From an uncultured Gemmatimonadales bacterium (lineage in GTDB: Bacteria > Gemmatimonadota > Gemmatimonadetes > Gemmatimonadales > GWC2-71-9): a DNA stretch of 64,000 nucleotides. The notes beneath the pieces were generated by a model. That model had not been told where the DNA came from. It searched no databases and saw only the letters and a list, made by a program, of their open reading frames with translations. The first letter of the stretch is position 1; each line of letters starts with the position of its first letter. Shown piece by piece: positions 1 through 64,000 of this stretch. The position numbers were made by a program, and so were the translations under genes. Where the stretch lies: contig CAWGSK010000013.1 of the NCBI GenBank assembly GCA_963825055.1, forward strand, positions 32,001-96,000, written 5' to 3'.

Positions 1-208
1 GGGACACCTCGCGCCGCTCCGAGCGTCCCACCAGCTCGAACCCGTCCAGCGTCGGCACGGCAATGGCGATAGGGTCGGCGAGGCCGCTCTCGGCGCGCAC
101 GGTGACCAGGATTTCCTCGTCGAGGTGCACGCGTTCCCGGTCCACCCGGAGTTCGACCTGGAGAGGACCCTGCCCCTGCATGAGCGCCAGCGCCAGGAGG
201 GCGATCAC
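1..208 (-). CDS. BatD-like exported protein, N-terminal part (runs off window edge)
   Basis: GTG at 208 overlaps the upstream TGA; my translation MIALLALALMQGQGPLQVELRVDRERVHLDEEILVTVRAE shows a signal peptide; position follows the batA/batB-C genes. Confidence 0.6.
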   Translation of the reverse strand, partial: MIALLALALMQGQGPLQVELRVDRERVHLDEEILVTVRAESGLADPIAIAVPTLDGFELVGRSERREVS

Positions 209-1833
209 CAGTCCTTCACTCCCGCGGTCGAGACGCGCCCCGCGCGTGCCCGCCGCGCGCGGGTCTCGCGTTCTTCCCGTTCGACCGATCCGAGGATCCG
301 CTCCGCATCCTGCTCGGAGAGGCCCGAGGGCTGTTCCTGGTCCTGCGCCGGCGGCGGCGGCCCGCCACCGCCGCCACTGCTCGGCGGGGACTGTCCACCA
401 CCACCGCCCGACTGGTCAGGCGGACGCCGCTGCCGGGCAAGCTCGAGGTTCCATTTGGCGCGCTCGGAGCCGGGCTGGAGGAGCAACGCGTCTTTCAGGC
501 TCTGCGTGGCACCCTCAAGGTGCGCGGTCGCGTTGGCCGTGTCCGTGCGCGCAAGCAGGAGGTCGATCACGCCCAGGTTGTACAGCGCGCGGTAGCGAAG
601 GTTCGGATCCAGCGAGCGCGACGCCTCGGTCAGTGCCCGGCGGGCCACATCCAGGTTTCCCGCTGCCATCGCCGCCGTCCCGGCGTTGTACCACGCCGTG
701 TCCGCCATCGACGTGCCCGCACCCTTCAGGTAGCGCGAGGCCGCCTCCGCCGGGTGCCCCGCCTCCAGCGCCCGCCGGCCGGGCGAAGGCAGCTGGGCCT
801 CGGCGCTGCCCACGACCATGAGGCCGGCCAGGATGACGAGCGAGGCGCCGCGGCGCGTGAAGGTGTGCAGGAGGAGCAGGACGGCCGCAATCAACGCGGG
901 AAGCCACGCCATCGGCTTCAGGTCGCTTGCCTGGGTCGCACGCGTCGGCGCGCGCTTGAACGCGGAGAGGAGCTGGCGCAGTGCTCCCGCCTGGTCGGGC
1001 ACGTCGGCCCCGATCACCGATCCCTCGGCGGCATCCGCGATACGTCGCAGGTCTTCCCCCTCCAGCGAGGTCACGACGGGCTGGCCGTTCTCGTCGAGCT
1101 TGTACTCCAGCAGCGTCCCCAGCGAGTCCCGGATGGGGATGCGGGTGCCCTCGGCGGTTCCTTCGCCCACCAGGATGAGGCGGACCCCGGCCTCGCCCAG
1201 CCGGGTGGCCTGTTCGAGCACGCCGGGGAGGGAGTCATGCGTCTCGCCGTCGGTGAACACGACGAGCACGCGATCCGCCGGATCGGAGGAGGCCTCCAGC
1301 AGCCCCCTGCCCTGCGCGAGCACCGCTTCCAGGCTCGTCCCGCCCTCGCTGGCGAGGTCCGGGTCGAGCGCGTCGAGGTAGAGCATGATCGCGCCGACGT
1401 CCACCGTGAGCGGCGACAGGATGTAGCTCCGCCCGGCGAACGCCAGAAGCCCGATCCGGTCGCCTTCGGTGTCCTGCACGAGCCGTCGCGCCTCACGCTT
1501 CGCCCGCTCGAGCCGGCTCGGGTCGACATCCTCCGCCAGCATCGAGCGACTGATATCCACCGCCATGACGAGGCTGAGTGCGCGCGATTCGGCGGTGACC
1601 GTAGTCCGGCCGCCGCGCGGGCCCGCCAGCGCGACGCCCGCCGCCAGCGCGGCCAGCCCCAGTGCGAACGGCGCGGTCCGACCGTAGCCGCGGGCACGCT
1701 CCGCCACGACCGGCGACCATGCGCGCGCCCGCGTTATGCGGCGCCGGCGCAGCCACCAGGCGAGCAGGCCCACGACCAGTGCCACCAGGGGCGAGAGGGC
1801 CAGGAGGAGCGGAGAATCGAAGGTGACGGGCAT
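205..1833 (-). CDS. VWA + TPR protein (BatB/BatC-like fusion)
   Basis: MIDAS DISRSM, SRLERAK, FTDGE; TM segments; TPR-like AWYNAG/ALYNLG/AKWNLELA. Confidence 0.85.
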   Translation of the reverse strand: MPVTFDSPLLLALSPLVALVVGLLAWWLRRRRITRARAWSPVVAERARGYGRTAPFALGLAALAAGVALAGPRGGRTTVTAESRALSLVMAVDISRSMLAEDVDPSRLERAKREARRLVQDTEGDRIGLLAFAGRSYILSPLTVDVGAIMLYLDALDPDLASEGGTSLEAVLAQGRGLLEASSDPADRVLVVFTDGETHDSLPGVLEQATRLGEAGVRLILVGEGTAEGTRIPIRDSLGTLLEYKLDENGQPVVTSLEGEDLRRIADAAEGSVIGADVPDQAGALRQLLSAFKRAPTRATQASDLKPMAWLPALIAAVLLLLHTFTRRGASLVILAGLMVVGSAEAQLPSPGRRALEAGHPAEAASRYLKGAGTSMADTAWYNAGTAAMAAGNLDVARRALTEASRSLDPNLRYRALYNLGVIDLLLARTDTANATAHLEGATQSLKDALLLQPGSERAKWNLELARQRRPPDQSGGGGGQSPPSSGGGGGPPPPAQDQEQPSGLSEQDAERILGSVEREERETRARRARAGRVSTAGVKDW

Positions 1834-1834
1834 G

Positions 1835-2809
1835 CTATGGCACCCGGAGTCCGGCCGTGGCGCCGATGCCCAGCTCGACCAGGAGGGCCACGAGCCCCGC
1901 CAGGACGAACGGCGGGGTCAGTTCATCGTATTTCACGTATCGCGTGACCTGGATCGGCGTCTTCTCCAGCGCGTCGATCTGGCGGAAGATGCGGCTCAGC
2001 GCCTCGCTGTCCTTGGCCCGGAAGTAGCGCCCGCCCGTCATGCCCGCGATCTCGCGGAGCAGTTCTTCATCGATCCGGACCGGCAGCACCTCGTACCGGA
2101 AGCCGCTGAGGCCGCGTCCGGTGGGGATCGGCGCCTCGCCCTCGGTCCCGACACCGATGGTGTACACCCGCACGCCGAGCGCCGCGGCCGCCTGCGCCGC
2201 CGTGCGCGGGTCAATCGTGCCCCGGTTGTTCTCGCCGTCGGTGAGCAGGAGGACCACTTTCGACTTGCCCGGCACGCGGCGCAGGCGGTTCACCGCGGTG
2301 GCGAGGCCGCTGCCGATGGCGGTCCCGTCCTCCAGCATGCCGCTCCGGAGGTCCATCACCGCCCGCTCGAGCACCGGGTAGTCCACCGTCAGCGGCACCT
2401 GCGTCAGTGCTTCGCCGGCGAACACCACCAGCCCGATCCGGTCGGCGCCCCGTCCCCGGATGAATGACACCGCGTCCATCTTGGCGACCTCCAGCCGGTT
2501 CGATGGCGCGAAGTCCTCGGCGAGCATGCTGCTGGACACGTCGATAGCGACGACGATCCCGATGCCTTCCTTCTTCTGCTCGATGCGGGCGCCACCCGTG
2601 CGGGGGCCGGCGGCGGCGATGATCAGGGCGGCAATCGCCACGCCACGGAGTACCGGCGGGACCCGCAGCACCCACGTTCCGCGCTGGGCCGGCGCCACGA
2701 GGCTCACGTCGCTGTAGCGTGCCCCCGCCGAGCGGCGGCGGTAGCGGAGCCAGGCCCAGATGACGAGACCGAGCAGGAGCAGCAGGATCAGGGGGCGGCT
2801 GAAGCTCAT
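1835..2809 (-). CDS. batA: VWA domain protein (BatA-like)
   Basis: DVSSSM, NRLEVAK, GTAIGSGL, LLTDGENN, TGGRYFRA; start set to MSFSRPL (ATGA overlap). Confidence 0.85.
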   Translation of the reverse strand: MSFSRPLILLLLLGLVIWAWLRYRRRSAGARYSDVSLVAPAQRGTWVLRVPPVLRGVAIAALIIAAAGPRTGGARIEQKKEGIGIVVAIDVSSSMLAEDFAPSNRLEVAKMDAVSFIRGRGADRIGLVVFAGEALTQVPLTVDYPVLERAVMDLRSGMLEDGTAIGSGLATAVNRLRRVPGKSKVVLLLTDGENNRGTIDPRTAAQAAAALGVRVYTIGVGTEGEAPIPTGRGLSGFRYEVLPVRIDEELLREIAGMTGGRYFRAKDSEALSRIFRQIDALEKTPIQVTRYVKYDELTPPFVLAGLVALLVELGIGATAGLRVP

Positions 2810-3612
2810 GCGCCCGCTCCCGTCAGGCGGAGCCTGAGCTGCTCGGCCTCGAGATATCGCTCGAGCCCCTGGTTCCCCGAGGCCTGCTTGAAGCGCAACC
2901 CGTCCAGGTCGGCGAGCACCCGTCCGAGGTCGTTGGCGGGCCACTCCGGGCGGTGGGTCGCGACCAGCGCCATGACTTCGTCGTTCGACCGGTCGGTGGA
3001 CGCCTCGGGGAGCAGGTCGGCGATGGCGCCGCGGAGCCGGAGGAAGCCGAGATGGGCCACGACCCTGTCTTCACCGGCATCCGACCATTCGCGTACCGTA
3101 TCGTCGTCGAGCGGATCGGGGTCGAAGGGCGGCATGACCGTCTGCGGCGGGCCGCGCCGGCGCCAGAACCACTGGAGTGGCACGACGATGACGAGCGCCA
3201 GGATCAGCATGAACACCAGCGGCATCCAGGTGGTGTAGCGCTGGGCGACCACTGCGGCCGGTGGTTGAATCGGCAGGCTGTCGGGATTCCGGTCAGGCAG
3301 CACGCTCGCGATCCGGATCGTGACGCGGCTCGGCGGGAGGGTATCCTCCACTCCCTCGGGCGACAGCAGGATCGGGCCGGGCACCGTCAGCTCGTGCGGG
3401 CCGGCCTCCCAGGCCACCACCGGATAGCGCACCACGATCGCGTCACCGCGCCGCAGGACCTGCGCGCCGCCCAGCGCGGCGACCGGCCCCTCCGGTTCCC
3501 AGGTGGCGGCGCGCACCGTCACGCCGGCCGGGGGCCGCACGGTCCGTTCGACCCAGACCGTGTCGCCGACGGTCTGCGCGGGCACCTGGAGCAGGGCGAG
3601 GAGGAGGATCAT
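2806..3612 (-). CDS. Membrane-anchored hypothetical protein of the MoxR/Bat operon
   Basis: Start MILLLALLQ overlaps the DUF58 stop; single TM WMPLVFMLILALVIVVPLQWFW. Confidence 0.65.
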   Translation of the reverse strand: MILLLALLQVPAQTVGDTVWVERTVRPPAGVTVRAATWEPEGPVAALGGAQVLRRGDAIVVRYPVVAWEAGPHELTVPGPILLSPEGVEDTLPPSRVTIRIASVLPDRNPDSLPIQPPAAVVAQRYTTWMPLVFMLILALVIVVPLQWFWRRRGPPQTVMPPFDPDPLDDDTVREWSDAGEDRVVAHLGFLRLRGAIADLLPEASTDRSNDEVMALVATHRPEWPANDLGRVLADLDGLRFKQASGNQGLERYLEAEQLRLRLTGAGA

Positions 3613-4496
3613 CGGCGCCGGAGCCGCCGGGCCCGCATGGCGAATGCCCGGTGGAGAGGGACCGCATAGTCGTGGTCGGTCGTGAGGGAGACGTGGTCGA
3701 CGCCCGCCGCGGTGAGGGCCCGGTGGCGTTCGTCCCGCCGGGCGGCGGCCAGGTGCCGTGCCTGGGCCCGCACCGCCGGGTCGCCCGTGTCGAGCAGGAC
3801 CCGCTGGTCGGTCTCGGCGTCGTCCAGCTCGATCCACCCGGCATTCGGCAGTTCTTCCTCGCGCGGATCGTCCACCGTGATCGCCACGACGTCATGCCGG
3901 GCGGTGAGCCGCCGGAGCGGACGCCCCCACCCCTCGGCATAGAAGTCCGACAGCACGACCACGATGCTCCGGTGATTGAGCAGCTCGGCCGCGTACGAGA
4001 GCCCCATGGCCAGGTTGGTGCGGCGACCCTCGGGGCGGAACGCGACCAGGTCGCGAATCACGCGGAGCGCATGGCGGCGCCCCTTCACCGGCGGGATGAC
4101 CATCTCGACTTCGTCGGCGAAGAGCAGCGCGCCCACCCGGTCGTTGTGCCGCGCCGCCGCGAGGGCGAGCACGGCGGCCACCTCCACCGCGAGCGATGCC
4201 TTGCTGACCGGCGTACCGAAGCGGGTGGACCCGGACTGGTCCACCACCAGCAGGAGCGTGAGCTCGCGCTCCTCGGTGAAGGTCTTGACGTAGGGACTTG
4301 CGAGACGCGCCGAGACGTTCCAGTCGATCGTGCGGTAGTCGTCGCCCTGCTCGTAGGCGCGGACCTCGGCGAACTCCATGCCCTGGCCGCGGAAGACCGA
4401 GCGATACTCGCCCGCGAAGAGGTTGGCGACGAGCCCGCGCGTGCGGAGCTCGATCTGCTTCACCTGTTTCAGGACGGCGGGATCGATGGCGGGCAT
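3609..4496 (-). CDS. DUF58 domain protein
   Basis: GEYRSVFRGQGMEFAEVRAY, IDWNVSAR, VDQSGS; follows MoxR. Confidence 0.9.
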   Translation of the reverse strand: MPAIDPAVLKQVKQIELRTRGLVANLFAGEYRSVFRGQGMEFAEVRAYEQGDDYRTIDWNVSARLASPYVKTFTEERELTLLLVVDQSGSTRFGTPVSKASLAVEVAAVLALAAARHNDRVGALLFADEVEMVIPPVKGRRHALRVIRDLVAFRPEGRRTNLAMGLSYAAELLNHRSIVVVLSDFYAEGWGRPLRRLTARHDVVAITVDDPREEELPNAGWIELDDAETDQRVLLDTGDPAVRAQARHLAAARRDERHRALTAAGVDHVSLTTDHDYAVPLHRAFAMRARRLRRR

Positions 4497-4516
4497 GGGT
4501 GGGGCGGCCCCGGCGC

Positions 4517-5491
<975 letters not shown>

Positions 5492-5522
5492 GCCGTGGTT
5501 GTCTCCCCCGGAACGGGTCCGG

Positions 5523-6251
5523 TCACTGGTCGGATTCCATGCGTACGGCGCGGTACAGTTGCCGCTCCTCCCCCGGCGTCAACGGGCGCCAGGCCCCGGG
5601 CTCGAGGTCACCCAGGCGGACGGGGCCATACGAGAGCCGCGCGAGTCGCTCGACCTTGAGGCCCAGTTCCTCGCACCACTTCCGCACCAGCCGGTTCCGG
5701 CCTTCGGTGAACGTGACGTCAATGAGGGTGCGGTCATTGCGCCCGGGGCTCACCTTCACCTGGACGGGCTGCACCGGCTTCCCGTCCACCATCACCCGCC
5801 CCTTCGCCAGCGGCACGACTTCGCCGGTCGCGCGGCCGTGTGCCAGCACCGAGTACCGGCGCTCGATCCGGTAGCGTGGGTGGGTCAGGCGGTGCACCGC
5901 CTCGCCGTCGGTCGTCAGGAGCAGGAGCCCGGTGGTCATGACATCCAGGCGCCCGACGTACGTCAGGCCCCGCGAGTCGGGCAGGAGGTCGAACACGGTG
6001 GGCCGACCCTGCTCGTCACTCGCCGTGGTGACCACGCCCAGCGGCTTGTGAAAGGCCAGCCACCGGCGGGGGACCAGGTGCACGGCGCGGCCGTTGACCG
6101 TGATCTTCTGGCGGTCGGGATCCACCTTCGACCCGAGTTCCGCCACCTTGCCATTCACCCGTACGCGGCCCTCGGTGATCAGTTTCTCCGCCGCGCGCCG
6201 GGAGGCGACACCCGCCCGGGCCAGGGCCCGCTGCAGGCGCATCTCGCTCAT
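5523..6251 (-). CDS. rluB: rRNA pseudouridine synthase (RluB/RsuA family)
   Basis: S4 domain RLQRALARAGVASRR; GRLD catalytic motif; EGRNR; adjacent to scpB. Confidence 0.85.
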   Translation of the reverse strand: MSEMRLQRALARAGVASRRAAEKLITEGRVRVNGKVAELGSKVDPDRQKITVNGRAVHLVPRRWLAFHKPLGVVTTASDEQGRPTVFDLLPDSRGLTYVGRLDVMTTGLLLLTTDGEAVHRLTHPRYRIERRYSVLAHGRATGEVVPLAKGRVMVDGKPVQPVQVKVSPGRNDRTLIDVTFTEGRNRLVRKWCEELGLKVERLARLSYGPVRLGDLEPGAWRPLTPGEERQLYRAVRMESDQ

Positions 6252-6844
6252 GATTCCGCGGGCACGTAGGCCGCCGCTTCATCGTCGGCCGTTTCGTCCT
6301 CGGAGACTTCCGGCACATGGGTGTGCAGTGCCACCGACAGTTCCTCGGTCCGCGGGAGCTCGGCGAGGTCTCGCAGGCCGAGCAGTTCCAGGAAGAGCGA
6401 GGTGGTGCCATAGAGGAGCGGGCGGCCGAGCGTCTCCGAGCGGCCCACGACTTCGATCAGGCCACGCTCCTGCAGCGTGCGCAGTACGCCCCCCGCGGAC
6501 ACACCGCGAATCTCCTCGATCTCCAGGCGACCCACGGGCTGGCGATACGCGATCACCGCGAGGGTCTCCATCGCGGCGCCGGTCAGCTTCGGGGTGCGCA
6601 CCGAGAATTGCGCGCGCTCGATCGCCGCGGCAAACTGGGCCCGGGTGACGACCTGGTATCCGCCGGCGAGTTCCACCAGCTCCACCGCGTGGCCGTCGAA
6701 GTCGTAATGCTCGCGGAGCTGGTCGAGCGCCAGGCGGACATCGGCCAGCGAGGCGTCACTGTCCAGCGTCTGGAGTTCCTCGACCGTCAGCGGCCGCGCC
6801 GCGGAGAAGAGGGCGGCCTCAATCAGCTGGTTCAGAGGATTCAC
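6248..6844 (-). CDS. scpB: SMC-Scp complex subunit ScpB
   Basis: IEAALF, ETLAVIAYRQP, IRGV, GRPLLYGTT. Confidence 0.95.
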   Translation of the reverse strand: MNPLNQLIEAALFSAARPLTVEELQTLDSDASLADVRLALDQLREHYDFDGHAVELVELAGGYQVVTRAQFAAAIERAQFSVRTPKLTGAAMETLAVIAYRQPVGRLEIEEIRGVSAGGVLRTLQERGLIEVVGRSETLGRPLLYGTTSLFLELLGLRDLAELPRTEELSVALHTHVPEVSEDETADDEAAAYVPAES

Positions 6845-7616
6845 GGAACACCACCATCGGTTGGAAAGCCCCCTCCTGGGTGAGCCGCAGGCGACCGCGC
6901 CGGGCCATCTCCAGGAGGGCGAGAAAAGTCGAAAGCACGTCCACCAGGGTCGGGCGCGGGCCGAGCGCCTCGCGGAACCCGAACGATTCGCGGTCGAGCA
7001 GCAGCGCCTCGAGCCGCAGGGTGGCGCCCTCGACGTCGAGCGGACGCGCCACCACGCGGTGGAGCACCGGGTCGGGGATCGCCGCGATGACGCGCTCGAC
7101 CGCCTCCATCAGCTGCATCACGTCCAGGATCAGCGGCGGTGGGGGCAGGTCCGGCGGGGGCGGCAGGTAGCCCCGGGCGTACTGGTCGGCCCGGCGCGCG
7201 GCCGAGCGCTCCATCCACTCCACGATCTCGCGGATCTGCTGGTACTCGAGCAGCCGTCGGACCAGTTCGTGCCGCGGGTCCTCCCAGCCCTCCTCACCCT
7301 CCCGCCTCGGGAGCAGCATCTGCGCCTTGAGCCGGAGGAGCCGGCCGGCCATGTCCAGGTAATCCGCCGCCTGGTTGAGCCCCAGGTCGTGGATGACGCT
7401 CAGGAACTGGTCGGCGATCCGCGCGATCGGGATATCGGCGATGTCGATCTGCTCCTCGCGGAGCAGGTGCAGCAGCAGGTCGAGCGGCCCGGAGAACGCG
7501 TCGAGTTCGACGACGAACGGCCGGCTGTCGTCGGCCCCCGCCGCCGCCTCGGGCGGGACGTGGTGGTCAGGCACGACGCCGATCGCCGTCACCGCGGATC
7601 CCGGGACGATGGCCAC
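6819..7616 (-). CDS. scpA: Segregation/condensation protein ScpA
   Basis: FSGPLDLLLHL, KAQMLLP, DPRHELVRRLLEY, FLALLEM; start uncertain (GTG at 7616 chosen). Confidence 0.9.
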   Translation of the reverse strand: MAIVPGSAVTAIGVVPDHHVPPEAAAGADDSRPFVVELDAFSGPLDLLLHLLREEQIDIADIPIARIADQFLSVIHDLGLNQAADYLDMAGRLLRLKAQMLLPRREGEEGWEDPRHELVRRLLEYQQIREIVEWMERSAARRADQYARGYLPPPPDLPPPPLILDVMQLMEAVERVIAAIPDPVLHRVVARPLDVEGATLRLEALLLDRESFGFREALGPRPTLVDVLSTFLALLEMARRGRLRLTQEGAFQPMVVFRESSEPAD

Positions 7617-7806
7617 GGCCTCCCCACCCCGGCGGCGCTGGGGACAGGGCGGATCATCATGGCGGGGCGGCTGGCCGTCACTGCCGGTCCAGGCAACGGA
7701 AGGCACATCGATTCAGGAAAACACATGGGCTGGCAGAAGTTATACGCCCCCCGGCCTTGATGTAAGAGCCCGGGGGACGGCCGCACTGTCCGTCGGTGGG
7801 GTGCCC

Positions 7807-7836
7807 TTGACGCCACCCGGGGCCCGGAGGTAGCTT
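7807..7836 (+). promoter_or_regulatory. Putative sigma70 promoter of rpsT
   Basis: TTGACG-N18-TAGCTT. Confidence 0.5.
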
Positions 7837-7893
7837 TCGCGGCTGTCAAAGTAGCACAACGACAACGGGTTCCAGCGAACAGAGGTCAGGAAC

Positions 7894-8150
7894 GTGCCCC
7901 AGATCAGGTCTTCGAAGAAGCGCATGCGGCAGGCCGAAGCGGCCCGCGAGCACAACCGGCCCAGCGGAGCCAGCTCCGCACGGCCGTCAAGAAGGTCCGT
8001 ACCGCCGCCAGCGGCGAAGAGGCCCAGCAGGCTTACGCCGAGGCGGTCTCGGTGCTTGACCGCGCGAGCCGCAAGAACCTGATCCACCGGAACGCCGCGG
8101 CCCGGACCAAGAGCCGGCTGGCGAAGCTCGTCAGCGGCAACGCCGGCTGA
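7894..8150 (+). CDS. rpsT: 30S ribosomal protein S20, with a 1-nt frameshift near 7958 (probable assembly error)
   Basis: [22 protein letters not shown] continues in another frame as [15 protein letters not shown]...[29 protein letters not shown] ends at 8150. Confidence 0.9.
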
Positions 8151-8174
8151 GTCTTGCGCCATCCCGGACATGAG

Positions 8175-8204
8175 AACGGCCCCGCCAGATGGCGGGGCCG
8201 TTTT
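8175..8204. terminator. Intrinsic terminator between convergent genes
   Basis: AACGGCCCCGCC-AGAT-GGCGGGGCCGTT followed by TT, downstream of rpsT. Confidence 0.85.
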
Positions 8205-8228
8205 GCATTCCGGACCGCTGAAAGGCGA

Positions 8229-9095
8229 CTAGAGGTCCGCCAGCTCCGCGCCACAGCGCTCGCAATACCATTCGGTCGGGCGGTTCATCGTGCCGCACTC
8301 GCCGCACTTGAGCGTGCGGGGCGACGCGGTGCTCGGGCGCGCCTGCTCCTCCACGGGGCGGGCCATGCCGCCACTCGAGCGGCGCCGCGAGGCCGTCATG
8401 CCGTCGTCCTCGGTGACCGACTTGAGGAACGCCAGCTCATCAACCTCGGCCCGCCCCTCAGTGAGCGCCGGCGGCGCCGACCATCCCTCGTCGGCCGGCT
8501 TCTCCGGTTCCGGTTCGGCCTCCTGCTCCGGCGGCGACGCTTCCCCGGACTCCGCCTCCATCACGAATTCGGCCTGCTCCTCGGCCGGTTCTTCGTTCCC
8601 GGTGTCGGCCGCGGGACCGGGCGTTTCCTCTGTCGGAGCAGCACTCTCCTCCGCGGCCCGCTTTTCGCCGACCAACTCCTGGATCGCCGTCAGCCGCTCG
8701 ATCTCGGAATTCACCGAGTCCAGCTCCTCGCCGATGGCCGAGAGATTCCGGTCGGCCTCGCCCTTCACCTCCTGCCAGCGCGAGTCGTCGTACTCGCCCA
8801 CGGAATGCCGTAGCTCAGCCTCGGCCAATACCTCTTCCGCCCGCTGCTGCCGGGTCACGAGACCCGCCCGCGTGTCCTGGTGCCGCGCCAGTTGATCGGC
8901 GACTTCCTCCGTATGCTCGCCAAGCTCCTCCACCACGGCGTCCAGGCGGGTCTGGTAATCCTGCCTGACCTTGGACCGTACCGAGTCCGGAGCCTTGTTC
9001 GATCCGTCGTCCAGCCGCGCAAGCCAGTCGAGGAACTGGTTGCGCTGCTCGATCAGTCGCTCGATGGCGTCGCCGGGTTTTGAGGACTTGGCCAT
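8229..9095 (-). CDS. Hypothetical protein: coiled coil, acidic linker, C-terminal zinc ribbon
   Basis: Start MAKSSKPG after a GAGGGAG RBS; CGECG...CERCG at the C-terminus. Confidence 0.75.
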   Translation of the reverse strand: MAKSSKPGDAIERLIEQRNQFLDWLARLDDGSNKAPDSVRSKVRQDYQTRLDAVVEELGEHTEEVADQLARHQDTRAGLVTRQQRAEEVLAEAELRHSVGEYDDSRWQEVKGEADRNLSAIGEELDSVNSEIERLTAIQELVGEKRAAEESAAPTEETPGPAADTGNEEPAEEQAEFVMEAESGEASPPEQEAEPEPEKPADEGWSAPPALTEGRAEVDELAFLKSVTEDDGMTASRRRSSGGMARPVEEQARPSTASPRTLKCGECGTMNRPTEWYCERCGAELADL

Positions 9096-9203
9096 GGATG
9101 CTCCCTCTCCACCGCCGGGGCGGCGGGGGCACAGCAGTTCGGAGGAGTGCAAGAAGTTGCTACTGCTAATGTAACACGGGAGGGCGAGGAGGCCAGCCTT
9201 GGA

Positions 9204-9259
9204 GGATCGGGGATCGGGGATCGGGGATCGGGGATCGGGGATCGGGGATCGGGGATCGC
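9204..9259. repeat. Heptamer tandem repeat (GGATCGG)x7 plus one near-copy
   Basis: Read directly from sequence. Confidence 0.95.
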
Positions 9260-9279
9260 GAAGATACTAACCGCCCAAG

Positions 9280-9304
9280 CACTAATCACTAATCACTAAT
9301 CACT
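9280..9304. repeat. Heptamer tandem repeat (CACTAAT)x3.5
   Basis: Read directly from sequence. Confidence 0.9.
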
Positions 9305-9316
9305 GCTCGTCACTCC

Positions 9317-10612
9317 CTACTCCCTACCCCCGCTCCCCTCAAAGGCCACCTCTCCCCGCACGACCGTCCACACCACCCCGCCCTGCAGCTCGCTCCCTCC
9401 GAAGGGCGTGTTCCGGCTCCGGCTGAAGTGCCTGGCGGGATCCACCGTCCACCTCGCGTCCGGATCGAAGACCACGACATCCCCGACCGAGCCGGGCGCG
9501 AGGGTGCCCCCCGGGAGATGGAAGATCTTCGCGGGAACGACACTCATGATTTCGATGAGGCGCGGGATGTCGATCAGTCCGGTCGCGACGAGATGCGTCA
9601 TGGCCAGCCCGAAAGCGGTCTCGAGCCCCGTGATTCCGTTCGGGGCGTTGTCGAACTCGCGCTCCTTCGCATCGTAGTGATGCGGCGCGTGGTCCGTGGC
9701 GATCACGTCGATGGTGCCGTCCCGGAGCGCCTCGCGGATGGCATCACGGTCCGCGGCTTCCCGCAGCGGCGGATTCATCTTCGCGTTGGTGTCGTAGTTC
9801 TCGCATCGCTCGTGCGTGAGCGAGAAGTGGTGCGGGGTGGCTTCCGCGGTGACGTTGAGCCCCTTCTCCTTCGCCCGGCGGATGAGTTCGACCGACCCGC
9901 GGGTGGACATGTGGCAGAGGTGGACGTGCCCGCCGGTCAGTTCGGCCAGGATGATGTCCCGGGCCACCATGATCTCCTCGGCAGCCGCTGGAATTCCCTT
10001 GAGCCCGAGTCGCGCGGACACCGCGCCCTCGTGCATCACGCCGCCCTCGGCGAGGCTCATCTCTTCACAGTGATCGGCCACCGGAATCCCGAAGGTACGC
10101 GCGTATTCGAGCGCGGTCCGCATCATGTGGCTGGACGACACGGGGTGCCCGTCGTCACTGACCGCGACCGCCCCTGCCCCGACCATTTCACCGAACTCGG
10201 CCAGCGTCTCACCCTTCTGTCCCAGGGTCACCGCGCCGATCGGGTAGACCCGGGCGCGGCCGGCGCGCTGCGCCTGCCGGACAATGAAGCCGACGGCGGC
10301 CTGGTTGTCGGTGACCGGATCCGTGTTGGGCATGGCACAGATGCCGGTGAAGCCCCCGGCCACGGCTGCCATGGCCCCGGTGGCCACGGTCTCGATATCC
10401 TCCTGCCCTGGCTCCCTCAGGTGCACGTGCAGGTCCACGAACCCCGGCGAGACCACGAGGCCACCGCACTCGAGCACCGTGACGCCGTCGGGCCGGCCCA
10501 GGTCTCGCCCGACGCCCTGGACCCGGCCCTCACGCAGGTAGACGTCGGTCACTTCGTCCATCCCCCGGGAGGGGTCCACCACCCGGCCACCCGTCAGGAT
10601 CAGTCCGCTCAC
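9317..10612 (-). CDS. pyrC: Dihydroorotase
   Basis: [32 protein letters not shown]. Confidence 0.95.
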
Positions 10613-11571
10613 CGCTCGCCTCCATCGCCGGCCGAGGCCCAGTCCGGGGAGCCGCCCGCCAGCAGGTACAGGACCGCCATCCGCACGGCAACTCCGTTGG
10701 TCACCTGCTGCAGGATGACGCTGTGGGGGCCGTCGGCCACGTCGCTGTCAATCTCTACCCCGCGATTCATCGGGCCCGGATGGAGGATGAGCAGGTCGCG
10801 GGGGGCGCGTTCGAGCCGTTCCCGGGTCACGCCGAAGACGCGGTTGTACTCGCGCAGGCTCGGGATGAACCCGGCGGTCATCCGTTCGAGCTGGAGGCGG
10901 AGGATGTTCAGCGCATCGGCCCAGTCGATCGCGTCCTCGATGTGGGGGATCACCGTGACGCCCAGCTCCTCGACGTTCCGCGGCAGGAGGGTCGCCGGTC
11001 CGCAGACCGCGACCTCGGCGCCCAGCTTGGTCAGCCCCCAGATGTTGCTCCGCGCCACCCGGCTGTGCAGCACGTCCCCGCAGATGGCCACCTTGAGCCC
11101 CTCGATCTTCCCGAACTTGTCGCGGAGCGTGAGGATATCGAGCAGGCCCTGCGTCGGATGTTCGTGCTTTCCGTCCCCGGCGTTGACCACGTTGGAGCGG
11201 ATCCGGTCGCCCAGGAACTTCGCCGCACCGCTCGACCCGTGGCGGATCACGACCATGTCGATCCGCATCGCCTCGAGGTTCCGCGCCGTATCCACCAGCG
11301 TCTCGCCCTTGCTCACCGAGGAGCCGGTCGACGCGACGTTGACCGTGTCGGCCGAGAGGCGCTTCTCCGCGAACTCGAACGAGATGCGCGTGCGCGTGCT
11401 GGCTTCGAAGAAGAGATTGACGATGGTCTTGCCGCGGAGCGCCGGCACCTTCTTGATGGGCCGCTCGCTCACTTCCTTGAATGGCTCGGCGGTGTCCAGG
11501 ATCAGGCGGATCTGGTCGGCGGAGAGGGGTGCCAGCCCGATCAGGTCCTTGCCGAGGCTGAGGTCCGCCAT
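10609..11571 (-). CDS. pyrB: Aspartate carbamoyltransferase catalytic subunit
   Basis: [37 protein letters not shown]; start MADLSLG. Confidence 0.95.
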
Positions 11572-11573
11572 GC

Positions 11574-12116
11574 TCACGGCCCCCGGAGCAGGTCGACGGC
11601 GTCCTGGCCGTCGAGTTCGGAGACTTTCACGTCCACCCGGTCTTCCGGGCCGGTGTCGACCCGGGTGCCCACGATGTCCGGATGGATCGGCAGCTCTCGT
11701 CCACCGCGATCCACCAGGACGCAGAGCAGGATCCGGCGGGGGCGGCCGAAGTCGGCGAACTCGTCCAGCGCGGCCCGGATGGTGCGGCCGGTGTAGAGGA
11801 CGTCGTCCACGATGACCACCGTACGGCCGTCGAGGTCCTTCGGCAGGCTGGTCTCGCCCACGATGGGCCGGGGGCCGATGGCCTGGAGGTCGTCCCGGTA
11901 GAGGGTGATGTCCAGCTTGCCCAGTGGAACGGTCACGCCTTCCATCTCGGCAATGTGGCGGGCGAGGCGCTCGGCGAGCTCGACCCCCCGGCGCTGGATA
12001 CCGACCAGCAGCAGGCCCTCGGTGCCCTGGCACCGTTCGACAATTTCGGAAGCCATGCGGGTGAGTGCGCGCTCCATGGCGCGCGGGTCAAGCAGGGAAA
12101 AGCGGGTGGGCGTCAC
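11574..12116 (-). CDS. pyrR: PyrR regulator / uracil phosphoribosyltransferase
   Basis: [32 protein letters not shown]. Confidence 0.95.
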
Positions 12117-12170
12117 GAGGCGGGAAGGTAGCGCGGGAAGCAGAGTGAGGCAATGGCGGGCGGACAGACC

Positions 12171-12867
12171 TCAACCCGTTGAGTCGTTGAATCGTTGAGT
12201 CGCCGCACCGACCGTCGGTCCGCCCGTCCGCCCGACCGCCCTCTTCCCGTCCGCCCTGTCCGTCCGACCGCCTGACCGCCTGACCGCCACCACCCTGCTC
12301 CCCAGAATGACGAGCAGGATGGCCCCATACGTCACTGGCTCGCTCACATCCTTCTTCACCAGCCAGTAGAAATGCAGCACGCCGAGGATCGCGATCGGGT
12401 AGATGAGCCGGTGCAGCCGGTTCCAGCGGGCCCCGCCGAGTCGGCGGATCCAGCCGCGCGTGCTGGTGAGGGCGAGCGGGATCAGCAGCACGAAGGCAAG
12501 GAAGCCGACCAGGACCCAGGGATGCTCCACCACATCCTCGCCGACGGCGACGGGGTCGAGCTGCTGGTCGAAGACGAAGTAGCTGAATGCGTGAAGAGTC
12601 GCGTAGAAGAACGCGAACAGGCCGGCGAGACGGCGGAAGCGGATGAGGGGGTTCCAGCCGGTCAGCCGGCGCAGCGGCGTGATCGACAGGGTGATGAGCA
12701 GCAGGATCAGCGTCGCCAGGCCCGTGCGGTGCTGGATTTCCTCGACGGGATCGTCCGCCACGAAACTCCCGCTCATGATCCGGTAGACGAGGATCGCGAG
12801 GGGGAGGAGCGCGGCCAGCCACGCCCCGACCTTGAGCCAGGGGACGAGCCGTGTCCCGCCGTGCCAT
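12171..12867 (-). CDS. msrQ: Heme-binding membrane subunit MsrQ; the 5' end is out of frame with the ATG at 12867
   Basis: RRLAGLFAFFYATLH, LALTS, WNRLHRLIY, LHFYW; the first TM (RLVPWLKVGAWLAALLPLAILVY) lies in frame upstream of ATG 12776 without its own start. Confidence 0.85.
12178..12290. repeat. Octamer-period repeats (GTTGARTC x3; CCGCCYGW-like) inside the msrQ 3' tail
   Basis: gttgagtc-gttgaatc-gttgagtc; ccgcccgt-ccgcccga; gaccgcct-gaccgcct-gaccgcc. Confidence 0.7.
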
Positions 12868-13787
12868 CAGAAGTTCTTCCGGAGGTCCATCCCGGCGTAC
12901 AGCGACGCGACCTGGTCGGCGTAGCCGTTGAACATCAGGGTGTCGTGCCGGAAGAACTCGCCGATCCGCCGCTCCTTTGCCTGGCTCCAGCGGGGGTGGT
13001 CCACTTCGGGGTTCACGTTGGCGTAGAACCCATACTCATTGGGCGCGGCCACGTTCCAGGTATTCCGGGGCTGGGTCTCCATGAACCGGATCCGGACGAT
13101 CGACTTGCCACCCTTGAACCCGTACTTCCAGGGGCAGATGAGCCGGAGCGGGGCTCCGTTCTGGTTGGGCAGCGGCTTGCCGTACACGCCGGTCACCATC
13201 AGCGTCAGTGGATGCATCGCCTCGTCCATGCGGAGGCCTTCCACATAGGGCCACGGCAGGATGCCGCTCCGCTGGCCGGGCATCTGTTTCGGGTCGAGCA
13301 GCGTGGTGAACTCGACGTACTTCGCCTGGGACGTCGGCTCCAGGCGCCGGATCAGGTCACGGAGCGGGAAGCCGTTCCATGGCACCACCATGCTCCAGGC
13401 CTCAACGCAGCGATGCCGGTACACCCGCTCCTGGACCGTGAGTCCCCTGACCAGGTCCTCGAACGCCCACGTCTTCGGGGCAGCCACCGCGCCCGCCACT
13501 TCCACCGTCCAGGGCCGGGGCTTGAAATCCTGGGCGTTGGCCTTCGGGTCATCCTTGCCCGTGCCGAATTCGTAGTAGTTGTTGTAGCCCGTCACCGCCT
13601 CCCAGGGCGTGAGCTTGTCATCCGCCGGCGCCCGGCACGCGGCCAGCAGGGTGCCCGGCAGCAGCGTCCCGGCTGCCACGGCAGCGGCGGCAACCCCGGC
13701 CCGGGCCATGAACACGCGCCGGTTGACGTACAGGCTTTCGTCGGTGATCTCGGAGGTGGGAATCTCGGGCGGGCGTCGAATCAGCAT
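12867..13787 (-). CDS. msrP: Methionine sulfoxide reductase catalytic subunit MsrP (Tat-exported molybdoenzyme)
   Basis: NRRVF Tat motif, [37 protein letters not shown]; start MLIRRPPEI. Confidence 0.95.
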
Positions 13788-13870
13788 CGGCTGCTCCAGG
13801 CGTAGCTCATGGTCTGGTGTCCATGAAGTATACGCCGTGGAGCGAGGATTGGTTCCCTGGGACCGCAGGC

Positions 13871-13950
13871 AGTGGCGAGTGGCGAGTGGCGAGTGGAGCC
13901 AGGCAGAGTGCCACTTGCAACTTGCTGCTTGCCACTTGCCACTTGCCGCT
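13871..13950. repeat. Inverted pair of heptamer arrays (AGTGGCG)n / (TGCCACT)n
   Basis: 4 AGTGGMG units, then about 6 TGCCACT-like units, directly 3' of tRNA-Ser. Confidence 0.85.
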
Positions 13951-13957
13951 GTATCCA

Positions 13958-14044
13958 CGGACAGGGTGGGATTCGAACCCACGAGCCCCGTGAAGGGCCA
14001 CACGCTTTCCAGGCGTGCGCCTTAAGCCACTCGGCCACCTGTCC
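13958..14044 (-). tRNA. tRNA-Ser(GGA)
   Basis: GGACAGG acceptor stem, TGGCCGAGTGG D-arm, anticodon loop CTGGAAA, long variable arm, GGTTCGAATCC T-loop; CCA not encoded. Confidence 0.95.
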
Positions 14045-14167
14045 CGGGGTGCTGCAAGGCGCTGAATTAACTACGGTTAGCCCCCTGTGGCAATAGGGCG
14101 GAGGCACCGGGACCACATTACCTTCCGGGGGACGCCCATCCGTTCCCGCGCACCGGAGCCCGCACCC

Positions 14168-15070
14168 GTGCAAGAGACCGTCAGGCAGTGGCTGGACAAT
14201 CCCACCGTGATCCGCGCCCTGGTCTCGCTGGCCGGTATCGTACTGGTCATCGTCATCGTGCGGCTCGTCCAGGGCTCCATCGGCCGCCACGTGAAGGGGA
14301 TGGAGGCACGCTACCGGATCCGCAAGATCGTCAAGTTCCTGGGCTATCTCGTGGCGTTCCTCGTCATTGCGACGGTGTACGCCAACCGCCTGAGCGGGTT
14401 CACGGTGGCCCTGGGCGTGGCAGGCGCCGGCGTGGCCTTCGCGCTCCAGGAGGTGATCGCGAGCGTGGCGGGCTGGGCGGCGGTGTCCTTCGGCGGCTTC
14501 TACAACCCGGGCGACCGGGTGCAGCTCGGCGGCATCCGTGGTGACGTGATCGACATCGGAATCCTCCGCACCACGCTGATGGAGTGCGGCGACTGGGTGG
14601 ATGGCGACCTGTACAACGGCCGGATCGTGCGGGTGGCGAACAGCTTCGTGTTCAAGGAACCGGTCTTCAACTACTCCGGCGAGTTTCCGTTCCTGTGGGA
14701 CGAGATCAAGGTGCCGATCAGCCACGGGAGCGACCGGGACGCCACGCAGAAGCTGCTGGAGGGTATCGCGGACGAAGTGGCCGGGGACTATGCCGATTTC
14801 GCGGAGAAGGGCTGGAAGGACCTCGTGCGGCGTTACCTCATCGAGGACGCACGCGTCCAGCCGATGGTTACGTACTCGGTCAACGAGAACTGGATCACGT
14901 ACGTGGTGCGCTATCCGGTGGACTACCGGAAGCGCCGCATCACGAAGCACGAGCTGTCCAGGCGGGTGATGGACGGCATCGATGCCAGCGACGACTCGAT
15001 CAGGCTGGCCTTCAGCACTCTCGCCATCACCGCCATGCCACCCCTGGACGTGCGTCGCCCGGAAGGCTGA
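14168..15070 (+). CDS. mscS: Small-conductance mechanosensitive channel (MscS family)
   Basis: 3 TM segments, GVAFALQE, PGDRVQLGGIRGDVIDIG, VANS..VFNYS; start uncertain. Confidence 0.85.
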   Translation: MQETVRQWLDNPTVIRALVSLAGIVLVIVIVRLVQGSIGRHVKGMEARYRIRKIVKFLGYLVAFLVIATVYANRLSGFTVALGVAGAGVAFALQEVIASVAGWAAVSFGGFYNPGDRVQLGGIRGDVIDIGILRTTLMECGDWVDGDLYNGRIVRVANSFVFKEPVFNYSGEFPFLWDEIKVPISHGSDRDATQKLLEGIADEVAGDYADFAEKGWKDLVRRYLIEDARVQPMVTYSVNENWITYVVRYPVDYRKRRITKHELSRRVMDGIDASDDSIRLAFSTLAITAMPPLDVRRPEG

Positions 15071-15076
15071 CCGGCC

Positions 15077-15418
15077 TCAGCCGGCGGCCGCCGCGGCCTG
15101 TTGCTGGCGCCGGAGGGCTTCCTGTGCCGCGACGGAACTGGACCCACTCCCGTCCGGCGCCCCCGCGCCGGCCAGGGAGACGATGCCGAGGCCCAGGCGC
15201 GGCATCTTGTTCCGCCAGAGCTCCGATCCGGTTGTCGGATCGAGGCAGAACACCTCGCCCTGTGTGGCGGCGTACACCTTCCCGTCGTCCAGCACCACCG
15301 ACACGAACGATCCCCCCTTGAGCTTCGTGCGCCAGAGTTCCGCGCCGGTGCTCTTGTCGATGGCCACGACGTGGCCCCGGACACCGGCGAACAGGGTGCT
15401 GCTCGAAATGGTTGCCAT
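15077..15418 (-). CDS. Small PQQ-like beta-propeller repeat protein
   Basis: Two repeats: VAIDKSTGAELWR and FCLDPTTGSELWR. Confidence 0.75.
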   Translation of the reverse strand: MATISSSTLFAGVRGHVVAIDKSTGAELWRTKLKGGSFVSVVLDDGKVYAATQGEVFCLDPTTGSELWRNKMPRLGLGIVSLAGAGAPDGSGSSSVAAQEALRRQQQAAAAAG

Positions 15419-15422
15419 GAGT

Positions 15423-15643
15423 CTACCTGCCGGGCGAGTCGCTCCGGCGTCCCACGAGGACGGCGGCCCCGAGGAGCCCGGTGGCGAGGAAGAGAAGTGA
15501 CGAGGGGTTCTGTCCCGCGTCAGGTGCAGGACAGAAGCCGAGCGTGACGCAGTCGGGAGCCCCGGTCGCCGGGGCGGGCGCGGCCTGGGCCCCCGCTGCC
15601 ACGGGCAGCGCCAGCAGGAGCGCCGTGGCCAGCACCGTGCGGA

Positions 15644-15647
<4 letters not shown>
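15423..15647 (-). CDS. Tiny exported protein with a PEP-CTERM-like C-terminal anchor
   Basis: Signal peptide; CVTLGFC; NPSSLLFLATGLLGAAVLVGRR; ATGA overlap with the fabF stop. Confidence 0.6.
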
Positions 15648-16885
<1,238 letters not shown>

Positions 16886-17125
16886 CTACTTCTCGATCTT
16901 TTCGTTCAGGTACTTCAGCGCATCACCGACGGTCCGGAGCTTTTCGGCTTCCTCGTCCGGGATGTCGATGTCGAATTCCTTCTCGAACGCCATCACGAGC
17001 TCGACGGTGTCCAGGCTGTCGGCGCCAAGATCCTCCATGAAGCTGGCATCATCCGTCAGCTTCTCGCGCTCGACACCCAGTTCCTCGACGATGATGTCCT
17101 TAACCTTTTCTACGATCTCGCTCAT
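16886..17125 (-). CDS. acpP: Acyl carrier protein
   Basis: [14 protein letters not shown]; start MSEIVEK. Confidence 0.97.
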
Positions 17126-17150
17126 GCTGTCCTCGAAAGGGAAATGGGAC

Positions 17151-17891
17151 TTAGAAAACCATGCCGCCGTCAACGACGATGACCTGACCGGTGATGTATG
17201 CCGCAAGGTCGGATGCCAGGAACGCCACGGCCCCAGCCACATCCTCTGGACGGCCCGGGCGCTCCAGCGCAACCCCCTGTAATAACGCGGCGCGCGCCTC
17301 CTCGGGCAAGCCACCGGTCATGTCGGTTTCGATGTAGCCCGGCGCCACGCAGTTGACCAGCACGTTCCGGCTGCCGTACTCCTTGGCAACCGACTTGCTG
17401 AAGCCGATGAGCCCGGCCTTGCTCGCCGCGTAATTCGCCTGTCCCTTGTTGCCGGTCAGGCCTACCACGCTGCTGATATTGATGATCCGCCCGCTGCGCC
17501 GCTTCATCATGCCCTTGAGGCAGAGCCGCGTGGTGTGGAACGCCGCCTTGAGGTTCGCGTCCATCACGGTGTCCCAGTCCTCCTCCGAGAGCCGGAGCAG
17601 GATGTTGTCCCGCGCGACGCCGGCGTTGTTCACCAGGATGTCCACCGGCCCGAGGGCGGCCTCCGCCTCCTTCAGGGCCCGCTCCACCTGGTCCGCATGG
17701 AGCACGTCGCAGCCGAACCCACGCGCGTCCTCCCCGAGTTCCGTCGCCACGGCCTCGGCCGTGGCCGCCTCCCGGCCCACGATCGCGACCTTCGCCCCGG
17801 CCTCGAGCAGGCGCACGGCGATTGCACGGCCGATGCCCCGGGTGCTGCCGGTGACGAACGCCGTGCGTCCGCTGAGGTCGATATTGATCAT
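17151..17891 (-). CDS. fabG: 3-oxoacyl-ACP reductase
   Basis: [17 protein letters not shown]. Confidence 0.95.
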
Positions 17892-18814
17892 GAAAGGAAC
17901 CGCTCCACGTCATCCGCTGAAGACAGGGAGGTGCTCGTGAGCTCGGGCTCGATCCGCCGGAGCAGCCCCGCCAGGACCGTCCCGGGCCCCACCTCCACGA
18001 ACGTCGTGCCCGCCGGGGCCAGTTCCGCCGCGCGCCGCATGCTCGCCACCCACCGGACCGGCGCCGTCAGCTGCTCCGCGAGGAGCTGCCGGGCGTCTCC
18101 CGCCGAATAGACCGGCCCGGCCGTCGCATTCGCAATCACCGGGAAGGCCGGATCGGACCAGGAGACGCCGTCGAGCGCCTCGCGCAGTCCGGCCACGGCT
18201 GGGGCCATCAGGGGCGAATGGAAGGCGCCGCTGACCTTGAGCGGCAGTACCCGCTTCGCACCGCCGCCCTTGCACATCTCCCCCGCGCGTCCAACGGCGT
18301 CAGGGTCCCCGCTGATGACGGTCTGGTCCGGGGCGTTCAGGTTGGCAGCCACGGCCACCGATCCATCCCGCGAAGCCTGGGCACAGAACGCCTCGACTTC
18401 GCCACCCGGCAGGCCGAGCACCGCCGCCATGGTGCCGGGCCGGGCGTTGCCGGCCTCGAACATAAGCTCGCCCCGCCGGCGAACCAGCGCCGCGGCGTCC
18501 GTCGCCCGGAGCGAGCCCGCGGCCACGTAGGCGCTGTACTCGCCCAGGCTGTGCCCGGCGGCGGCCTCCACGGCACCGAGCCGCGGGCCTATCACGGACA
18601 GCACGGCCGCCGAGTGGGCGAGGATGGCCGGCTGGGCGTTGTGGGTCAGGGTCAGTTCGTCCTCCGGGCCTTCCCACATGAGCCGGGAGAGCGCCACGCC
18701 GAGGGCCTCGTCGATGGCCGCGAACGTGTCCCGTGCCTCCGGAAACCGCTCGGCCAGGTCGCGCCCCATTCCCACCTTCTGGGCGCCCTGCCCCGGGCAG
18801 AGCAGCACCGTCAC
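17888..18814 (-). CDS. fabD: Malonyl-CoA:ACP transacylase
   Basis: PGQGAQ, GHSLGE, AFHS. Confidence 0.95.
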   Translation of the reverse strand: MTVLLCPGQGAQKVGMGRDLAERFPEARDTFAAIDEALGVALSRLMWEGPEDELTLTHNAQPAILAHSAAVLSVIGPRLGAVEAAAGHSLGEYSAYVAAGSLRATDAAALVRRRGELMFEAGNARPGTMAAVLGLPGGEVEAFCAQASRDGSVAVAANLNAPDQTVISGDPDAVGRAGEMCKGGGAKRVLPLKVSGAFHSPLMAPAVAGLREALDGVSWSDPAFPVIANATAGPVYSAGDARQLLAEQLTAPVRWVASMRRAAELAPAGTTFVEVGPGTVLAGLLRRIEPELTSTSLSSADDVERFLS

Positions 18815-19812
18815 CAGCGAACCACCGTTGCGCCCCAGGTGAACCCGGCCCCGAAGGCAACCAGCAGCAGCAGCGAGCCCGGCGTGATCCGCCCCTCCTC
18901 GCGCGCCTGCGCGATGGCCAGCGGAATCGACGCGGAGCTCGTGTTGCCGTAGCGGTCCACGTTCACCAGCACCTTTTCCATGGGGAGGTTGGCGTGTTTC
19001 GCGGTGGCCTCGATGATGCGGATGTTGGCCTGGTGCGGCACGAGCAGGTCGATCTGGTCGGCGGTCACGCCGGCGCGCTCCAGTGCCTCGTCACAGGCCT
19101 GGGCCATGGTGCGGACCGCCGCCTTGAAGACCTCGCGTCCGGCCATCTTCATGAAATGCGAGCGTTCGGTGACCACCTTCTCGCTGATCGGATCGCTCGA
19201 GCCGCCGCCCGGACGGTAGAGGAGCGGCGCGAGCCGCCCGTCCGACCGGATGAACGTGGAGAGGACCCCGCGGCCATCGGTGGAGCCCTCGGCCTTCCGC
19301 CGGAGGATCGCCGCACCCGCGCCGTCCCCGAAGAGAATGGCCGTGGAGCGGTCGGTATAGTCGGTGATGGTGGAGAGCTTCTCCGCGCCAAGAACGAGCA
19401 CGTGCTCCGCCTGCCCCGACGCGATCAGCCCCTCACCAATGGTGAGGGCATACACGAAACCCGGGCAGGCGGCGCTGATGTCGAACGCCGCGGCCCGCTC
19501 CGCCCCCAGCAGGGCCTGCAGGTCGCACGCGGTGCTCGGCAGCAGCCGGTCCGGCGTGGCGGTGCCGAGGATGATCGCGTCCAGGTCCATCGGGCCGATG
19601 CCGGCCTCCGCCATGGCGCGCCCGGCGGCTTCCTGGCCCAGCATCGCGACGGACTGGTCCGGCCCGGCGATGTGGCGCTCCCGGATGCCGGTCCGCTCGA
19701 GGATCCATGCGTCGGACGTATCGAGAATCTTCTCGAAGTCCGCGTTGGTCATCACTCGCTCGGGGACGGCCACGCCGAGCCCCGCGATCTCCGCAAAGGG
19801 GCGCTGGATCAT
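18811..19812 (-). CDS. fabH: 3-oxoacyl-ACP synthase III
   Basis: AACPGF, FGDGAGA, PHQAN, GNTSSAS. Confidence 0.95.
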   Translation of the reverse strand: MIQRPFAEIAGLGVAVPERVMTNADFEKILDTSDAWILERTGIRERHIAGPDQSVAMLGQEAAGRAMAEAGIGPMDLDAIILGTATPDRLLPSTACDLQALLGAERAAAFDISAACPGFVYALTIGEGLIASGQAEHVLVLGAEKLSTITDYTDRSTAILFGDGAGAAILRRKAEGSTDGRGVLSTFIRSDGRLAPLLYRPGGGSSDPISEKVVTERSHFMKMAGREVFKAAVRTMAQACDEALERAGVTADQIDLLVPHQANIRIIEATAKHANLPMEKVLVNVDRYGNTSSASIPLAIAQAREEGRITPGSLLLLVAFGAGFTWGATVVRW

Positions 19813-20822
19813 GCCTCGGTCCCGATCTTGGCGTTGGAGAATTCGCTGCGGATGTGGGAGGAGAGTCCGGTCTCCACGGCCTGCACGGCCACGCGGATGG
19901 CGTTCTTGACCGCATTCGGCGTGGATGAGCCATGGCAGATGATACAGACGCCCTGCACGCCAAGCAGCGGCGCGCCACCGTACTGGGAATAGTCCAGGAT
20001 GCGGAACACCTTCCGCACATCCTGGCGCTCCAGCACTTCCGGCGCCTCACGGCGCACGAGCTTGAGGATCAGCCGCGCGACGGACTCGTAGAACTTGAGG
20101 ACGATGTTGCCGACGAAGCCGTCGGTCACCACCACGTCCACCTGTCCGTATTTCGAGTGTCCGGCCAGGATGTCCCGGCCCTCGATGTTGCCGATGTAGT
20201 TGAGCGAGGGATCAGCCTTGAGGAGGCGGTGCGCCTCCTTGACGATGGCGTTCCCCTTCTCGTCTTCCTCGCCGATGTTGAGCAGGCCCACCGAGGGGCG
20301 GGGCTTGGCGAGAATATCCCGGACGTAGACCGTCCCGAGCCGCGCGAACCCCACCAGCTCGCGGGCCGAGCAGTCGACGTTGGCCCCCCCGTCAAGGACG
20401 AGGGCCGGTTCGGTGGCGGTGGGAAAGAGGGTGGCAACGGTCGCCCGCTCGACGCCGTCGTGCAGACCGAGGAGGATCGTGCTGCCCGCAAGCATCGCAC
20501 CGGTGTTCCCTGCCGACACGAAAGCGTCGGACTCGCCCGTCTTCTGAAGGGTCAGCCCGACGACCATGCTCGAGTTCGGCTTGCGACGGATGGCCTGGAG
20601 GGGTTTGTCCTCCATGGTGACCACATCGGTCGCCTCCCGGATCTCGATCCGCGAACGGTCGAGGTCGGGATAGCGGGCGAGTTCAACCTCGACGCGCTCG
20701 GGCGACCCAACCAGCTGGATGAGGAACCCCGGTGGGAGATCCCGCAGTGCGAGCGCGGCGCCGTCGACTTCCACCTGTGGCGCGCTGTCGCTGCCCATGG
20801 CGTCCAGGGCGACCCGGATCAC
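19809..20822 (-). CDS. plsX: Phosphate acyltransferase PlsX
   Basis: ALDAMGSD, SAGNTGA, LLNIGEE, DGFVGN, HGSS. Confidence 0.95.
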   Translation of the reverse strand: MIRVALDAMGSDSAPQVEVDGAALALRDLPPGFLIQLVGSPERVEVELARYPDLDRSRIEIREATDVVTMEDKPLQAIRRKPNSSMVVGLTLQKTGESDAFVSAGNTGAMLAGSTILLGLHDGVERATVATLFPTATEPALVLDGGANVDCSARELVGFARLGTVYVRDILAKPRPSVGLLNIGEEDEKGNAIVKEAHRLLKADPSLNYIGNIEGRDILAGHSKYGQVDVVVTDGFVGNIVLKFYESVARLILKLVRREAPEVLERQDVRKVFRILDYSQYGGAPLLGVQGVCIICHGSSTPNAVKNAIRVAVQAVETGLSSHIRSEFSNAKIGTEA

Positions 20823-20824
20823 CC

Positions 20825-21007
20825 CTATTCGTCCTCAACCTCGATCATCTTCTTCCCGCGATAGTACCCGCAGGTCCCGCAGACACGATGCGGAAGCTTG
20901 GGGGAACTGCAGCGCGGGCAGGGCTGAGTGGCCATGCTGGGCGCGGCGTGATTCCCACGCCGGGAGCGCTTGCGCGCCTTGGATGTCCGTCTCTTCGGTA
21001 CCGCCAT
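20825..21007 (-). CDS. rpmF: 50S ribosomal protein L32 (zinc-binding type)
   Basis: MAVPKRRTS; CPRC...HRVCGTCGYY. Confidence 0.97.
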   Translation of the reverse strand: MAVPKRRTSKARKRSRRGNHAAPSMATQPCPRCSSPKLPHRVCGTCGYYRGKKMIEVEDE

Positions 21008-21014
21008 GACGTCC

Positions 21015-21485
21015 TCAGGTTGAGTCGGCCGCAGCCGCGCATGCGCACGGTCCGGCGTTCAGGTCTGCCCCACAGCCGGCGCAGAGTCCGGCGCATGCTT
21101 CCCGGCAGAGCGGGAAGGCCGGCGCGGCGAGCGCCAGTTCCTCCCGGACCACCGGCCGAAGGTCGATCTCGCGCGTCCGCGCCGGCAGCGGATACACGCT
21201 CGGGTCATCCGCCATGTCCGGGTCCGAGCTGAACAGCACGTGTAACTCGGCGTCCAGCGGGACCGTCACCCCGGCCAGGCACCGCCGGCACGCGGTCAGC
21301 AGCATGCCCACCATCCGGCCATGCCAGAAGTACTCGCCCTCGGCGGCGGACTGGAGCCGCCCGGTGATCCGGAGCGGCTCCGCGAGACGCACCTCAAGCC
21401 CCTCGAGCGCAGGATCGCCGGGCGGAACCAGCGCATCGATCTCTACCGCCCCCTGGTCCAACTCCCGAATGTAAACCTCAAGCAT
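21015..21485 (-). CDS. DUF177/YceD family protein
   Basis: CRRCL, LCREACAGLCAGCGADLN; directly upstream of rpmF. Confidence 0.9.
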   Translation of the reverse strand: MLEVYIRELDQGAVEIDALVPPGDPALEGLEVRLAEPLRITGRLQSAAEGEYFWHGRMVGMLLTACRRCLAGVTVPLDAELHVLFSSDPDMADDPSVYPLPARTREIDLRPVVREELALAAPAFPLCREACAGLCAGCGADLNAGPCACAAAADST

Positions 21486-21493
21486 AGCCCTTT

Positions 21494-21523
21494 AATTTAA
21501 CCGGGACAATCACTTGGGGTCAA
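21494..21523 (-). promoter_or_regulatory. Putative sigma70 promoter of the yceD-rpmF-fab operon
   Basis: TTGACC-N18-TAAATT, 8 nt before the ATG. Confidence 0.55.
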
Positions 21524-21543
21524 CGCAGGGCGCTCCCGCGGGC

Positions 21544-22008
21544 CTAGGCCTTCTTGGCCGCCTTCTCCGGGGCCCCCGCCCCGCCCCAGAGGCCCGCCAG
21601 CTCGCCCTCACTGAAGAAGAACCCCACCTCGCGGACGGCATTCTCCAGGCTGTCCGAGGCATGGATGGCATTCCGTCCCTTCGACTCGGCGTAGAGCTTC
21701 CGGATGGTGCCCTCCGCCGCCTCCGCGGGGTCCGTCGCCCCGATCACCGTCCGGAGGTACTGGACCGCGTCATTCCGCTCGAGCGCCATCGGCAGGCAGG
21801 GCCCGCTGGTCATGAACGCGACCAGGTCGTCATAGAACGGCCGGCCCCGGTGCACCTCGTAGAACTGCTCGGCCTGGGGCCGGGTCAGTCGCATGAGCCG
21901 CCCCGCGCGCAGGACGAATCCCTCCTCCTGGAGGTGAGCGATGATCGCCCCGGCCTTGCCGGTTGCAATGGCGTCGGGCTTGATGATGGTGAGCGTCGTA
22001 ACGGCCAC
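21544..22008 (-). CDS. ndk: Nucleoside diphosphate kinase
   Basis: IKPDA, FMTSGP, GTIR, NAIHASDS. Confidence 0.97.
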   Translation of the reverse strand: MAVTTLTIIKPDAIATGKAGAIIAHLQEEGFVLRAGRLMRLTRPQAEQFYEVHRGRPFYDDLVAFMTSGPCLPMALERNDAVQYLRTVIGATDPAEAAEGTIRKLYAESKGRNAIHASDSLENAVREVGFFFSEGELAGLWGGAGAPEKAAKKA

Positions 22009-22073
22009 TAGGGTCCCCCGCGGCAGGGCCGCGTCTGGTGTTGTCGTCAGGTGCCGGCCGGGCCGGCATCCGC

Positions 22074-22946
22074 TCAGGCGCGGGCCTGGGCGAGCAGGTC
22101 CACCACGTCCACCGGGCGGCGCATCACGCGGATGCCGGCCGCCTCGAAGGCGTCGATCTTCTCCTCGGCCGTGCCCGAGCTGCCCGAGATGATGGCGCCG
22201 GCATGGCCCATCCGCCGCCCCTTGGGCGCCGTCTGGCCGGCGATGAACCCGACCACGGGCTTGGTGACATGGTCGCGGACGAAGGTCGCGGCCTGCTGTT
22301 CGTCCGTGCCGCCGATCTCGCCCAGCATCACGATGGCCTCGGTGTCCGGGTCGGCCTCGAAGGCCCGCAGGCAGTCGATGAAGTTGGTCCCGATAATCGG
22401 GTCGCCCCCGATGCCGACGCAGGTGCTCTGGCCGATGCCGTTCCTGGTAAGCTGGTTCACCACTTCGTAGGTGAGCGTCCCGCTGCGGGAGACCAGGCCG
22501 ACGTTGCCCGGCGCGCAGATGTTGCCGGGAATGATGCCGACCTTTGCGCTCCCCGGCGTAATCAGCCCCGGGCAGTTGGGGCCGATCAGCCGGGCACCCT
22601 TCTCCTTCAGGTACGGCATGACCCGGGTCATGTCGATCACGGGCACGCCCTCGCTGATGCAGACAATCAGGGAGATCCCGGCGTCGGCCGCCTCGTACAG
22701 CGCGCCCGCGGCCAGCGTGGCCGGAACGTAGATCACCGAGGTGTTGGCCCCCGTCTCCTCAACCGCCTCCGCCACTGTATTGAAGACCGGCACCGCCTTC
22801 TCGAACGTCTGTCCACCCTTCCCCGGCGTGACGCCCGCGACGACATTCGTGCCGTATTCCATCATCTGGCGCGTGTGGAACGACCCGTCCCGCCCGGTGA
22901 TCCCCTGGACCACGAGTCGCGTTTCCTTCCCGATGAAGATGCTCAC
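22074..22946 (-). CDS. sucD: Succinyl-CoA ligase alpha subunit
   Basis: [26 protein letters not shown]. Confidence 0.97.
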
Positions 22947-24082
22947 GCCGCCTCCTTCGCCAGGCGGACCACCTGCTGGACCGCCTGGTCCATGTCGTTG
23001 AGGGCCGTCATCCCGATGCCCTCCAGGATCCTGATCGCCTCGGCCTCGTTGGTGCCGGTCAGGCGGACGACGATCGGCACCGGCACCTTGAAGGCATCCA
23101 GCGCCGCCACGATCCCGTTGGCCACGTCATCGGTGCGGGTGATGCCGCCGAAGATGTTGAAGAGGATGGCCTTCACGCTCGGGTCGGCAGTGATGATCTT
23201 GAGCGCCGACACGACCTTCTCGGGGTTTGAGCTCCCGCCGATGTCGAGGAAGTTGGCGGGATCGCCGCCGTAGTACTTGACCAGGTCCATCGTCGCCATG
23301 GCGAGGCCGGCGCCGTTCACCACGCACCCGACATTGCCGTCCAGCTTGATGAAGGTGAGGTTCGCGTTCCGCGCGGTCACCTCGCTGGGCTCCTCCGCCG
23401 TCTCGTCCCTGAGGGCCGCGAGGTCCGGGCGGCGCTCCAGCTCGTTGTCGTCGATCACGACCTTCGCGTCGAGCGCCAGCACCTCCCCCTCCGGCGTCGT
23501 GACGAGCGGGTTGATCTCGGCGAGCGATGCGCCGTTGCCGACGAACACCCGGTACAGCTGCTGCATGATCTTCGCCGTCGCCCGCACCTGCCTGATGTCC
23601 TGGAAGAGCGTGAAGGCCAGCGCCGTGGCCTGGTGCGGCAGGAGGCCGTAGCGCGGATCCACCGCCAGGCGCGTGATGCGCTCAGGGGTCTTCGCCGCCA
23701 CCTCCTCGATGTCCACGCCACCCGCGGCGCTCACCATGAATACCGGCCGCTGCGACTCCCGGTCCATGATGAGGCCGACATAGGCCTCGGTCGCGATGTT
23801 CATGGCCGGCACCACGAGGACACGGTGCACGGTGAGGCCCTTGATGGTCATCCCCAGGATCCGGCTCGCGTGTTCCCGCGCCTCCTCGGGCGTGTCCGCC
23901 AGCTTGACGCCGCCGGCCTTGCCCCGGCCGCCGGCATGCACCTGGGCCTTGACGACCACCGGCCCGCCGAGCCGTCGCGCCACGTCCGCGGCCGCGTCAG
24001 CGTCCGACACTACCTCGCCGTCGGGCATCGCGATGCCCGCGTCGCGGAAGAGCTGTCGACCCTGATATTCATGCAGATTCAC
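22943..24082 (-). CDS. sucC: Succinyl-CoA ligase beta subunit
   Basis: [28 protein letters not shown]. Confidence 0.97.
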
Positions 24083-25026
24083 GAATGCCTCGTAATCTCG
24101 GTTCCGGTTTCACCCCTGAGCGCGGCCGATCCCTCGGCCAGGTGGGCAATGACCGCGCGCCCACCCCCGCCCCGCACGAACGCCACCGCGGCCTCCACCT
24201 TCGGCCGCATGCCACCCTCGTCCAGCTCACCGGAGGCAAGGAGCCGCCCGGCTTCCTCCACGGACAACCGCCCGATCCGCTCCGCCGATGGCGTGCCGTA
24301 CCCGCGGTACACGCCGTCGACGTCGGTCAGGATGAGGAATACCTCCGCGTCCAGCGCGGTGGCCAGGATGGCGCCCGCCCGATCCTTGTCCACCACGGCA
24401 TCCACGCCCTCGAGCCCGAGGGCCGGGTCCCGGTACACCGGCGGCCCGCCCCCTCCTGCGGCGATGACGATCACGCCTTCCTCGACGAGCCGCCGCACCA
24501 GCCGGGCCTCGACGATGGCCTCGGGCCTGGGGCTCGACGCCATCCGCCGCCAGTTGCCCCGCGCATCGCGGGCGACCGGCATGCCCGCCGCCTGAAGCGC
24601 CCGTACCCGCGGCTCCGGGAGCGCGTGACCGATCGGCTTGGTCGGCGCCCGGAGTGCCGGGTCGGACTCGCTCACCAGCGTCTGCGTCACGAGTGTCACC
24701 ACCTCGCGGTCGATCCCGGCACGGACCAGCGCGTTCTGGAGCGACTGCTGGATCATGTAGCCGATCCAGCCGGCCGTCGCCGCCACCAGCACACCAAGCG
24801 GCAGCGGAGCCACCTCCGCCAGCGCGATCTCGTTGCGGGCGAGTGCATCGCCCACCTGGGGCCCGTTCCCGTGAACCAGGCCGACGTTCCACCCCTCGCG
24901 GATCAGATCGACAATCGAGCCGAGGCTCTCCCGGGTGTGCCGGAACTGATTGGCGATGGCAGCCGGTTCCCCGGCCCGGGCCAGGGCGTTTCCACCCAGC
25001 GCGACGATCGCGATCTTCGAGCTCAC
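24079..25026 (-). CDS. arcC: Carbamate kinase
   Basis: ALGGNA, HGNGPQVG, PTKPIG, GGGGPPV, VDKD, MRPKVEAA. Confidence 0.9.
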   Translation of the reverse strand: MSSKIAIVALGGNALARAGEPAAIANQFRHTRESLGSIVDLIREGWNVGLVHGNGPQVGDALARNEIALAEVAPLPLGVLVAATAGWIGYMIQQSLQNALVRAGIDREVVTLVTQTLVSESDPALRAPTKPIGHALPEPRVRALQAAGMPVARDARGNWRRMASSPRPEAIVEARLVRRLVEEGVIVIAAGGGGPPVYRDPALGLEGVDAVVDKDRAGAILATALDAEVFLILTDVDGVYRGYGTPSAERIGRLSVEEAGRLLASGELDEGGMRPKVEAAVAFVRGGGGRAVIAHLAEGSAALRGETGTEITRHS

Positions 25027-25087
25027 CAGGACGGCCCCGTTTGCAGGCGTGTGAACCTAGCCGATGCGCTAAAGGGAAGCAAGCGCG

Positions 25088-27550
25088 TTACTTAGGCGGG
25101 GTCGGAGGCGGCACGCTGTCGTCCGGCCGCGCCAGGTCCAGGACCTCCCGGAGGCCTTCGAATGCCCGGGCGAAACCGATCCAGTCCCCCCGCCGGAGCG
25201 CGCTGTCGGCGCGGGCCATGTAGCGACGCGCCTCCTCGATCTCCCGGGTGGGCCCGCCGGGCAGGATCGGCACGGTGACCCCTTCCAGGTTGCGCCACGC
25301 TTCCTCCGGCCCGTGTCCGGCCCCCATCCGGTCGCCCAGCGCCAGGCTCATCCAGACGAGGTGCACCGTTCCCTCCGGGCCGGCCGCGAACTCCGACCGG
25401 TAGGCCCCCGCACCGGTACCATCGATCCACACCTGCACCGGTCCGTCGTCCAGCCGGGCCCCGGCAACGCGGAGGGAATCCCGGAGTTGCTCGTAGGTCG
25501 GGAACCGGCGCCAGCGCCGGTCCAGTACGGCCGGGGACGAGACGCTGCCGGCCACGGTGAGGCGGGTGATGGTCACGACCTGCCGGCCGTCCCGCATCCG
25601 CGCCTCGACCACGGAGGTCAGGCGCCGCTCTCCCGGATCCTCGTACGCGGCCACCCGGCGTTCCCCGGCGTCCGGGCCCCACGCGCGGTCCCCCACCCGC
25701 ACGTCCCGACCGGTGGAAGACCCGGTGCCCACGCGGCGTCCGTCCACCCAGTGATCCCGCTCCATCAGCTGGGCCTGCACGTCGAACAGGGCATTGGGGT
25801 ACGGCAGAACATCCTCGACCGAACGTGGCATCGCGGAGGCCGGCTCGACGACGCCCCCGGTGATGTCGGACCAGGCCAGGGCAAGCGGATCGGCATTGCG
25901 CCGGAGATACAGGTGCGTCTCGCCCGATTCCGCCGAGATGACGCCGGTCACGGCCGGATGAACCGAGGCCACGCGCCGGCCTTGCCATGGCATCCGGTCC
26001 ACCAGCGGGAAGGTGCGGGTCGTGAGGTAGCCGGTCGCCACCCAGGTGACGTCCCCGTCCACCATGTGGAGTGTCGGGGAGTCCCAGGTGACCCAGGGCG
26101 CGATCGCCGCGAGGCGTTCGCCCGGGCCGAGGTGCCACTCGAGGTGCGCGTTCGGCGTCGTCCGCCCCAGCAGTTCCCCCGCCTGGCGGGCCCAGGCGAG
26201 CACGAGCCGGCGCACCGGACCGCCGATGCGCACGCCCCGGTCGTCGCTCCCGATGCGGTAGGCTGGTGCCAGGGGTCGGATGACGGAGGGAGAGAGCGAC
26301 AGGAAACCGCGCAGCCCCGGGTACGGGACCGAGTCACCGGGCTGGTAGGTGAGTGGCAGGCCCCTGACGCTGGTGCGGTCATCCGCGATGGCAACCAGCG
26401 TGGGGTTGCCCGACGGGTGGTCCCGGAGGAGGAACCAGACCGGAAGCCGGCGGCCTCCCACCCGCAGCTCGCCGGGGTTCAGGGCGAGGACGCTTCCCGA
26501 ATCCGCGCCGGCCAGGCTGGCCACGGCGGAAGGATGCCAGAGCGCGGGATGCCTCGGGGGCGCCACGCCGCCATCGCCGCGGAACGTGGTGTCCACGACG
26601 CCCGCGAGCGAATACGCCAGCGATTCGTACGTGCGCCGTTCCTCCTGCGTGAGCGCCGGCTGCACGACGTCCGTCCGCAGCGCCGGCAGGATGTAGTGCC
26701 CGGTCAGCGACGCGAACATGAGCACGATCCAGCCGGCAACCAGCAGCGTGTGCCGGGGTTGCCAGGCCCACACTGCGGCGATCATCGCCGCGGCCAGCGC
26801 GGTGCCGGTGAGGATCCGGGCAATGAGGAATCGCAGGTCGGCCCCTCCGCCCACGCCGCCTTTCAGCCCGGCGACGATCTCGGGAGACTCCAGCGCGTAT
26901 CCCCAGGCGAGCGTGAGCGCAAAGGCGGCCAGCAGCCATCCCAGGTGGCGCCGCGCGTGGTCACTGATGGCCGGGTGGCCGCGCTGCCACCGCAGCGCGC
27001 CGATCAGGGCATAGAGCAGGAGGACCGTGGACAGGCCGAGCAGGATGAGGAGGAACGCGAAGCTGTGCAGCTCGCGCCAGAGCGGGAGCTGGGCGACGTA
27101 GCGCCCGATATCATTGCCGAGGAGCGGCTCCGTGACGCCCCAGGAGACGCCGTGCCACGCGAGGAGCGCGTCGTCCCACCAGCCCGCACCGCCCGCCCCC
27201 GTCATGACGCCGAGCAGGATTCCGGCGCCGAGCGTTCCCATGACCAGGGCACGGGGCGTGAGCGCCTCGCGGATCTCGAGGTTCGCCACCGTACGGGGCA
27301 CCTGCACCGAGCCGACGGTGCGGTACACGAAGAGATAGTTGCCGGTGAACCAGGCGCTGGCGACGAGAATGCCGGCACCCTCGAGGAAGAGCGCCAGGAG
27401 CCGCCTGCGTGTCAGGAAGTCGGCGGCGGGGAAGGAGACCTGCGCCGCCCACCATCGCTCGGCGAGGAGCGTCGTCACCTCCCGCCCCACGAAGAGCAGG
27501 AGGACCACGGCGGCAATCGCCAGCGCGATCCGCCACGTCCGGCGGCTCAT
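25088..27550 (-). CDS. UPF0182-like membrane protein
   Basis: Multiple N-terminal TMs; EPLLGNDIGRYVAQLP, YPNALFDVQA; C-terminal ADSALRRGDWIGFARAFEGL. Confidence 0.7.
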   Translation of the reverse strand: MSRRTWRIALAIAAVVLLLFVGREVTTLLAERWWAAQVSFPAADFLTRRRLLALFLEGAGILVASAWFTGNYLFVYRTVGSVQVPRTVANLEIREALTPRALVMGTLGAGILLGVMTGAGGAGWWDDALLAWHGVSWGVTEPLLGNDIGRYVAQLPLWRELHSFAFLLILLGLSTVLLLYALIGALRWQRGHPAISDHARRHLGWLLAAFALTLAWGYALESPEIVAGLKGGVGGGADLRFLIARILTGTALAAAMIAAVWAWQPRHTLLVAGWIVLMFASLTGHYILPALRTDVVQPALTQEERRTYESLAYSLAGVVDTTFRGDGGVAPPRHPALWHPSAVASLAGADSGSVLALNPGELRVGGRRLPVWFLLRDHPSGNPTLVAIADDRTSVRGLPLTYQPGDSVPYPGLRGFLSLSPSVIRPLAPAYRIGSDDRGVRIGGPVRRLVLAWARQAGELLGRTTPNAHLEWHLGPGERLAAIAPWVTWDSPTLHMVDGDVTWVATGYLTTRTFPLVDRMPWQGRRVASVHPAVTGVISAESGETHLYLRRNADPLALAWSDITGGVVEPASAMPRSVEDVLPYPNALFDVQAQLMERDHWVDGRRVGTGSSTGRDVRVGDRAWGPDAGERRVAAYEDPGERRLTSVVEARMRDGRQVVTITRLTVAGSVSSPAVLDRRWRRFPTYEQLRDSLRVAGARLDDGPVQVWIDGTGAGAYRSEFAAGPEGTVHLVWMSLALGDRMGAGHGPEEAWRNLEGVTVPILPGGPTREIEEARRYMARADSALRRGDWIGFARAFEGLREVLDLARPDDSVPPPTPPK

Positions 27551-27553
27551 GAC

Positions 27554-28933
27554 TCAGCCCGGCGTCCCATCCACCCCTTCCCCGGCGAGCCACGCGCGCA
27601 CCTCGCCCTCGTACGCGGCCAGCGCCCCGGCGCTGGTGGCCTCGAAGCGCATGACCAGGACAGGCTGCGTGTTGCTCGCCCGGAGCAGTCCCCACCCGTC
27701 CGCAAAGCTGATGCGCACGCCGTCGATCGTGTTGACCGGGTACCGCGCGGCGAAGTACGTCGCGGCGCGCTCCACGATGCCGAACTTGGTCTCCTCCGGA
27801 CAGGCCACCCGGATCTCGGGCGTGGCAACCGTCTCCGGCAGGTCCGCCAGCAGGCGCGCCAGGCCGCCCTCCTCGCGCGACACAATTTCCAGCAGGCGGG
27901 CCGCGGCGAACAGCGCGTCGTCGAAGCCGAAGTAGTCGCCGCCGAAGAACATGTGGCCGCTCATCTCGCCGGCCAGGGGCGCGCCGGTCTCGTGCATCTT
28001 CGCCTTGATGAGCGAGTGGCCGGTCTTCCACATGACCGGCACAGCGCCGGCCGCCTCCAGGGCGCGCGGCAGCACTTCGGAGCACTTCACGTCGAAGATG
28101 ACCGTGATGCCCTTCCCGAAGCGGCGCACGGCGTCGCGGCCGTACAGGACCAGCAGCTGGTCGCCGTAGATGATGCGCGCCGTCTCGTCCACCGCGCCGA
28201 TCCGGTCGCCGTCCCCGTCGAAGGCGATGCCCAGCTCGGCGCCCGTCCGGCGCACCGCTTCCTGGATGTCCCGCAGGTTCGCGGGGACGGTCGGGTCGGG
28301 ATGGTGGTTCGGGAAGGTTCCGTCAGACTCGCAGAACAGCGGCGTCACCTCCGCGCCGAGGGCCTGGAGCGTCTCGACCGCGATCAGGCTGGCCACCCCG
28401 TTGCCGCAATCCACCACCACCCTGACCGGCCGCGCGAGTGTGTGGCGTTTCACGATGGCGTCGCGATAGCGGCCGAGGACGGAATCGTCGCTCCGCTCGC
28501 GGCCCTGGCCGGCGTCCCACGACTCGGTGCTGATCATCTCCCAGAGCGACTGGATGTCGTCACCGTGGAGCGAGCTGCCGCCGGCCACCATCTTGAAGCC
28601 GTTGAACTCAGGGGGATTGTGCGAGCCGGTCACCTGCAGGCCGCCGTCGAGCTCGAGCGCGTGCACCGCGTAGTAGAGCGCCGGCGTCGGCACCATCCCG
28701 ATGTCCACGGCGGTCGCGCCGGCCTCGACGATCCCCGCGCGCACCCCCTCGGCAAGGGCGGGGCCGGACGGGCGGTTGTCCCGGCCGACCGCCAGCACCG
28801 GGTCGTGGCCGACGCGGGCCCGCGCGGCCGTGGCATAGGCCCGCCCGAGCGCCCGGGCGAGCCCGGGGGTCAGCTCGCGGTCGACGATGCCGCGTACGTC
28901 ATACTGCCGGAAGATGGAACGGGGGACCTGCAT
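27554..28933 (-). CDS. Phosphomannomutase/phosphoglucomutase
   Basis: FRQYDVRG, TGSHNP, DGDGDR, GEMSGH, RASNT. Confidence 0.95.
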   Translation of the reverse strand: MQVPRSIFRQYDVRGIVDRELTPGLARALGRAYATAARARVGHDPVLAVGRDNRPSGPALAEGVRAGIVEAGATAVDIGMVPTPALYYAVHALELDGGLQVTGSHNPPEFNGFKMVAGGSSLHGDDIQSLWEMISTESWDAGQGRERSDDSVLGRYRDAIVKRHTLARPVRVVVDCGNGVASLIAVETLQALGAEVTPLFCESDGTFPNHHPDPTVPANLRDIQEAVRRTGAELGIAFDGDGDRIGAVDETARIIYGDQLLVLYGRDAVRRFGKGITVIFDVKCSEVLPRALEAAGAVPVMWKTGHSLIKAKMHETGAPLAGEMSGHMFFGGDYFGFDDALFAAARLLEIVSREEGGLARLLADLPETVATPEIRVACPEETKFGIVERAATYFAARYPVNTIDGVRISFADGWGLLRASNTQPVLVMRFEATSAGALAAYEGEVRAWLAGEGVDGTPG

Positions 28934-28976
28934 GGCGACCTCGGGGCTCCGGGGGGAACGCGCGGGCTCGTCCCGC

Positions 28977-30471
28977 CTACCGGCCGGAGAGCAGCGCGTC
29001 GCGAAGGCTGGCAGCGCTCAGGCCGGCCATGTCGAGCATATGTGCCGGCCAGACCCCGTAGAGCAGGATCAGCACCACGCATACGCCCACCACGGCGGCA
29101 GCCAGGGAGGGCAGCCGCATGGCACGCGGCGCTTCGGGATCGCGCAGCGGGCGCATGTACATCGACATGATAACCGGCAGGTAGTAGCCCGCGCTCACGA
29201 CGCTGGTCAGGACGAGGGTGATGGCGAGGATGTACTGCCGCTCCACGACAATGGCGGAGAGGATGTACCACTTGCCGATGAAGCCAAGCGTGCCCGGGAA
29301 GCCGAGCAGCGACAGCATGCACACGGAGAGGGCAAACGCCATCCACGGGCGCTCCTGCGCGACACCGGCGATGTCGTCCAGGGTGACGTCGCGCTCGCCG
29401 TCCCGCCCGAGCCAGGCCAGGATGCCGAAGGCGGCCAGGGTGGTGAGCGAATAGGCGACGAGGTACAGCATCATGGCGCTGGTGCCCAGGAACGAGCCGG
29501 GCCAGATCGCGACCAGGAGGTACCCCGCATGGGCGACTGAACTGTATGCCAGCATCCGCTTGAGCGAGCGCTGCGACAGGGCCACCAGGTTCCCCAGGAT
29601 CATGGTGGCCATGGCGAGGATGCCGATCACCGGCTGCCACTTGTCCAGCGCGCCAGGGAACGCCTGGCCCAGGGTGCGCATGAGCGCCACGAACGCCGCC
29701 GCCTTGACGCCCGTTGCCATGAAACCGGTCACCGGCGTGGGCGAGCCGTCGTACACGTCGGGCGCCCACATGTGGAACGGCACGGCAGCCACCTTGAACC
29801 CGAACCCGATCAGCAGGAGCCCGAGACCCAGGCTTGCCATGATGGACATGCCGCCGTCGGTGAGTTGCGCGCCGATCAGGGTGAGGTTGGTGGTCCCGGT
29901 GACGCCGTAGACCAGGGCGATGCCGTAGAGCAGGAACCCGGAGGCGAAGGCGCCGATCAGGAAGTACTTGAGCGCGGCCTCCGAGGAGAACGCGTCCCGC
30001 CGGCGGAACCCGGCCAGCACGTAGACCGCCACGGACATGATCTCGAGTCCGAGGAACAGGATGATCAGGTCGGCCGCGCCGGCCATCAGCATCATGCCCA
30101 CCGTGGCGAACAGGACCAGGACGTGGTACTCCGGCGCGTGCATGCCCTCTCGCGGCAGGTACGACAGCGAGAGCAGGATCGTCGCGGTCGCCACCGCGAG
30201 GAAGATCAGGTCGGCCACGAGGCGGTAGGTGTCGAGCGCCATCATCTGCGGCACGCCGAGCACCGCGGCGCCACCAGCCCAGAACCAGACCACGACCGCC
30301 GCGGTGATCGCGAGGCCCGGGAGGGCCACCTTGCCCGCGCAGTGCGGCATCGGCCTCGGTGTCGTGGCGCCAGCTCGCGAGGAGAAGGACGACCAGCGCC
30401 CACGCGCTCAGGACGAGCTCGGGGGCCAGGATGGCCAGCAGGCCGCTGGGCGTTGCCGGGTCGAAGTTCAC
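28977..30471 (-). CDS. nuoN: NADH-quinone oxidoreductase subunit N, with a frameshift near 30340 (probable assembly error)
   Basis: GTG at 30471 gives MNFDPATPSGLLAILAPELVL; the body (EAALKYF, PFHMWAPDVY, KRMLAYSS) is in a different frame. Confidence 0.9.
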
Positions 30472-32030
30472 GGACGGGCCTCCACGCGCGCGGGAGGCAG
30501 TGCCGCGGCGTCCGGGGTCAGGGACGGCTGGACGATCTCGAGGTAGCGCCGGGCGGCAGGCTCCATGCGGTCGAGCACGGGGCGCGGGTAGAGCCCCAGC
30601 CACACGATGCCGATCAGGAGCGGCACCAGGACCGCAACCTCGCGGAGGCTCAAGTCGGGCATGGTCTCGTTCTCAGGCTTGTCCAGGGCATTGAAGATGA
30701 TCCGCTGGAGCGCCCAGAGCAGGTAGGCGGCGGCAAAGATGACGCCGGTGGTTGCGATGCCGGTCGCCCACGGATGGCGCCCGAAGCTGCCAAGCAGGAC
30801 CAGGAACTCGCCCACGAACCCGTTCAGGCCCGGCAGGCCGATGGACGAGAGCGCCACGACGGCGAAGATCGCCGAGAGAAGCGGCACCACCCGGGCCACA
30901 CCGCCGTAGTCCTTGATGAGCCGCGTGTGCCGCCGCTCGTAGAGCATGCCGACCAGGAAGAACAGCGCGCCCGTGCTCAGGCCGTGCGCGATCATGATCA
31001 TCAGCGCGCCCTGGATGCTCTGGAGCGAGCTCGCCCAGATGCCGAGCATCACGAACCCGAGGTGGCTCACCGAACTGTATGCCACGAGCTTCTTCAGGTC
31101 CGGCTGCACCATCGCCACCAGGGCCCCGTAGATGATGCCGATCACCGCCAGGGTCACCACCAGCGCGGTCACGGCCGGGGAAAGCGCCACGCCGGGGAAG
31201 AACGGCAGGGCAAAACGCAGGAATCCGTACGTTCCCATCTTGAGCAGGACCCCGGCCAGCAGCACGGAGCCCGCCGTGGGTGCCTCGACGTGCGCGTCAG
31301 GCAGCCACGTGTGGAACGGGAAGACCGGCACCTTGATGGCGAAGGCGAGCGCGAAGGCGCCAAAGAGCCACGGCGCCGCGGTTCCCAGCAGCCCGGCGTT
31401 GCCGAGCAGGTGCTCATAGGCGAACGAGTACTCGCCGGTGGCCTTCCCCACCTGGATGACCATCCACAGGATCGCGACCAGCATGAGGAGCGAGCCCAGG
31501 AAGGTGTAGACGAAGAACTTGATTGCCGCGTACAGTTTCCGGGTGCCGCCCCAGATCCCGATGATGAAATACATCGGGATGAGCATGAGCTCCCAGAAGA
31601 CGTAGAACACGAACATGTCGAGCGCGAGAAAGACCCCGAGCACGCCGGTGGTCAGCAGCAGCAGGAGCGCATAGAAGCCGCGCTCGCGCTCCGTGATGTA
31701 CCGGTAGCTTCCGAGAACGCAGAGGGGGGTCAGGGCGGTGGTCAGCAGCACCATGAAAAGCGAGATGCCGTCCAGGCCGACGCGGTAGTAGATCCCCCAC
31801 TCGGGAATCCACGGTGCGCTGGCGACGAACTGCATGCCGCCGTCGGCAGGATTGAACGCCCACCAGAGCCCGGCCGAGAGGATGAACTCCAGCACCGCCA
31901 CCGCGAGCGCCACGTGCTTCGCGAGCCGCGAGGGCGCGAGCAGCACCGGTACCGCGCCGACCACGGGCAGCAGCAGGAGGACGTGGAGGATCCAGTCCGG
32001 GTAGCCGATCGAAGCGAGAAACGCAGTCAT
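30468..32030 (-). CDS. nuoM: NADH-quinone oxidoreductase subunit M
   Basis: FWELMLIP, PFHTWLPDAHVEAP, LVAYSSVSH. Confidence 0.95.
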   Translation of the reverse strand: MTAFLASIGYPDWILHVLLLLPVVGAVPVLLAPSRLAKHVALAVAVLEFILSAGLWWAFNPADGGMQFVASAPWIPEWGIYYRVGLDGISLFMVLLTTALTPLCVLGSYRYITERERGFYALLLLLTTGVLGVFLALDMFVFYVFWELMLIPMYFIIGIWGGTRKLYAAIKFFVYTFLGSLLMLVAILWMVIQVGKATGEYSFAYEHLLGNAGLLGTAAPWLFGAFALAFAIKVPVFPFHTWLPDAHVEAPTAGSVLLAGVLLKMGTYGFLRFALPFFPGVALSPAVTALVVTLAVIGIIYGALVAMVQPDLKKLVAYSSVSHLGFVMLGIWASSLQSIQGALMIMIAHGLSTGALFFLVGMLYERRHTRLIKDYGGVARVVPLLSAIFAVVALSSIGLPGLNGFVGEFLVLLGSFGRHPWATGIATTGVIFAAAYLLWALQRIIFNALDKPENETMPDLSLREVAVLVPLLIGIVWLGLYPRPVLDRMEPAARRYLEIVQPSLTPDAAALPPARVEARP

Positions 32031-32037
32031 CAGGCCT

Positions 32038-34080
32038 TCAGAGAACGACGGTGCGAAGGATCCACAGGGCGCCTACCAGGAACGCGACGATGTACACCCC
32101 GACGTAGCCGGTCTGGAGCAGGCTGCCCATCCCGCCCAGGAACCGGGAGAAGCCCGCCGCCCCGTTCACCCCGGCGCCGTCGATGCCCCGCTGGTCCACG
32201 CCCTGCCAGAGCACCCGGCGGGACAGCCACACCAGGGGCCGGACGATAGCGGCATCGTACAGTTCGTCGATGTAGTACTTGTGGTATACCACCCGCCAGA
32301 AGCCATGCTCCTCCCCGGCCTCCGCGGCGGGGACGATCTTCTGCGCGAGCGTCATCCGGTAGCCGGCGATGAGGCCGGTGATCGCGACCAGGACCGCGAG
32401 CCCGACCAGCAGCCACTCCGTGTTGACCGGCATCTCGTGTGGCGTGGTGAGGGCGGCGGAGCCGGCCGTGACCGGGTCGAGCCAGCCCTCCAGTGCAGGA
32501 TGGAACCCGAAGAGGTGCGGCAGGTTGATCGCCCCGCCCACCAGGCTCAGGATTCCGAGCATGAGGAGCGGGCCGGTCATGATCCACGGTGCCTCGTGCA
32601 GGTGCTCCCGCTCGGCCTCGCCGGTCCGGTTCCCGCCGAAGAACGTCATGGCCATGAGGCGCGCCATGTAGAACGCGGTGAGGAGCGCCGCGAGCAGCCC
32701 CACGCCGTAGAAGACATAGAAGAGGGGGTGGTCCGCGCCCCGCGCGATGGTCTGCGCCAGGATCTCGTCCTTGCTGAAGAAGCCGCTGAAGGGCGGGATA
32801 CCGGCAATGGCAAGCGTGGCGATGCTCATCAGCGCGAAGGTCCACGGCATGGCGCGCCGCAGGCCGCCCATGTTCCGCATGTCCTGCGGATCGGCGTCGC
32901 TGTGCGTGTGGTGCAGGGCGTGGTGCATCGCGTGGATCACGCTGCCCGCACCCAGGAAGAGCAGTGCCTTGAAGAAGGCGTGCGTCACCAGGTGGAAGAT
33001 GCCCGCGGCAAACGCCCCCGCGCCGACCCCCAGGAACATGTAGCCGAGCTGGGAGATGGTGGAGTAGGCCAGGACCTTCTTGATGTCGTACTGCCGGAGC
33101 CCGATCGTTGCCGCGAAGAGCGCGGTGGCGGCGCCGATGCCCGCGGTCACCATGCTGGAGACCGGCGCCAGCGTGAACAGGATGTTCGACCGGGTCACGA
33201 GGTACACGCCCGCAGTGACCATCGTGGCGGCATGGATCAGGGCGGAGACGGGCGTCGGGCCGGCCATCGCGTCGGGCAGCCAGGTATAGAGCGGAATCTG
33301 GGCCGACTTGCCGGTGCAGCCGAGCAGCAGGAACAGCGTGATGGTGGTCACCGTGCCGCCGCCCAGCGCCAGCACCCCGGGCGCGCGGGCGAACACGTCG
33401 ACGAAGTTCAGCGACCCCACTGCCTGCCAGATCATGAACATCGCGATCAGGAACCCGAAATCGCCGATCCGGTTCACGATGAAGGCCTTCTTGCCGGCGT
33501 CGGCGTTCACCTTGCCGTTGTACCAGAACCCGATCAGCAGGTAGCTGCAGAGCCCCACCCCTTCCCAGCCGATGAACATGAGCGGGAAGCTCGAACCCAG
33601 GACGAGGATGAGCATGAAGGCCACGAAGAGGTTCAGGTACGCGAAGTAACGCGCGTAACCCGGGTCCTCGTACATGTACCCGATGCTGAAGAGGTGGATC
33701 AGGCTGCCGACGCCGGTCACGACCAGGAGCATGACTGTGGACAGCTGGTCCACCTGGAAGGCGAAGTCCACCTGGAGCGACCCGACGGGCAGCCAGTGCC
33801 ACAGCGAGACGACGTACGGCGCCTCGGGGTGTGCCCCGCGCACCGCCAGGAAGACCAGGATCGCGAGCCCGAAGGCCGCGAGCAGCACGCCCGCGCCCAC
33901 CGCCGAGACCAGCCCGCGGGCCTTCGGTTTCACGAAGGCGATCGTGCCGTTGACCAGGAAACCCGCGAAGGGCAGCAGGATGGCCAGCCAGATCCAGTCG
34001 GCGGCCGTGCCGGCAAGGCTTCCCGCGGGCGCGGCGGCACCATGCCCCGCCGCCTGCAGGGACAGCAGGATGGGTATCAT
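32038..34080 (-). CDS. nuoL: NADH-quinone oxidoreductase subunit L
   Basis: WEGVGLCS, GKSAQIPL, AMAGPTPVSALIHAATM, HAFFKALLF. Confidence 0.95.
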   Translation of the reverse strand: MIPILLSLQAAGHGAAAPAGSLAGTAADWIWLAILLPFAGFLVNGTIAFVKPKARGLVSAVGAGVLLAAFGLAILVFLAVRGAHPEAPYVVSLWHWLPVGSLQVDFAFQVDQLSTVMLLVVTGVGSLIHLFSIGYMYEDPGYARYFAYLNLFVAFMLILVLGSSFPLMFIGWEGVGLCSYLLIGFWYNGKVNADAGKKAFIVNRIGDFGFLIAMFMIWQAVGSLNFVDVFARAPGVLALGGGTVTTITLFLLLGCTGKSAQIPLYTWLPDAMAGPTPVSALIHAATMVTAGVYLVTRSNILFTLAPVSSMVTAGIGAATALFAATIGLRQYDIKKVLAYSTISQLGYMFLGVGAGAFAAGIFHLVTHAFFKALLFLGAGSVIHAMHHALHHTHSDADPQDMRNMGGLRRAMPWTFALMSIATLAIAGIPPFSGFFSKDEILAQTIARGADHPLFYVFYGVGLLAALLTAFYMARLMAMTFFGGNRTGEAEREHLHEAPWIMTGPLLMLGILSLVGGAINLPHLFGFHPALEGWLDPVTAGSAALTTPHEMPVNTEWLLVGLAVLVAITGLIAGYRMTLAQKIVPAAEAGEEHGFWRVVYHKYYIDELYDAAIVRPLVWLSRRVLWQGVDQRGIDGAGVNGAAGFSRFLGGMGSLLQTGYVGVYIVAFLVGALWILRTVVL

Positions 34081-34376
34081 CAGCCCTTGAGGAGGTTGAT
34101 GGTGTTCAGGTCGACCGACTCGGTGTGCCGGAAGATCGCCAGGATGATCGCGAGCCCGACCGCCGCCTCGGCGGCCGCGACAGTCATGACGAAGAAGACG
34201 ATGACCTGTCCGCTCAGGCCATGCACCTGCCCCAGCGCCACGAAGCTCAGGTTCACGGCGTTGAGCATGAGCTCGATGCACATAAAGAGCACGATGGCGT
34301 TGCGCCGGATGAGCACCCCGGCGACGCCGATGGCAAAGAGGACGGCCGAAAGCAGCAGGGCGTGACCCGTGAGCAT
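34080..34376 (-). CDS. nuoK: NADH-quinone oxidoreductase subunit K
   Basis: [17 protein letters not shown]. Confidence 0.95.
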
Positions 34377-34933
34377 CAGAGTCTCCGCTTCGCGAGGACG
34401 ACCGCGCCGACGATGGCCGCCAGCAGCAGGATCGAGGTGACTTCGAACGGAATCAGGTACTGGAGGAAGAGCGGCTGGGCCACGGCGCCCACCACACCCT
34501 GCGACTCGGTGAGCGCCTGGCCGGCCTGGGCCGCCGGGAAGATCACCGCCGGGTTGGCGAAACCCTCGGCCCGGGTGAACTCGAGCGTCAGCCGCTCAGG
34601 GCTGTATCCGGCCAGTGGCGCGAGCTGGCTCACCAGCACGCCCAGCACGATCATCGCCAGGAGCCACCAGGGCGCCCGCCGGAGGTCTGTCTTCGCGTGG
34701 TCCAGGTTGAGCAGCATGATGACGAAGAGGAACAGCACCATGATGGCGCCGGCGTATACCAGCACCTGGATCACGCCGATGAAATAGGCCTGGAGCAGCA
34801 CGTAGATGGCAGCGAGCGAGAACATGGTGCTCACCAGCCACAGCGCCGCCGAGACGGGGTTCCGCTGGGTGATGCAGAGCAGGGCCGAGCCGACGGCCAC
34901 CACGGCGAAGAGCCAGAAGACGACCTCGGTCAT
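34376..34933 (-). CDS. nuoJ: NADH-quinone oxidoreductase subunit J
   Basis: [29 protein letters not shown]. Confidence 0.95.
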
Positions 34934-35458
34934 CTATTCGCCCCTCGGATCCGTGGGGTCCCACAGGGTGGACACCGGATGCGTCTGGGCCGACAGCCGT
35001 TCCAGGTCGTACACGAACCGCTCCCGGCTGTACTCGGCGTTCTCGTAGTGCACCCCGACGTGGATCGCCTCCTCGGGACAGACCTCCTGGCAGTACCCGC
35101 AGAAGACGCAGCGGAACTCGTCGATTTCGTAGATCAGCGGATAACGGTTCCCTGCCTCGTCCTCACCCGGCACCAGCTTGATGCAGTTGGCCGGGCAGAT
35201 CTGGGGACAGAGGCCGCAGGCCACGCACTTGGAACGGCCCTGCTCGTCGGTCAGCATCCGGTGGGTGCCGCGCCAGCGCGGCGACAGGCTCCACGCCCCC
35301 GCCCCGTGGCCGGGATCGGTGGACTTCTGCTCCGGGTATTGCATCGTGACCCGGGGCTGGAACATGTGCTTGAACGTGAGCGCCATCCCCTTGAGGGTGG
35401 CGCGGACATAGCTGACCCGCGCGACGGGGCGCGGCAGCACCTTGGTACCAATCGCCAT
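34934..35458 (-). CDS. nuoI: NADH-quinone oxidoreductase subunit I
   Basis: Two CxxCxxCxxxCP motifs. Confidence 0.95.
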   Translation of the reverse strand: MAIGTKVLPRPVARVSYVRATLKGMALTFKHMFQPRVTMQYPEQKSTDPGHGAGAWSLSPRWRGTHRMLTDEQGRSKCVACGLCPQICPANCIKLVPGEDEAGNRYPLIYEIDEFRCVFCGYCQEVCPEEAIHVGVHYENAEYSRERFVYDLERLSAQTHPVSTLWDPTDPRGE

Positions 35459-36705
35459 CAGGACTCCAGCGCCGGCTTCGACGCCCGGGCGGCGGCAAGC
35501 CGCTTATCCCGGGACATGGAACCGGCGATGATCGTGTTGCGGTCCACCAGGAAGAAGACGACCCAGCCGATGATCAGGTTGAGCCCGAACAGCGCGAGGC
35601 TGGCGGGCAGGACTCCGAGGCCCAGGACCTGGTCGATCACGTAGATCGCGGTCGCAATGACCATGATGTACCCCAGCGCCATCGGCAGCATGACCTTCCA
35701 GCCCAGCGACATGAGCTGGTCGAAGCGGAACCGTGGCAGGGTCCAGCGCACCCACATGAAGAGGAAGACGAAGAACATCACCTTCAGGAAGAGGAACGCT
35801 CCCGTCGCCAGCGCCGCGAGGATGCTGCCGGAGGTCTGGTCCCACGTGATGAAGGGAATATCCCATCCGCCCAGGAAGAGGGTGCTCACCATCGCCGAGA
35901 CGGTGACCATGTTGGCGTACTCGGCAATGAAGAAGAGCGAGAACTTCATCGCGCTGTATTCGCTGTGATACCCCGCGACCAGTTCCGACTCGGCCTCCGG
36001 CAGGTCGAATGGGACACGGTTGGTTTCCGCGAAGCCCGACACGAGGAAGATGAAGAACGAGAGGAAGAGCGGCAGGATGAACCAGGTCGAACCCTGCTGT
36101 GAGGCGATGATCGCGCTGAAGGAAACGTTCCCCGCCAGCAGGAGCACCGGGATGAGCGACAGTCCCATCGCCACTTCATAGGACACCATCTGGGCGCTCG
36201 CCCGCAGGCCGCCCAGCAGGCTGTACTTGCTGTTGCTGCTCCAGCCCGCCAGCGCGATCCCGTAGACCCCGAGCGAGCTGACCGCCAGGATGAACAGGAA
36301 CCCCACCGGCAGGTCCGCCACGGCCATCGGCATCAGGCCGTGGTGGACGAAGCGGCCCACGATCGGCCAGGAAAAGTCGAAATTGACGTTGAACGGCGCC
36401 GCCCAGGGGATTACTGCCCCGAGCAGCAGGGCCGGGATGAACGCCAGCGCGGGTGCCACCGTAAAGAGGACGGGGCTCGACGCCGCCGGGTACGTCTCTT
36501 CCTTCAGGATGTTCTTGAGGCCGTCAGCCGCCGGCTGCAGCAGCCCCGCATAGCCGACCCGGTTCGGTCCGAGCCGGTTCTGCATCCAGGCGCTCACCTT
36601 CCGCTCCATCAGCGTCAGCAGGGCCACGCCCACCAGCGTCACCGTGAAGACCGCCAGCATCCGTAGCACCGCGAGCAGCAGGTACCCTTTCAGTTCGGGC
36701 GTCAC
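35458..36705 (-). CDS. nuoH: NADH-quinone oxidoreductase subunit H
   Basis: ERKVSA, GPNRVG, PFDLPEAESEL, PRFRFDQLM. Confidence 0.95.
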   Translation of the reverse strand: MTPELKGYLLLAVLRMLAVFTVTLVGVALLTLMERKVSAWMQNRLGPNRVGYAGLLQPAADGLKNILKEETYPAASSPVLFTVAPALAFIPALLLGAVIPWAAPFNVNFDFSWPIVGRFVHHGLMPMAVADLPVGFLFILAVSSLGVYGIALAGWSSNSKYSLLGGLRASAQMVSYEVAMGLSLIPVLLLAGNVSFSAIIASQQGSTWFILPLFLSFFIFLVSGFAETNRVPFDLPEAESELVAGYHSEYSAMKFSLFFIAEYANMVTVSAMVSTLFLGGWDIPFITWDQTSGSILAALATGAFLFLKVMFFVFLFMWVRWTLPRFRFDQLMSLGWKVMLPMALGYIMVIATAIYVIDQVLGLGVLPASLALFGLNLIIGWVVFFLVDRNTIIAGSMSRDKRLAAARASKPALES

Positions 36706-38273
36706 CGGCTCGCTCCCGCGGTAGCCGCATCCCGCACCGTGCGGCCCGAAAAGCCGAGCGCGGCATGGGTGAGGCCGCCGAAGGCGGGCAGCGTGTCGGC
36801 CAGCACGGCGAAGGCCTGGGCGGCGTCCGAGGGCGGGTCGAACGAGGGGTCGGCGAGGGCCAGCGCCTCACCCGCCACCCACCACGCGGGCCGGGCCATG
36901 CCGGGTGCGGTGCGGGCCTGCATGTAGCGCTGTACCCGCCCGTCACGATTCACGAAGGTGCCGTTCTCCTCGACCATGTTCGCGATCGGGAGAACCACCT
37001 CGGCCCGGGCGTCCAGTTCCGACATGGCGGTCCCGAGAATCACGACCTTCGCCTGTGGGCCGATTCGCTCCCTGAGCCGCTCGTCCAGGTCCAGGTCGAG
37101 CACCACCACCAGGGCCGCGCCGTCCAGCGCATTCACGGCGGCGCCCCATTCCGCGTCCACCCCCACCAGCCGGGCCCCCGTGGCGTTGGCCGTCCGCTCG
37201 CGGCGGAGCGCCAGGTCCGGGATGCCGGCCAGCGGCGCTTCATCGCCCATGGGCACATGGACCGCGGCCGTGGTGCCGTCGCCCAGGAACCGGCGGAGCA
37301 GGCCGAGCGCCTCCGTGGAGCTTCGTCCGGACGCGAGCAGGACGGCGGACCCGCTGCCCCGGAGTGACGCAAGCCGGGCGAGCGCGGTCTCCCAGTCGGT
37401 GGCCCGGTGGCGGCCGTCCTCGAGTACCAGCGGCGCCTCAATCCGGTCGCCCCGGTTCATCCAGCGGTAGTCGGCCCGCCCCGTGTCGCACATGAAGTGT
37501 CGGTTCACCTCGAGATTCGGGCGGGGCCGGAGCCGCACGACGTTCGATTCGCGGGTGTCGACCATCATGTTGCAGCCCTGGCTGCATCCGGGACAGACAC
37601 TCGCCGTCTTGTCCAGGTCCCACGCGCGGGCCTTGTGCAGGAAGTCCTTGCTGATGAGCGAGCCGACGGGGCAGAGGTCCACCACGTTGCCCGACCACTC
37701 GTGGTCCAGCCGGTGGCCCTGGTCGATGCCGATGAAGGCGCGGTCGCCGCGCTCGGAGACGTTCAGCACCGGCTCTTCCGCCACATCCTCCATGAACCGC
37801 ACGCAGCGGGTGCAGAGGATGCAGCGGTTCGGCACGTACAGGATGTCCGGCCCGAAATCCTCCACCGGGTTGTACCGCTTGGCGTAGTCATCGTACCGGC
37901 TGCCCTTGCGGCCCTCCTGGAACACGTAATCCTGGAGCTCGCATTCGCCGGCCTGGTCGCAGATCGGGCAGTCGAGCGGGTGGTTGATGAGCAGCAGCTC
38001 GAGGACGCCCTCGCGGGCCTCCTTCGCCTTGTCGCTGTTCACCTGGACCACCTGCCCGTCGGCCACGCTGGTGACGCAGGCGGGCATGAGCTTCGGGGCC
38101 TTCTCCACTTCCACCAGGCACATGCGGCAGACCGCCGGGGCCGGCAGGGAGGGATGGTAGCAATAGTGCGGGATCAGGATGCCGGCCTGCTTGGCCGCCT
38201 CGATGATCGAGGTGCCCTTCGGCACCTGCACCTGCTGCCCGTCGATGGTGACGGTGACGAGTTCCTGGGTCAT
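36702..38273 (-). CDS. nuoG: NADH-quinone oxidoreductase subunit G (short form)
   Basis: CRMCLVE, HPLDCPICDQAGECELQ, CILCTRCVRF, CPGCSQGC. Confidence 0.93.
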   Translation of the reverse strand: MTQELVTVTIDGQQVQVPKGTSIIEAAKQAGILIPHYCYHPSLPAPAVCRMCLVEVEKAPKLMPACVTSVADGQVVQVNSDKAKEAREGVLELLLINHPLDCPICDQAGECELQDYVFQEGRKGSRYDDYAKRYNPVEDFGPDILYVPNRCILCTRCVRFMEDVAEEPVLNVSERGDRAFIGIDQGHRLDHEWSGNVVDLCPVGSLISKDFLHKARAWDLDKTASVCPGCSQGCNMMVDTRESNVVRLRPRPNLEVNRHFMCDTGRADYRWMNRGDRIEAPLVLEDGRHRATDWETALARLASLRGSGSAVLLASGRSSTEALGLLRRFLGDGTTAAVHVPMGDEAPLAGIPDLALRRERTANATGARLVGVDAEWGAAVNALDGAALVVVLDLDLDERLRERIGPQAKVVILGTAMSELDARAEVVLPIANMVEENGTFVNRDGRVQRYMQARTAPGMARPAWWVAGEALALADPSFDPPSDAAQAFAVLADTLPAFGGLTHAALGFSGRTVRDAATAGASR

Positions 38274-39583
38274 GCATGGACTCCGGCCATGACCGGGGCA
38301 CGGTCGCCCGAGACGTAGGCCTCGAATTCATTCCGGAATTTCTGGATGCCGCTCACGACGGGGGCGGCACATGAGTCGCTCAGCACGCAGATGGTCTTGC
38401 CGGTCATCTGCTCCGAGAGGTCGAGCAGGAGCTGGAGGTCCTCGTCCTTCCCTTCCCCGGCCAGGATCCGCTCCAGGATCTTGACCGTCCACGCCGTGCC
38501 CTCGCGGCACTGGGTGCACTGTGCGCAGCTTTCGTGCGCATAGAACCGGGCGAGCCGGTAGATCTGGTAGACCATGTCGGCGGAGTCATCCATGACGATC
38601 ATCCCGCCCGAGCCCAGCATGGAGCCCTGCGCAACCACCCCCTCGTAGTCCATGAGGCAGGCGTCCGCTTCGGCCACGGTCATGATCGGCACCGACGAGC
38701 CGCCCGGGATCACCGCCTTGAGCGTCCGGCCCGGGGGCGGCCCGCCGCAGAGGTCGTAGATGAGTTCCTTCATCGGGAAGCCCATCGTGATCTCGTAGTT
38801 GCCGGGCCGCTGGATGTGGCCGCAGACCGAGATCAGCTTGGTGCCGGTGCTCTTCGGGTTGCTGAGCGAAAGACCCTTGTACCACGCCGCGCCCCGCTTC
38901 AGGATGTGCGGCACCGCGGCCAGGGTCTCGACGTTGTTCACCGTGGTGGGAAGCCCGAACGCGCCGGCCTGCGCCGGGAAGGGCGGCTTGATGCGCGGGT
39001 TGCCGCGGCGCCCTTCCAGCGAGTTGAGCATCGCGGTTTCCTCGCCGCAGATGTAGGCGCCGGCCCCGCGGTGGAGAATCATGTCGATCCGTTTCCCGCT
39101 GCCGAGCGCGTTGGCGCCCAGCACGCCCTTCTCGTACGCTTCCGCCACGGCGCGGGTCATGATCCGCCACGGCTCGGTGAACTCGCCGCGGATATAGACG
39201 TAGCAGCGCTCGGCGCCGATGGCGTACGCCCCGATCGCGCACCCCTCGATGAGGCCGTGGGGGGTCCACCGCATGATCTCGCGGTCCTTGAAGGTCCCGG
39301 GCTCGGATTCGTCGGCGTTGCAGACGAGGAAGTGCGCCTTGCCGTCGTCCTTCGGCATGAAGGACCACTTGAGCCCCGTCGGGAAGCCGGCGCCGCCCCG
39401 GCCGCGCAGGCCGGATTCCTTGACCACCTCGATGATCTGGTCGGGGGTCATGCCGAGCGCCTGGCGGAGCGACTCGTAGCCGCCGAGGGCGACCCACCCG
39501 TCGTAGGTCTGGGCGGACTCGTTCCCGAAGTGCTCCGACAGGACCGGCGTTTCCTTCGGGTGGCTCGGGTGCGGGTAGCCCAT
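38270..39583 (-). CDS. nuoF: NADH-quinone oxidoreductase subunit F
   Basis: GRGGAGFPTG, NADESEPG, YICGEETA, HESCAQCTQCREG. Confidence 0.97.
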   Translation of the reverse strand: MGYPHPSHPKETPVLSEHFGNESAQTYDGWVALGGYESLRQALGMTPDQIIEVVKESGLRGRGGAGFPTGLKWSFMPKDDGKAHFLVCNADESEPGTFKDREIMRWTPHGLIEGCAIGAYAIGAERCYVYIRGEFTEPWRIMTRAVAEAYEKGVLGANALGSGKRIDMILHRGAGAYICGEETAMLNSLEGRRGNPRIKPPFPAQAGAFGLPTTVNNVETLAAVPHILKRGAAWYKGLSLSNPKSTGTKLISVCGHIQRPGNYEITMGFPMKELIYDLCGGPPPGRTLKAVIPGGSSVPIMTVAEADACLMDYEGVVAQGSMLGSGGMIVMDDSADMVYQIYRLARFYAHESCAQCTQCREGTAWTVKILERILAGEGKDEDLQLLLDLSEQMTGKTICVLSDSCAAPVVSGIQKFRNEFEAYVSGDRAPVMAGVHA

Positions 39584-40113
39584 TACTTGTAGCCCTCCAG
39601 GATCCCCGGGACGCGCTCCGGCGTCACGTTCTCGAGGAAGTCGTCGTTCACCAGCACCGGCGTCGGGAAACCGCAGGCGCCCAGGCACTCGACCTCGATC
39701 ACCGTGAAGCGGCCGTCGGGGCTGGTCCGCCCCAGCTCGCCGCAGCCGGTCTCCCGCAGGATGGCCTTCACGGTTTCCTCGGCCCCGCAGAGGTTGCACG
39801 GGCTCGTGGTGCAGACCTGGATGAAGTGGCGGCCCACGGGATGGGTGTGGTACATCGTATAGAAGGTGACCACGCCCTTCACCTGCGCCGGCGTCAGGCC
39901 GAGCACGTCGGCCACCTCCGCGATGGCGGGCTCGGAGATCCAGCCCCGGGCCTCCTGCACCATCCAGAGGGCCGGGAGCAGCGCGGCCCGCTTCGTCGGG
40001 TACTGGTCGAACAGGCGCTCCAGCTTCGCGCGCATATCGCCCACGAAAACGGGCTCGTACGGCTCCGTCTCGTGCGCGACCGCGTCGCCGGGCGCGGCGC
40101 CCCCGGTGCTCAT
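39583..40113 (-). CDS. nuoE: NADH-quinone oxidoreductase subunit E
   Basis: TFYTMY, CTTSPC, ECLGAC. Confidence 0.95.
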   Translation of the reverse strand: MSTGGAAPGDAVAHETEPYEPVFVGDMRAKLERLFDQYPTKRAALLPALWMVQEARGWISEPAIAEVADVLGLTPAQVKGVVTFYTMYHTHPVGRHFIQVCTTSPCNLCGAEETVKAILRETGCGELGRTSPDGRFTVIEVECLGACGFPTPVLVNDDFLENVTPERVPGILEGYK

Positions 40114-41384
40114 CGGTCCACCTCTCCCATGACGATGTCGATGCTGGCGTTGATGGCGATCACGTCGGAGAGCAGCGCGCCCTCGCAGAGCGCGGGCAGC
40201 GCGGCCAGGTTGATGAAGGCCGGGGGCCGGATGCGCCACCGGACCGGCTTGGCGGTGCCGTCGGAGACGAAATAGTAGCCCAGCTCGCCCTTCGGGTTCT
40301 CGATGCCCATGTAGGCCTCGCCGATCGGCGGCTTGACCCCCTCCATGACCTGCTTGAAGTGATGGATCATCGCCTCCATGTCGCTCATCGCCCGCGACTT
40401 GGGCGGCAGGATGACCCGCGGGTCGTCCACGTTGATCGGCCCGGGCTTCAACCGGTCGAGCGCCTGCTCGATGATCCGGTTCGACTGGTACATCTCCTCC
40501 AGGCGCACGCGGTAGCGGTCGTAGATGTCGCCGTGCTCGCCCACCGGGACGTCGAAGTCGTAGGTCTCGTAGCCCAGGTACGGGCGGTCCTTCCGGACGT
40601 CGTAGTCGACCCCGCTGGCCCGGAGCATCGGGCCGGAGAGCGAGTAGTTGATGGCGTCCTCGCCGCTCATCGCCCCGACGCCCTGGGTGCGCCCGATCCA
40701 GATGGCGTTCCGGGTGAACATGGTGTCCACCTCGTCCAGCACCTTCGGAAACGTGCGGCAGAAGGAGCGCATCCCCTCGGTCCAGCCATCGGGGATGTCG
40801 GCCATGAGGCCGCCGATCCGGGTGAGGCTGGTCGTGAGCCGGGCGCCGGTCCACGCCTCCTGGAGGTTGTAGATCACCTCGCGCTGCTGGAAGGACCAGA
40901 GGAACGGCGTATAGGCGCCGAGGTCGATCCCCGTGGTCCCGAGCCAGACGAGGTGGGAGATGATGCGGCTCATCTCACACGCGATCACGCGGAGCACGCG
41001 GCAGCGCTCGGTGATCTCGATCGCCATGAGCTTCTCGGCCGCCAGCGCGAGGCAGACGTTGTTCGCCATCGGCGCCAGGTAGTCGGTCCGGTCGGTGAGG
41101 GGGATGATCTGGTTGTAATGGCGGTATTCGCCAAGCTTTTCGAACCCGCTGTGCAGGTACCCGACATGCGGGATACAGCGGATCACCACCTCCCCTTCGA
41201 GCTCGAGCACCAGCCGCAGCACGCCGTGCGTGGCCGGATGCTGGGGGCCGATGTTGATCAGCATGTGCTCGCGGCCCAGCGGGTCGACGTCTTCCGCGGC
41301 CACGCCCAGGGGCAGGCGGATGGGGTTGCCCTGCTCGTCGAGGCCGGTAGTGGCCAGTTCCAGCTCGACCGTGCGCGTGCTCAT
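40110..41384 (-). CDS. nuoD: NADH-quinone oxidoreductase subunit D
   Basis: GPQHPATHGVLRL, ENPKGELG, DIVMGEVDR. Confidence 0.97.
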   Translation of the reverse strand: MSTRTVELELATTGLDEQGNPIRLPLGVAAEDVDPLGREHMLINIGPQHPATHGVLRLVLELEGEVVIRCIPHVGYLHSGFEKLGEYRHYNQIIPLTDRTDYLAPMANNVCLALAAEKLMAIEITERCRVLRVIACEMSRIISHLVWLGTTGIDLGAYTPFLWSFQQREVIYNLQEAWTGARLTTSLTRIGGLMADIPDGWTEGMRSFCRTFPKVLDEVDTMFTRNAIWIGRTQGVGAMSGEDAINYSLSGPMLRASGVDYDVRKDRPYLGYETYDFDVPVGEHGDIYDRYRVRLEEMYQSNRIIEQALDRLKPGPINVDDPRVILPPKSRAMSDMEAMIHHFKQVMEGVKPPIGEAYMGIENPKGELGYYFVSDGTAKPVRWRIRPPAFINLAALPALCEGALLSDVIAINASIDIVMGEVDR

Positions 41385-41998
41385 TTGACAGCCCCGCGCT
41401 CGCCGCGCGACAGCCGTTCCCGCACGTCCTCGGGAAGCTCGTCGTATGCGTCGGCGATTGACAGTTCCTCCAGCGAGTAGTGCGCCTCGGGGTTCCCGGC
41501 CAGGGCCTGCCGCGTCTGCTCGCTCCGGCTGAAATGCCCGCGGAGCGGGAAGTCCTTCCGGAGCGGGTAGCCCTCGGAATAGGTCTCCCACATGAGGATG
41601 CGGCGGAGGTCCGGATGCCCCGCGAACGTGATGCCAAACATGTCGTACACCTCGCGCTCCATCCAGTCGGCGCCGCGCCACAGGTCCACCACCGAATCCA
41701 CCTCCAGGGGGCCTGCCTTGTCGAGTGTCGCCTTGACCCGCAGGTCCGCCCGGCGCTCGAGCGACCGGAGCTGGTAGACCACCTCCAGGTCGCGTTCACG
41801 GTCGCGGTACTCGACGGCGGTGATGTCGGTGAGGTAGTTGAACGCCTGCCCCGGCGTGTCGCGGAGCCAGGCCAGGACGTCGTGGGCCCGGTCCCGGTCC
41901 ACGAACACGATGCTGTCACCGCACGACACCTCGGCACGGCCGATGGCGTCGCCGAACGCGGCGCGGAGCGCGGCCACCGACGGGCTCGGGGCCGTCAT
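41381..41998 (-). CDS. nuoC: NADH-quinone oxidoreductase subunit C
   Basis: [24 protein letters not shown]. Confidence 0.95.
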
Positions 41999-42630
41999 GC
42001 GGAGCGGGTCTGGTGCACGGAGTTGCCGAACGGCTCGCTCAATTCGTCCACCCGCTCGGGCGGCAGGAACATGCCGCGCTCATCCACCAGCTGCTCGTCA
42101 CGCAGCGTCGGGTCCACGAAACTCTCCCCGCGGATCTTCTTCTGGAGCAGCATGATGCCGTAGAGCAGGCCCTCGGGGCGCGGCGGGCATCCCGGGACGT
42201 AGATGTCCACCGGGATGATCGTGTCGATCCCCTGCACCATGGCGTAGTTGTCGAAGATGCCGCCCGAACTGGCGCAGGCGCCCATGGAGATTGCCCACTT
42301 CGGCTGCGGCATCTGGTCCCAGATCTTCCGGATGACCGGCGCCAGCTTGAACGGCAGCCGGCCGGCACAGATCAGGACGTCGGCCTGGCGGGGCGAGAAG
42401 CTCTGGCGCTCCATGCCGAAGCGGGCAAGGTCGAAGCGGCTCGCCGCGGTCGCCATGTACTCGATGGCGCAGCAGGCGGTCCCGAACGGCATGGGCCACA
42501 GGGAGTTGGACCGGGCCCAGTTGGACAGGAAGTCCAGGGTGGTCGTGATGAAGTTGGGTGACGCCACCGAGAGCTGGGGCGAGCCATCGATGGTCTGCCG
42601 GGTCTCGGTGGCAGGGTTGACTACTCCCAT
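41995..42630 (-). CDS. nuoB: NADH-quinone oxidoreductase subunit B
   Basis: ACCAIE, SPRQAD, MGAC, PGCPPRP. Confidence 0.97.
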
Positions 42631-42986
42631 TCCAGCGCTCCTCGCTTCCAGACATACACATACCCGACCAGCAGGATCAGTACGAACACCAGCATCTCGA
42701 CCAGGAGCAGCCCGCGGAGGTCCGTCATCTGGTTGAAGGCAGCCGCCCAGGGAATCATGAACACGGCTTCGATGTCAAACACGATGAACAGCATCGCGAT
42801 GAGGTAGAACTTCACCGAAAACCGCTCACGCGCCGTACCGAGCACGGGCATTCCCGACTCGTACGGGGCGCGCTTGACGGCGGTGGGCCGGGAATTCGAG
42901 AGGACGGCCGACATCCCGATCATCAGGATCGCGTTGGCCACGACAAAGGCGAGAACGAGCAGGATCGGGATGTAGGTGTTGAGCAT
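42621..42986 (-). CDS. nuoA: NADH-quinone oxidoreductase subunit A
   Basis: PYESG, FIVFDIE, GALEW. Confidence 0.95.
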
Positions 42987-42995
42987 CGGCCGGTT

Positions 42996-43013
42996 TCGTG
43001 AAAAAATTCACTT
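42996..43013. promoter_or_regulatory. Rex-like operator upstream of nuoA
   Basis: TCGTGAA-AAAA-TTCACTT versus the Rex consensus TTGTGAA-N4-TTCACAA. Confidence 0.65.
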
Positions 43014-43028
43014 GCTGCCCAGCGCGGT

Positions 43029-43057
43029 AAGGTAAGGGGACATAAGGGGATATTCAA
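43029..43057 (-). promoter_or_regulatory. Putative sigma70 promoter of the nuo operon
   Basis: TTGAAT-N17-TACCTT. Confidence 0.6.
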
Positions 43058-43165
43058 CTGGCCCCACGCACCCGCGACGGGCCCTCTGCGAGCCCGCGAT
43101 TATATTGCCCGCATTCGCGGCGGGAGACCCGCCCCGCCCCCATCGATCGCGTACCACGAGGGACC

Positions 43166-43726
43166 ATGTCCATCAAGTCCGACCGCTGGATCCGCCGGAT
43201 GGCCCACGAGCACGGGATGATCGAGCCCTTCGTGGAAAAGCAGGTCAAGGCCGGCGCCATTTCCTACGGTGTCTCGAGCTACGGCTATGACATGCGCGTG
43301 GCCCCCGAGTTCAAGATCTTCACCAACGCCCTCTCGGCGATCGTGGATCCCAAGCACTTCGACGCCAACAGCTTCGTGGAGTTCCAGGGCGACGTGTGCA
43401 TCGTACCGCCCAACAGTTTCGCACTGGCGCGGTCGGTGGAGTACTTCAGGATCCCCCGGAACGTGCTCACGATCTGCGTGGGGAAGTCCACCTACGCCCG
43501 CTGCGGGATCATCACCAACGTCACCCCCTTCGAACCGGAGTGGGAAGGCCACGTGACCCTGGAGATCAGCAACACCACCCCGCTGCCGGCCCGGATCTAT
43601 GCGAACGAGGGGATCTGCCAGGTCCTCTTCTTCGAGGCCGACGACGACGATGTCTGCGAAACGAGTTACGCGGACAAGAAGGGGAAGTACCAGGCCCAGC
43701 AGGGCATCACCCTGCCCCGCCTCTAG
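43166..43726 (+). CDS. dcd: dCTP deaminase
   Basis: [29 protein letters not shown]. Confidence 0.95.
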
Positions 43727-43838
43727 CGGCCTGACGGACCGGTCGGGGCGCGTCCCGCAGGCGCGGCGCCCCACCGGCCCGGGCGCCGGGCCCCCCCTGG
43801 CCCGGCGCGGTCCACGCGCCTGCGATGGACCATTGCCC

Positions 43839-45827
43839 ATGTCGGCGTGCCGTATCCTCGCGACCCTGGCGCTCCTCGGCGCCTCCACCCTTTCCGCCCA
43901 GCAGCCGGCCACCCCGGCACCACCTCCACCCGCCCGGCGAGCCCCGGCTCCGACCGCCGAAGTGACCCTCCGGCCGGCCACCGGCGACACCAGTATCTTC
44001 GCTGCGCTCGTCATGCGCCCCGGCGACATGGTCCGGCGCCCGACCGGCGCCCCCGGCCCCGCCTACTGGCAGCAGCGGGTCGACTACGATATCGCCGCGA
44101 CGCTCGATACCGCTACGAAGCACCTCCGGGGGGTCGTGACCGTCCGGTACACGAACAACAGCCCCGATACCCTCGCGCACCTCTGGATGCAGCTTGACCA
44201 GAACCTGTTCCGGGACAGCAGCACCGGATCGCTGCTCAATCCGCCCGACAGTCGCTTTGCGGCGGAGGGGTTCCGGGGCGGCTATGACCTGGATTCCGTG
44301 GTCCAGCTCCCGGCGGGCCGCGGGGCCGCGACCGCGATCCCGCACCACGTGGACGGGACCCAGATGCGGCTCGACCTGCCGGCGCCGGTGGCGCCGGGGG
44401 CGACGACCAGTTTCCTGATCGGCTACACGTTCATGATCCCGGAGCACGGCGCGGACCGGATGGGCCGCGACGGCGCGCTCTACGAACTGGCCCAGTGGTA
44501 TCCGCGGATGGACGTGTACGACGACATCCGCGGCTGGAACACCGACCCGTACCTCGGACAGGGCGAGTTCTACCTCGAATACGGGGACATGACCTACGCC
44601 ATCACGCTGCCGGCGGGCTACATCATGGCCGGCTCCGGTACGCTGCAGAACCCGGAGACGGTGCTCACCCGGAGCCAGCGCGCCCGTCTCGCCACCGCCA
44701 TCACCTCGGACACCACCATCGCGATCGTGACCGCGGACGAACTGGCCGCCGGCACCGCGCGCCCGCGAAGCACCGGCACGCTCACCTGGAAGTGGAAGGC
44801 GGAAAACGTCCGCGACGTCGCCTGGGCCGCCTCGCCGGAGTACCAGTGGGACGCGTCGGGCTGGGAAGGGATCCTGGCCCAGGCCTTCTACCGGCCTGCG
44901 GCCACGCTCTGGAAGGAAGCCGCACGGATGACGCGCGCCTCGATCCGGGAGTACAGCACCCGGTGGTTCAAGTATCCGTACCCGCAGATCACCTCGGTGG
45001 AAGGCCCGGTGACGGGGATGGAATACCCGATGCTGGACATGGACGGGACCGACAATACCCGGGAAGGGCTCTACAGCACGGCCACGCACGAGATCGGGCA
45101 CAACTGGTTCCCGATGATCGTGGGCTCGAACGAGCGGCGCTATGCATGGATGGACGAGGGTTTCAATACCTTCATCAATACCTTCTCGGAAGAGGATTAC
45201 TTCCAGCGGAGCGACAGCGCGCGCCGGATCGGCGAGCAGGCCTTCGTGCTCCGGAACGACCAGTCGCCAACGGCACAGCCCATCATTACGCCGGCAAACC
45301 GGTACATCAACAATGCCAACCTGGGCAGCCTGGCGTACATCAAGCCCAGTATCGGACTGCTGACCCTCCGCAACAAGATTCTGGGCCCGGCACTGTTCGA
45401 TGCGGCCTTCCAGGAGTACATCCGCCGCTGGGCCTTCCGGCACCCGACCCCGACCGACTTCTTCCGCAGCATGGAGGACGTCTCCGGACGCGACCTGTCA
45501 TGGTTCTGGCGCGGCTGGTTCCTGACCACCGCGGCGCTCGACCAGGCGGTGGAGGACGTGAGCCAGCAGTACCAGAGCGGGTACAACATCGCCAGGATCA
45601 CCATCGGCAACCACGGCCAGCAGGTCATGCCGGTGGAGATGCGGCTCACCCTGGCGGACGGCACCACGCAGAGCGTCCGCCTGCCGGTGGAGATCTGGTA
45701 TGACGGGAATCGCTACACGGCCACGGTCCGCACCAGCTCACCGGTGACCGCCGTGATGCTCGCGCCGGACAGGATGTTCCCGGATGTGGACTATTCGAAT
45801 AACGGGTGGAGCGCCGGGACGCCCTAG
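43839..45827 (+). CDS. Secreted M1-family metallo-aminopeptidase
   Basis: Signal peptide; GMEYP; HEIGHNWF...WMDEG. Confidence 0.9.
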   Translation: MSACRILATLALLGASTLSAQQPATPAPPPPARRAPAPTAEVTLRPATGDTSIFAALVMRPGDMVRRPTGAPGPAYWQQRVDYDIAATLDTATKHLRGVVTVRYTNNSPDTLAHLWMQLDQNLFRDSSTGSLLNPPDSRFAAEGFRGGYDLDSVVQLPAGRGAATAIPHHVDGTQMRLDLPAPVAPGATTSFLIGYTFMIPEHGADRMGRDGALYELAQWYPRMDVYDDIRGWNTDPYLGQGEFYLEYGDMTYAITLPAGYIMAGSGTLQNPETVLTRSQRARLATAITSDTTIAIVTADELAAGTARPRSTGTLTWKWKAENVRDVAWAASPEYQWDASGWEGILAQAFYRPAATLWKEAARMTRASIREYSTRWFKYPYPQITSVEGPVTGMEYPMLDMDGTDNTREGLYSTATHEIGHNWFPMIVGSNERRYAWMDEGFNTFINTFSEEDYFQRSDSARRIGEQAFVLRNDQSPTAQPIITPANRYINNANLGSLAYIKPSIGLLTLRNKILGPALFDAAFQEYIRRWAFRHPTPTDFFRSMEDVSGRDLSWFWRGWFLTTAALDQAVEDVSQQYQSGYNIARITIGNHGQQVMPVEMRLTLADGTTQSVRLPVEIWYDGNRYTATVRTSSPVTAVMLAPDRMFPDVDYSNNGWSAGTP

Positions 45828-45828
45828 C

Positions 45829-45910
45829 CGGTGAACGGTGAACGGTGAACGGGCCCTGCACGACCCCGTTCACCGTTTACCGCTTACCGTTTACCACTTG
45901 CCGTTCACCG
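45829..45910. repeat. Inverted heptamer arrays (GGTGAAC)x3 / (GTTYACC-like)x6 between convergent genes
   Basis: Read directly; the arms are complementary and could form a terminator-like hairpin. Confidence 0.85.
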
Positions 45911-46621
45911 CTTCCGCGTCACCTTCCGCACCCACCCCCCGTATATCGGATTCGGCAGCAGGAAGAAGCGTGACCCGAAGGCTTCGTCGCGGCCGGCGTC
46001 CGGCAGCGGCTCGCCCTCCGCGGGGAAGTCGCCCATCGCATCACCCATGTAGACCAGCACTTTGACCTGTTTTCCGGGCCAGGCGCACGCGCCCTCGCCT
46101 CTGGCGATCTGTGCCCGCCGGCCGGCCTTGGTATCCGCGCTGTCCCGCTTGAGGCAGAGCAGATCGTCGGCCTTGAAGAGGCCGAAGGTCTCCAGGTTGT
46201 CGCGGGTGGCCTCGCGGGTGATGTCGTCCCGGTTGGTCACGTAGGCCACCTTCCCGCCCAGCGCGCGAACTCCGTCCACGAAGTCACGCACCCCCGGCAC
46301 CATCCCCGCCTCACGCCGCTCCACCCACGCCGTCCACGACGGATTGTCAAACGGCAGGTCGTACGCGAGCCTTTCGAGCTCATAGACCGAGTTGTCGAGC
46401 GTCGACTCGTCCACGTCCAGTACCACCCCCCACGGGGCCTTTCCCACGCTGTCCCGCCCCCGCCGGGCCGCCACCAGGGCCTGGCGGTAGACCTGCCGGG
46501 TCAGGGTCGCGTACTCCGCGGCATCCCGGACGTACTTCACGTCGCGGCCGGTCGTCACCTGGGCGGCCAGGACGCCGGGCACGGACATGAGACAGAACAG
46601 CAGCAGGGACAGCCGGCGCAT
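45905..46621 (-). CDS. Secreted HAD-family acid phosphatase / 5'-nucleotidase (class C, e(P4)-like)
   Basis: LDVDESTLDNS, VTNR, MGD..DF, LPNPIYGGW. Confidence 0.85.
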   Translation of the reverse strand: MRRLSLLLFCLMSVPGVLAAQVTTGRDVKYVRDAAEYATLTRQVYRQALVAARRGRDSVGKAPWGVVLDVDESTLDNSVYELERLAYDLPFDNPSWTAWVERREAGMVPGVRDFVDGVRALGGKVAYVTNRDDITREATRDNLETFGLFKADDLLCLKRDSADTKAGRRAQIARGEGACAWPGKQVKVLVYMGDAMGDFPAEGEPLPDAGRDEAFGSRFFLLPNPIYGGWVRKVTRKR

Positions 46622-46670
46622 TGTCGGTCCTTTCTCGGAGAATCGAAACTCTTGACGGCCACCCCGCGTC

Positions 46671-46707
46671 ATGCTAAATAACCAGCATAGTGCTAGTTTT
46701 TTAGCAT
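46671..46707. promoter_or_regulatory. Double palindrome (two TGCT-N8-AGCA boxes), candidate operator
   Basis: ATGCTAAATAACCAGCA-TAG-TGCTAGTTTTTTAGCAT in an AT-rich divergent intergenic region. Confidence 0.55.
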
Positions 46708-46851
46708 TCGCCGCGGGAGAGGCAATTCCATGGTTCTGCGCCGGCAGGTATCGCAGTGCCGGGACGGGCAGATCATGGAGGACCCCGCGATCCCTGTCAA
46801 CCTTACCCGGGTTTGCCGTGTCTTACTGGCTGACCCCGCTCCGGAGCGCCC

Positions 46852-49389
46852 GTGACTTCTGTACTAGGAATCCTGCTCGCCCTGCAGACGACGGCCGCAC
46901 CGCCACCACCGGCGGCGGCCCCAACCACCATCGTGCGCGCCACACTCGTGCAGACGGCGCCCGTCATTGACGGCCGGGACAACGACTCGATCTGGTCCAT
47001 CACCCCGCCGATTACCGGCTTCCTGGAATCGCGCCCGACCGAGGGTGCCCCGCCCCGCCTCGAAACCGAGGCGCGGGTGGCCTACGATGCCCGGAACCTG
47101 TACGTGTTCGTCCGCGCCTTCGACCCGCATCCCGACAGCATCGTGCGCCAGTTGGGGCGCCGGGACGACTACACCGCCAGCGACCGGATCATCCTGATGC
47201 TGGATTCCTACCATGATCGCAGGACCGGCTACGAGTTCGCCGTGAACCCCGCGGGCGTGAAGGCGGACTACGCCATCTTCAACGACGGCGATGAGGACCG
47301 GGCCTGGGATGCGATCTGGGATGTTTCGACCCGGGTGGATTCGCTCGGCTGGACGGCCGAGTACCGCATCCCGCTCTCCCAGTTGCGGTACAACGCCGGC
47401 GGCGACGGGACCTTCGGGATTCTCATCTGGCGGGACATCCAGCGCTATACCGCGGTGATGACGTGGCCCCTCTACCGTCCTTCACGCTCCGGGTTCACCT
47501 CGCAGTTCGGGGAGCTGACCGGCCTGACCGGCCTGGGTGGCACCGGTCGCGCGGAGTTCACGCCCTATGTCGTGACCAAGAACGTGCAGGGACCGGCGTC
47601 CAGCGGATTCGGGCGCGACCAGAAGGTTACCGCGGGCGGCGACGTCAAGTACCGGCTCGCGTCCAACCTGCTGCTCAATGCCACCATCAACCCGGATTTC
47701 GGACAGGTCGAAGCCGATCCCTCCGAATTGAACCTCGGCGCGTTCGAAACCTTCTTCTCCGAGCGCCGGCCGTTCTTCGTGGAGGGGAAAGGGCTGTTCA
47801 CCTTCAGCGTCAACTGCGTCATCGTGGTGGACTGCAATACGGGCGAGGGCCTCTTCTATTCCCGCCGGATCGGGCGCTCACCCCAGCTCGCCCCGGTCTA
47901 CGGGAACGATGCGTCGGCCAGCGCGACGCGGATCCTGGGGGCGGCGAAAGCCACCGGCCGGCTGCCGGGGGGCTTCTCCCTCGGCGTGCTCGACGCCGTA
48001 ACCGACCATATCGACGGGCCGGGCGGCACCACGCTCGAGCCCGCCGCCAACTACGGGGTCGTCCGCGCCAATCAGGACTACAACGGCGGCGACGGAAGCA
48101 TCGGCTTCATGCTGACCGCGGTGAACCGCTTCACCGATTCCAGCAGCAGCCCTTACCTGCACCGGAGCGCCTACGCGGCGGGACTCGATGCCCGCCACCG
48201 GTTCAACGGGCGCTACGAGGTCTCCAGCTCATTTGACGTGAGCCGGGTGGCCGGGAGCGCCGAGGCGATTGCCCGGACCCAGCGGACATCGGTGCACCTG
48301 TACCAGCGACCCGACGATGATCTGGCGTTCGACTCGACCCGCACTTCCCTCACCGGGACGAACATGGAGTTCCGCTTCGCGAAGGTGGGCGGCAGGGTGC
48401 TGCGCTTCGAGACGGCATACCAGCGGCGGACGCCCGGTTTCGAGATCAACGATGTCGGATTCCTCCGCCAGGCGGACTTCCAGGCCTGGACCACCTGGGC
48501 TGCCCTCGCGTTCCGGACGCCCAACCGTGTGTTCCAGCAGCTCCGCTGGAACTTCAACAACTGGGAATACTGGAACGTGGCCGGGCTGCCGACCGAACGG
48601 GCGTTCAACACGAACGTCCACACCCAGTTCAACAACCGGTGGTGGTTCCACGGCGGCGGCACACTGGGACAGCTCGGGTCGACCTACTGCGACCGGTGCG
48701 CGCGCGGCGGTCCGGCCATCCGGCAGGACCCGTACATCGCCCCGTGGATGGGCATCGAGGGCGATGACCGCCACGCACTCGTGCCCTACCTCTGGGGGAA
48801 CTACTTCCTGGGAGACGGCGGCCGGTCCGAGCGCATCAGCCTCAGCCCGGAACTGGACTTCAAGGTCTCCACCCGGTTCACTACCTCCCTGAGCGTGGAC
48901 TACTCCCACAACCGGGATGACAACCAGTACTTCGGGACGTTTACCGGCGCGGGTGGGGCTTCGCATTACACCTTCGCCCATCTCGAGCAGGAGACGCTCG
49001 GCCTGACCTGGCGCCTCGGATACACCTTCACGCCGGAGGCCACGCTCCAGGTCTATGCCTCGCCGTTCGTCTCGCGAGGCACTTATTCGAATGTGCGGGA
49101 GCTGGCCAGTCCGCGCGCAGACGACTACGACGCCCGCTACCAGCCGTACGCTGACCCGGCCGTCGCCGCTGACCCCGGCGGGTTCAACTTCCGCCAGTTC
49201 CGGTCCAACATGGTGTTCCGGTGGGAGTACCGCCCGGGCTCGACCCTGTTCCTGGTGTGGAGCCAGGGACGGCAGGCCTTCGACCCGGTGGCGGGCGATC
49301 GGAGCTTCGGCGGAGACCTGAACGACCTGCTGGGGCGCCGCGCCGACGACACCTTCCTCGTGAAGCTCTCCTGGTGGTTCGGGCAATAG
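46852..49389 (+). CDS. DUF5916 / CBM9-like outer-membrane protein
   Basis: APVIDG, WTAEYRIP, NPDFGQVEAD, ERRPFFVEG, LFYSRRIG, RWEYRPGS, aromatic C-terminus. Confidence 0.8.
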   Translation: MTSVLGILLALQTTAAPPPPAAAPTTIVRATLVQTAPVIDGRDNDSIWSITPPITGFLESRPTEGAPPRLETEARVAYDARNLYVFVRAFDPHPDSIVRQLGRRDDYTASDRIILMLDSYHDRRTGYEFAVNPAGVKADYAIFNDGDEDRAWDAIWDVSTRVDSLGWTAEYRIPLSQLRYNAGGDGTFGILIWRDIQRYTAVMTWPLYRPSRSGFTSQFGELTGLTGLGGTGRAEFTPYVVTKNVQGPASSGFGRDQKVTAGGDVKYRLASNLLLNATINPDFGQVEADPSELNLGAFETFFSERRPFFVEGKGLFTFSVNCVIVVDCNTGEGLFYSRRIGRSPQLAPVYGNDASASATRILGAAKATGRLPGGFSLGVLDAVTDHIDGPGGTTLEPAANYGVVRANQDYNGGDGSIGFMLTAVNRFTDSSSSPYLHRSAYAAGLDARHRFNGRYEVSSSFDVSRVAGSAEAIARTQRTSVHLYQRPDDDLAFDSTRTSLTGTNMEFRFAKVGGRVLRFETAYQRRTPGFEINDVGFLRQADFQAWTTWAALAFRTPNRVFQQLRWNFNNWEYWNVAGLPTERAFNTNVHTQFNNRWWFHGGGTLGQLGSTYCDRCARGGPAIRQDPYIAPWMGIEGDDRHALVPYLWGNYFLGDGGRSERISLSPELDFKVSTRFTTSLSVDYSHNRDDNQYFGTFTGAGGASHYTFAHLEQETLGLTWRLGYTFTPEATLQVYASPFVSRGTYSNVRELASPRADDYDARYQPYADPAVAADPGGFNFRQFRSNMVFRWEYRPGSTLFLVWSQGRQAFDPVAGDRSFGGDLNDLLGRRADDTFLVKLSWWFGQ

Positions 49390-49396
49390 GGTGCGG

Positions 49397-50068
49397 TCAG
49401 CGGAAGGTGACGAACTCCTCGAGCGACTTCTTCGTGATGACGGGGACCACCGCGTCGTCGGCGGGATACCCGACGACGAGCACGAGAAAGGCCCGGTCGG
49501 TGGGCGGGCGCTCGAGCAGGTCGTTCAGGAACCCCATCGGGCTCGGGGTATGCGTGAGCGTCGCCAGGCCCGCATGGTGCAGGGCCGTGATGAGCATCCC
49601 CATGGCGATGCCCACCGACTCACTCACGTAGTAATGCGGTACACGGTACCCTGCCGGGTCCAGGCCGTAGCGCTCACCGAAGACGACGACGAGAACGGGC
49701 GCGGTTTCGAGGTAGGGCTTGTACTCGTCCGTGCCGAGGTGCGCCAGCGCGTCCAGCCAGGTCTGGGGCGCCCGGCCGTGATAGAACGCATGCTCCTCCG
49801 CCTCCGCCGCCACCCGGATCCTCCGCTTGAGTCCCGGATCCGCGACCACCACAAAGTGCCACGGCTGCAGGTTGGCACCGCTCGGCGCGGTGCCCGCCGC
49901 CCGGAGGCATTCCTCCAGCACCTCCCGCGGGACCGGCCGGTCACTGAACTGGCGCACGCTCCGTCGCCGCTCCAGCTCCTCACGGAAGCCCTCCGCCCTG
50001 CGTCGCATCTCCTCCTCGGGGTACTCGCGCCAGGTGTCCAGCGGCCGGAACTTCGGTGCTGCGCTCAC
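49397..50068 (-). CDS. Nitroreductase-family protein, iodotyrosine deiodinase-like
   Basis: [49 protein letters not shown] overlap with the upstream gene. Confidence 0.85.
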
Positions 50069-52170
50069 CGGCCTGGCTCCAGGAGCGCGATCGCCGCCCG
50101 GACCCGCTCCGCCGCCCTGGACACGCCACGCGCCAGGTCGGTGACCTCGTCCCGCGCACGCGCCTGGTCCCGGTCCTCCTGGGCTTCGGCGATGCCCGGC
50201 AAGGCAATGTCCGCGTAGCCATTGTTCCGGTCTGACGCGTACAGCAGGTTGCGCCGCCAGGGCCGGCCGACCAGGCCCTCCGGACGGGACATCGCCGGCT
50301 CCACCTGGCGAAGCGTACCATTCACCCGGGCCAGCAACCCGCGAGGGACGCCAGCGGTAGCCAGTCGGGCGAGACGCGCCCGGTTGAGGGACTCCCCTGC
50401 GTCGGTAAGCAAGGTGATCGCGGCATCCAGCGAGTCGTACGGCAACGCCCACCCGAGGCTGTCGGCCGCACGGCGGGATGTCGCGGCCAGGTCCGCCAGG
50501 CGCCGGCCCAGGACCGCATAGTCGAAGGGCTCCACGTCCGCATTGGCCAGCCGGGACATTGCCACGGCGACCAGGCGACCGGCGGCAGCATGACTCAGGT
50601 AGCCGGGGTCGCCGAAACGCTCCATCCAGGTCCATGTGTCATAGGCCGCATGGTACACCCCGATCGGCCCTCCGAAGCCCATCTCCAGCGCCGGCATCCC
50701 CAGGTGGCTGTAGAACCCGCCGAAATCGCTCCCGCCTCCCATCACGCCGGGAGTGACGTCCGAACTGTCTCCGGGCTGGCGCGCGTCGCGCCAGGCCTGG
50801 TATACCGACATGGTATCGTCCGGCTGGCGCACCGCCCGCGTCACCTCGCGGATGAATGGATAGAGGGATGGGGTCCCGGCGGCCCCGAACCGGCGCCCGA
50901 ACGCGGACATGTCCTGGTTCAGGTAGGCTACCAGATGCTGCAGCAGGTCGTCCTCACGCGACTCCACCCATTCCGTGCTGCCCACCAGTCCCCACTCCTC
51001 CGCATCCCAGGTCGCGAAGATCACGGTCCGCCGCGGACGCCGGCCCTGGCGTGCCGCGGTTCCCATTGCGCGCGCAGCCTCGAGCAGGCTCACCGTGCCG
51101 CTGATGTTGTCCGCGGCGCCGGGACCCCAGGCATCGCGGTGCCCGCCGGCGATGACGATCTCGTCCGGCCAGTCGGTGCCCCGAAGCCGCCCGAAAGTGT
51201 TGGTGATGGTCTTCCAGCGTCGCTCCTCGGGCTCGAGCCACACCGCAACACGGACGCGTGTCGCCGAGTCACCGACGTGATACCGGAAGGGGAGTGCGCC
51301 CTGCCAGGGCTGCGGCACCGAGGGACCGCCAAGCTGCCCGAGAATGCGCGCGGCATTGCCGTATCCCAGCGGGATCACCGGGATGTGCGCGACGTCGAGG
51401 CTGTCCGGGGGGAGCCGGCGCGCGCCGGACACGGAGGACCACCCCGGTGTGGTCGGGTCCCCATCGGCGTTCAGGATGCTCCCGCGCTGTACCGCGTCGG
51501 GGCCGCGCATGGGGCCGTCGGGATAGACATCCCCACGGAAGTAGCCGTCATCCTGCGGGTCCGAGTAGAGTATCAGCCCAGCCGCCCCATGCGCTTCGGC
51601 CTCGCGCGCCTTGATGCCGCGGAAGCTGCGCCCGTAGCGCGCGATGACCACCCGGCCCTCCACCGGTACCCCGAGCCGCTCGAGTGCCTCGTAATCCTCC
51701 GCCAGTCCGTAGTTCACGTACACCACCGGCGCCGTCACGTCGCCTTCCCCGCTGGACCCGTTCATCGCCGGCCAGATTCCCGACTGCGTGGTGGGATCAT
51801 CCGGCAGCGCAGGCTCATCCAGGCGGAACCGCCTCGGGGCCGCCCCTTCGAGTTCCACCAGCTGCGAATCCGGATAGGGAAGCCAGACCCGGAACGACAC
51901 CCGACTGGTGTCGAGTCCCCAGGAGGCCATCTGCCGCAGCACGTATTCGGCCGTCCGCTGCTGCGCAGGGGTGCCGGCCACGTGCGCCTCGGCCGAGAGG
52001 GCGTGCGAGTGCGTCCGTGCGCTCGACGGATCGGGAACGGAGGTAAGCAGCGCTTCAATCTTCGACTGCTGCGCCCAGGTGGCAGGGGTGAATCCCGCCG
52101 GGCGGTCCTGCGCGACGGCGGGGACGGAGGACAGCACGAAGGCGGCAGCCAGCAGGCCGTACATGCGCAT
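50065..52170 (-). CDS. Secreted M28 peptidase (glutamate carboxypeptidase II / transferrin receptor-like, PA domain)
   Basis: [42 protein letters not shown]. Confidence 0.9.
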
Positions 52171-52229
52171 GCGTTGGTATCCTGTGGTGAGGGCGAAGCT
52201 GGAAGGAAATCAGGCCGGGGCCGAAATCG

Positions 52230-53312
52230 CTACCCCTCCGACTGCCGGGGGCGCCGCCCGAAGGTCATGAGTCGACGCAGTCGCCACGTATGGCGCCCGA
52301 CTGGATGCTCGGCGAGCTCACGCCAGCGCGCTGACGGGCGCGCCGGCCAGAACCGGGACGCGACACCATGCATCCACGCCGAGGGCGCATGCTGGAGCGC
52401 GAGTTGCGCGGCGATCGGTGCCCGTGCCCGGCGACGCTCGAGCCAGGTGCGGGTGCCCATCCATCGGCGAAGCGGGGCCTGGGTCCAGCCGCCCGGGCCG
52501 CGGATCCGTTCCGGGAGGCCGAGGCGCCGGAGATCGTCAGCGAGAATGGCGCCGAGGGGATGGTCGATCTCGGTGTCGCCGAGATGCAGGAGTACGTCGA
52601 GGAGGAGGATGGCCTGCCAGCCCCCGTGGCGGATGTAGTGCCGGATCAGCAGCTCGAGCTCGTGCGCCGGCGACGGAATCCACATCCCTTCGCCCCACGC
52701 CCGCCGGTGGGCGAGCATTTCGGCGGTCCCGGGAGACCCGGCCGAGGGCGGCTCGATCCGCCAGTGCACTTCGAGGATGTCATCCCAGCCGGGGATATAC
52801 GGACGCTGGAACCTGACATGGAACAACTCGCGCGACGGGGACGACCACGGCGAGTAGCCCCGGTCGGTCAGGAAGCGGGTGACCTCCTCCACCGATGCCC
52901 ACGGGACGAGAACATCGAGGTCGCGCGAAGGACGGATGGCACCGGAGCCGTACAGGCGCTCGGCCATCGGCGGGCCCTTCATGACCAGCCACGGAACTCC
53001 GGCGCCCTCGAGCAGGTCACGCATCTCGGTGAGCTGCGCGGCCCCGCGCTCCGCGGCGAACCCCGCCAGCCCGACCGCCCGGGCGATGTTGCGGTACGGT
53101 GTCTCCGGGAGGGAACGCAGGTCGGGACCGAGCAGTTGCGCGGCCAGGGGCGCCAGGCGGCTCACCTCGACGTCCACCGCGCCCGCTGCCCACTCCGCCG
53201 GTTCGGGCGAAGCAGCCGGGAGGCCCAGGGCGCGGTGAAGCGTCCAGACGAGGAACGGGTGTTCCCTCTTCAGTGGGCGGCGGCGGCCAGGCAACGTGCG
53301 ATCTCCTCCCAT
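52230..53312 (-). CDS. Nucleotidyltransferase family protein (NTP_transf_5-like), putative lasso tailoring enzyme
   Basis: MKGP..AERLY...RPSRDLDVLV and EVHWRI; start uncertain (53312 or about 53273). Confidence 0.8.
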   Translation of the reverse strand: MGGDRTLPGRRRPLKREHPFLVWTLHRALGLPAASPEPAEWAAGAVDVEVSRLAPLAAQLLGPDLRSLPETPYRNIARAVGLAGFAAERGAAQLTEMRDLLEGAGVPWLVMKGPPMAERLYGSGAIRPSRDLDVLVPWASVEEVTRFLTDRGYSPWSSPSRELFHVRFQRPYIPGWDDILEVHWRIEPPSAGSPGTAEMLAHRRAWGEGMWIPSPAHELELLIRHYIRHGGWQAILLLDVLLHLGDTEIDHPLGAILADDLRRLGLPERIRGPGGWTQAPLRRWMGTRTWLERRRARAPIAAQLALQHAPSAWMHGVASRFWPARPSARWRELAEHPVGRHTWRLRRLMTFGRRPRQSEG

Positions 53313-54136
53313 GCGTTCGACATCTGCTCCAGGTTCCCGGGCACGGTCAATCGCCAGACGGGCACGGCGGCGGCGAGCCCCCCGACCAGGTCGTGCCAGG
53401 CCGGGGTGGGCTCGGACTCCAGCCAGGAGAGGAATCCAGCATCAACCATGCCGGGGAGACGTGCAACCCCGCGCAGGGCTTCACACTGGACCTTCGAGCC
53501 CCTCTGGAGCAGGAACAGGCCGCGGAGGAGGCCCGGTTCCCCGGCCGGGAGGTCGTACCATCCCCGGCCGTCGGGAAGGACGAGCCTGGGCGACCAGTCC
53601 TGCGGGGCGAGCTCGGGGGGAACCCGCAGCGACCCCGGCAGAGGCAGGATCCCCGCTTTTCCGTCCAGGGCAAGGAGGTCATCCCCCCGGACAGGCCAGC
53701 CGTGTCTCGTGGCCAGCCCCGCGAGGGAGGACTTCCCACGCCCGGACGGGCCGGCGATCGCCACTGTCCCTCCCGGGGTTTCGAGCCCAGCCGCATGGAG
53801 CGGGTAGCATCCAGCGGTGGCGATGGTGAACGCCGTCAGCGGCCCGGTGAGCCGGGTCAGGTGCGCCGGCGAATGTGGATCATGGCCGGGGTCAATACTG
53901 AACCGGAGTCCGCCATCGAGACGGACCTGGTATCCGCACCCGTCCGGGTACCGCAGACCCCATCCATCCGGAAGGCGCCAGACCGCGGAGCGCCCCTGCG
54001 GCGTATCCGCATGGCGAACCGCCCGAGGATCCGGTGCGACGGCAGAACGCTCGATGATCGGAAGGGGGAGCCCAAGCGCCGCGGAAAGCGCGCACCACGC
54101 CGCCGACGGATCGGGCGGCGACGGGGCGAGAGGCAC
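53270..54136 (-). CDS. HPr-kinase-like lasso peptide kinase
   Basis: LHAA + GPSGRGKSS (Walker A) + GDD; starts 8 nt after the precursor stop. Confidence 0.8.
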   Translation of the reverse strand: MPLAPSPPDPSAAWCALSAALGLPLPIIERSAVAPDPRAVRHADTPQGRSAVWRLPDGWGLRYPDGCGYQVRLDGGLRFSIDPGHDPHSPAHLTRLTGPLTAFTIATAGCYPLHAAGLETPGGTVAIAGPSGRGKSSLAGLATRHGWPVRGDDLLALDGKAGILPLPGSLRVPPELAPQDWSPRLVLPDGRGWYDLPAGEPGLLRGLFLLQRGSKVQCEALRGVARLPGMVDAGFLSWLESEPTPAWHDLVGGLAAAVPVWRLTVPGNLEQMSNAWEEIARCLAAAAH

Positions 54137-54144
54137 GGAGGAAA

Positions 54145-54291
54145 TCAGCTGCCGAACGCTCCGTCGCTCACGTTGAGCCCGGCCCCACGGGTCAGGTCCT
54201 GGACCCGGCCCAGCGTTTCGAGCCGGGGGGGCTCGAACTCACGGCGGGGTTCGGGACGTTTGCTGTCAGGAGGACGGGACGTGTCTGTCAT
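54145..54291 (-). CDS. Lasso peptide precursor (48 aa; predicted core GAGLNVSDGAFGS)
   Basis: GAGGT RBS; leader FEPPRLETLGRVQDLTR matches (Y/F)xxPxLxxxGxxxxxTx; Gly1, Asp8, C-terminal Ser. Confidence 0.85.
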   Translation of the reverse strand: MTDTSRPPDSKRPEPRREFEPPRLETLGRVQDLTRGAGLNVSDGAFGS

Positions 54292-55696
54292 GGGCGACCT
54301 CACCAGGGGAATGGTGCACTTCCACGAAGTGTAGTATGCCGAGTCCACTCCATTGGGTCAAGAAATCGTCGTGCAGGTCAGCCGGCGTGATCCGCCGCGG
54401 AAGCCACGGGATCTCCAGCTGTTCCTGCAGCCGTTCCCAGTCATCCACCATCGCCTGCGCCTCGGACATCACCCGCTCCCTGATCCAGAGGGAAAGATCC
54501 GCCTTGTCCACCCGACGGACAACCGGCGAGGGTAGGTGCGGTGCGACGGCCTCGCGGAGCAGGGCGCGTGGGAGCCAGCGCGAACCTACCCGAGGACACC
54601 GGAACCCGGCGACGGCTTCGATGACCCCTCGATCCAGCATCGGCAGGGCGAGCTCGAGGCCCGCCCGGCGAACGGTGGCCGCGGCCATCCGGGTCCGCCA
54701 CGCCAGACGGGGATCAGCAAGCGTGTGACGGAGCGCCGCGTGCCGCCAGCTCCCCGCAGAGGCGGCGGCCCCTCCGTCGAGCCCGAGCCGGGACGGCCGC
54801 ATCGCGCTCAGGACACCCCGGCCGAGCGTGCGGAGTGCGCCGGCCCGCCGGCGGGCGAGACGGGCCCGGAGCGCGACGGCCGTACCGGCCAGGATCCGGC
54901 CACTCCTGAACAGGTCCACCTCCAGGCCCCGTTCCGCGAACACCTCATCGCCCCCGACACCCCACGCCATGCCCTGGCACCCCGCGCGCCGGGCCAGCGC
55001 GCCGGTGGCGGCGTGCACGGCCTCCATGGCGTCCACCAGGGGCGAATCTCCCCGGGCCATGGCTGCTGCGGACGCCGGCCAGAGCAGCAGCCCGGCGGCA
55101 TTCACGGTTGCGAGTTCAAGGCCGAGGTGCGCGGCGACGGCGTCCTGCCACTCGGACTCGTCGCAAGCCAGGCCGGGAAATCGTGCCGAGACGAGCAACG
55201 GAAGCGGCGCGGCCTCACGCCTCGCGGCCTCCGCCGCCGCGGCCGCGAGCGCTGACGAATCCAGGCCGCCGCTCAGTGAAACGGCCATCCGGCCCGTCGC
55301 AATCACGTGCCGCTGCATCGCCCCCACGAGCGCCTCCCATACCGATTCCGTTGCATCGCCGGGAACGGGAACGGACCACCACGTCATCGGGGAGCCGTGG
55401 GGCTGGCATTCACGCCCGCCTGGGACACAGGTCACGTCGCGGAAGGGGGACAGCCCGGTGAAGCGTAACGCGGCGAGATCCTCGAGCACGTCGAGGTCGG
55501 GAACGGCGCATGGGGTGAGTCGCGCGAGTCGTGCCGGGTCGAGCGCCAGATGGAGGTGGGGGCCGATGCTGCGCAGGCATGCGAGGGGATATACCGGGGC
55601 GGAACGCACGACCGGCCCCAGGGAACCATCGAGCCATCCGGGGTCCGCGCCTGACGCGAGCCCGGGGTCGTGGAGAACGATCCGGGCGGAGGTCAA
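54266..55696 (-). CDS. Asparagine-synthetase-like lasso cyclase (C protein) with a shortened N-domain
   Basis: SLSGGLDSS PP-loop, GVGGDEVF, LPMLD, RALLREA..LP..V..R.DK; no N-terminal Cys. Confidence 0.85.
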   Translation of the reverse strand: MTSARIVLHDPGLASGADPGWLDGSLGPVVRSAPVYPLACLRSIGPHLHLALDPARLARLTPCAVPDLDVLEDLAALRFTGLSPFRDVTCVPGGRECQPHGSPMTWWSVPVPGDATESVWEALVGAMQRHVIATGRMAVSLSGGLDSSALAAAAAEAARREAAPLPLLVSARFPGLACDESEWQDAVAAHLGLELATVNAAGLLLWPASAAAMARGDSPLVDAMEAVHAATGALARRAGCQGMAWGVGGDEVFAERGLEVDLFRSGRILAGTAVALRARLARRRAGALRTLGRGVLSAMRPSRLGLDGGAAASAGSWRHAALRHTLADPRLAWRTRMAAATVRRAGLELALPMLDRGVIEAVAGFRCPRVGSRWLPRALLREAVAPHLPSPVVRRVDKADLSLWIRERVMSEAQAMVDDWERLQEQLEIPWLPRRITPADLHDDFLTQWSGLGILHFVEVHHSPGEVAHDRHVPSS

Positions 55697-55983
55697 CGGG
55701 GCGCCGCCCGGTGGAGAAGCCCCTGCTCCACCAGGCTACGGACAATGCCGGTCAGCATCTCCCAGCGGGCGTGGCCGTCGACCGGCCACGCCGCCAGGCC
55801 CCGGTCCACCTCGCCCAGGTCCTCGCCACGCGCGAGCGCGGCCCAGACTTCTGCGCCGGACCGGTTCAGGCTGTAGTAGGTCCCGGCATCGAGATCGAGG
55901 AGGACCAGCTCGTCGTCCAGTTCCCGGCTGCGCACCGCGGGAGCCGGCACGAACCGGTCCCCGCGCGCAAGGGGTTCCGGCAT
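55693..55983 (-). CDS. PqqD-family RiPP recognition element (lasso B1/E)
   Basis: ELDDELVLLDLDAGTYYSLNRSGAEVW...LVEQGLL. Confidence 0.9.
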   Translation of the reverse strand: MPEPLARGDRFVPAPAVRSRELDDELVLLDLDAGTYYSLNRSGAEVWAALARGEDLGEVDRGLAAWPVDGHARWEMLTGIVRSLVEQGLLHRAAPR

Positions 55984-55987
55984 GATG

Positions 55988-57499
55988 TCAGGGAATCTGG
56001 CCGGTGACGTCCCAGATCATCAAGGCCGGGCTGGAGGGATTCTTCGCGCCGAACACATACACCCGCCCCCCGATGTACCCGAAGGTGGCCGTGTGAATCC
56101 CTGTCGGGACCATGTAGGACGTGATCCGCGTCGGGCGGAGCGGATCGGCCAGGTCATACAGGTAGATCCCCGAGCCGGTGCCGTTTTCACCGCTGAAGAG
56201 CAGCATCCGGCCATCACGCGACACCTCGACATCGCTGATGGTGATGATGCCGGAGGTGAGGATCGAGTCCGCAAGGGTCGGCGCGCCGGTGGCATCCAGC
56301 TGCCAGATCTTGAGTGCGTTGCCCGAATTCGATGGCCCGCCCGACGCGCGCAGTCTCCAGGTCCCCGTGTAGGCCACTCCGCCGTGCACCCAGAGGTCGG
56401 ACGTGAACCGCTCGGGCACGTTGCCACCGCCAGCCACCCTGGAGAGCACCCCGCCGTTCGACGACAGCTGGTAGAGTCCGTTCAGCATGTCCGTGGCGTA
56501 GACCGAGCCGTTGTATTCCTGCACGCCCCAGACGTAGGTGCTGTCAGGATTCGGGGGGAAAAAGCTCAGTACCCTGCTGTTCAGGCTCCCACTCAGGACG
56601 CCGGAGATATCCAGCGCGAGCACCCCGCCATTGTAGTAGGCGGCATAGAGGATTTCCGCCTGCTCGTCCACCCAGAAGTTGTGCGTGCCGAATCCGCTGC
56701 GATGGAACGTCGCGACCTGGACCGGCTTCCGCAGGTCGGTCACGTCCAGGACGAAAATGTCACCCGACGCCGCGGTACCGATGACGCCCGGACCCTCCTG
56801 TCCGAGGAAGAGGTACTTCTTCTCCCCGGTGTTGGGATTGTGGAACCACCACGAATTGTGCACCGCGCCGCCGCTCACCCCGACCGTACCCGCGAGCACG
56901 GGGGTCGAGGGACTTCCGCCCACGATACCGTTGCCGACGTCGTAGATCCGCATGCCGCTGTTCCACGCGCTCACGAACGCGAGGCCATCGCGCACGAAGG
57001 TGTCGTGGATGCCGTAGTTGGGCGGGATGGCGACCTGTGCGACAAGGACAGGCCCGGTGGTCCCCACCGACGTGACCGTGAAGCTCACGGCGGTCATGGT
57101 GGCATCGGTATTCGCCAGCGACGGCGCGCTCGCCTGGACCTTGCTGGTCAGGGTTCCCGTGCCAAGGCGCACCGTCATGTATGCCTTCCCGTCGGCCCCG
57201 GTGCTGGACTGGCTCGAGTCGACCGTCGCGTTCCCCGAGGTCACGCTCCACTGGACCGGTACACCGGCGAGCGGCGTGCCGGAGGTGTCGCGCGCCAGTG
57301 CGGCCAGCGGGGTGGGAAGCACTGCTGCTTCCGGACCCTTCTGGTGGTTTCCTCCTCCGATCGACAGCACCTGGCCGCTTCCGGCCGGGGACGGCGGTTG
57401 CGAGGGGTCGTTCGGGCCGGTGGCTGGTGCATCCGACCTGCACGCGGTGACAACCCCGAGCAGGACGAGCGGAAGGAAGGCATGTCGCATTCGTGGCAC
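55988..57499 (-). CDS. Lipoprotein with an Ig-like domain and LVIVD-like beta-propeller
   Basis: Lipobox VTAC; GVPVQWSVTSG..TGADGKA; repeats HDTFVRDGLAFVSAWNSGMRIYDV and HNFWVD..LYAAYYNGGVLALDI. Confidence 0.75.
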   Translation of the reverse strand: MPRMRHAFLPLVLLGVVTACRSDAPATGPNDPSQPPSPAGSGQVLSIGGGNHQKGPEAAVLPTPLAALARDTSGTPLAGVPVQWSVTSGNATVDSSQSSTGADGKAYMTVRLGTGTLTSKVQASAPSLANTDATMTAVSFTVTSVGTTGPVLVAQVAIPPNYGIHDTFVRDGLAFVSAWNSGMRIYDVGNGIVGGSPSTPVLAGTVGVSGGAVHNSWWFHNPNTGEKKYLFLGQEGPGVIGTAASGDIFVLDVTDLRKPVQVATFHRSGFGTHNFWVDEQAEILYAAYYNGGVLALDISGVLSGSLNSRVLSFFPPNPDSTYVWGVQEYNGSVYATDMLNGLYQLSSNGGVLSRVAGGGNVPERFTSDLWVHGGVAYTGTWRLRASGGPSNSGNALKIWQLDATGAPTLADSILTSGIITISDVEVSRDGRMLLFSGENGTGSGIYLYDLADPLRPTRITSYMVPTGIHTATFGYIGGRVYVFGAKNPSSPALMIWDVTGQIP

Positions 57500-57509
57500 G
57501 GAAGCCCCG

Positions 57510-58784
57510 TCAGTGGTGAGTCGGTGAGGGCGAGAGCAGGCCGTAACGACCCATGCGGTGCATCGGGCCGCCGGCGGTCAGGCGGACGCCAAGCGTGAGC
57601 GCCTCGAACGACTCCCGGCCATACAGCCCCTCAACCGTAAAGACGCCGCCCCCGACCTTCCGTGCACGCCCGAGGGAGACCTCGCCGAACGGCTCCGCCG
57701 CGAGCCAGGACAGCGGTTCGAAACGAAAGCCATAGCCGACCGTGTGGATGGTCCACCGGCTGGTCCCGAGAATGGAGTTCTCCCGGTGGGGGCGGAGCGA
57801 GCGGAACAGGTCGGCGGTCCGCTCCTCCTCGGGACGCGAGGTACGCTCAAACCGGTACCAGGCCTGGTGCCGGCCCGGGCTCACCGCCGCCTCGACCAGC
57901 ACCGTGTGAAAGACGAAGAAGCCGTTGAGCTCCGAGTTGCGGGCCCACTCGGCCATGGCGTACACCGGCACGCCGAGCGCCGGACCCTTCCAGCGCCCCG
58001 AGAGGCTCCACTTGCCCTGGGTGCTGCCCGCCCCCGGGCGATGCTCGGGAGACTTCACCTCCGCGTGCGATCCCTGCAGCTCCAGGCCCGTGACCGGTTG
58101 CACCAGCAGCCTGGCGGACCAGGAGTCCCCGAATCGCTCCAAGCTGGGCCATTGCCCGGGCCGCTCCGGTTCATCGCCGTTGAACAGCCCCGCCTCGAGC
58201 GACAGCGGTCCCAGGCCGACGGCCGCAATCGCGACCGCACGCTCCAGAATCTGGCTCCAGTGGTGGTTCACCGGATACCGGAGCACGGGGCGGTTCATCG
58301 GGTCGTCCGTCCCGTACGGCGCGAACCCTTTCCCCACCGTAACGGAAGTGTGGAAGGGGCCCTGGCGGTTGCCGAACGGGTCCACGAGGCTCGCCAGCAG
58401 TTCGTGCACGTAGGTGTGCGGGTGGCGGCGGTCGACGAATCCCTCGCCCCAGATGCCGGGATCGAGCTCGCCGCCGGGCATGGTCCAGCCCTCGGCGTTC
58501 CCGGTGGCGGTGAAGCGGAGCCGCCCCCCGAGGACCCCGGCGTGCAGCATGAGGACGGGCTGCACGACCCTGATCTCGTCCAGCGCGCGGCCACCGGGTA
58601 TCGGATTGACCCGGGTCCAGGACGGCACGGCCTGGGCCCGCACGCGAAACCAGGCGTCAGGCGCCTGGGCGCTCGCCGGAGGCGACGTCAGGACCAGGGC
58701 CAGAAGTGCGACTGGCAGGCCGGCCGGGTGGGGGCGCGGCAGGAGGGGGGGCATCGTGACTCCGGAGTCCGGGAGGGGCGACAT
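57510..58784 (-). CDS. Exported hypothetical protein, probably outer-membrane, with His-containing motifs
   Basis: Signal peptide (PASAQA); DRRHPHTYVHEL, NHHW; alternating beta-strand pattern. Confidence 0.65.
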   Translation of the reverse strand: MSPLPDSGVTMPPLLPRPHPAGLPVALLALVLTSPPASAQAPDAWFRVRAQAVPSWTRVNPIPGGRALDEIRVVQPVLMLHAGVLGGRLRFTATGNAEGWTMPGGELDPGIWGEGFVDRRHPHTYVHELLASLVDPFGNRQGPFHTSVTVGKGFAPYGTDDPMNRPVLRYPVNHHWSQILERAVAIAAVGLGPLSLEAGLFNGDEPERPGQWPSLERFGDSWSARLLVQPVTGLELQGSHAEVKSPEHRPGAGSTQGKWSLSGRWKGPALGVPVYAMAEWARNSELNGFFVFHTVLVEAAVSPGRHQAWYRFERTSRPEEERTADLFRSLRPHRENSILGTSRWTIHTVGYGFRFEPLSWLAAEPFGEVSLGRARKVGGGVFTVEGLYGRESFEALTLGVRLTAGGPMHRMGRYGLLSPSPTHH

Positions 58785-58830
58785 TCCCTCGTTCGGACGC
58801 CGCGCCGGCCCCGGGTTGCACAGGGCGACG

Positions 58831-59577
58831 TTACCTGGTGGTCACCGACGCCTTGAGGTAGTCCCGGTTCATCCGCGCGATGACGTCCAGCGGGATCACT
58901 TTCGGACAGGCCGCTGTGCATTCACCATGGTTGGTGCATCCGCCGAAATGTTCCAGGTCCATCCGGGTGATCATCTCCAGGGCACGCCGGTCCCGCTCCG
59001 CCTGGCCGTGGGGCAGCCGGCCGAGGTGCGAGATCTTGGCGCCGGTGAAGAGCATCGCGGAGGCGTTGGGGCAAGCGGCCACGCAGGCACCGCAGCCGAT
59101 GCAGGCCGCGGCGTCCATCGCCTCCTCGGCCACGTCCTTGGGCACCGGGATGGTGTTGGCGTCCGGGGCCGACCCGGTGGAGATGCTGACATAGCCGCCG
59201 GCCTCGATGATCCGGTCCAGCGCGCTCCGGTTCACGACCAGGTCCCGGACGACCGGGAAGGCGCGCGCCCGCCACGGCTCGATGACGATCCGGTCGCCGT
59301 CCCTGAAGCTTCGCATGTGCAGCTGGCAGGTTGCGGTGCCGGGCATCGGGCCATGGGCCATGCCGTTGATCATCATGCCGCAGGAGCCGCAGATCCCCTC
59401 GCGGCAATCGTGGTCGAACGCAATGGGCTCCTCGCCACGCTCGATCAGCCCCTCGTTCACGACGTCGAGCATCTCGAGGAATGACATCTCGGGACTGATG
59501 TCAGTGGCCTCGTACGTGACCATGCGGCCCTGGTCGCCCGGGCCGGCCTGTCGCCAGACGTGCAGCGTGAGCTTCAT
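58831..59577 (-). CDS. sdhB: Succinate dehydrogenase/fumarate reductase Fe-S subunit
   Basis: [33 protein letters not shown]. Confidence 0.95.
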
Positions 59578-59586
59578 GCGTCCGCC

Positions 59587-61500
59587 CTACTTGTAGCTGC
59601 GCTGGGCGAGGGGCACGTACTCGAAGTCGAGCGGCTCCTTTTCCAGCATCGGTTCGCGGTCGTCGCCCTGGTACATCCAGGCGGCGACGTAGGAAAACTC
59701 GTCGTCCTTCCGTTTGGCCTCCCCGTCGGGAGTCTGGCTCTCGACGCGGAAGTGGCCACCGGCCGACTCGGTCCGGTGCAGCGCGTCCCGGCACATCAAC
59801 TCGCCCAGTTCGAGGAAGTCCGCGACCCGCCCGGCCTTCTCCAGCGACTGGTTGAGGGTCTCGCCACTCCCGAGCACTCGCACGTCGCGCCAGAACTCGG
59901 CGCGGAGGGCCGGGATCTTCTCGAGCGCGGTCCGGAGGCCCGCCTCCGAGCGCGCCATGCCGCAGTACTCCCACATGACGTGCCCGAGTTCGCGGTGGAA
60001 GGCGTCCACCGTCCGGGAGCCGTTGACGTCGAGCAGGCGGTGGACGCGGCCCTCGACGTCCCGCACCGCAGCCGCCGCGGCGTCAGTCTCGGGCCCCAGG
60101 TTGTCCGGCCGGTGCGCAGCGAGGAAGTTGCCGATGGTGTACGGCAGGATGAAGTAGCCGTCGGCCAGTCCCTGCATGAGGGCGCTGGCGCCGAGCCGGT
60201 TGGCGCCGTGGTCGGAGAAGTTTGCCTCGCCGATCACGAACAGGCCGGGAATGGTGCTCTGGAGGTTGTAGTCGACCCAGAGCCCGCCCATGGTGTAGTG
60301 CACCGCGGGGTAGATCCGCATGGGCACTGCGTAGGGGTTTTCCGCGGTGATCCGCTCGTACATCTCGAACAGGTTGCCGTAGCGCTCGGCGATCACGTCG
60401 CGGCCGACCCGGCGGATCGCGTCGCCGAAGTCGAGGTACACGCCCCGCCCGGTCTCCCCCACCCCGCGCCCCTCGTCGCAGACTTCCTTCGCCGCGCGCG
60501 ACGCGATGTCCCGCGGCGCGAGGTTCCCGAAGCTGGGGTACTTCCGCTCCAGGTAGTAATCGCGGTCGGACTCCGGGATGGCGGTGGGCGGACGGTGATC
60601 GTCTGCGCGCTTCGGCACCCAGACCCGGCCGTCGTTCCGGAGCGACTCGCTCATCAGCGTCAGCTTCGACTGGTATTCGCCGGACACCGGGATGCAGGTG
60701 GGATGGATCTGGGTGTAGCACGGGTTCGCGAAGGCGGCGCCGCGCTTGTAGGCGCGCCAGATGGCCGTGGCGTTGCTGCCCTTGGCGTTGGTCGAGAGGT
60801 AGAAGACGTTGCCGTAGCCGCCGGTGCCCAGCACCACGGCGTCGGCCATGTGCACGTCCACCGCCCCCGTCACCAGATTCCGCGTGACAATGCCGCGCGC
60901 CCGGCCGTCCACCACGACCAGGTCCAGCATCTCCGTGCGGGGGAACATCGTCACCTTGCCCGCCCGGATCTGGCGTTCCAGCGCCTGGTAGGCGCCCAGC
61001 AGGAGCTGCTGGCCCGTCTGCCCGCGCGCGTAGAACGTGCGGGAAACCTGGGCGCCGCCGAAGGACCGGTTGGCCAGGGTCCCACCGTACTCGCGGGCGA
61101 ACGGCACGCCCTGCGCCACGCACTGGTCGATGATGTTGACGCTGACCTGGGCGAGACGGTACACGTTGGCCTCACGGCTCCGGAAATCCCCCCCCTTCAC
61201 CGTGTCGTAGAACAGGCGGTAGATGCTGTCCCCGTCGTTCTGGTAGTTCTTGGCGGCGTTGATCCCGCCCTGGGCCGCAATGCTGTGGGCGCGACGGGGG
61301 GAGTCCTGGAAGCAGAAGCACTTGACGTTGTAGCCCAGCTCCCCGAGCGTGGCGGCGGCGGACCCGCCCGCCAGCCCGGACCCGACCATGATCACGGTGT
61401 ATTTCCGCTTGTTCGCCGGGTTCACCAGCTTCATGTCGAAGCGGTGCTGGTCCCACTTCTCCTGGATCGGGCCTGCGGGAACGTTGCTCTTCAGTGCCAT
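59587..61500 (-). CDS. sdhA: Succinate dehydrogenase/fumarate reductase flavoprotein
   Basis: [36 protein letters not shown]. Confidence 0.95.
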
Positions 61501-61538
61501 GGATCAGCAGCCTCTCTGCGACAACCGGCCGTCCGGCA

Positions 61539-62204
61539 TCACTGGACGACCCCGAGCCAGACGGCGATGGGTATGCTCATGAACGCGAGCCCGATCAGCA
61601 GCCCGACCACCAGCGCGAGGGGGCGGCGCACCGCGTTCCAGCGCGGATGGTTGAGCCCCAGGGTCTGGAACCCGCTCCAGATACCGTGGATGAGGTGGAG
61701 GGTGAGCGCGGCCATGGCCAGGATGTAGAACAACGCCACCCACCAGACCTGGAGCCCGGTCACGAGGTTCCGGTAGACGGTGTGAACGTCGAAGTCCGGC
61801 CAGGTGGGGTGCAGGACGCCGACAGTGAAATGGAGGATATGGTAGATGATGAAGACGAAGAGGAGGATGCCGCCGTACCGCATGGTGCGGGAGGCGAAGG
61901 TCGATCGCTCCGGCTCCCACTCGCGGTAGCTCCGCCCGCGGGCGCGCCGGTTGAGGGCAATCAGCCGGAAGGCGCTGTCGGCGTGGAGGATCACCGCCAC
62001 GAGCAGGATCGCCCGCACAGACCAGACCAGCAGCGGCGCACTCTTGAGCAACGCCGCATACCCGTCCATGGCCTCCGCCCCGCCGTACACCAGCATGTTG
62101 CCCGCCACGTGAACCACCAGGTACCCGAGCAGGATAATCCCGGTCACGGCCATCACGATCTTCTTGCCGATCGTGGATCGGTAGAACCGGGTCACCCAGC
62201 GCAT
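61539..62204 (-). CDS. sdhC: Succinate dehydrogenase cytochrome b subunit (b558 type)
   Basis: IGKKIVMAVTG; 5 TM segments with His ligands; HGIWSGFQTLG. Confidence 0.9.
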   Translation of the reverse strand: MRWVTRFYRSTIGKKIVMAVTGIILLGYLVVHVAGNMLVYGGAEAMDGYAALLKSAPLLVWSVRAILLVAVILHADSAFRLIALNRRARGRSYREWEPERSTFASRTMRYGGILLFVFIIYHILHFTVGVLHPTWPDFDVHTVYRNLVTGLQVWWVALFYILAMAALTLHLIHGIWSGFQTLGLNHPRWNAVRRPLALVVGLLIGLAFMSIPIAVWLGVVQ

Positions 62205-62207
62205 GGC

Positions 62208-63137
62208 TCAGGCCCCCATGGCCTGCATCGTCTCGCGCACCGCATCGGCGGACTGGCGGAGCGCGGTCCGTTCCTCCTCCGTCAGTTCCACCTCGATCAC
62301 CTGCTCGAGCCCGGCGCGGCCCAGCTTGCACGGCACCCCGCAGAAAACCCCGTCCAGCCCGTACTCCCCGGTGAGCCACGCGGCGCAGGGCAGGATCCGC
62401 TTCTTGTCCAGCGCGATCGCCTCCACCATCTGCACCGCCGCGGCGCTCGGTGCGTAGTAGGCCGACCCGGTCTTGAGCAGGCCCACGATCTCGGCCCCGC
62501 CCTTGCGGGTCCGGTCGACGATGGCGTCGAGCCGGTCCTGGTCGATCAGCTGGGTGACGGGAATGCCACTCACCGTGGTGTAACTGATCAGCGGCACCAT
62601 CGTGTCCCCGTGCCCGCCCAGCACCATCGCCTGGATGTCCTCCACCGAGACGCCGATCGCCTCCGCGAGGAAGCTCCGGTAGCGGGCAGTGTCCAGGACG
62701 CCGGCCATCCCGATCACCCGCTCGCGGGGAAAGCCGGAGGCCTGCATGGCCACGTAGCACATCACGTCGAGCGGGTTGGACACCATGATGATGATCGACG
62801 CCGGCGCCACGCGCGCGATTTCCTTCGCCACGCTCGAGACGATACCGGCGTTCGTCTTGACCAGGTCGTCCCGGCTCATCCCCGGCTTGCGGGCGATGCC
62901 GGCCGTCACCACGAAGACGTCGCTGTCCCGGGCCTCGTCGTAGGCGTTGGACCCGACCAGGCTGGTATCGAAACCCTCGATGGGGGCCGACTCCCACTGG
63001 TCGAGCCCCTTGCCCTGGGGCACACCCTCCACGACATCCACCATGACCACGGTCCGTGCGAGCGACTTTTCGGCCAGCCGCTGCGCCACGGTGGCGCCCA
63101 CGTTCCCGGCTCCGACTACGGTCACCTTGTTCAGCAT
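62208..63137 (-). CDS. mdh: Malate dehydrogenase (LDH-like)
   Basis: [27 protein letters not shown]. Confidence 0.95.
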
Positions 63138-63200
63138 GCCCCGGCTCTCACTGTCAGGTAAGGAAGGACGGCTGCCGGGACGGGCCCGGCGGGGCGGAAG

Positions 63201-63683
63201 TTAACCGGGTCGGGTTGAGCGGGCCAAGTTGGCCAGCGCGCCCGTGGCGCGCAGCGCTTCGTACAGCACGATGCCCGCCGCAGTCGCGAGGTTGAGACTC
63301 CGGATGTTGCCGTTCATCGGGATGGTGAAACAGCGCTCGGGGTACTTGTCCAGGATCCGGGGCGGCATGCCCTCCGTCTCGCTTCCAAGGACCAGGCAGC
63401 CATTCGGCTGCCACGGCGCCTCGAGATAACTCCGCGTCGCGTTGGCCGAGAAGTAGAGGCAGCGCTCGGGCGCCATGACATGCCGGAATTCCCGCCAGTG
63501 GCGGTGCACCCACAGGTCCACGTGGCGCCAGTAGTCGAGCCCCGCGCGCTTCAGGTCCGCGTCCTCAAGGGTGAATCCGAGCGGCTCGATGAGGTGCAGG
63601 CTGGTCCCGGTCGCCGCACAGAGCCGGGCGATGTTGCCGGTGTTGGGAGGGATCCGGGGCTCGATGAGGGCGAGGTGGGGCAT
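63201..63683 (-). CDS. trmL: tRNA (cytidine34-2'-O)-methyltransferase
   Basis: IPPNTGNIAR, RAGLDYW, GSETEG, RSLNLA. Confidence 0.93.
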   Translation of the reverse strand: MPHLALIEPRIPPNTGNIARLCAATGTSLHLIEPLGFTLEDADLKRAGLDYWRHVDLWVHRHWREFRHVMAPERCLYFSANATRSYLEAPWQPNGCLVLGSETEGMPPRILDKYPERCFTIPMNGNIRSLNLATAAGIVLYEALRATGALANLARSTRPG

Positions 63684-63686
63684 GCC

Positions 63687-63724
63687 GGGAATCGTGAATC
63701 GGGAGGTAGTGGAATAGGGAATCG
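63687..63724. repeat. Degenerate heptamer repeat (GGGAATC-like)
   Basis: gggaatc-gtgaatc-...-ggaata-gggaatc. Confidence 0.5.
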
Positions 63725-63803
63725 GCCGTGCAATGCGTAAGGTAATCCCCAGCTCACGACCCCCGATACCCGATCAACGCAGGGACGATCGGCCGGCGGG
63801 TCG

Positions 63804-64000
63804 TCAGCCCCCCCGCGTATGCATCTCCCGGTGCGGGTCGGCGCGCAGCCCGTCGAGCTGGTAGAGGGCGCCACGGTCCGCGAGGGCGGCGCGCTCCTCG
63901 GCGCCGCGGTCGGTGCGGGCCGACCAGGTGCGGTGGATGAGTTCGGTGAGCTCGGCGTCGCTGGCGCCGGCGCGCAGCGGCTCGCGCAGGTCCACGCCGG
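63804..64000 (-). CDS. moaA: GTP 3',8-cyclase MoaA, C-terminal fragment
   Basis: DLREPLRAGASD and the C-terminal EMHTRGG motif; gene starts outside the window. Confidence 0.8.
   Translation of the reverse strand, partial: GVDLREPLRAGASDAELTELIHRTWSARTDRGAEERAALADRGALYQLDGLRADPHREMHTRGG

Follow-up and report, generated by a model that had tools for sequence, protein, structure and literature searches.

A pseudomycoidin-like lasso-type RiPP cluster without its own leader peptidase in a Gemmatimonadales genome, and a lone B2 protein that may serve it in trans

The window analysed here, a 64,000-nucleotide stretch of DNA from an uncultured Gemmatimonadales bacterium (genome G000), carries five minus-strand genes that probably direct a pseudomycoidin-like phospho(glyco) macrolactam pathway, with the leader peptidase supplied in trans by a lone B2 protein encoded on another contig (G000:C9:103464-103871). 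We give this reading, which is built on sequence comparison, a probability of about 0.6, and the B2 of contig C9 is the candidate leader-cutting enzyme because it is the sole copy in the genome and because of its co-occurrence with the cluster. The initial annotation of this DNA had proposed a lasso-type cluster with kinase and nucleotidyltransferase genes, and profile matches, conserved motifs and a conserved precursor bear this out. It had also held that RRE, cyclase and leader together define a lasso cluster; the lasso-type reading stands, but the pathway is incomplete, since B2 and an exporter are both absent from the locus. No B2 leader peptidase was found in the window or in seven orthologous loci, so that all eight loci are B2-less, and no ABC exporter was present among the gene calls around the cluster in the window. 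If only the five genes were co-expressed, as that annotation suggested, a cleavage step would probably be lacking because B2 is missing from the cluster.

The ORF and gene calls returned the same positions and order of the five genes as first annotated, with all ORFs intact. An RRE/B1 protein of the PqqD family (55693..55983, 96 aa; PF05402) is followed, after a 4-nt overlap with its stop, by the TTG start of a short AsnB-fold macrolactam synthetase, the putative lasso cyclase (54266..55696, 476 aa; SGGLDSS at residues 141-147). The precursor gene (54145..54291) overlaps the cyclase end by 26 nt, an HPr-kinase-like peptide kinase (53270..54136, 288 aa) begins 8 nt past the precursor stop, and a PsmN-like PF14907 nucleotidyltransferase (52230..53312) comes last. 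The latter has up to 360 aa, counted from the first ATG, but its start is uncertain because orthologues begin 10-14 residues further in. Pfam searches gave PF05402 at 30.5 bits (cut-off 23.4), PF00733 at 81.8 (21) and PF14907 at 87.8 (31.2), the motifs quoted earlier for cyclase, kinase and nucleotidyltransferase were found in the sequence, and the synteny comparison showed the gene order and the conserved precursor again in seven other loci; the cluster is therefore more than a chance arrangement. A promoter-like site (TTGACC, 17 nt, CATACT; 54333..54361, minus strand) lies within the 3' end of the cyclase gene, 41 nt ahead of the precursor ATG. The same motif stands 34-47 nt ahead of the precursor in all eight loci, inside or outside the coding region, and it was found before none of 46 cyclase-less precursors and before none of the M48-B2 genes described below.

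The precursor has 48 aa, with a 35-aa leader and the 13-residue core GAGLNVSDGAFGS, in which a Gly1-Asp8 ring and a 5-residue tail ending in Ser are predicted. Recalculation bore out the masses derived by hand for this core (1132.515 Da for the cyclised form, 1212.481 Da with a single phosphate), whereas the leader motif had been quoted with Tyr as its first residue and actually begins with Phe. The leader has Phe-17, Pro-14, Leu-12 and Thr-2 and reaches 19.0 bits against NF033521, the lasso leader model, a value equal to the cut-off. Conservation of the small ORF, on which the initial annotation had made its proposal depend, was seen in all eight loci: the leader motif and Thr-2 are kept in every precursor, residue -1 differs (Arg, Leu, Gln or Asn; Arg in four of the eight), and the cores have 13-15 residues with Gly, Ala or Ser first and Asp at position 8 or 9. 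Orthologous cores have 14-15 aa and Asp9; the G000 core is one residue shorter with Asp8, its tail length is unchanged, and its 13 residues fall inside the range of 13-33 given for lasso cores (PMC13352647). The expectation of a C-terminal Ser for the kinase holds for the window core and three orthologues, but four of the eight cores end in Ser-Phe. A pattern search of the genome returned this precursor alone for its leader type, and 33 further loose-pattern matches looked like chance and were set aside.

About 120 residues of the N-terminal domain are missing from the cyclase, and its SGG loop stands at residue 141, compared with about 260 in AsnB. It is also some 150 residues shorter than the cyclases of relatives' complete clusters (476 against 630-650), and scores 35.6 bits on the lasso-cyclase model NF033535 (cut-off 525), on which three cyclases from those complete clusters reach 218-365 bits. 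Its profile matches are weak, the best including AsnB and the albusnodin/ikarugamycin macrolactam model, and its best sequence match among solved structures is AsnB (1ct9); a separate full-length AsnB-type gene is located on contig C1 of G000. A contig scan with this cyclase as the sole query gave one weak, unrelated match only. The AsnB and EPS amidotransferases (TIGR01536, TIGR03108) have the PF00733 domain and the SGGLDSS loop in common with it, but the cluster enzyme lacks the Cys1 glutaminase domain and stays far under their cut-offs (54.5 bits against 267 for TIGR01536). The possibility that it groups with these amidotransferases, raised at the outset as a challenge to the lasso assignment, was not borne out in a quick tree, where the cluster cyclases formed one clade with support of 100, on a long branch outside a 15-row AsnB/EPS clade; this tree did not place them with support beside any group of lasso cyclases. 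The ATP-binding motifs SGG-x-DS, G-x-G-G/A-D and R-x-x-K are kept in seven aligned orthologues, position 376 is Arg in the G000 enzyme and Lys in six aligned orthologues, and structure prediction gave a well-formed fold (pLDDT 83, pTM 0.85).

The HprK-related profile matches of the kinase are all below threshold, and it matches the kinase of a complete lasso cluster at 97.6% probability. Its His114, Lys135, Asp152 and Asp153 are invariant in six aligned orthologues and correspond to residues reported as essential in PMC9266682; likewise, Asp131-x-Asp133 of the nucleotidyltransferase is invariant in five aligned orthologues and corresponds to residues that PMC6993621 reports as essential. The G033 locus has no PF14907 nucleotidyltransferase. 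The cluster RRE is the only PF05402 match in G000; it gave no tblastn match at E<=1e-4 to the RREs that normally partner the B2 clade of the lone gene, and appears to belong to another lineage than those partners.

The lone B2 is the sole PF13471 match over the cut-off in G000 (76.7 bits; 68.9 bits on NF033537, cut-off 33) and retains Cys64, His98 and Glu110; no solved structure matched the B2 profile by sequence. B2, RRE and lasso-type precursor each occur once in the inventory of the genome, and the search found neither a second RRE or precursor for the lone B2 to serve nor a second precursor of the cyclase-less type. The genome is 87% complete with 6% contamination, so it may have a missed or a foreign gene. 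The B2 gene is coupled to a gene for an M48 peptidase, which precedes B2 in five genomes; all five M48-linked B2s occur in genomes having this lasso cluster, and third codon positions are the most divergent in ten of their ten pairs. In a quick B2 tree, which excluded the B2 at a contig end in G290, the G000 copy stood apart from the other four M48-linked copies, and synteny alone unites them.

Cyclase orthologues were found in six of 400 family genomes and on one metagenome contig, each time within an equivalent B2-less cluster that occupies the same site. Of the six relatives, five possess a single B2, encoded on a different contig; in the sixth, G228 (81% complete), a contig end falls inside the M48 gene. 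B2 proteins of this clade (membership at E<1e-13 among 401 genomes) are common in the family: they occur in 64 of the 401. In 53 of these the B2 gene immediately follows an RRE gene in an operon lacking a cyclase, as judged within flanks of 1.5-8 kb, and in 11 it stands alone. Ten of these 11 genomes also have a B2-less RRE cluster (six of the lasso type; four of five in genus g11), and G161, which has both a complete B2 operon and a B2-less cluster, shows an intermediate state. Because the genomes are kin, the co-occurrence of cluster and lone B2 represents about three independent events, not eleven. The lone B2 appears to descend from the B2 clade of the cyclase-less peptide operon, and this precursor family and the clade's native precursors agree in where their leader residues stand (aromatic -17, Pro -14, Leu -12, Thr -2); Asp or Glu at positions 7-9 was found in only 14 of 46 cyclase-less cores.

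In the pathway that we favour, the precursor, kinase and transferase would be transcribed from their own promoter inside the cyclase 3' end, as its conserved motif suggests. The RRE would bind the Phe-x-x-Pro-x-Leu leader, as expected from family knowledge, and Ser13 of the still linear precursor would receive a phosphate from the kinase, by analogy with PadeK, ThcoK and PsmK. The distant B2 would remove the leader by cleavage behind Thr-Arg (-2/-1), the short cyclase, to judge from its motifs, would activate Asp8 by adenylation and join it to Gly1 in a ring, and the PF14907 enzyme would add a hexose or NMP to the phosphate, as PsmN suggests. Export, if any, would proceed via a transporter encoded elsewhere. 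Should the 5-residue tail be threaded, it would have only two candidate plugs, Phe11 and Ser13 in its modified form.

The core could also be freed by a general host protease, or taken by the cyclase after non-specific release, giving the same macrolactam and leaving the lone B2 with another job. This seems unlikely, despite precedents in two reports: E. coli made pseudomycoidin in the absence of B1/B2, and the authors mention a cluster from a cyanobacterium that lacks B genes (PMC6993621); lanthipeptides can be matured by unclustered general proteases (PMC8960859). Arg at the leader end in four of eight precursors is consistent with such a protease, as are the M48 peptidase gene coupled to B2 and, in G000 and G033, the M28 peptidase behind the cluster, but the variable -1 residue misfits a trypsin-like host enzyme, all eight precursors retain Thr-2 together with the complete RRE-type leader, and G000 yielded no other RRE or precursor for B2. 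The M28 peptidase was set aside as leader protease; it is an ancestral neighbour and does not lie beside the cluster in several orthologous loci.

We consider it quite improbable that no ring is formed, with the AsnB-fold enzyme inactive or engaged in other adenylation chemistry and a linear phosphorylated, LPP-like product. The missing N-terminal residues, the long branch, the weak profile matches that include AsnB, the very short tail and the derivation of B2 from a cyclase-less pathway all point that way; the conserved ATP-binding motifs and well-formed predicted fold argue against it, as do the Asp at 8 or 9 and small first residue of all eight cores and the fact that the Asp shift in G000 leaves the tail unchanged. 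A decaying remnant with no product, after loss of peptidase and exporter, is very improbable. Its patchy spread, low HMM scores, absent exporter and the transferase lost in G033 would fit decay, but all reading frames are open in orthologues only 30-40% identical, third codon positions are the most divergent in six of six cyclase pairs, and the promoter-like motif is kept throughout, even where its position relative to coding sequence changes.

The pathway with a peptidase supplied in trans has a basic gene set of an already described type (paeninodin/pseudomycoidin), and its predicted chemistry (macrolactam, phosphate, hexose) is of known kinds. As described in PMC6993621, the psm cluster of Bacillus pseudomycoides has the same RRE, macrolactam synthetase, Ser-ending precursor, HPr-like kinase and PF14907-type transferase with Asp-x-Asp, and a bulky C-terminal lock is possible in both; unmodified pseudomycoidin is a branched cycle. 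The psm cluster has B2 and an ABC exporter, which this locus lacks, and the core here differs in having 13 residues with a 5-residue tail. Paeninodin-type systems (PadeK/ThcoK/SyanK; PMC9266682) likewise have a split B1 and a His-Lys-Asp-Asp kinase acting on the C-terminal Ser of the precursor; in contrast, our cluster has no B2 or exporter, and Ser-Phe forms the C-terminus of half of the orthologous precursors, which misfits strict C-terminal Ser specificity. The LPPs of Bacillota combine an RRE, an HprK-like kinase and an NTP transferase on a lasso-like leader, as here, but PMC13381572 describes them with a signal-peptidase-like protease and no cyclase, whereas this locus has a cyclase-like gene and no such peptidase in the cluster. 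The same source indicates that such pathways can have genome and leader motif in common, and the closer LPP analogue is the operon from which the lone B2 appears to descend. Lanthipeptide clusters with unclustered proteases are likewise matured by an enzyme whose gene lies outside the cluster (PMC8960859), but belong to another RiPP class with other protease families, and here the protease would be a dedicated B2 left from another RiPP operon.

A fuller reading, which we consider rather unlikely, is that B2 was taken over from an unrelated RiPP family lacking a cyclase, the remainder of whose operon was then lost, and now serves a minimal plugged 13-residue lasso. A cyclase that has lost most of its N-terminal domain would close the ring, the 5-residue tail would be held in that ring between Phe11 and a phospho-sugar plug on Ser13, and the Ser-Phe sister subtype would plug with Phe below and phosphorylate a penultimate or internal Ser/Thr. 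If the favoured pathway with B2 supplied in trans is right, B2 leader peptidases can be shared between RiPP classes and retained as lone genes, such clusters would be overlooked or misread by mining tools that require B alongside C, and a heterologous host given only the cluster would probably yield no product. The locus also offers a naturally shortened cyclase and a compact test case for the proposal that C-terminal phospho-glycosylation locks the lasso thread, to which the core is suited because it has almost no other plug.

None of the sequencing runs listed as containing this DNA was an RNA run. In four DNA runs from a single study, contigs span the region piecewise; the pieces are more than 99% identical over parts of all genes, with no frameshift-type differences. 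No Rfam families were found near the cluster, and one tRNA lies elsewhere. Upstream, a Big_1/choice-of-anchor-B-like protein (55988..57499, minus strand) is outside the pathway: this gene and the one before it were rejected as cluster members, being present in 88 of 300 family genomes, mostly cluster-free, and followed by the cluster in only six of 30 loci examined. Downstream, the M28 peptidase gene (50065..52170, minus strand) is next after the cluster in G000 and G033. In three cluster-free relatives it directly follows the upstream flank gene, and the cluster is therefore an insertion between the two.

The five minus-strand genes of the cluster were recovered with the layout and gene calls that the initial annotation had given them. 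They code for a PqqD-family RRE (55693-55983), a cyclase (54266-55696), a precursor (54145-54291), an HPr-like kinase (53270-54136) and a nucleotidyltransferase (transferase; 52230-53312), and the RRE, cyclase and transferase scored above the cut-offs of PF05402, PF00733 and PF14907, respectively, the three models proposed for checking them. The precursor reached the cut-off of the lasso leader model, and the kinase, weak against HMMs, aligned to the kinase of a complete lasso cluster with a probability of 97.6%. The predicted core in the source genome (G000), GAGLNVSDGAFGS, has a computed mass of 1132.515 Da when cyclised and 1212.481 Da when phosphorylated, reproducing the earlier estimates of about 1132.5 and 1212.5 Da. 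GC content of the cluster is similar to that of its flanks in this 3.5 Mb assembly (completeness 87%, contamination 6%), from which the window takes C13:32001-96000. The cluster is real and intact, and its gene types and chemistry are already known. Its description as a compact lasso-type cluster holds for the five genes, but overlooked that neither the lasso leader peptidase B2 nor an exporter was found within it. By analogy, it is predicted to work like a pseudomycoidin-type pathway and not as a canonical self-contained member.

Orthologues of the cyclase (E<=1e-14) were present in six of 400 family genomes from three genera (G033, G064, G088, G150, G194 and G228), in four of the five genomes of genus g78, and on a single metagenome contig (L193); the 214 genomes surveyed from two further families of this order had none. 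RRE, cyclase, precursor and kinase keep this order in all eight loci, and the small precursor ORF is conserved in each; B2 is in the cluster at none of the eight. The transferase comes next in six, is carried by an adjacent contig fragment in G194 and was not found at the G033 locus. The same gene precedes the cluster in all six relative genomes; 88 of 300 family genomes have it, and the M28 gene directly follows it in 3 of 30 loci examined, which argues that the cluster is an insertion whose ends are the boundaries originally drawn at 52230 and 55983. All eight precursors have Asp at core position 8 or 9, with a five-residue tail ending in Phe-Gly-Ser in one subtype (GAGLNVSDGAFGS, GTSGLESTDAIFGS, GTGLITTTDGFFGS, GSGSVTTTDGFFGS) and a six-residue tail ending in Ser-Phe in the other (SFLPGSSTDFTLTSF, AFVPGNDVDFTMTSF, AFEPGTNTDFTMSSF, AFVPGNNTDFTMTSF).

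In five orthologous loci, the cluster is followed or interrupted by genes for sulfatase-family proteins whose N-terminal parts are hydrophobic (L089:8034-11386, L093:10554-12778, L090:3823-5577, L092:9503-11158 and L193:4350-7450; two assigned by NCBIfam, the others by resemblance), and G000 has homologues elsewhere, five of them in tandem on contig C34. G088 carries an additional short kinase-like gene. In the window, the gene at 57510-58784, whose 424-aa product matches nothing in Pfam or NCBIfam, and a Big_1/choice-of-anchor-B-like gene at 55988-57499 form a pair conserved in many family genomes, here behind succinate dehydrogenase genes.

A fixed sigma-70 scan returned one site in 7 kb (0.3 expected; alone not significant), inside the cyclase 3' end with the precursor ATG 41 nt downstream. 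The motif TTGAC-N18-CANNNT precedes the precursor start by 34-47 nt at each of the eight loci (in G088 measured to an upstream ATG), within the cyclase gene in four and at or past its stop in four. It occurs 39 times on the 7.07 million strand-bases of G000 and 30-50 nt upstream of 4 of 2433 called genes, a rarity figure that is generous because the exact motif was defined from the eight loci. That it is kept both inside and outside coding sequence points to a genuine, if putative, promoter for precursor, kinase and transferase.

The only PF13471 match above cut-off in a genome-wide search of G000 lies on another contig than the cluster (C9:103464-103871). This B2 reaches 68.9 against the lasso B2 model, whose cut-off is 33, and retains Cys64, His98 and Glu110. 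Its start overlaps the stop of an M48 peptidase gene, the convergent gene on its other side is, judging from its sequence, presumably a uracil-DNA glycosylase, and RRE, kinase and cyclase genes are all absent to a distance of about 8 kb. Among the 120 B2 homologues listed, six of the seven organism-named proteins are labelled Gemmatimonadota or Gemmatimonadales, from which the lineage of G000 is probably Gemmatimonadales. Exactly one B2, on another contig, was found in five of the six relatives; it follows the same M48 gene in G064, G088, G150 and G194, is flanked in G033 by what we take to be selA-like and purN-like genes, and in G228 the contig breaks off inside the M48 gene. Profile searches of the six-frame G000 genome gave a single RRE, B2, kinase and transferase of these types and, besides the cyclase, PF00733 only in a full-length AsnB-type gene, and a motif scan gave one precursor of the window leader type. 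Beside the lone B2 of three relatives, variable insertions lie between a vWA-domain gene and the glycosylase-like gene (L113:4708-6787, L114:9879-10274, L111:312-1000), a site that seems to take up small genes.

With the G000 B2 as query, matches at E<1e-13 were obtained in 64 of 401 genomes, and all 64 contexts were examined. In 53, an RRE immediately precedes B2 in an operon comprising precursor, HPr-like kinase, RRE, B2 and, in most cases, PF14907 transferase, with no cyclase within the fetched flanks (L064-L067, L070-L072, L119-L174; e.g. L066:2147-4795 in G027), often beside Wzm/Wzt-like ABC genes. The 46 precursors, from 29 of 39 loci, have a leader in common; their cores are rich in Gly and Ser and vary strongly, and in 28 the second core residue is Ser. 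This operon is an LPP-like family using B2, LPPs being the closest cyclase-less system described (PMC13381572). The remaining 11 B2s are lone, in six genomes carrying the window-type cluster and in five genomes from genus g11. A different RRE-kinase-transferase cluster, without B2, is present in four of these five, the fifth genome being 73% complete. The counterparts of that cluster in G012, G022 and G031 have B2 behind the RRE, and G161 (g11) has the B2-less cluster together with the complete B2 operon. All lone B2s fell in a quick tree within a 65-row group (support 98) with those of the cyclase-less operons, 23 other B2s standing apart, and window-type and cyclase-less-type leaders are spaced alike, with an aromatic residue at -17, Pro at -14, Leu at -12 and Thr at -2.

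By analogy with known enzymes, we favour, with a probability of about 0.6, a pathway in which Ser13 would be phosphorylated under RRE guidance, the leader cut by the distant C9 B2, the ring closed between Gly1 and Asp8, and a hexose or NMP attached to the phosphate; PadeK/ThcoK and PsmK/PsmN offer models for the phosphorylation and hexose/NMP steps (PMC9266682 and PMC6993621). With 13 residues, the G000 core is at the bottom of the 13-33 range given in PMC13352647, and threading with five tail residues is doubtful unless the modified Ser serves as a plug, an idea put forward for pseudomycoidin, which is a branched cycle when unmodified.

The simplest history would be that one B2 served two clusters, of which the B2-less one persisted while the donor operon was lost save for B2; the genomes are related to one another, and the pattern goes back to about three independent events. 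Against this history, the cluster RRE falls outside the lineage of B2's native partner RREs, the G000 B2 does not group with the other copies linked to M48, and heterologous hosts can make pseudomycoidin with no B proteins present (PMC6993621). Such formation would also suit removal of the leader by a host protease, which we consider unlikely. Somewhat less likely still is that no ring is closed. The cyclase measures 476-508 aa across seven aligned orthologues that share 30-40% identity with the G000 enzyme, and its SGG loop sits near residue 141 rather than around 260, which leaves about 120 N-terminal residues, the Cys1 position included, missing; it retains ATP-binding and Mg-binding type motifs, and its AlphaFold2 prediction has pLDDT 83 and pTM 0.85. 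AsnB, hydroxyamidotransferase and beta-lactam synthetase are the solved structures closest to it by sequence. Ten short cyclases formed one clade (support 100) in a quick tree of 43 proteins, with no supported joining to any lasso cyclase group and outside a 15-row AsnB/EPS clade (support 100). That the cluster is a relic appears very improbable. Third codon positions vary more than first and second in 6/6 cyclase pairs and 10/10 lone-B2 pairs, the pattern expected if the proteins are under selection.

Lasso clusters have been counted, without characterisation, in marine Gemmatimonadota MAGs (PMC11316326). As the initial annotation had supposed for this lineage, full-text searches of open-access papers, supplements excepted, showed no characterised lasso peptide from the phylum, nor any description of a lasso cluster with a distant B2 from another RiPP class; PMC6993621 mentions one B-less cluster, and for lanthipeptides the use of unclustered proteases is established (PMC8960859).

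Other loci with related genes were seen in the family. A RiPP-like cluster of precursor (Gly-rich core ending ...TVF), radical SAM, large and TolB-like propeller proteins, RRE, kinase and transferase (L267:4785-11280 in G311, L265, L266, L268, L301; with B2, L077-L079) has B2 in G012, G022 and G031 and lacks it in genus g11. A further RRE/kinase/PF14907 locus (L115:6251-11604 in G150, L116 in G064, L262 in G033) contains what we take to be a signal-peptidase-like ORF and ferritin-like-looking genes, with a short precursor-like ORF at L262:1289-1438. Two PF00733-like matches of identical score and equal ORF length in G000 (C12:200302-200565 and C25:1159-1422) suggest a duplicated or twice-assembled stretch, which fits the contamination estimate. 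The sole Rfam match in the window is one tRNA gene (RF00005) at 13958-14044.
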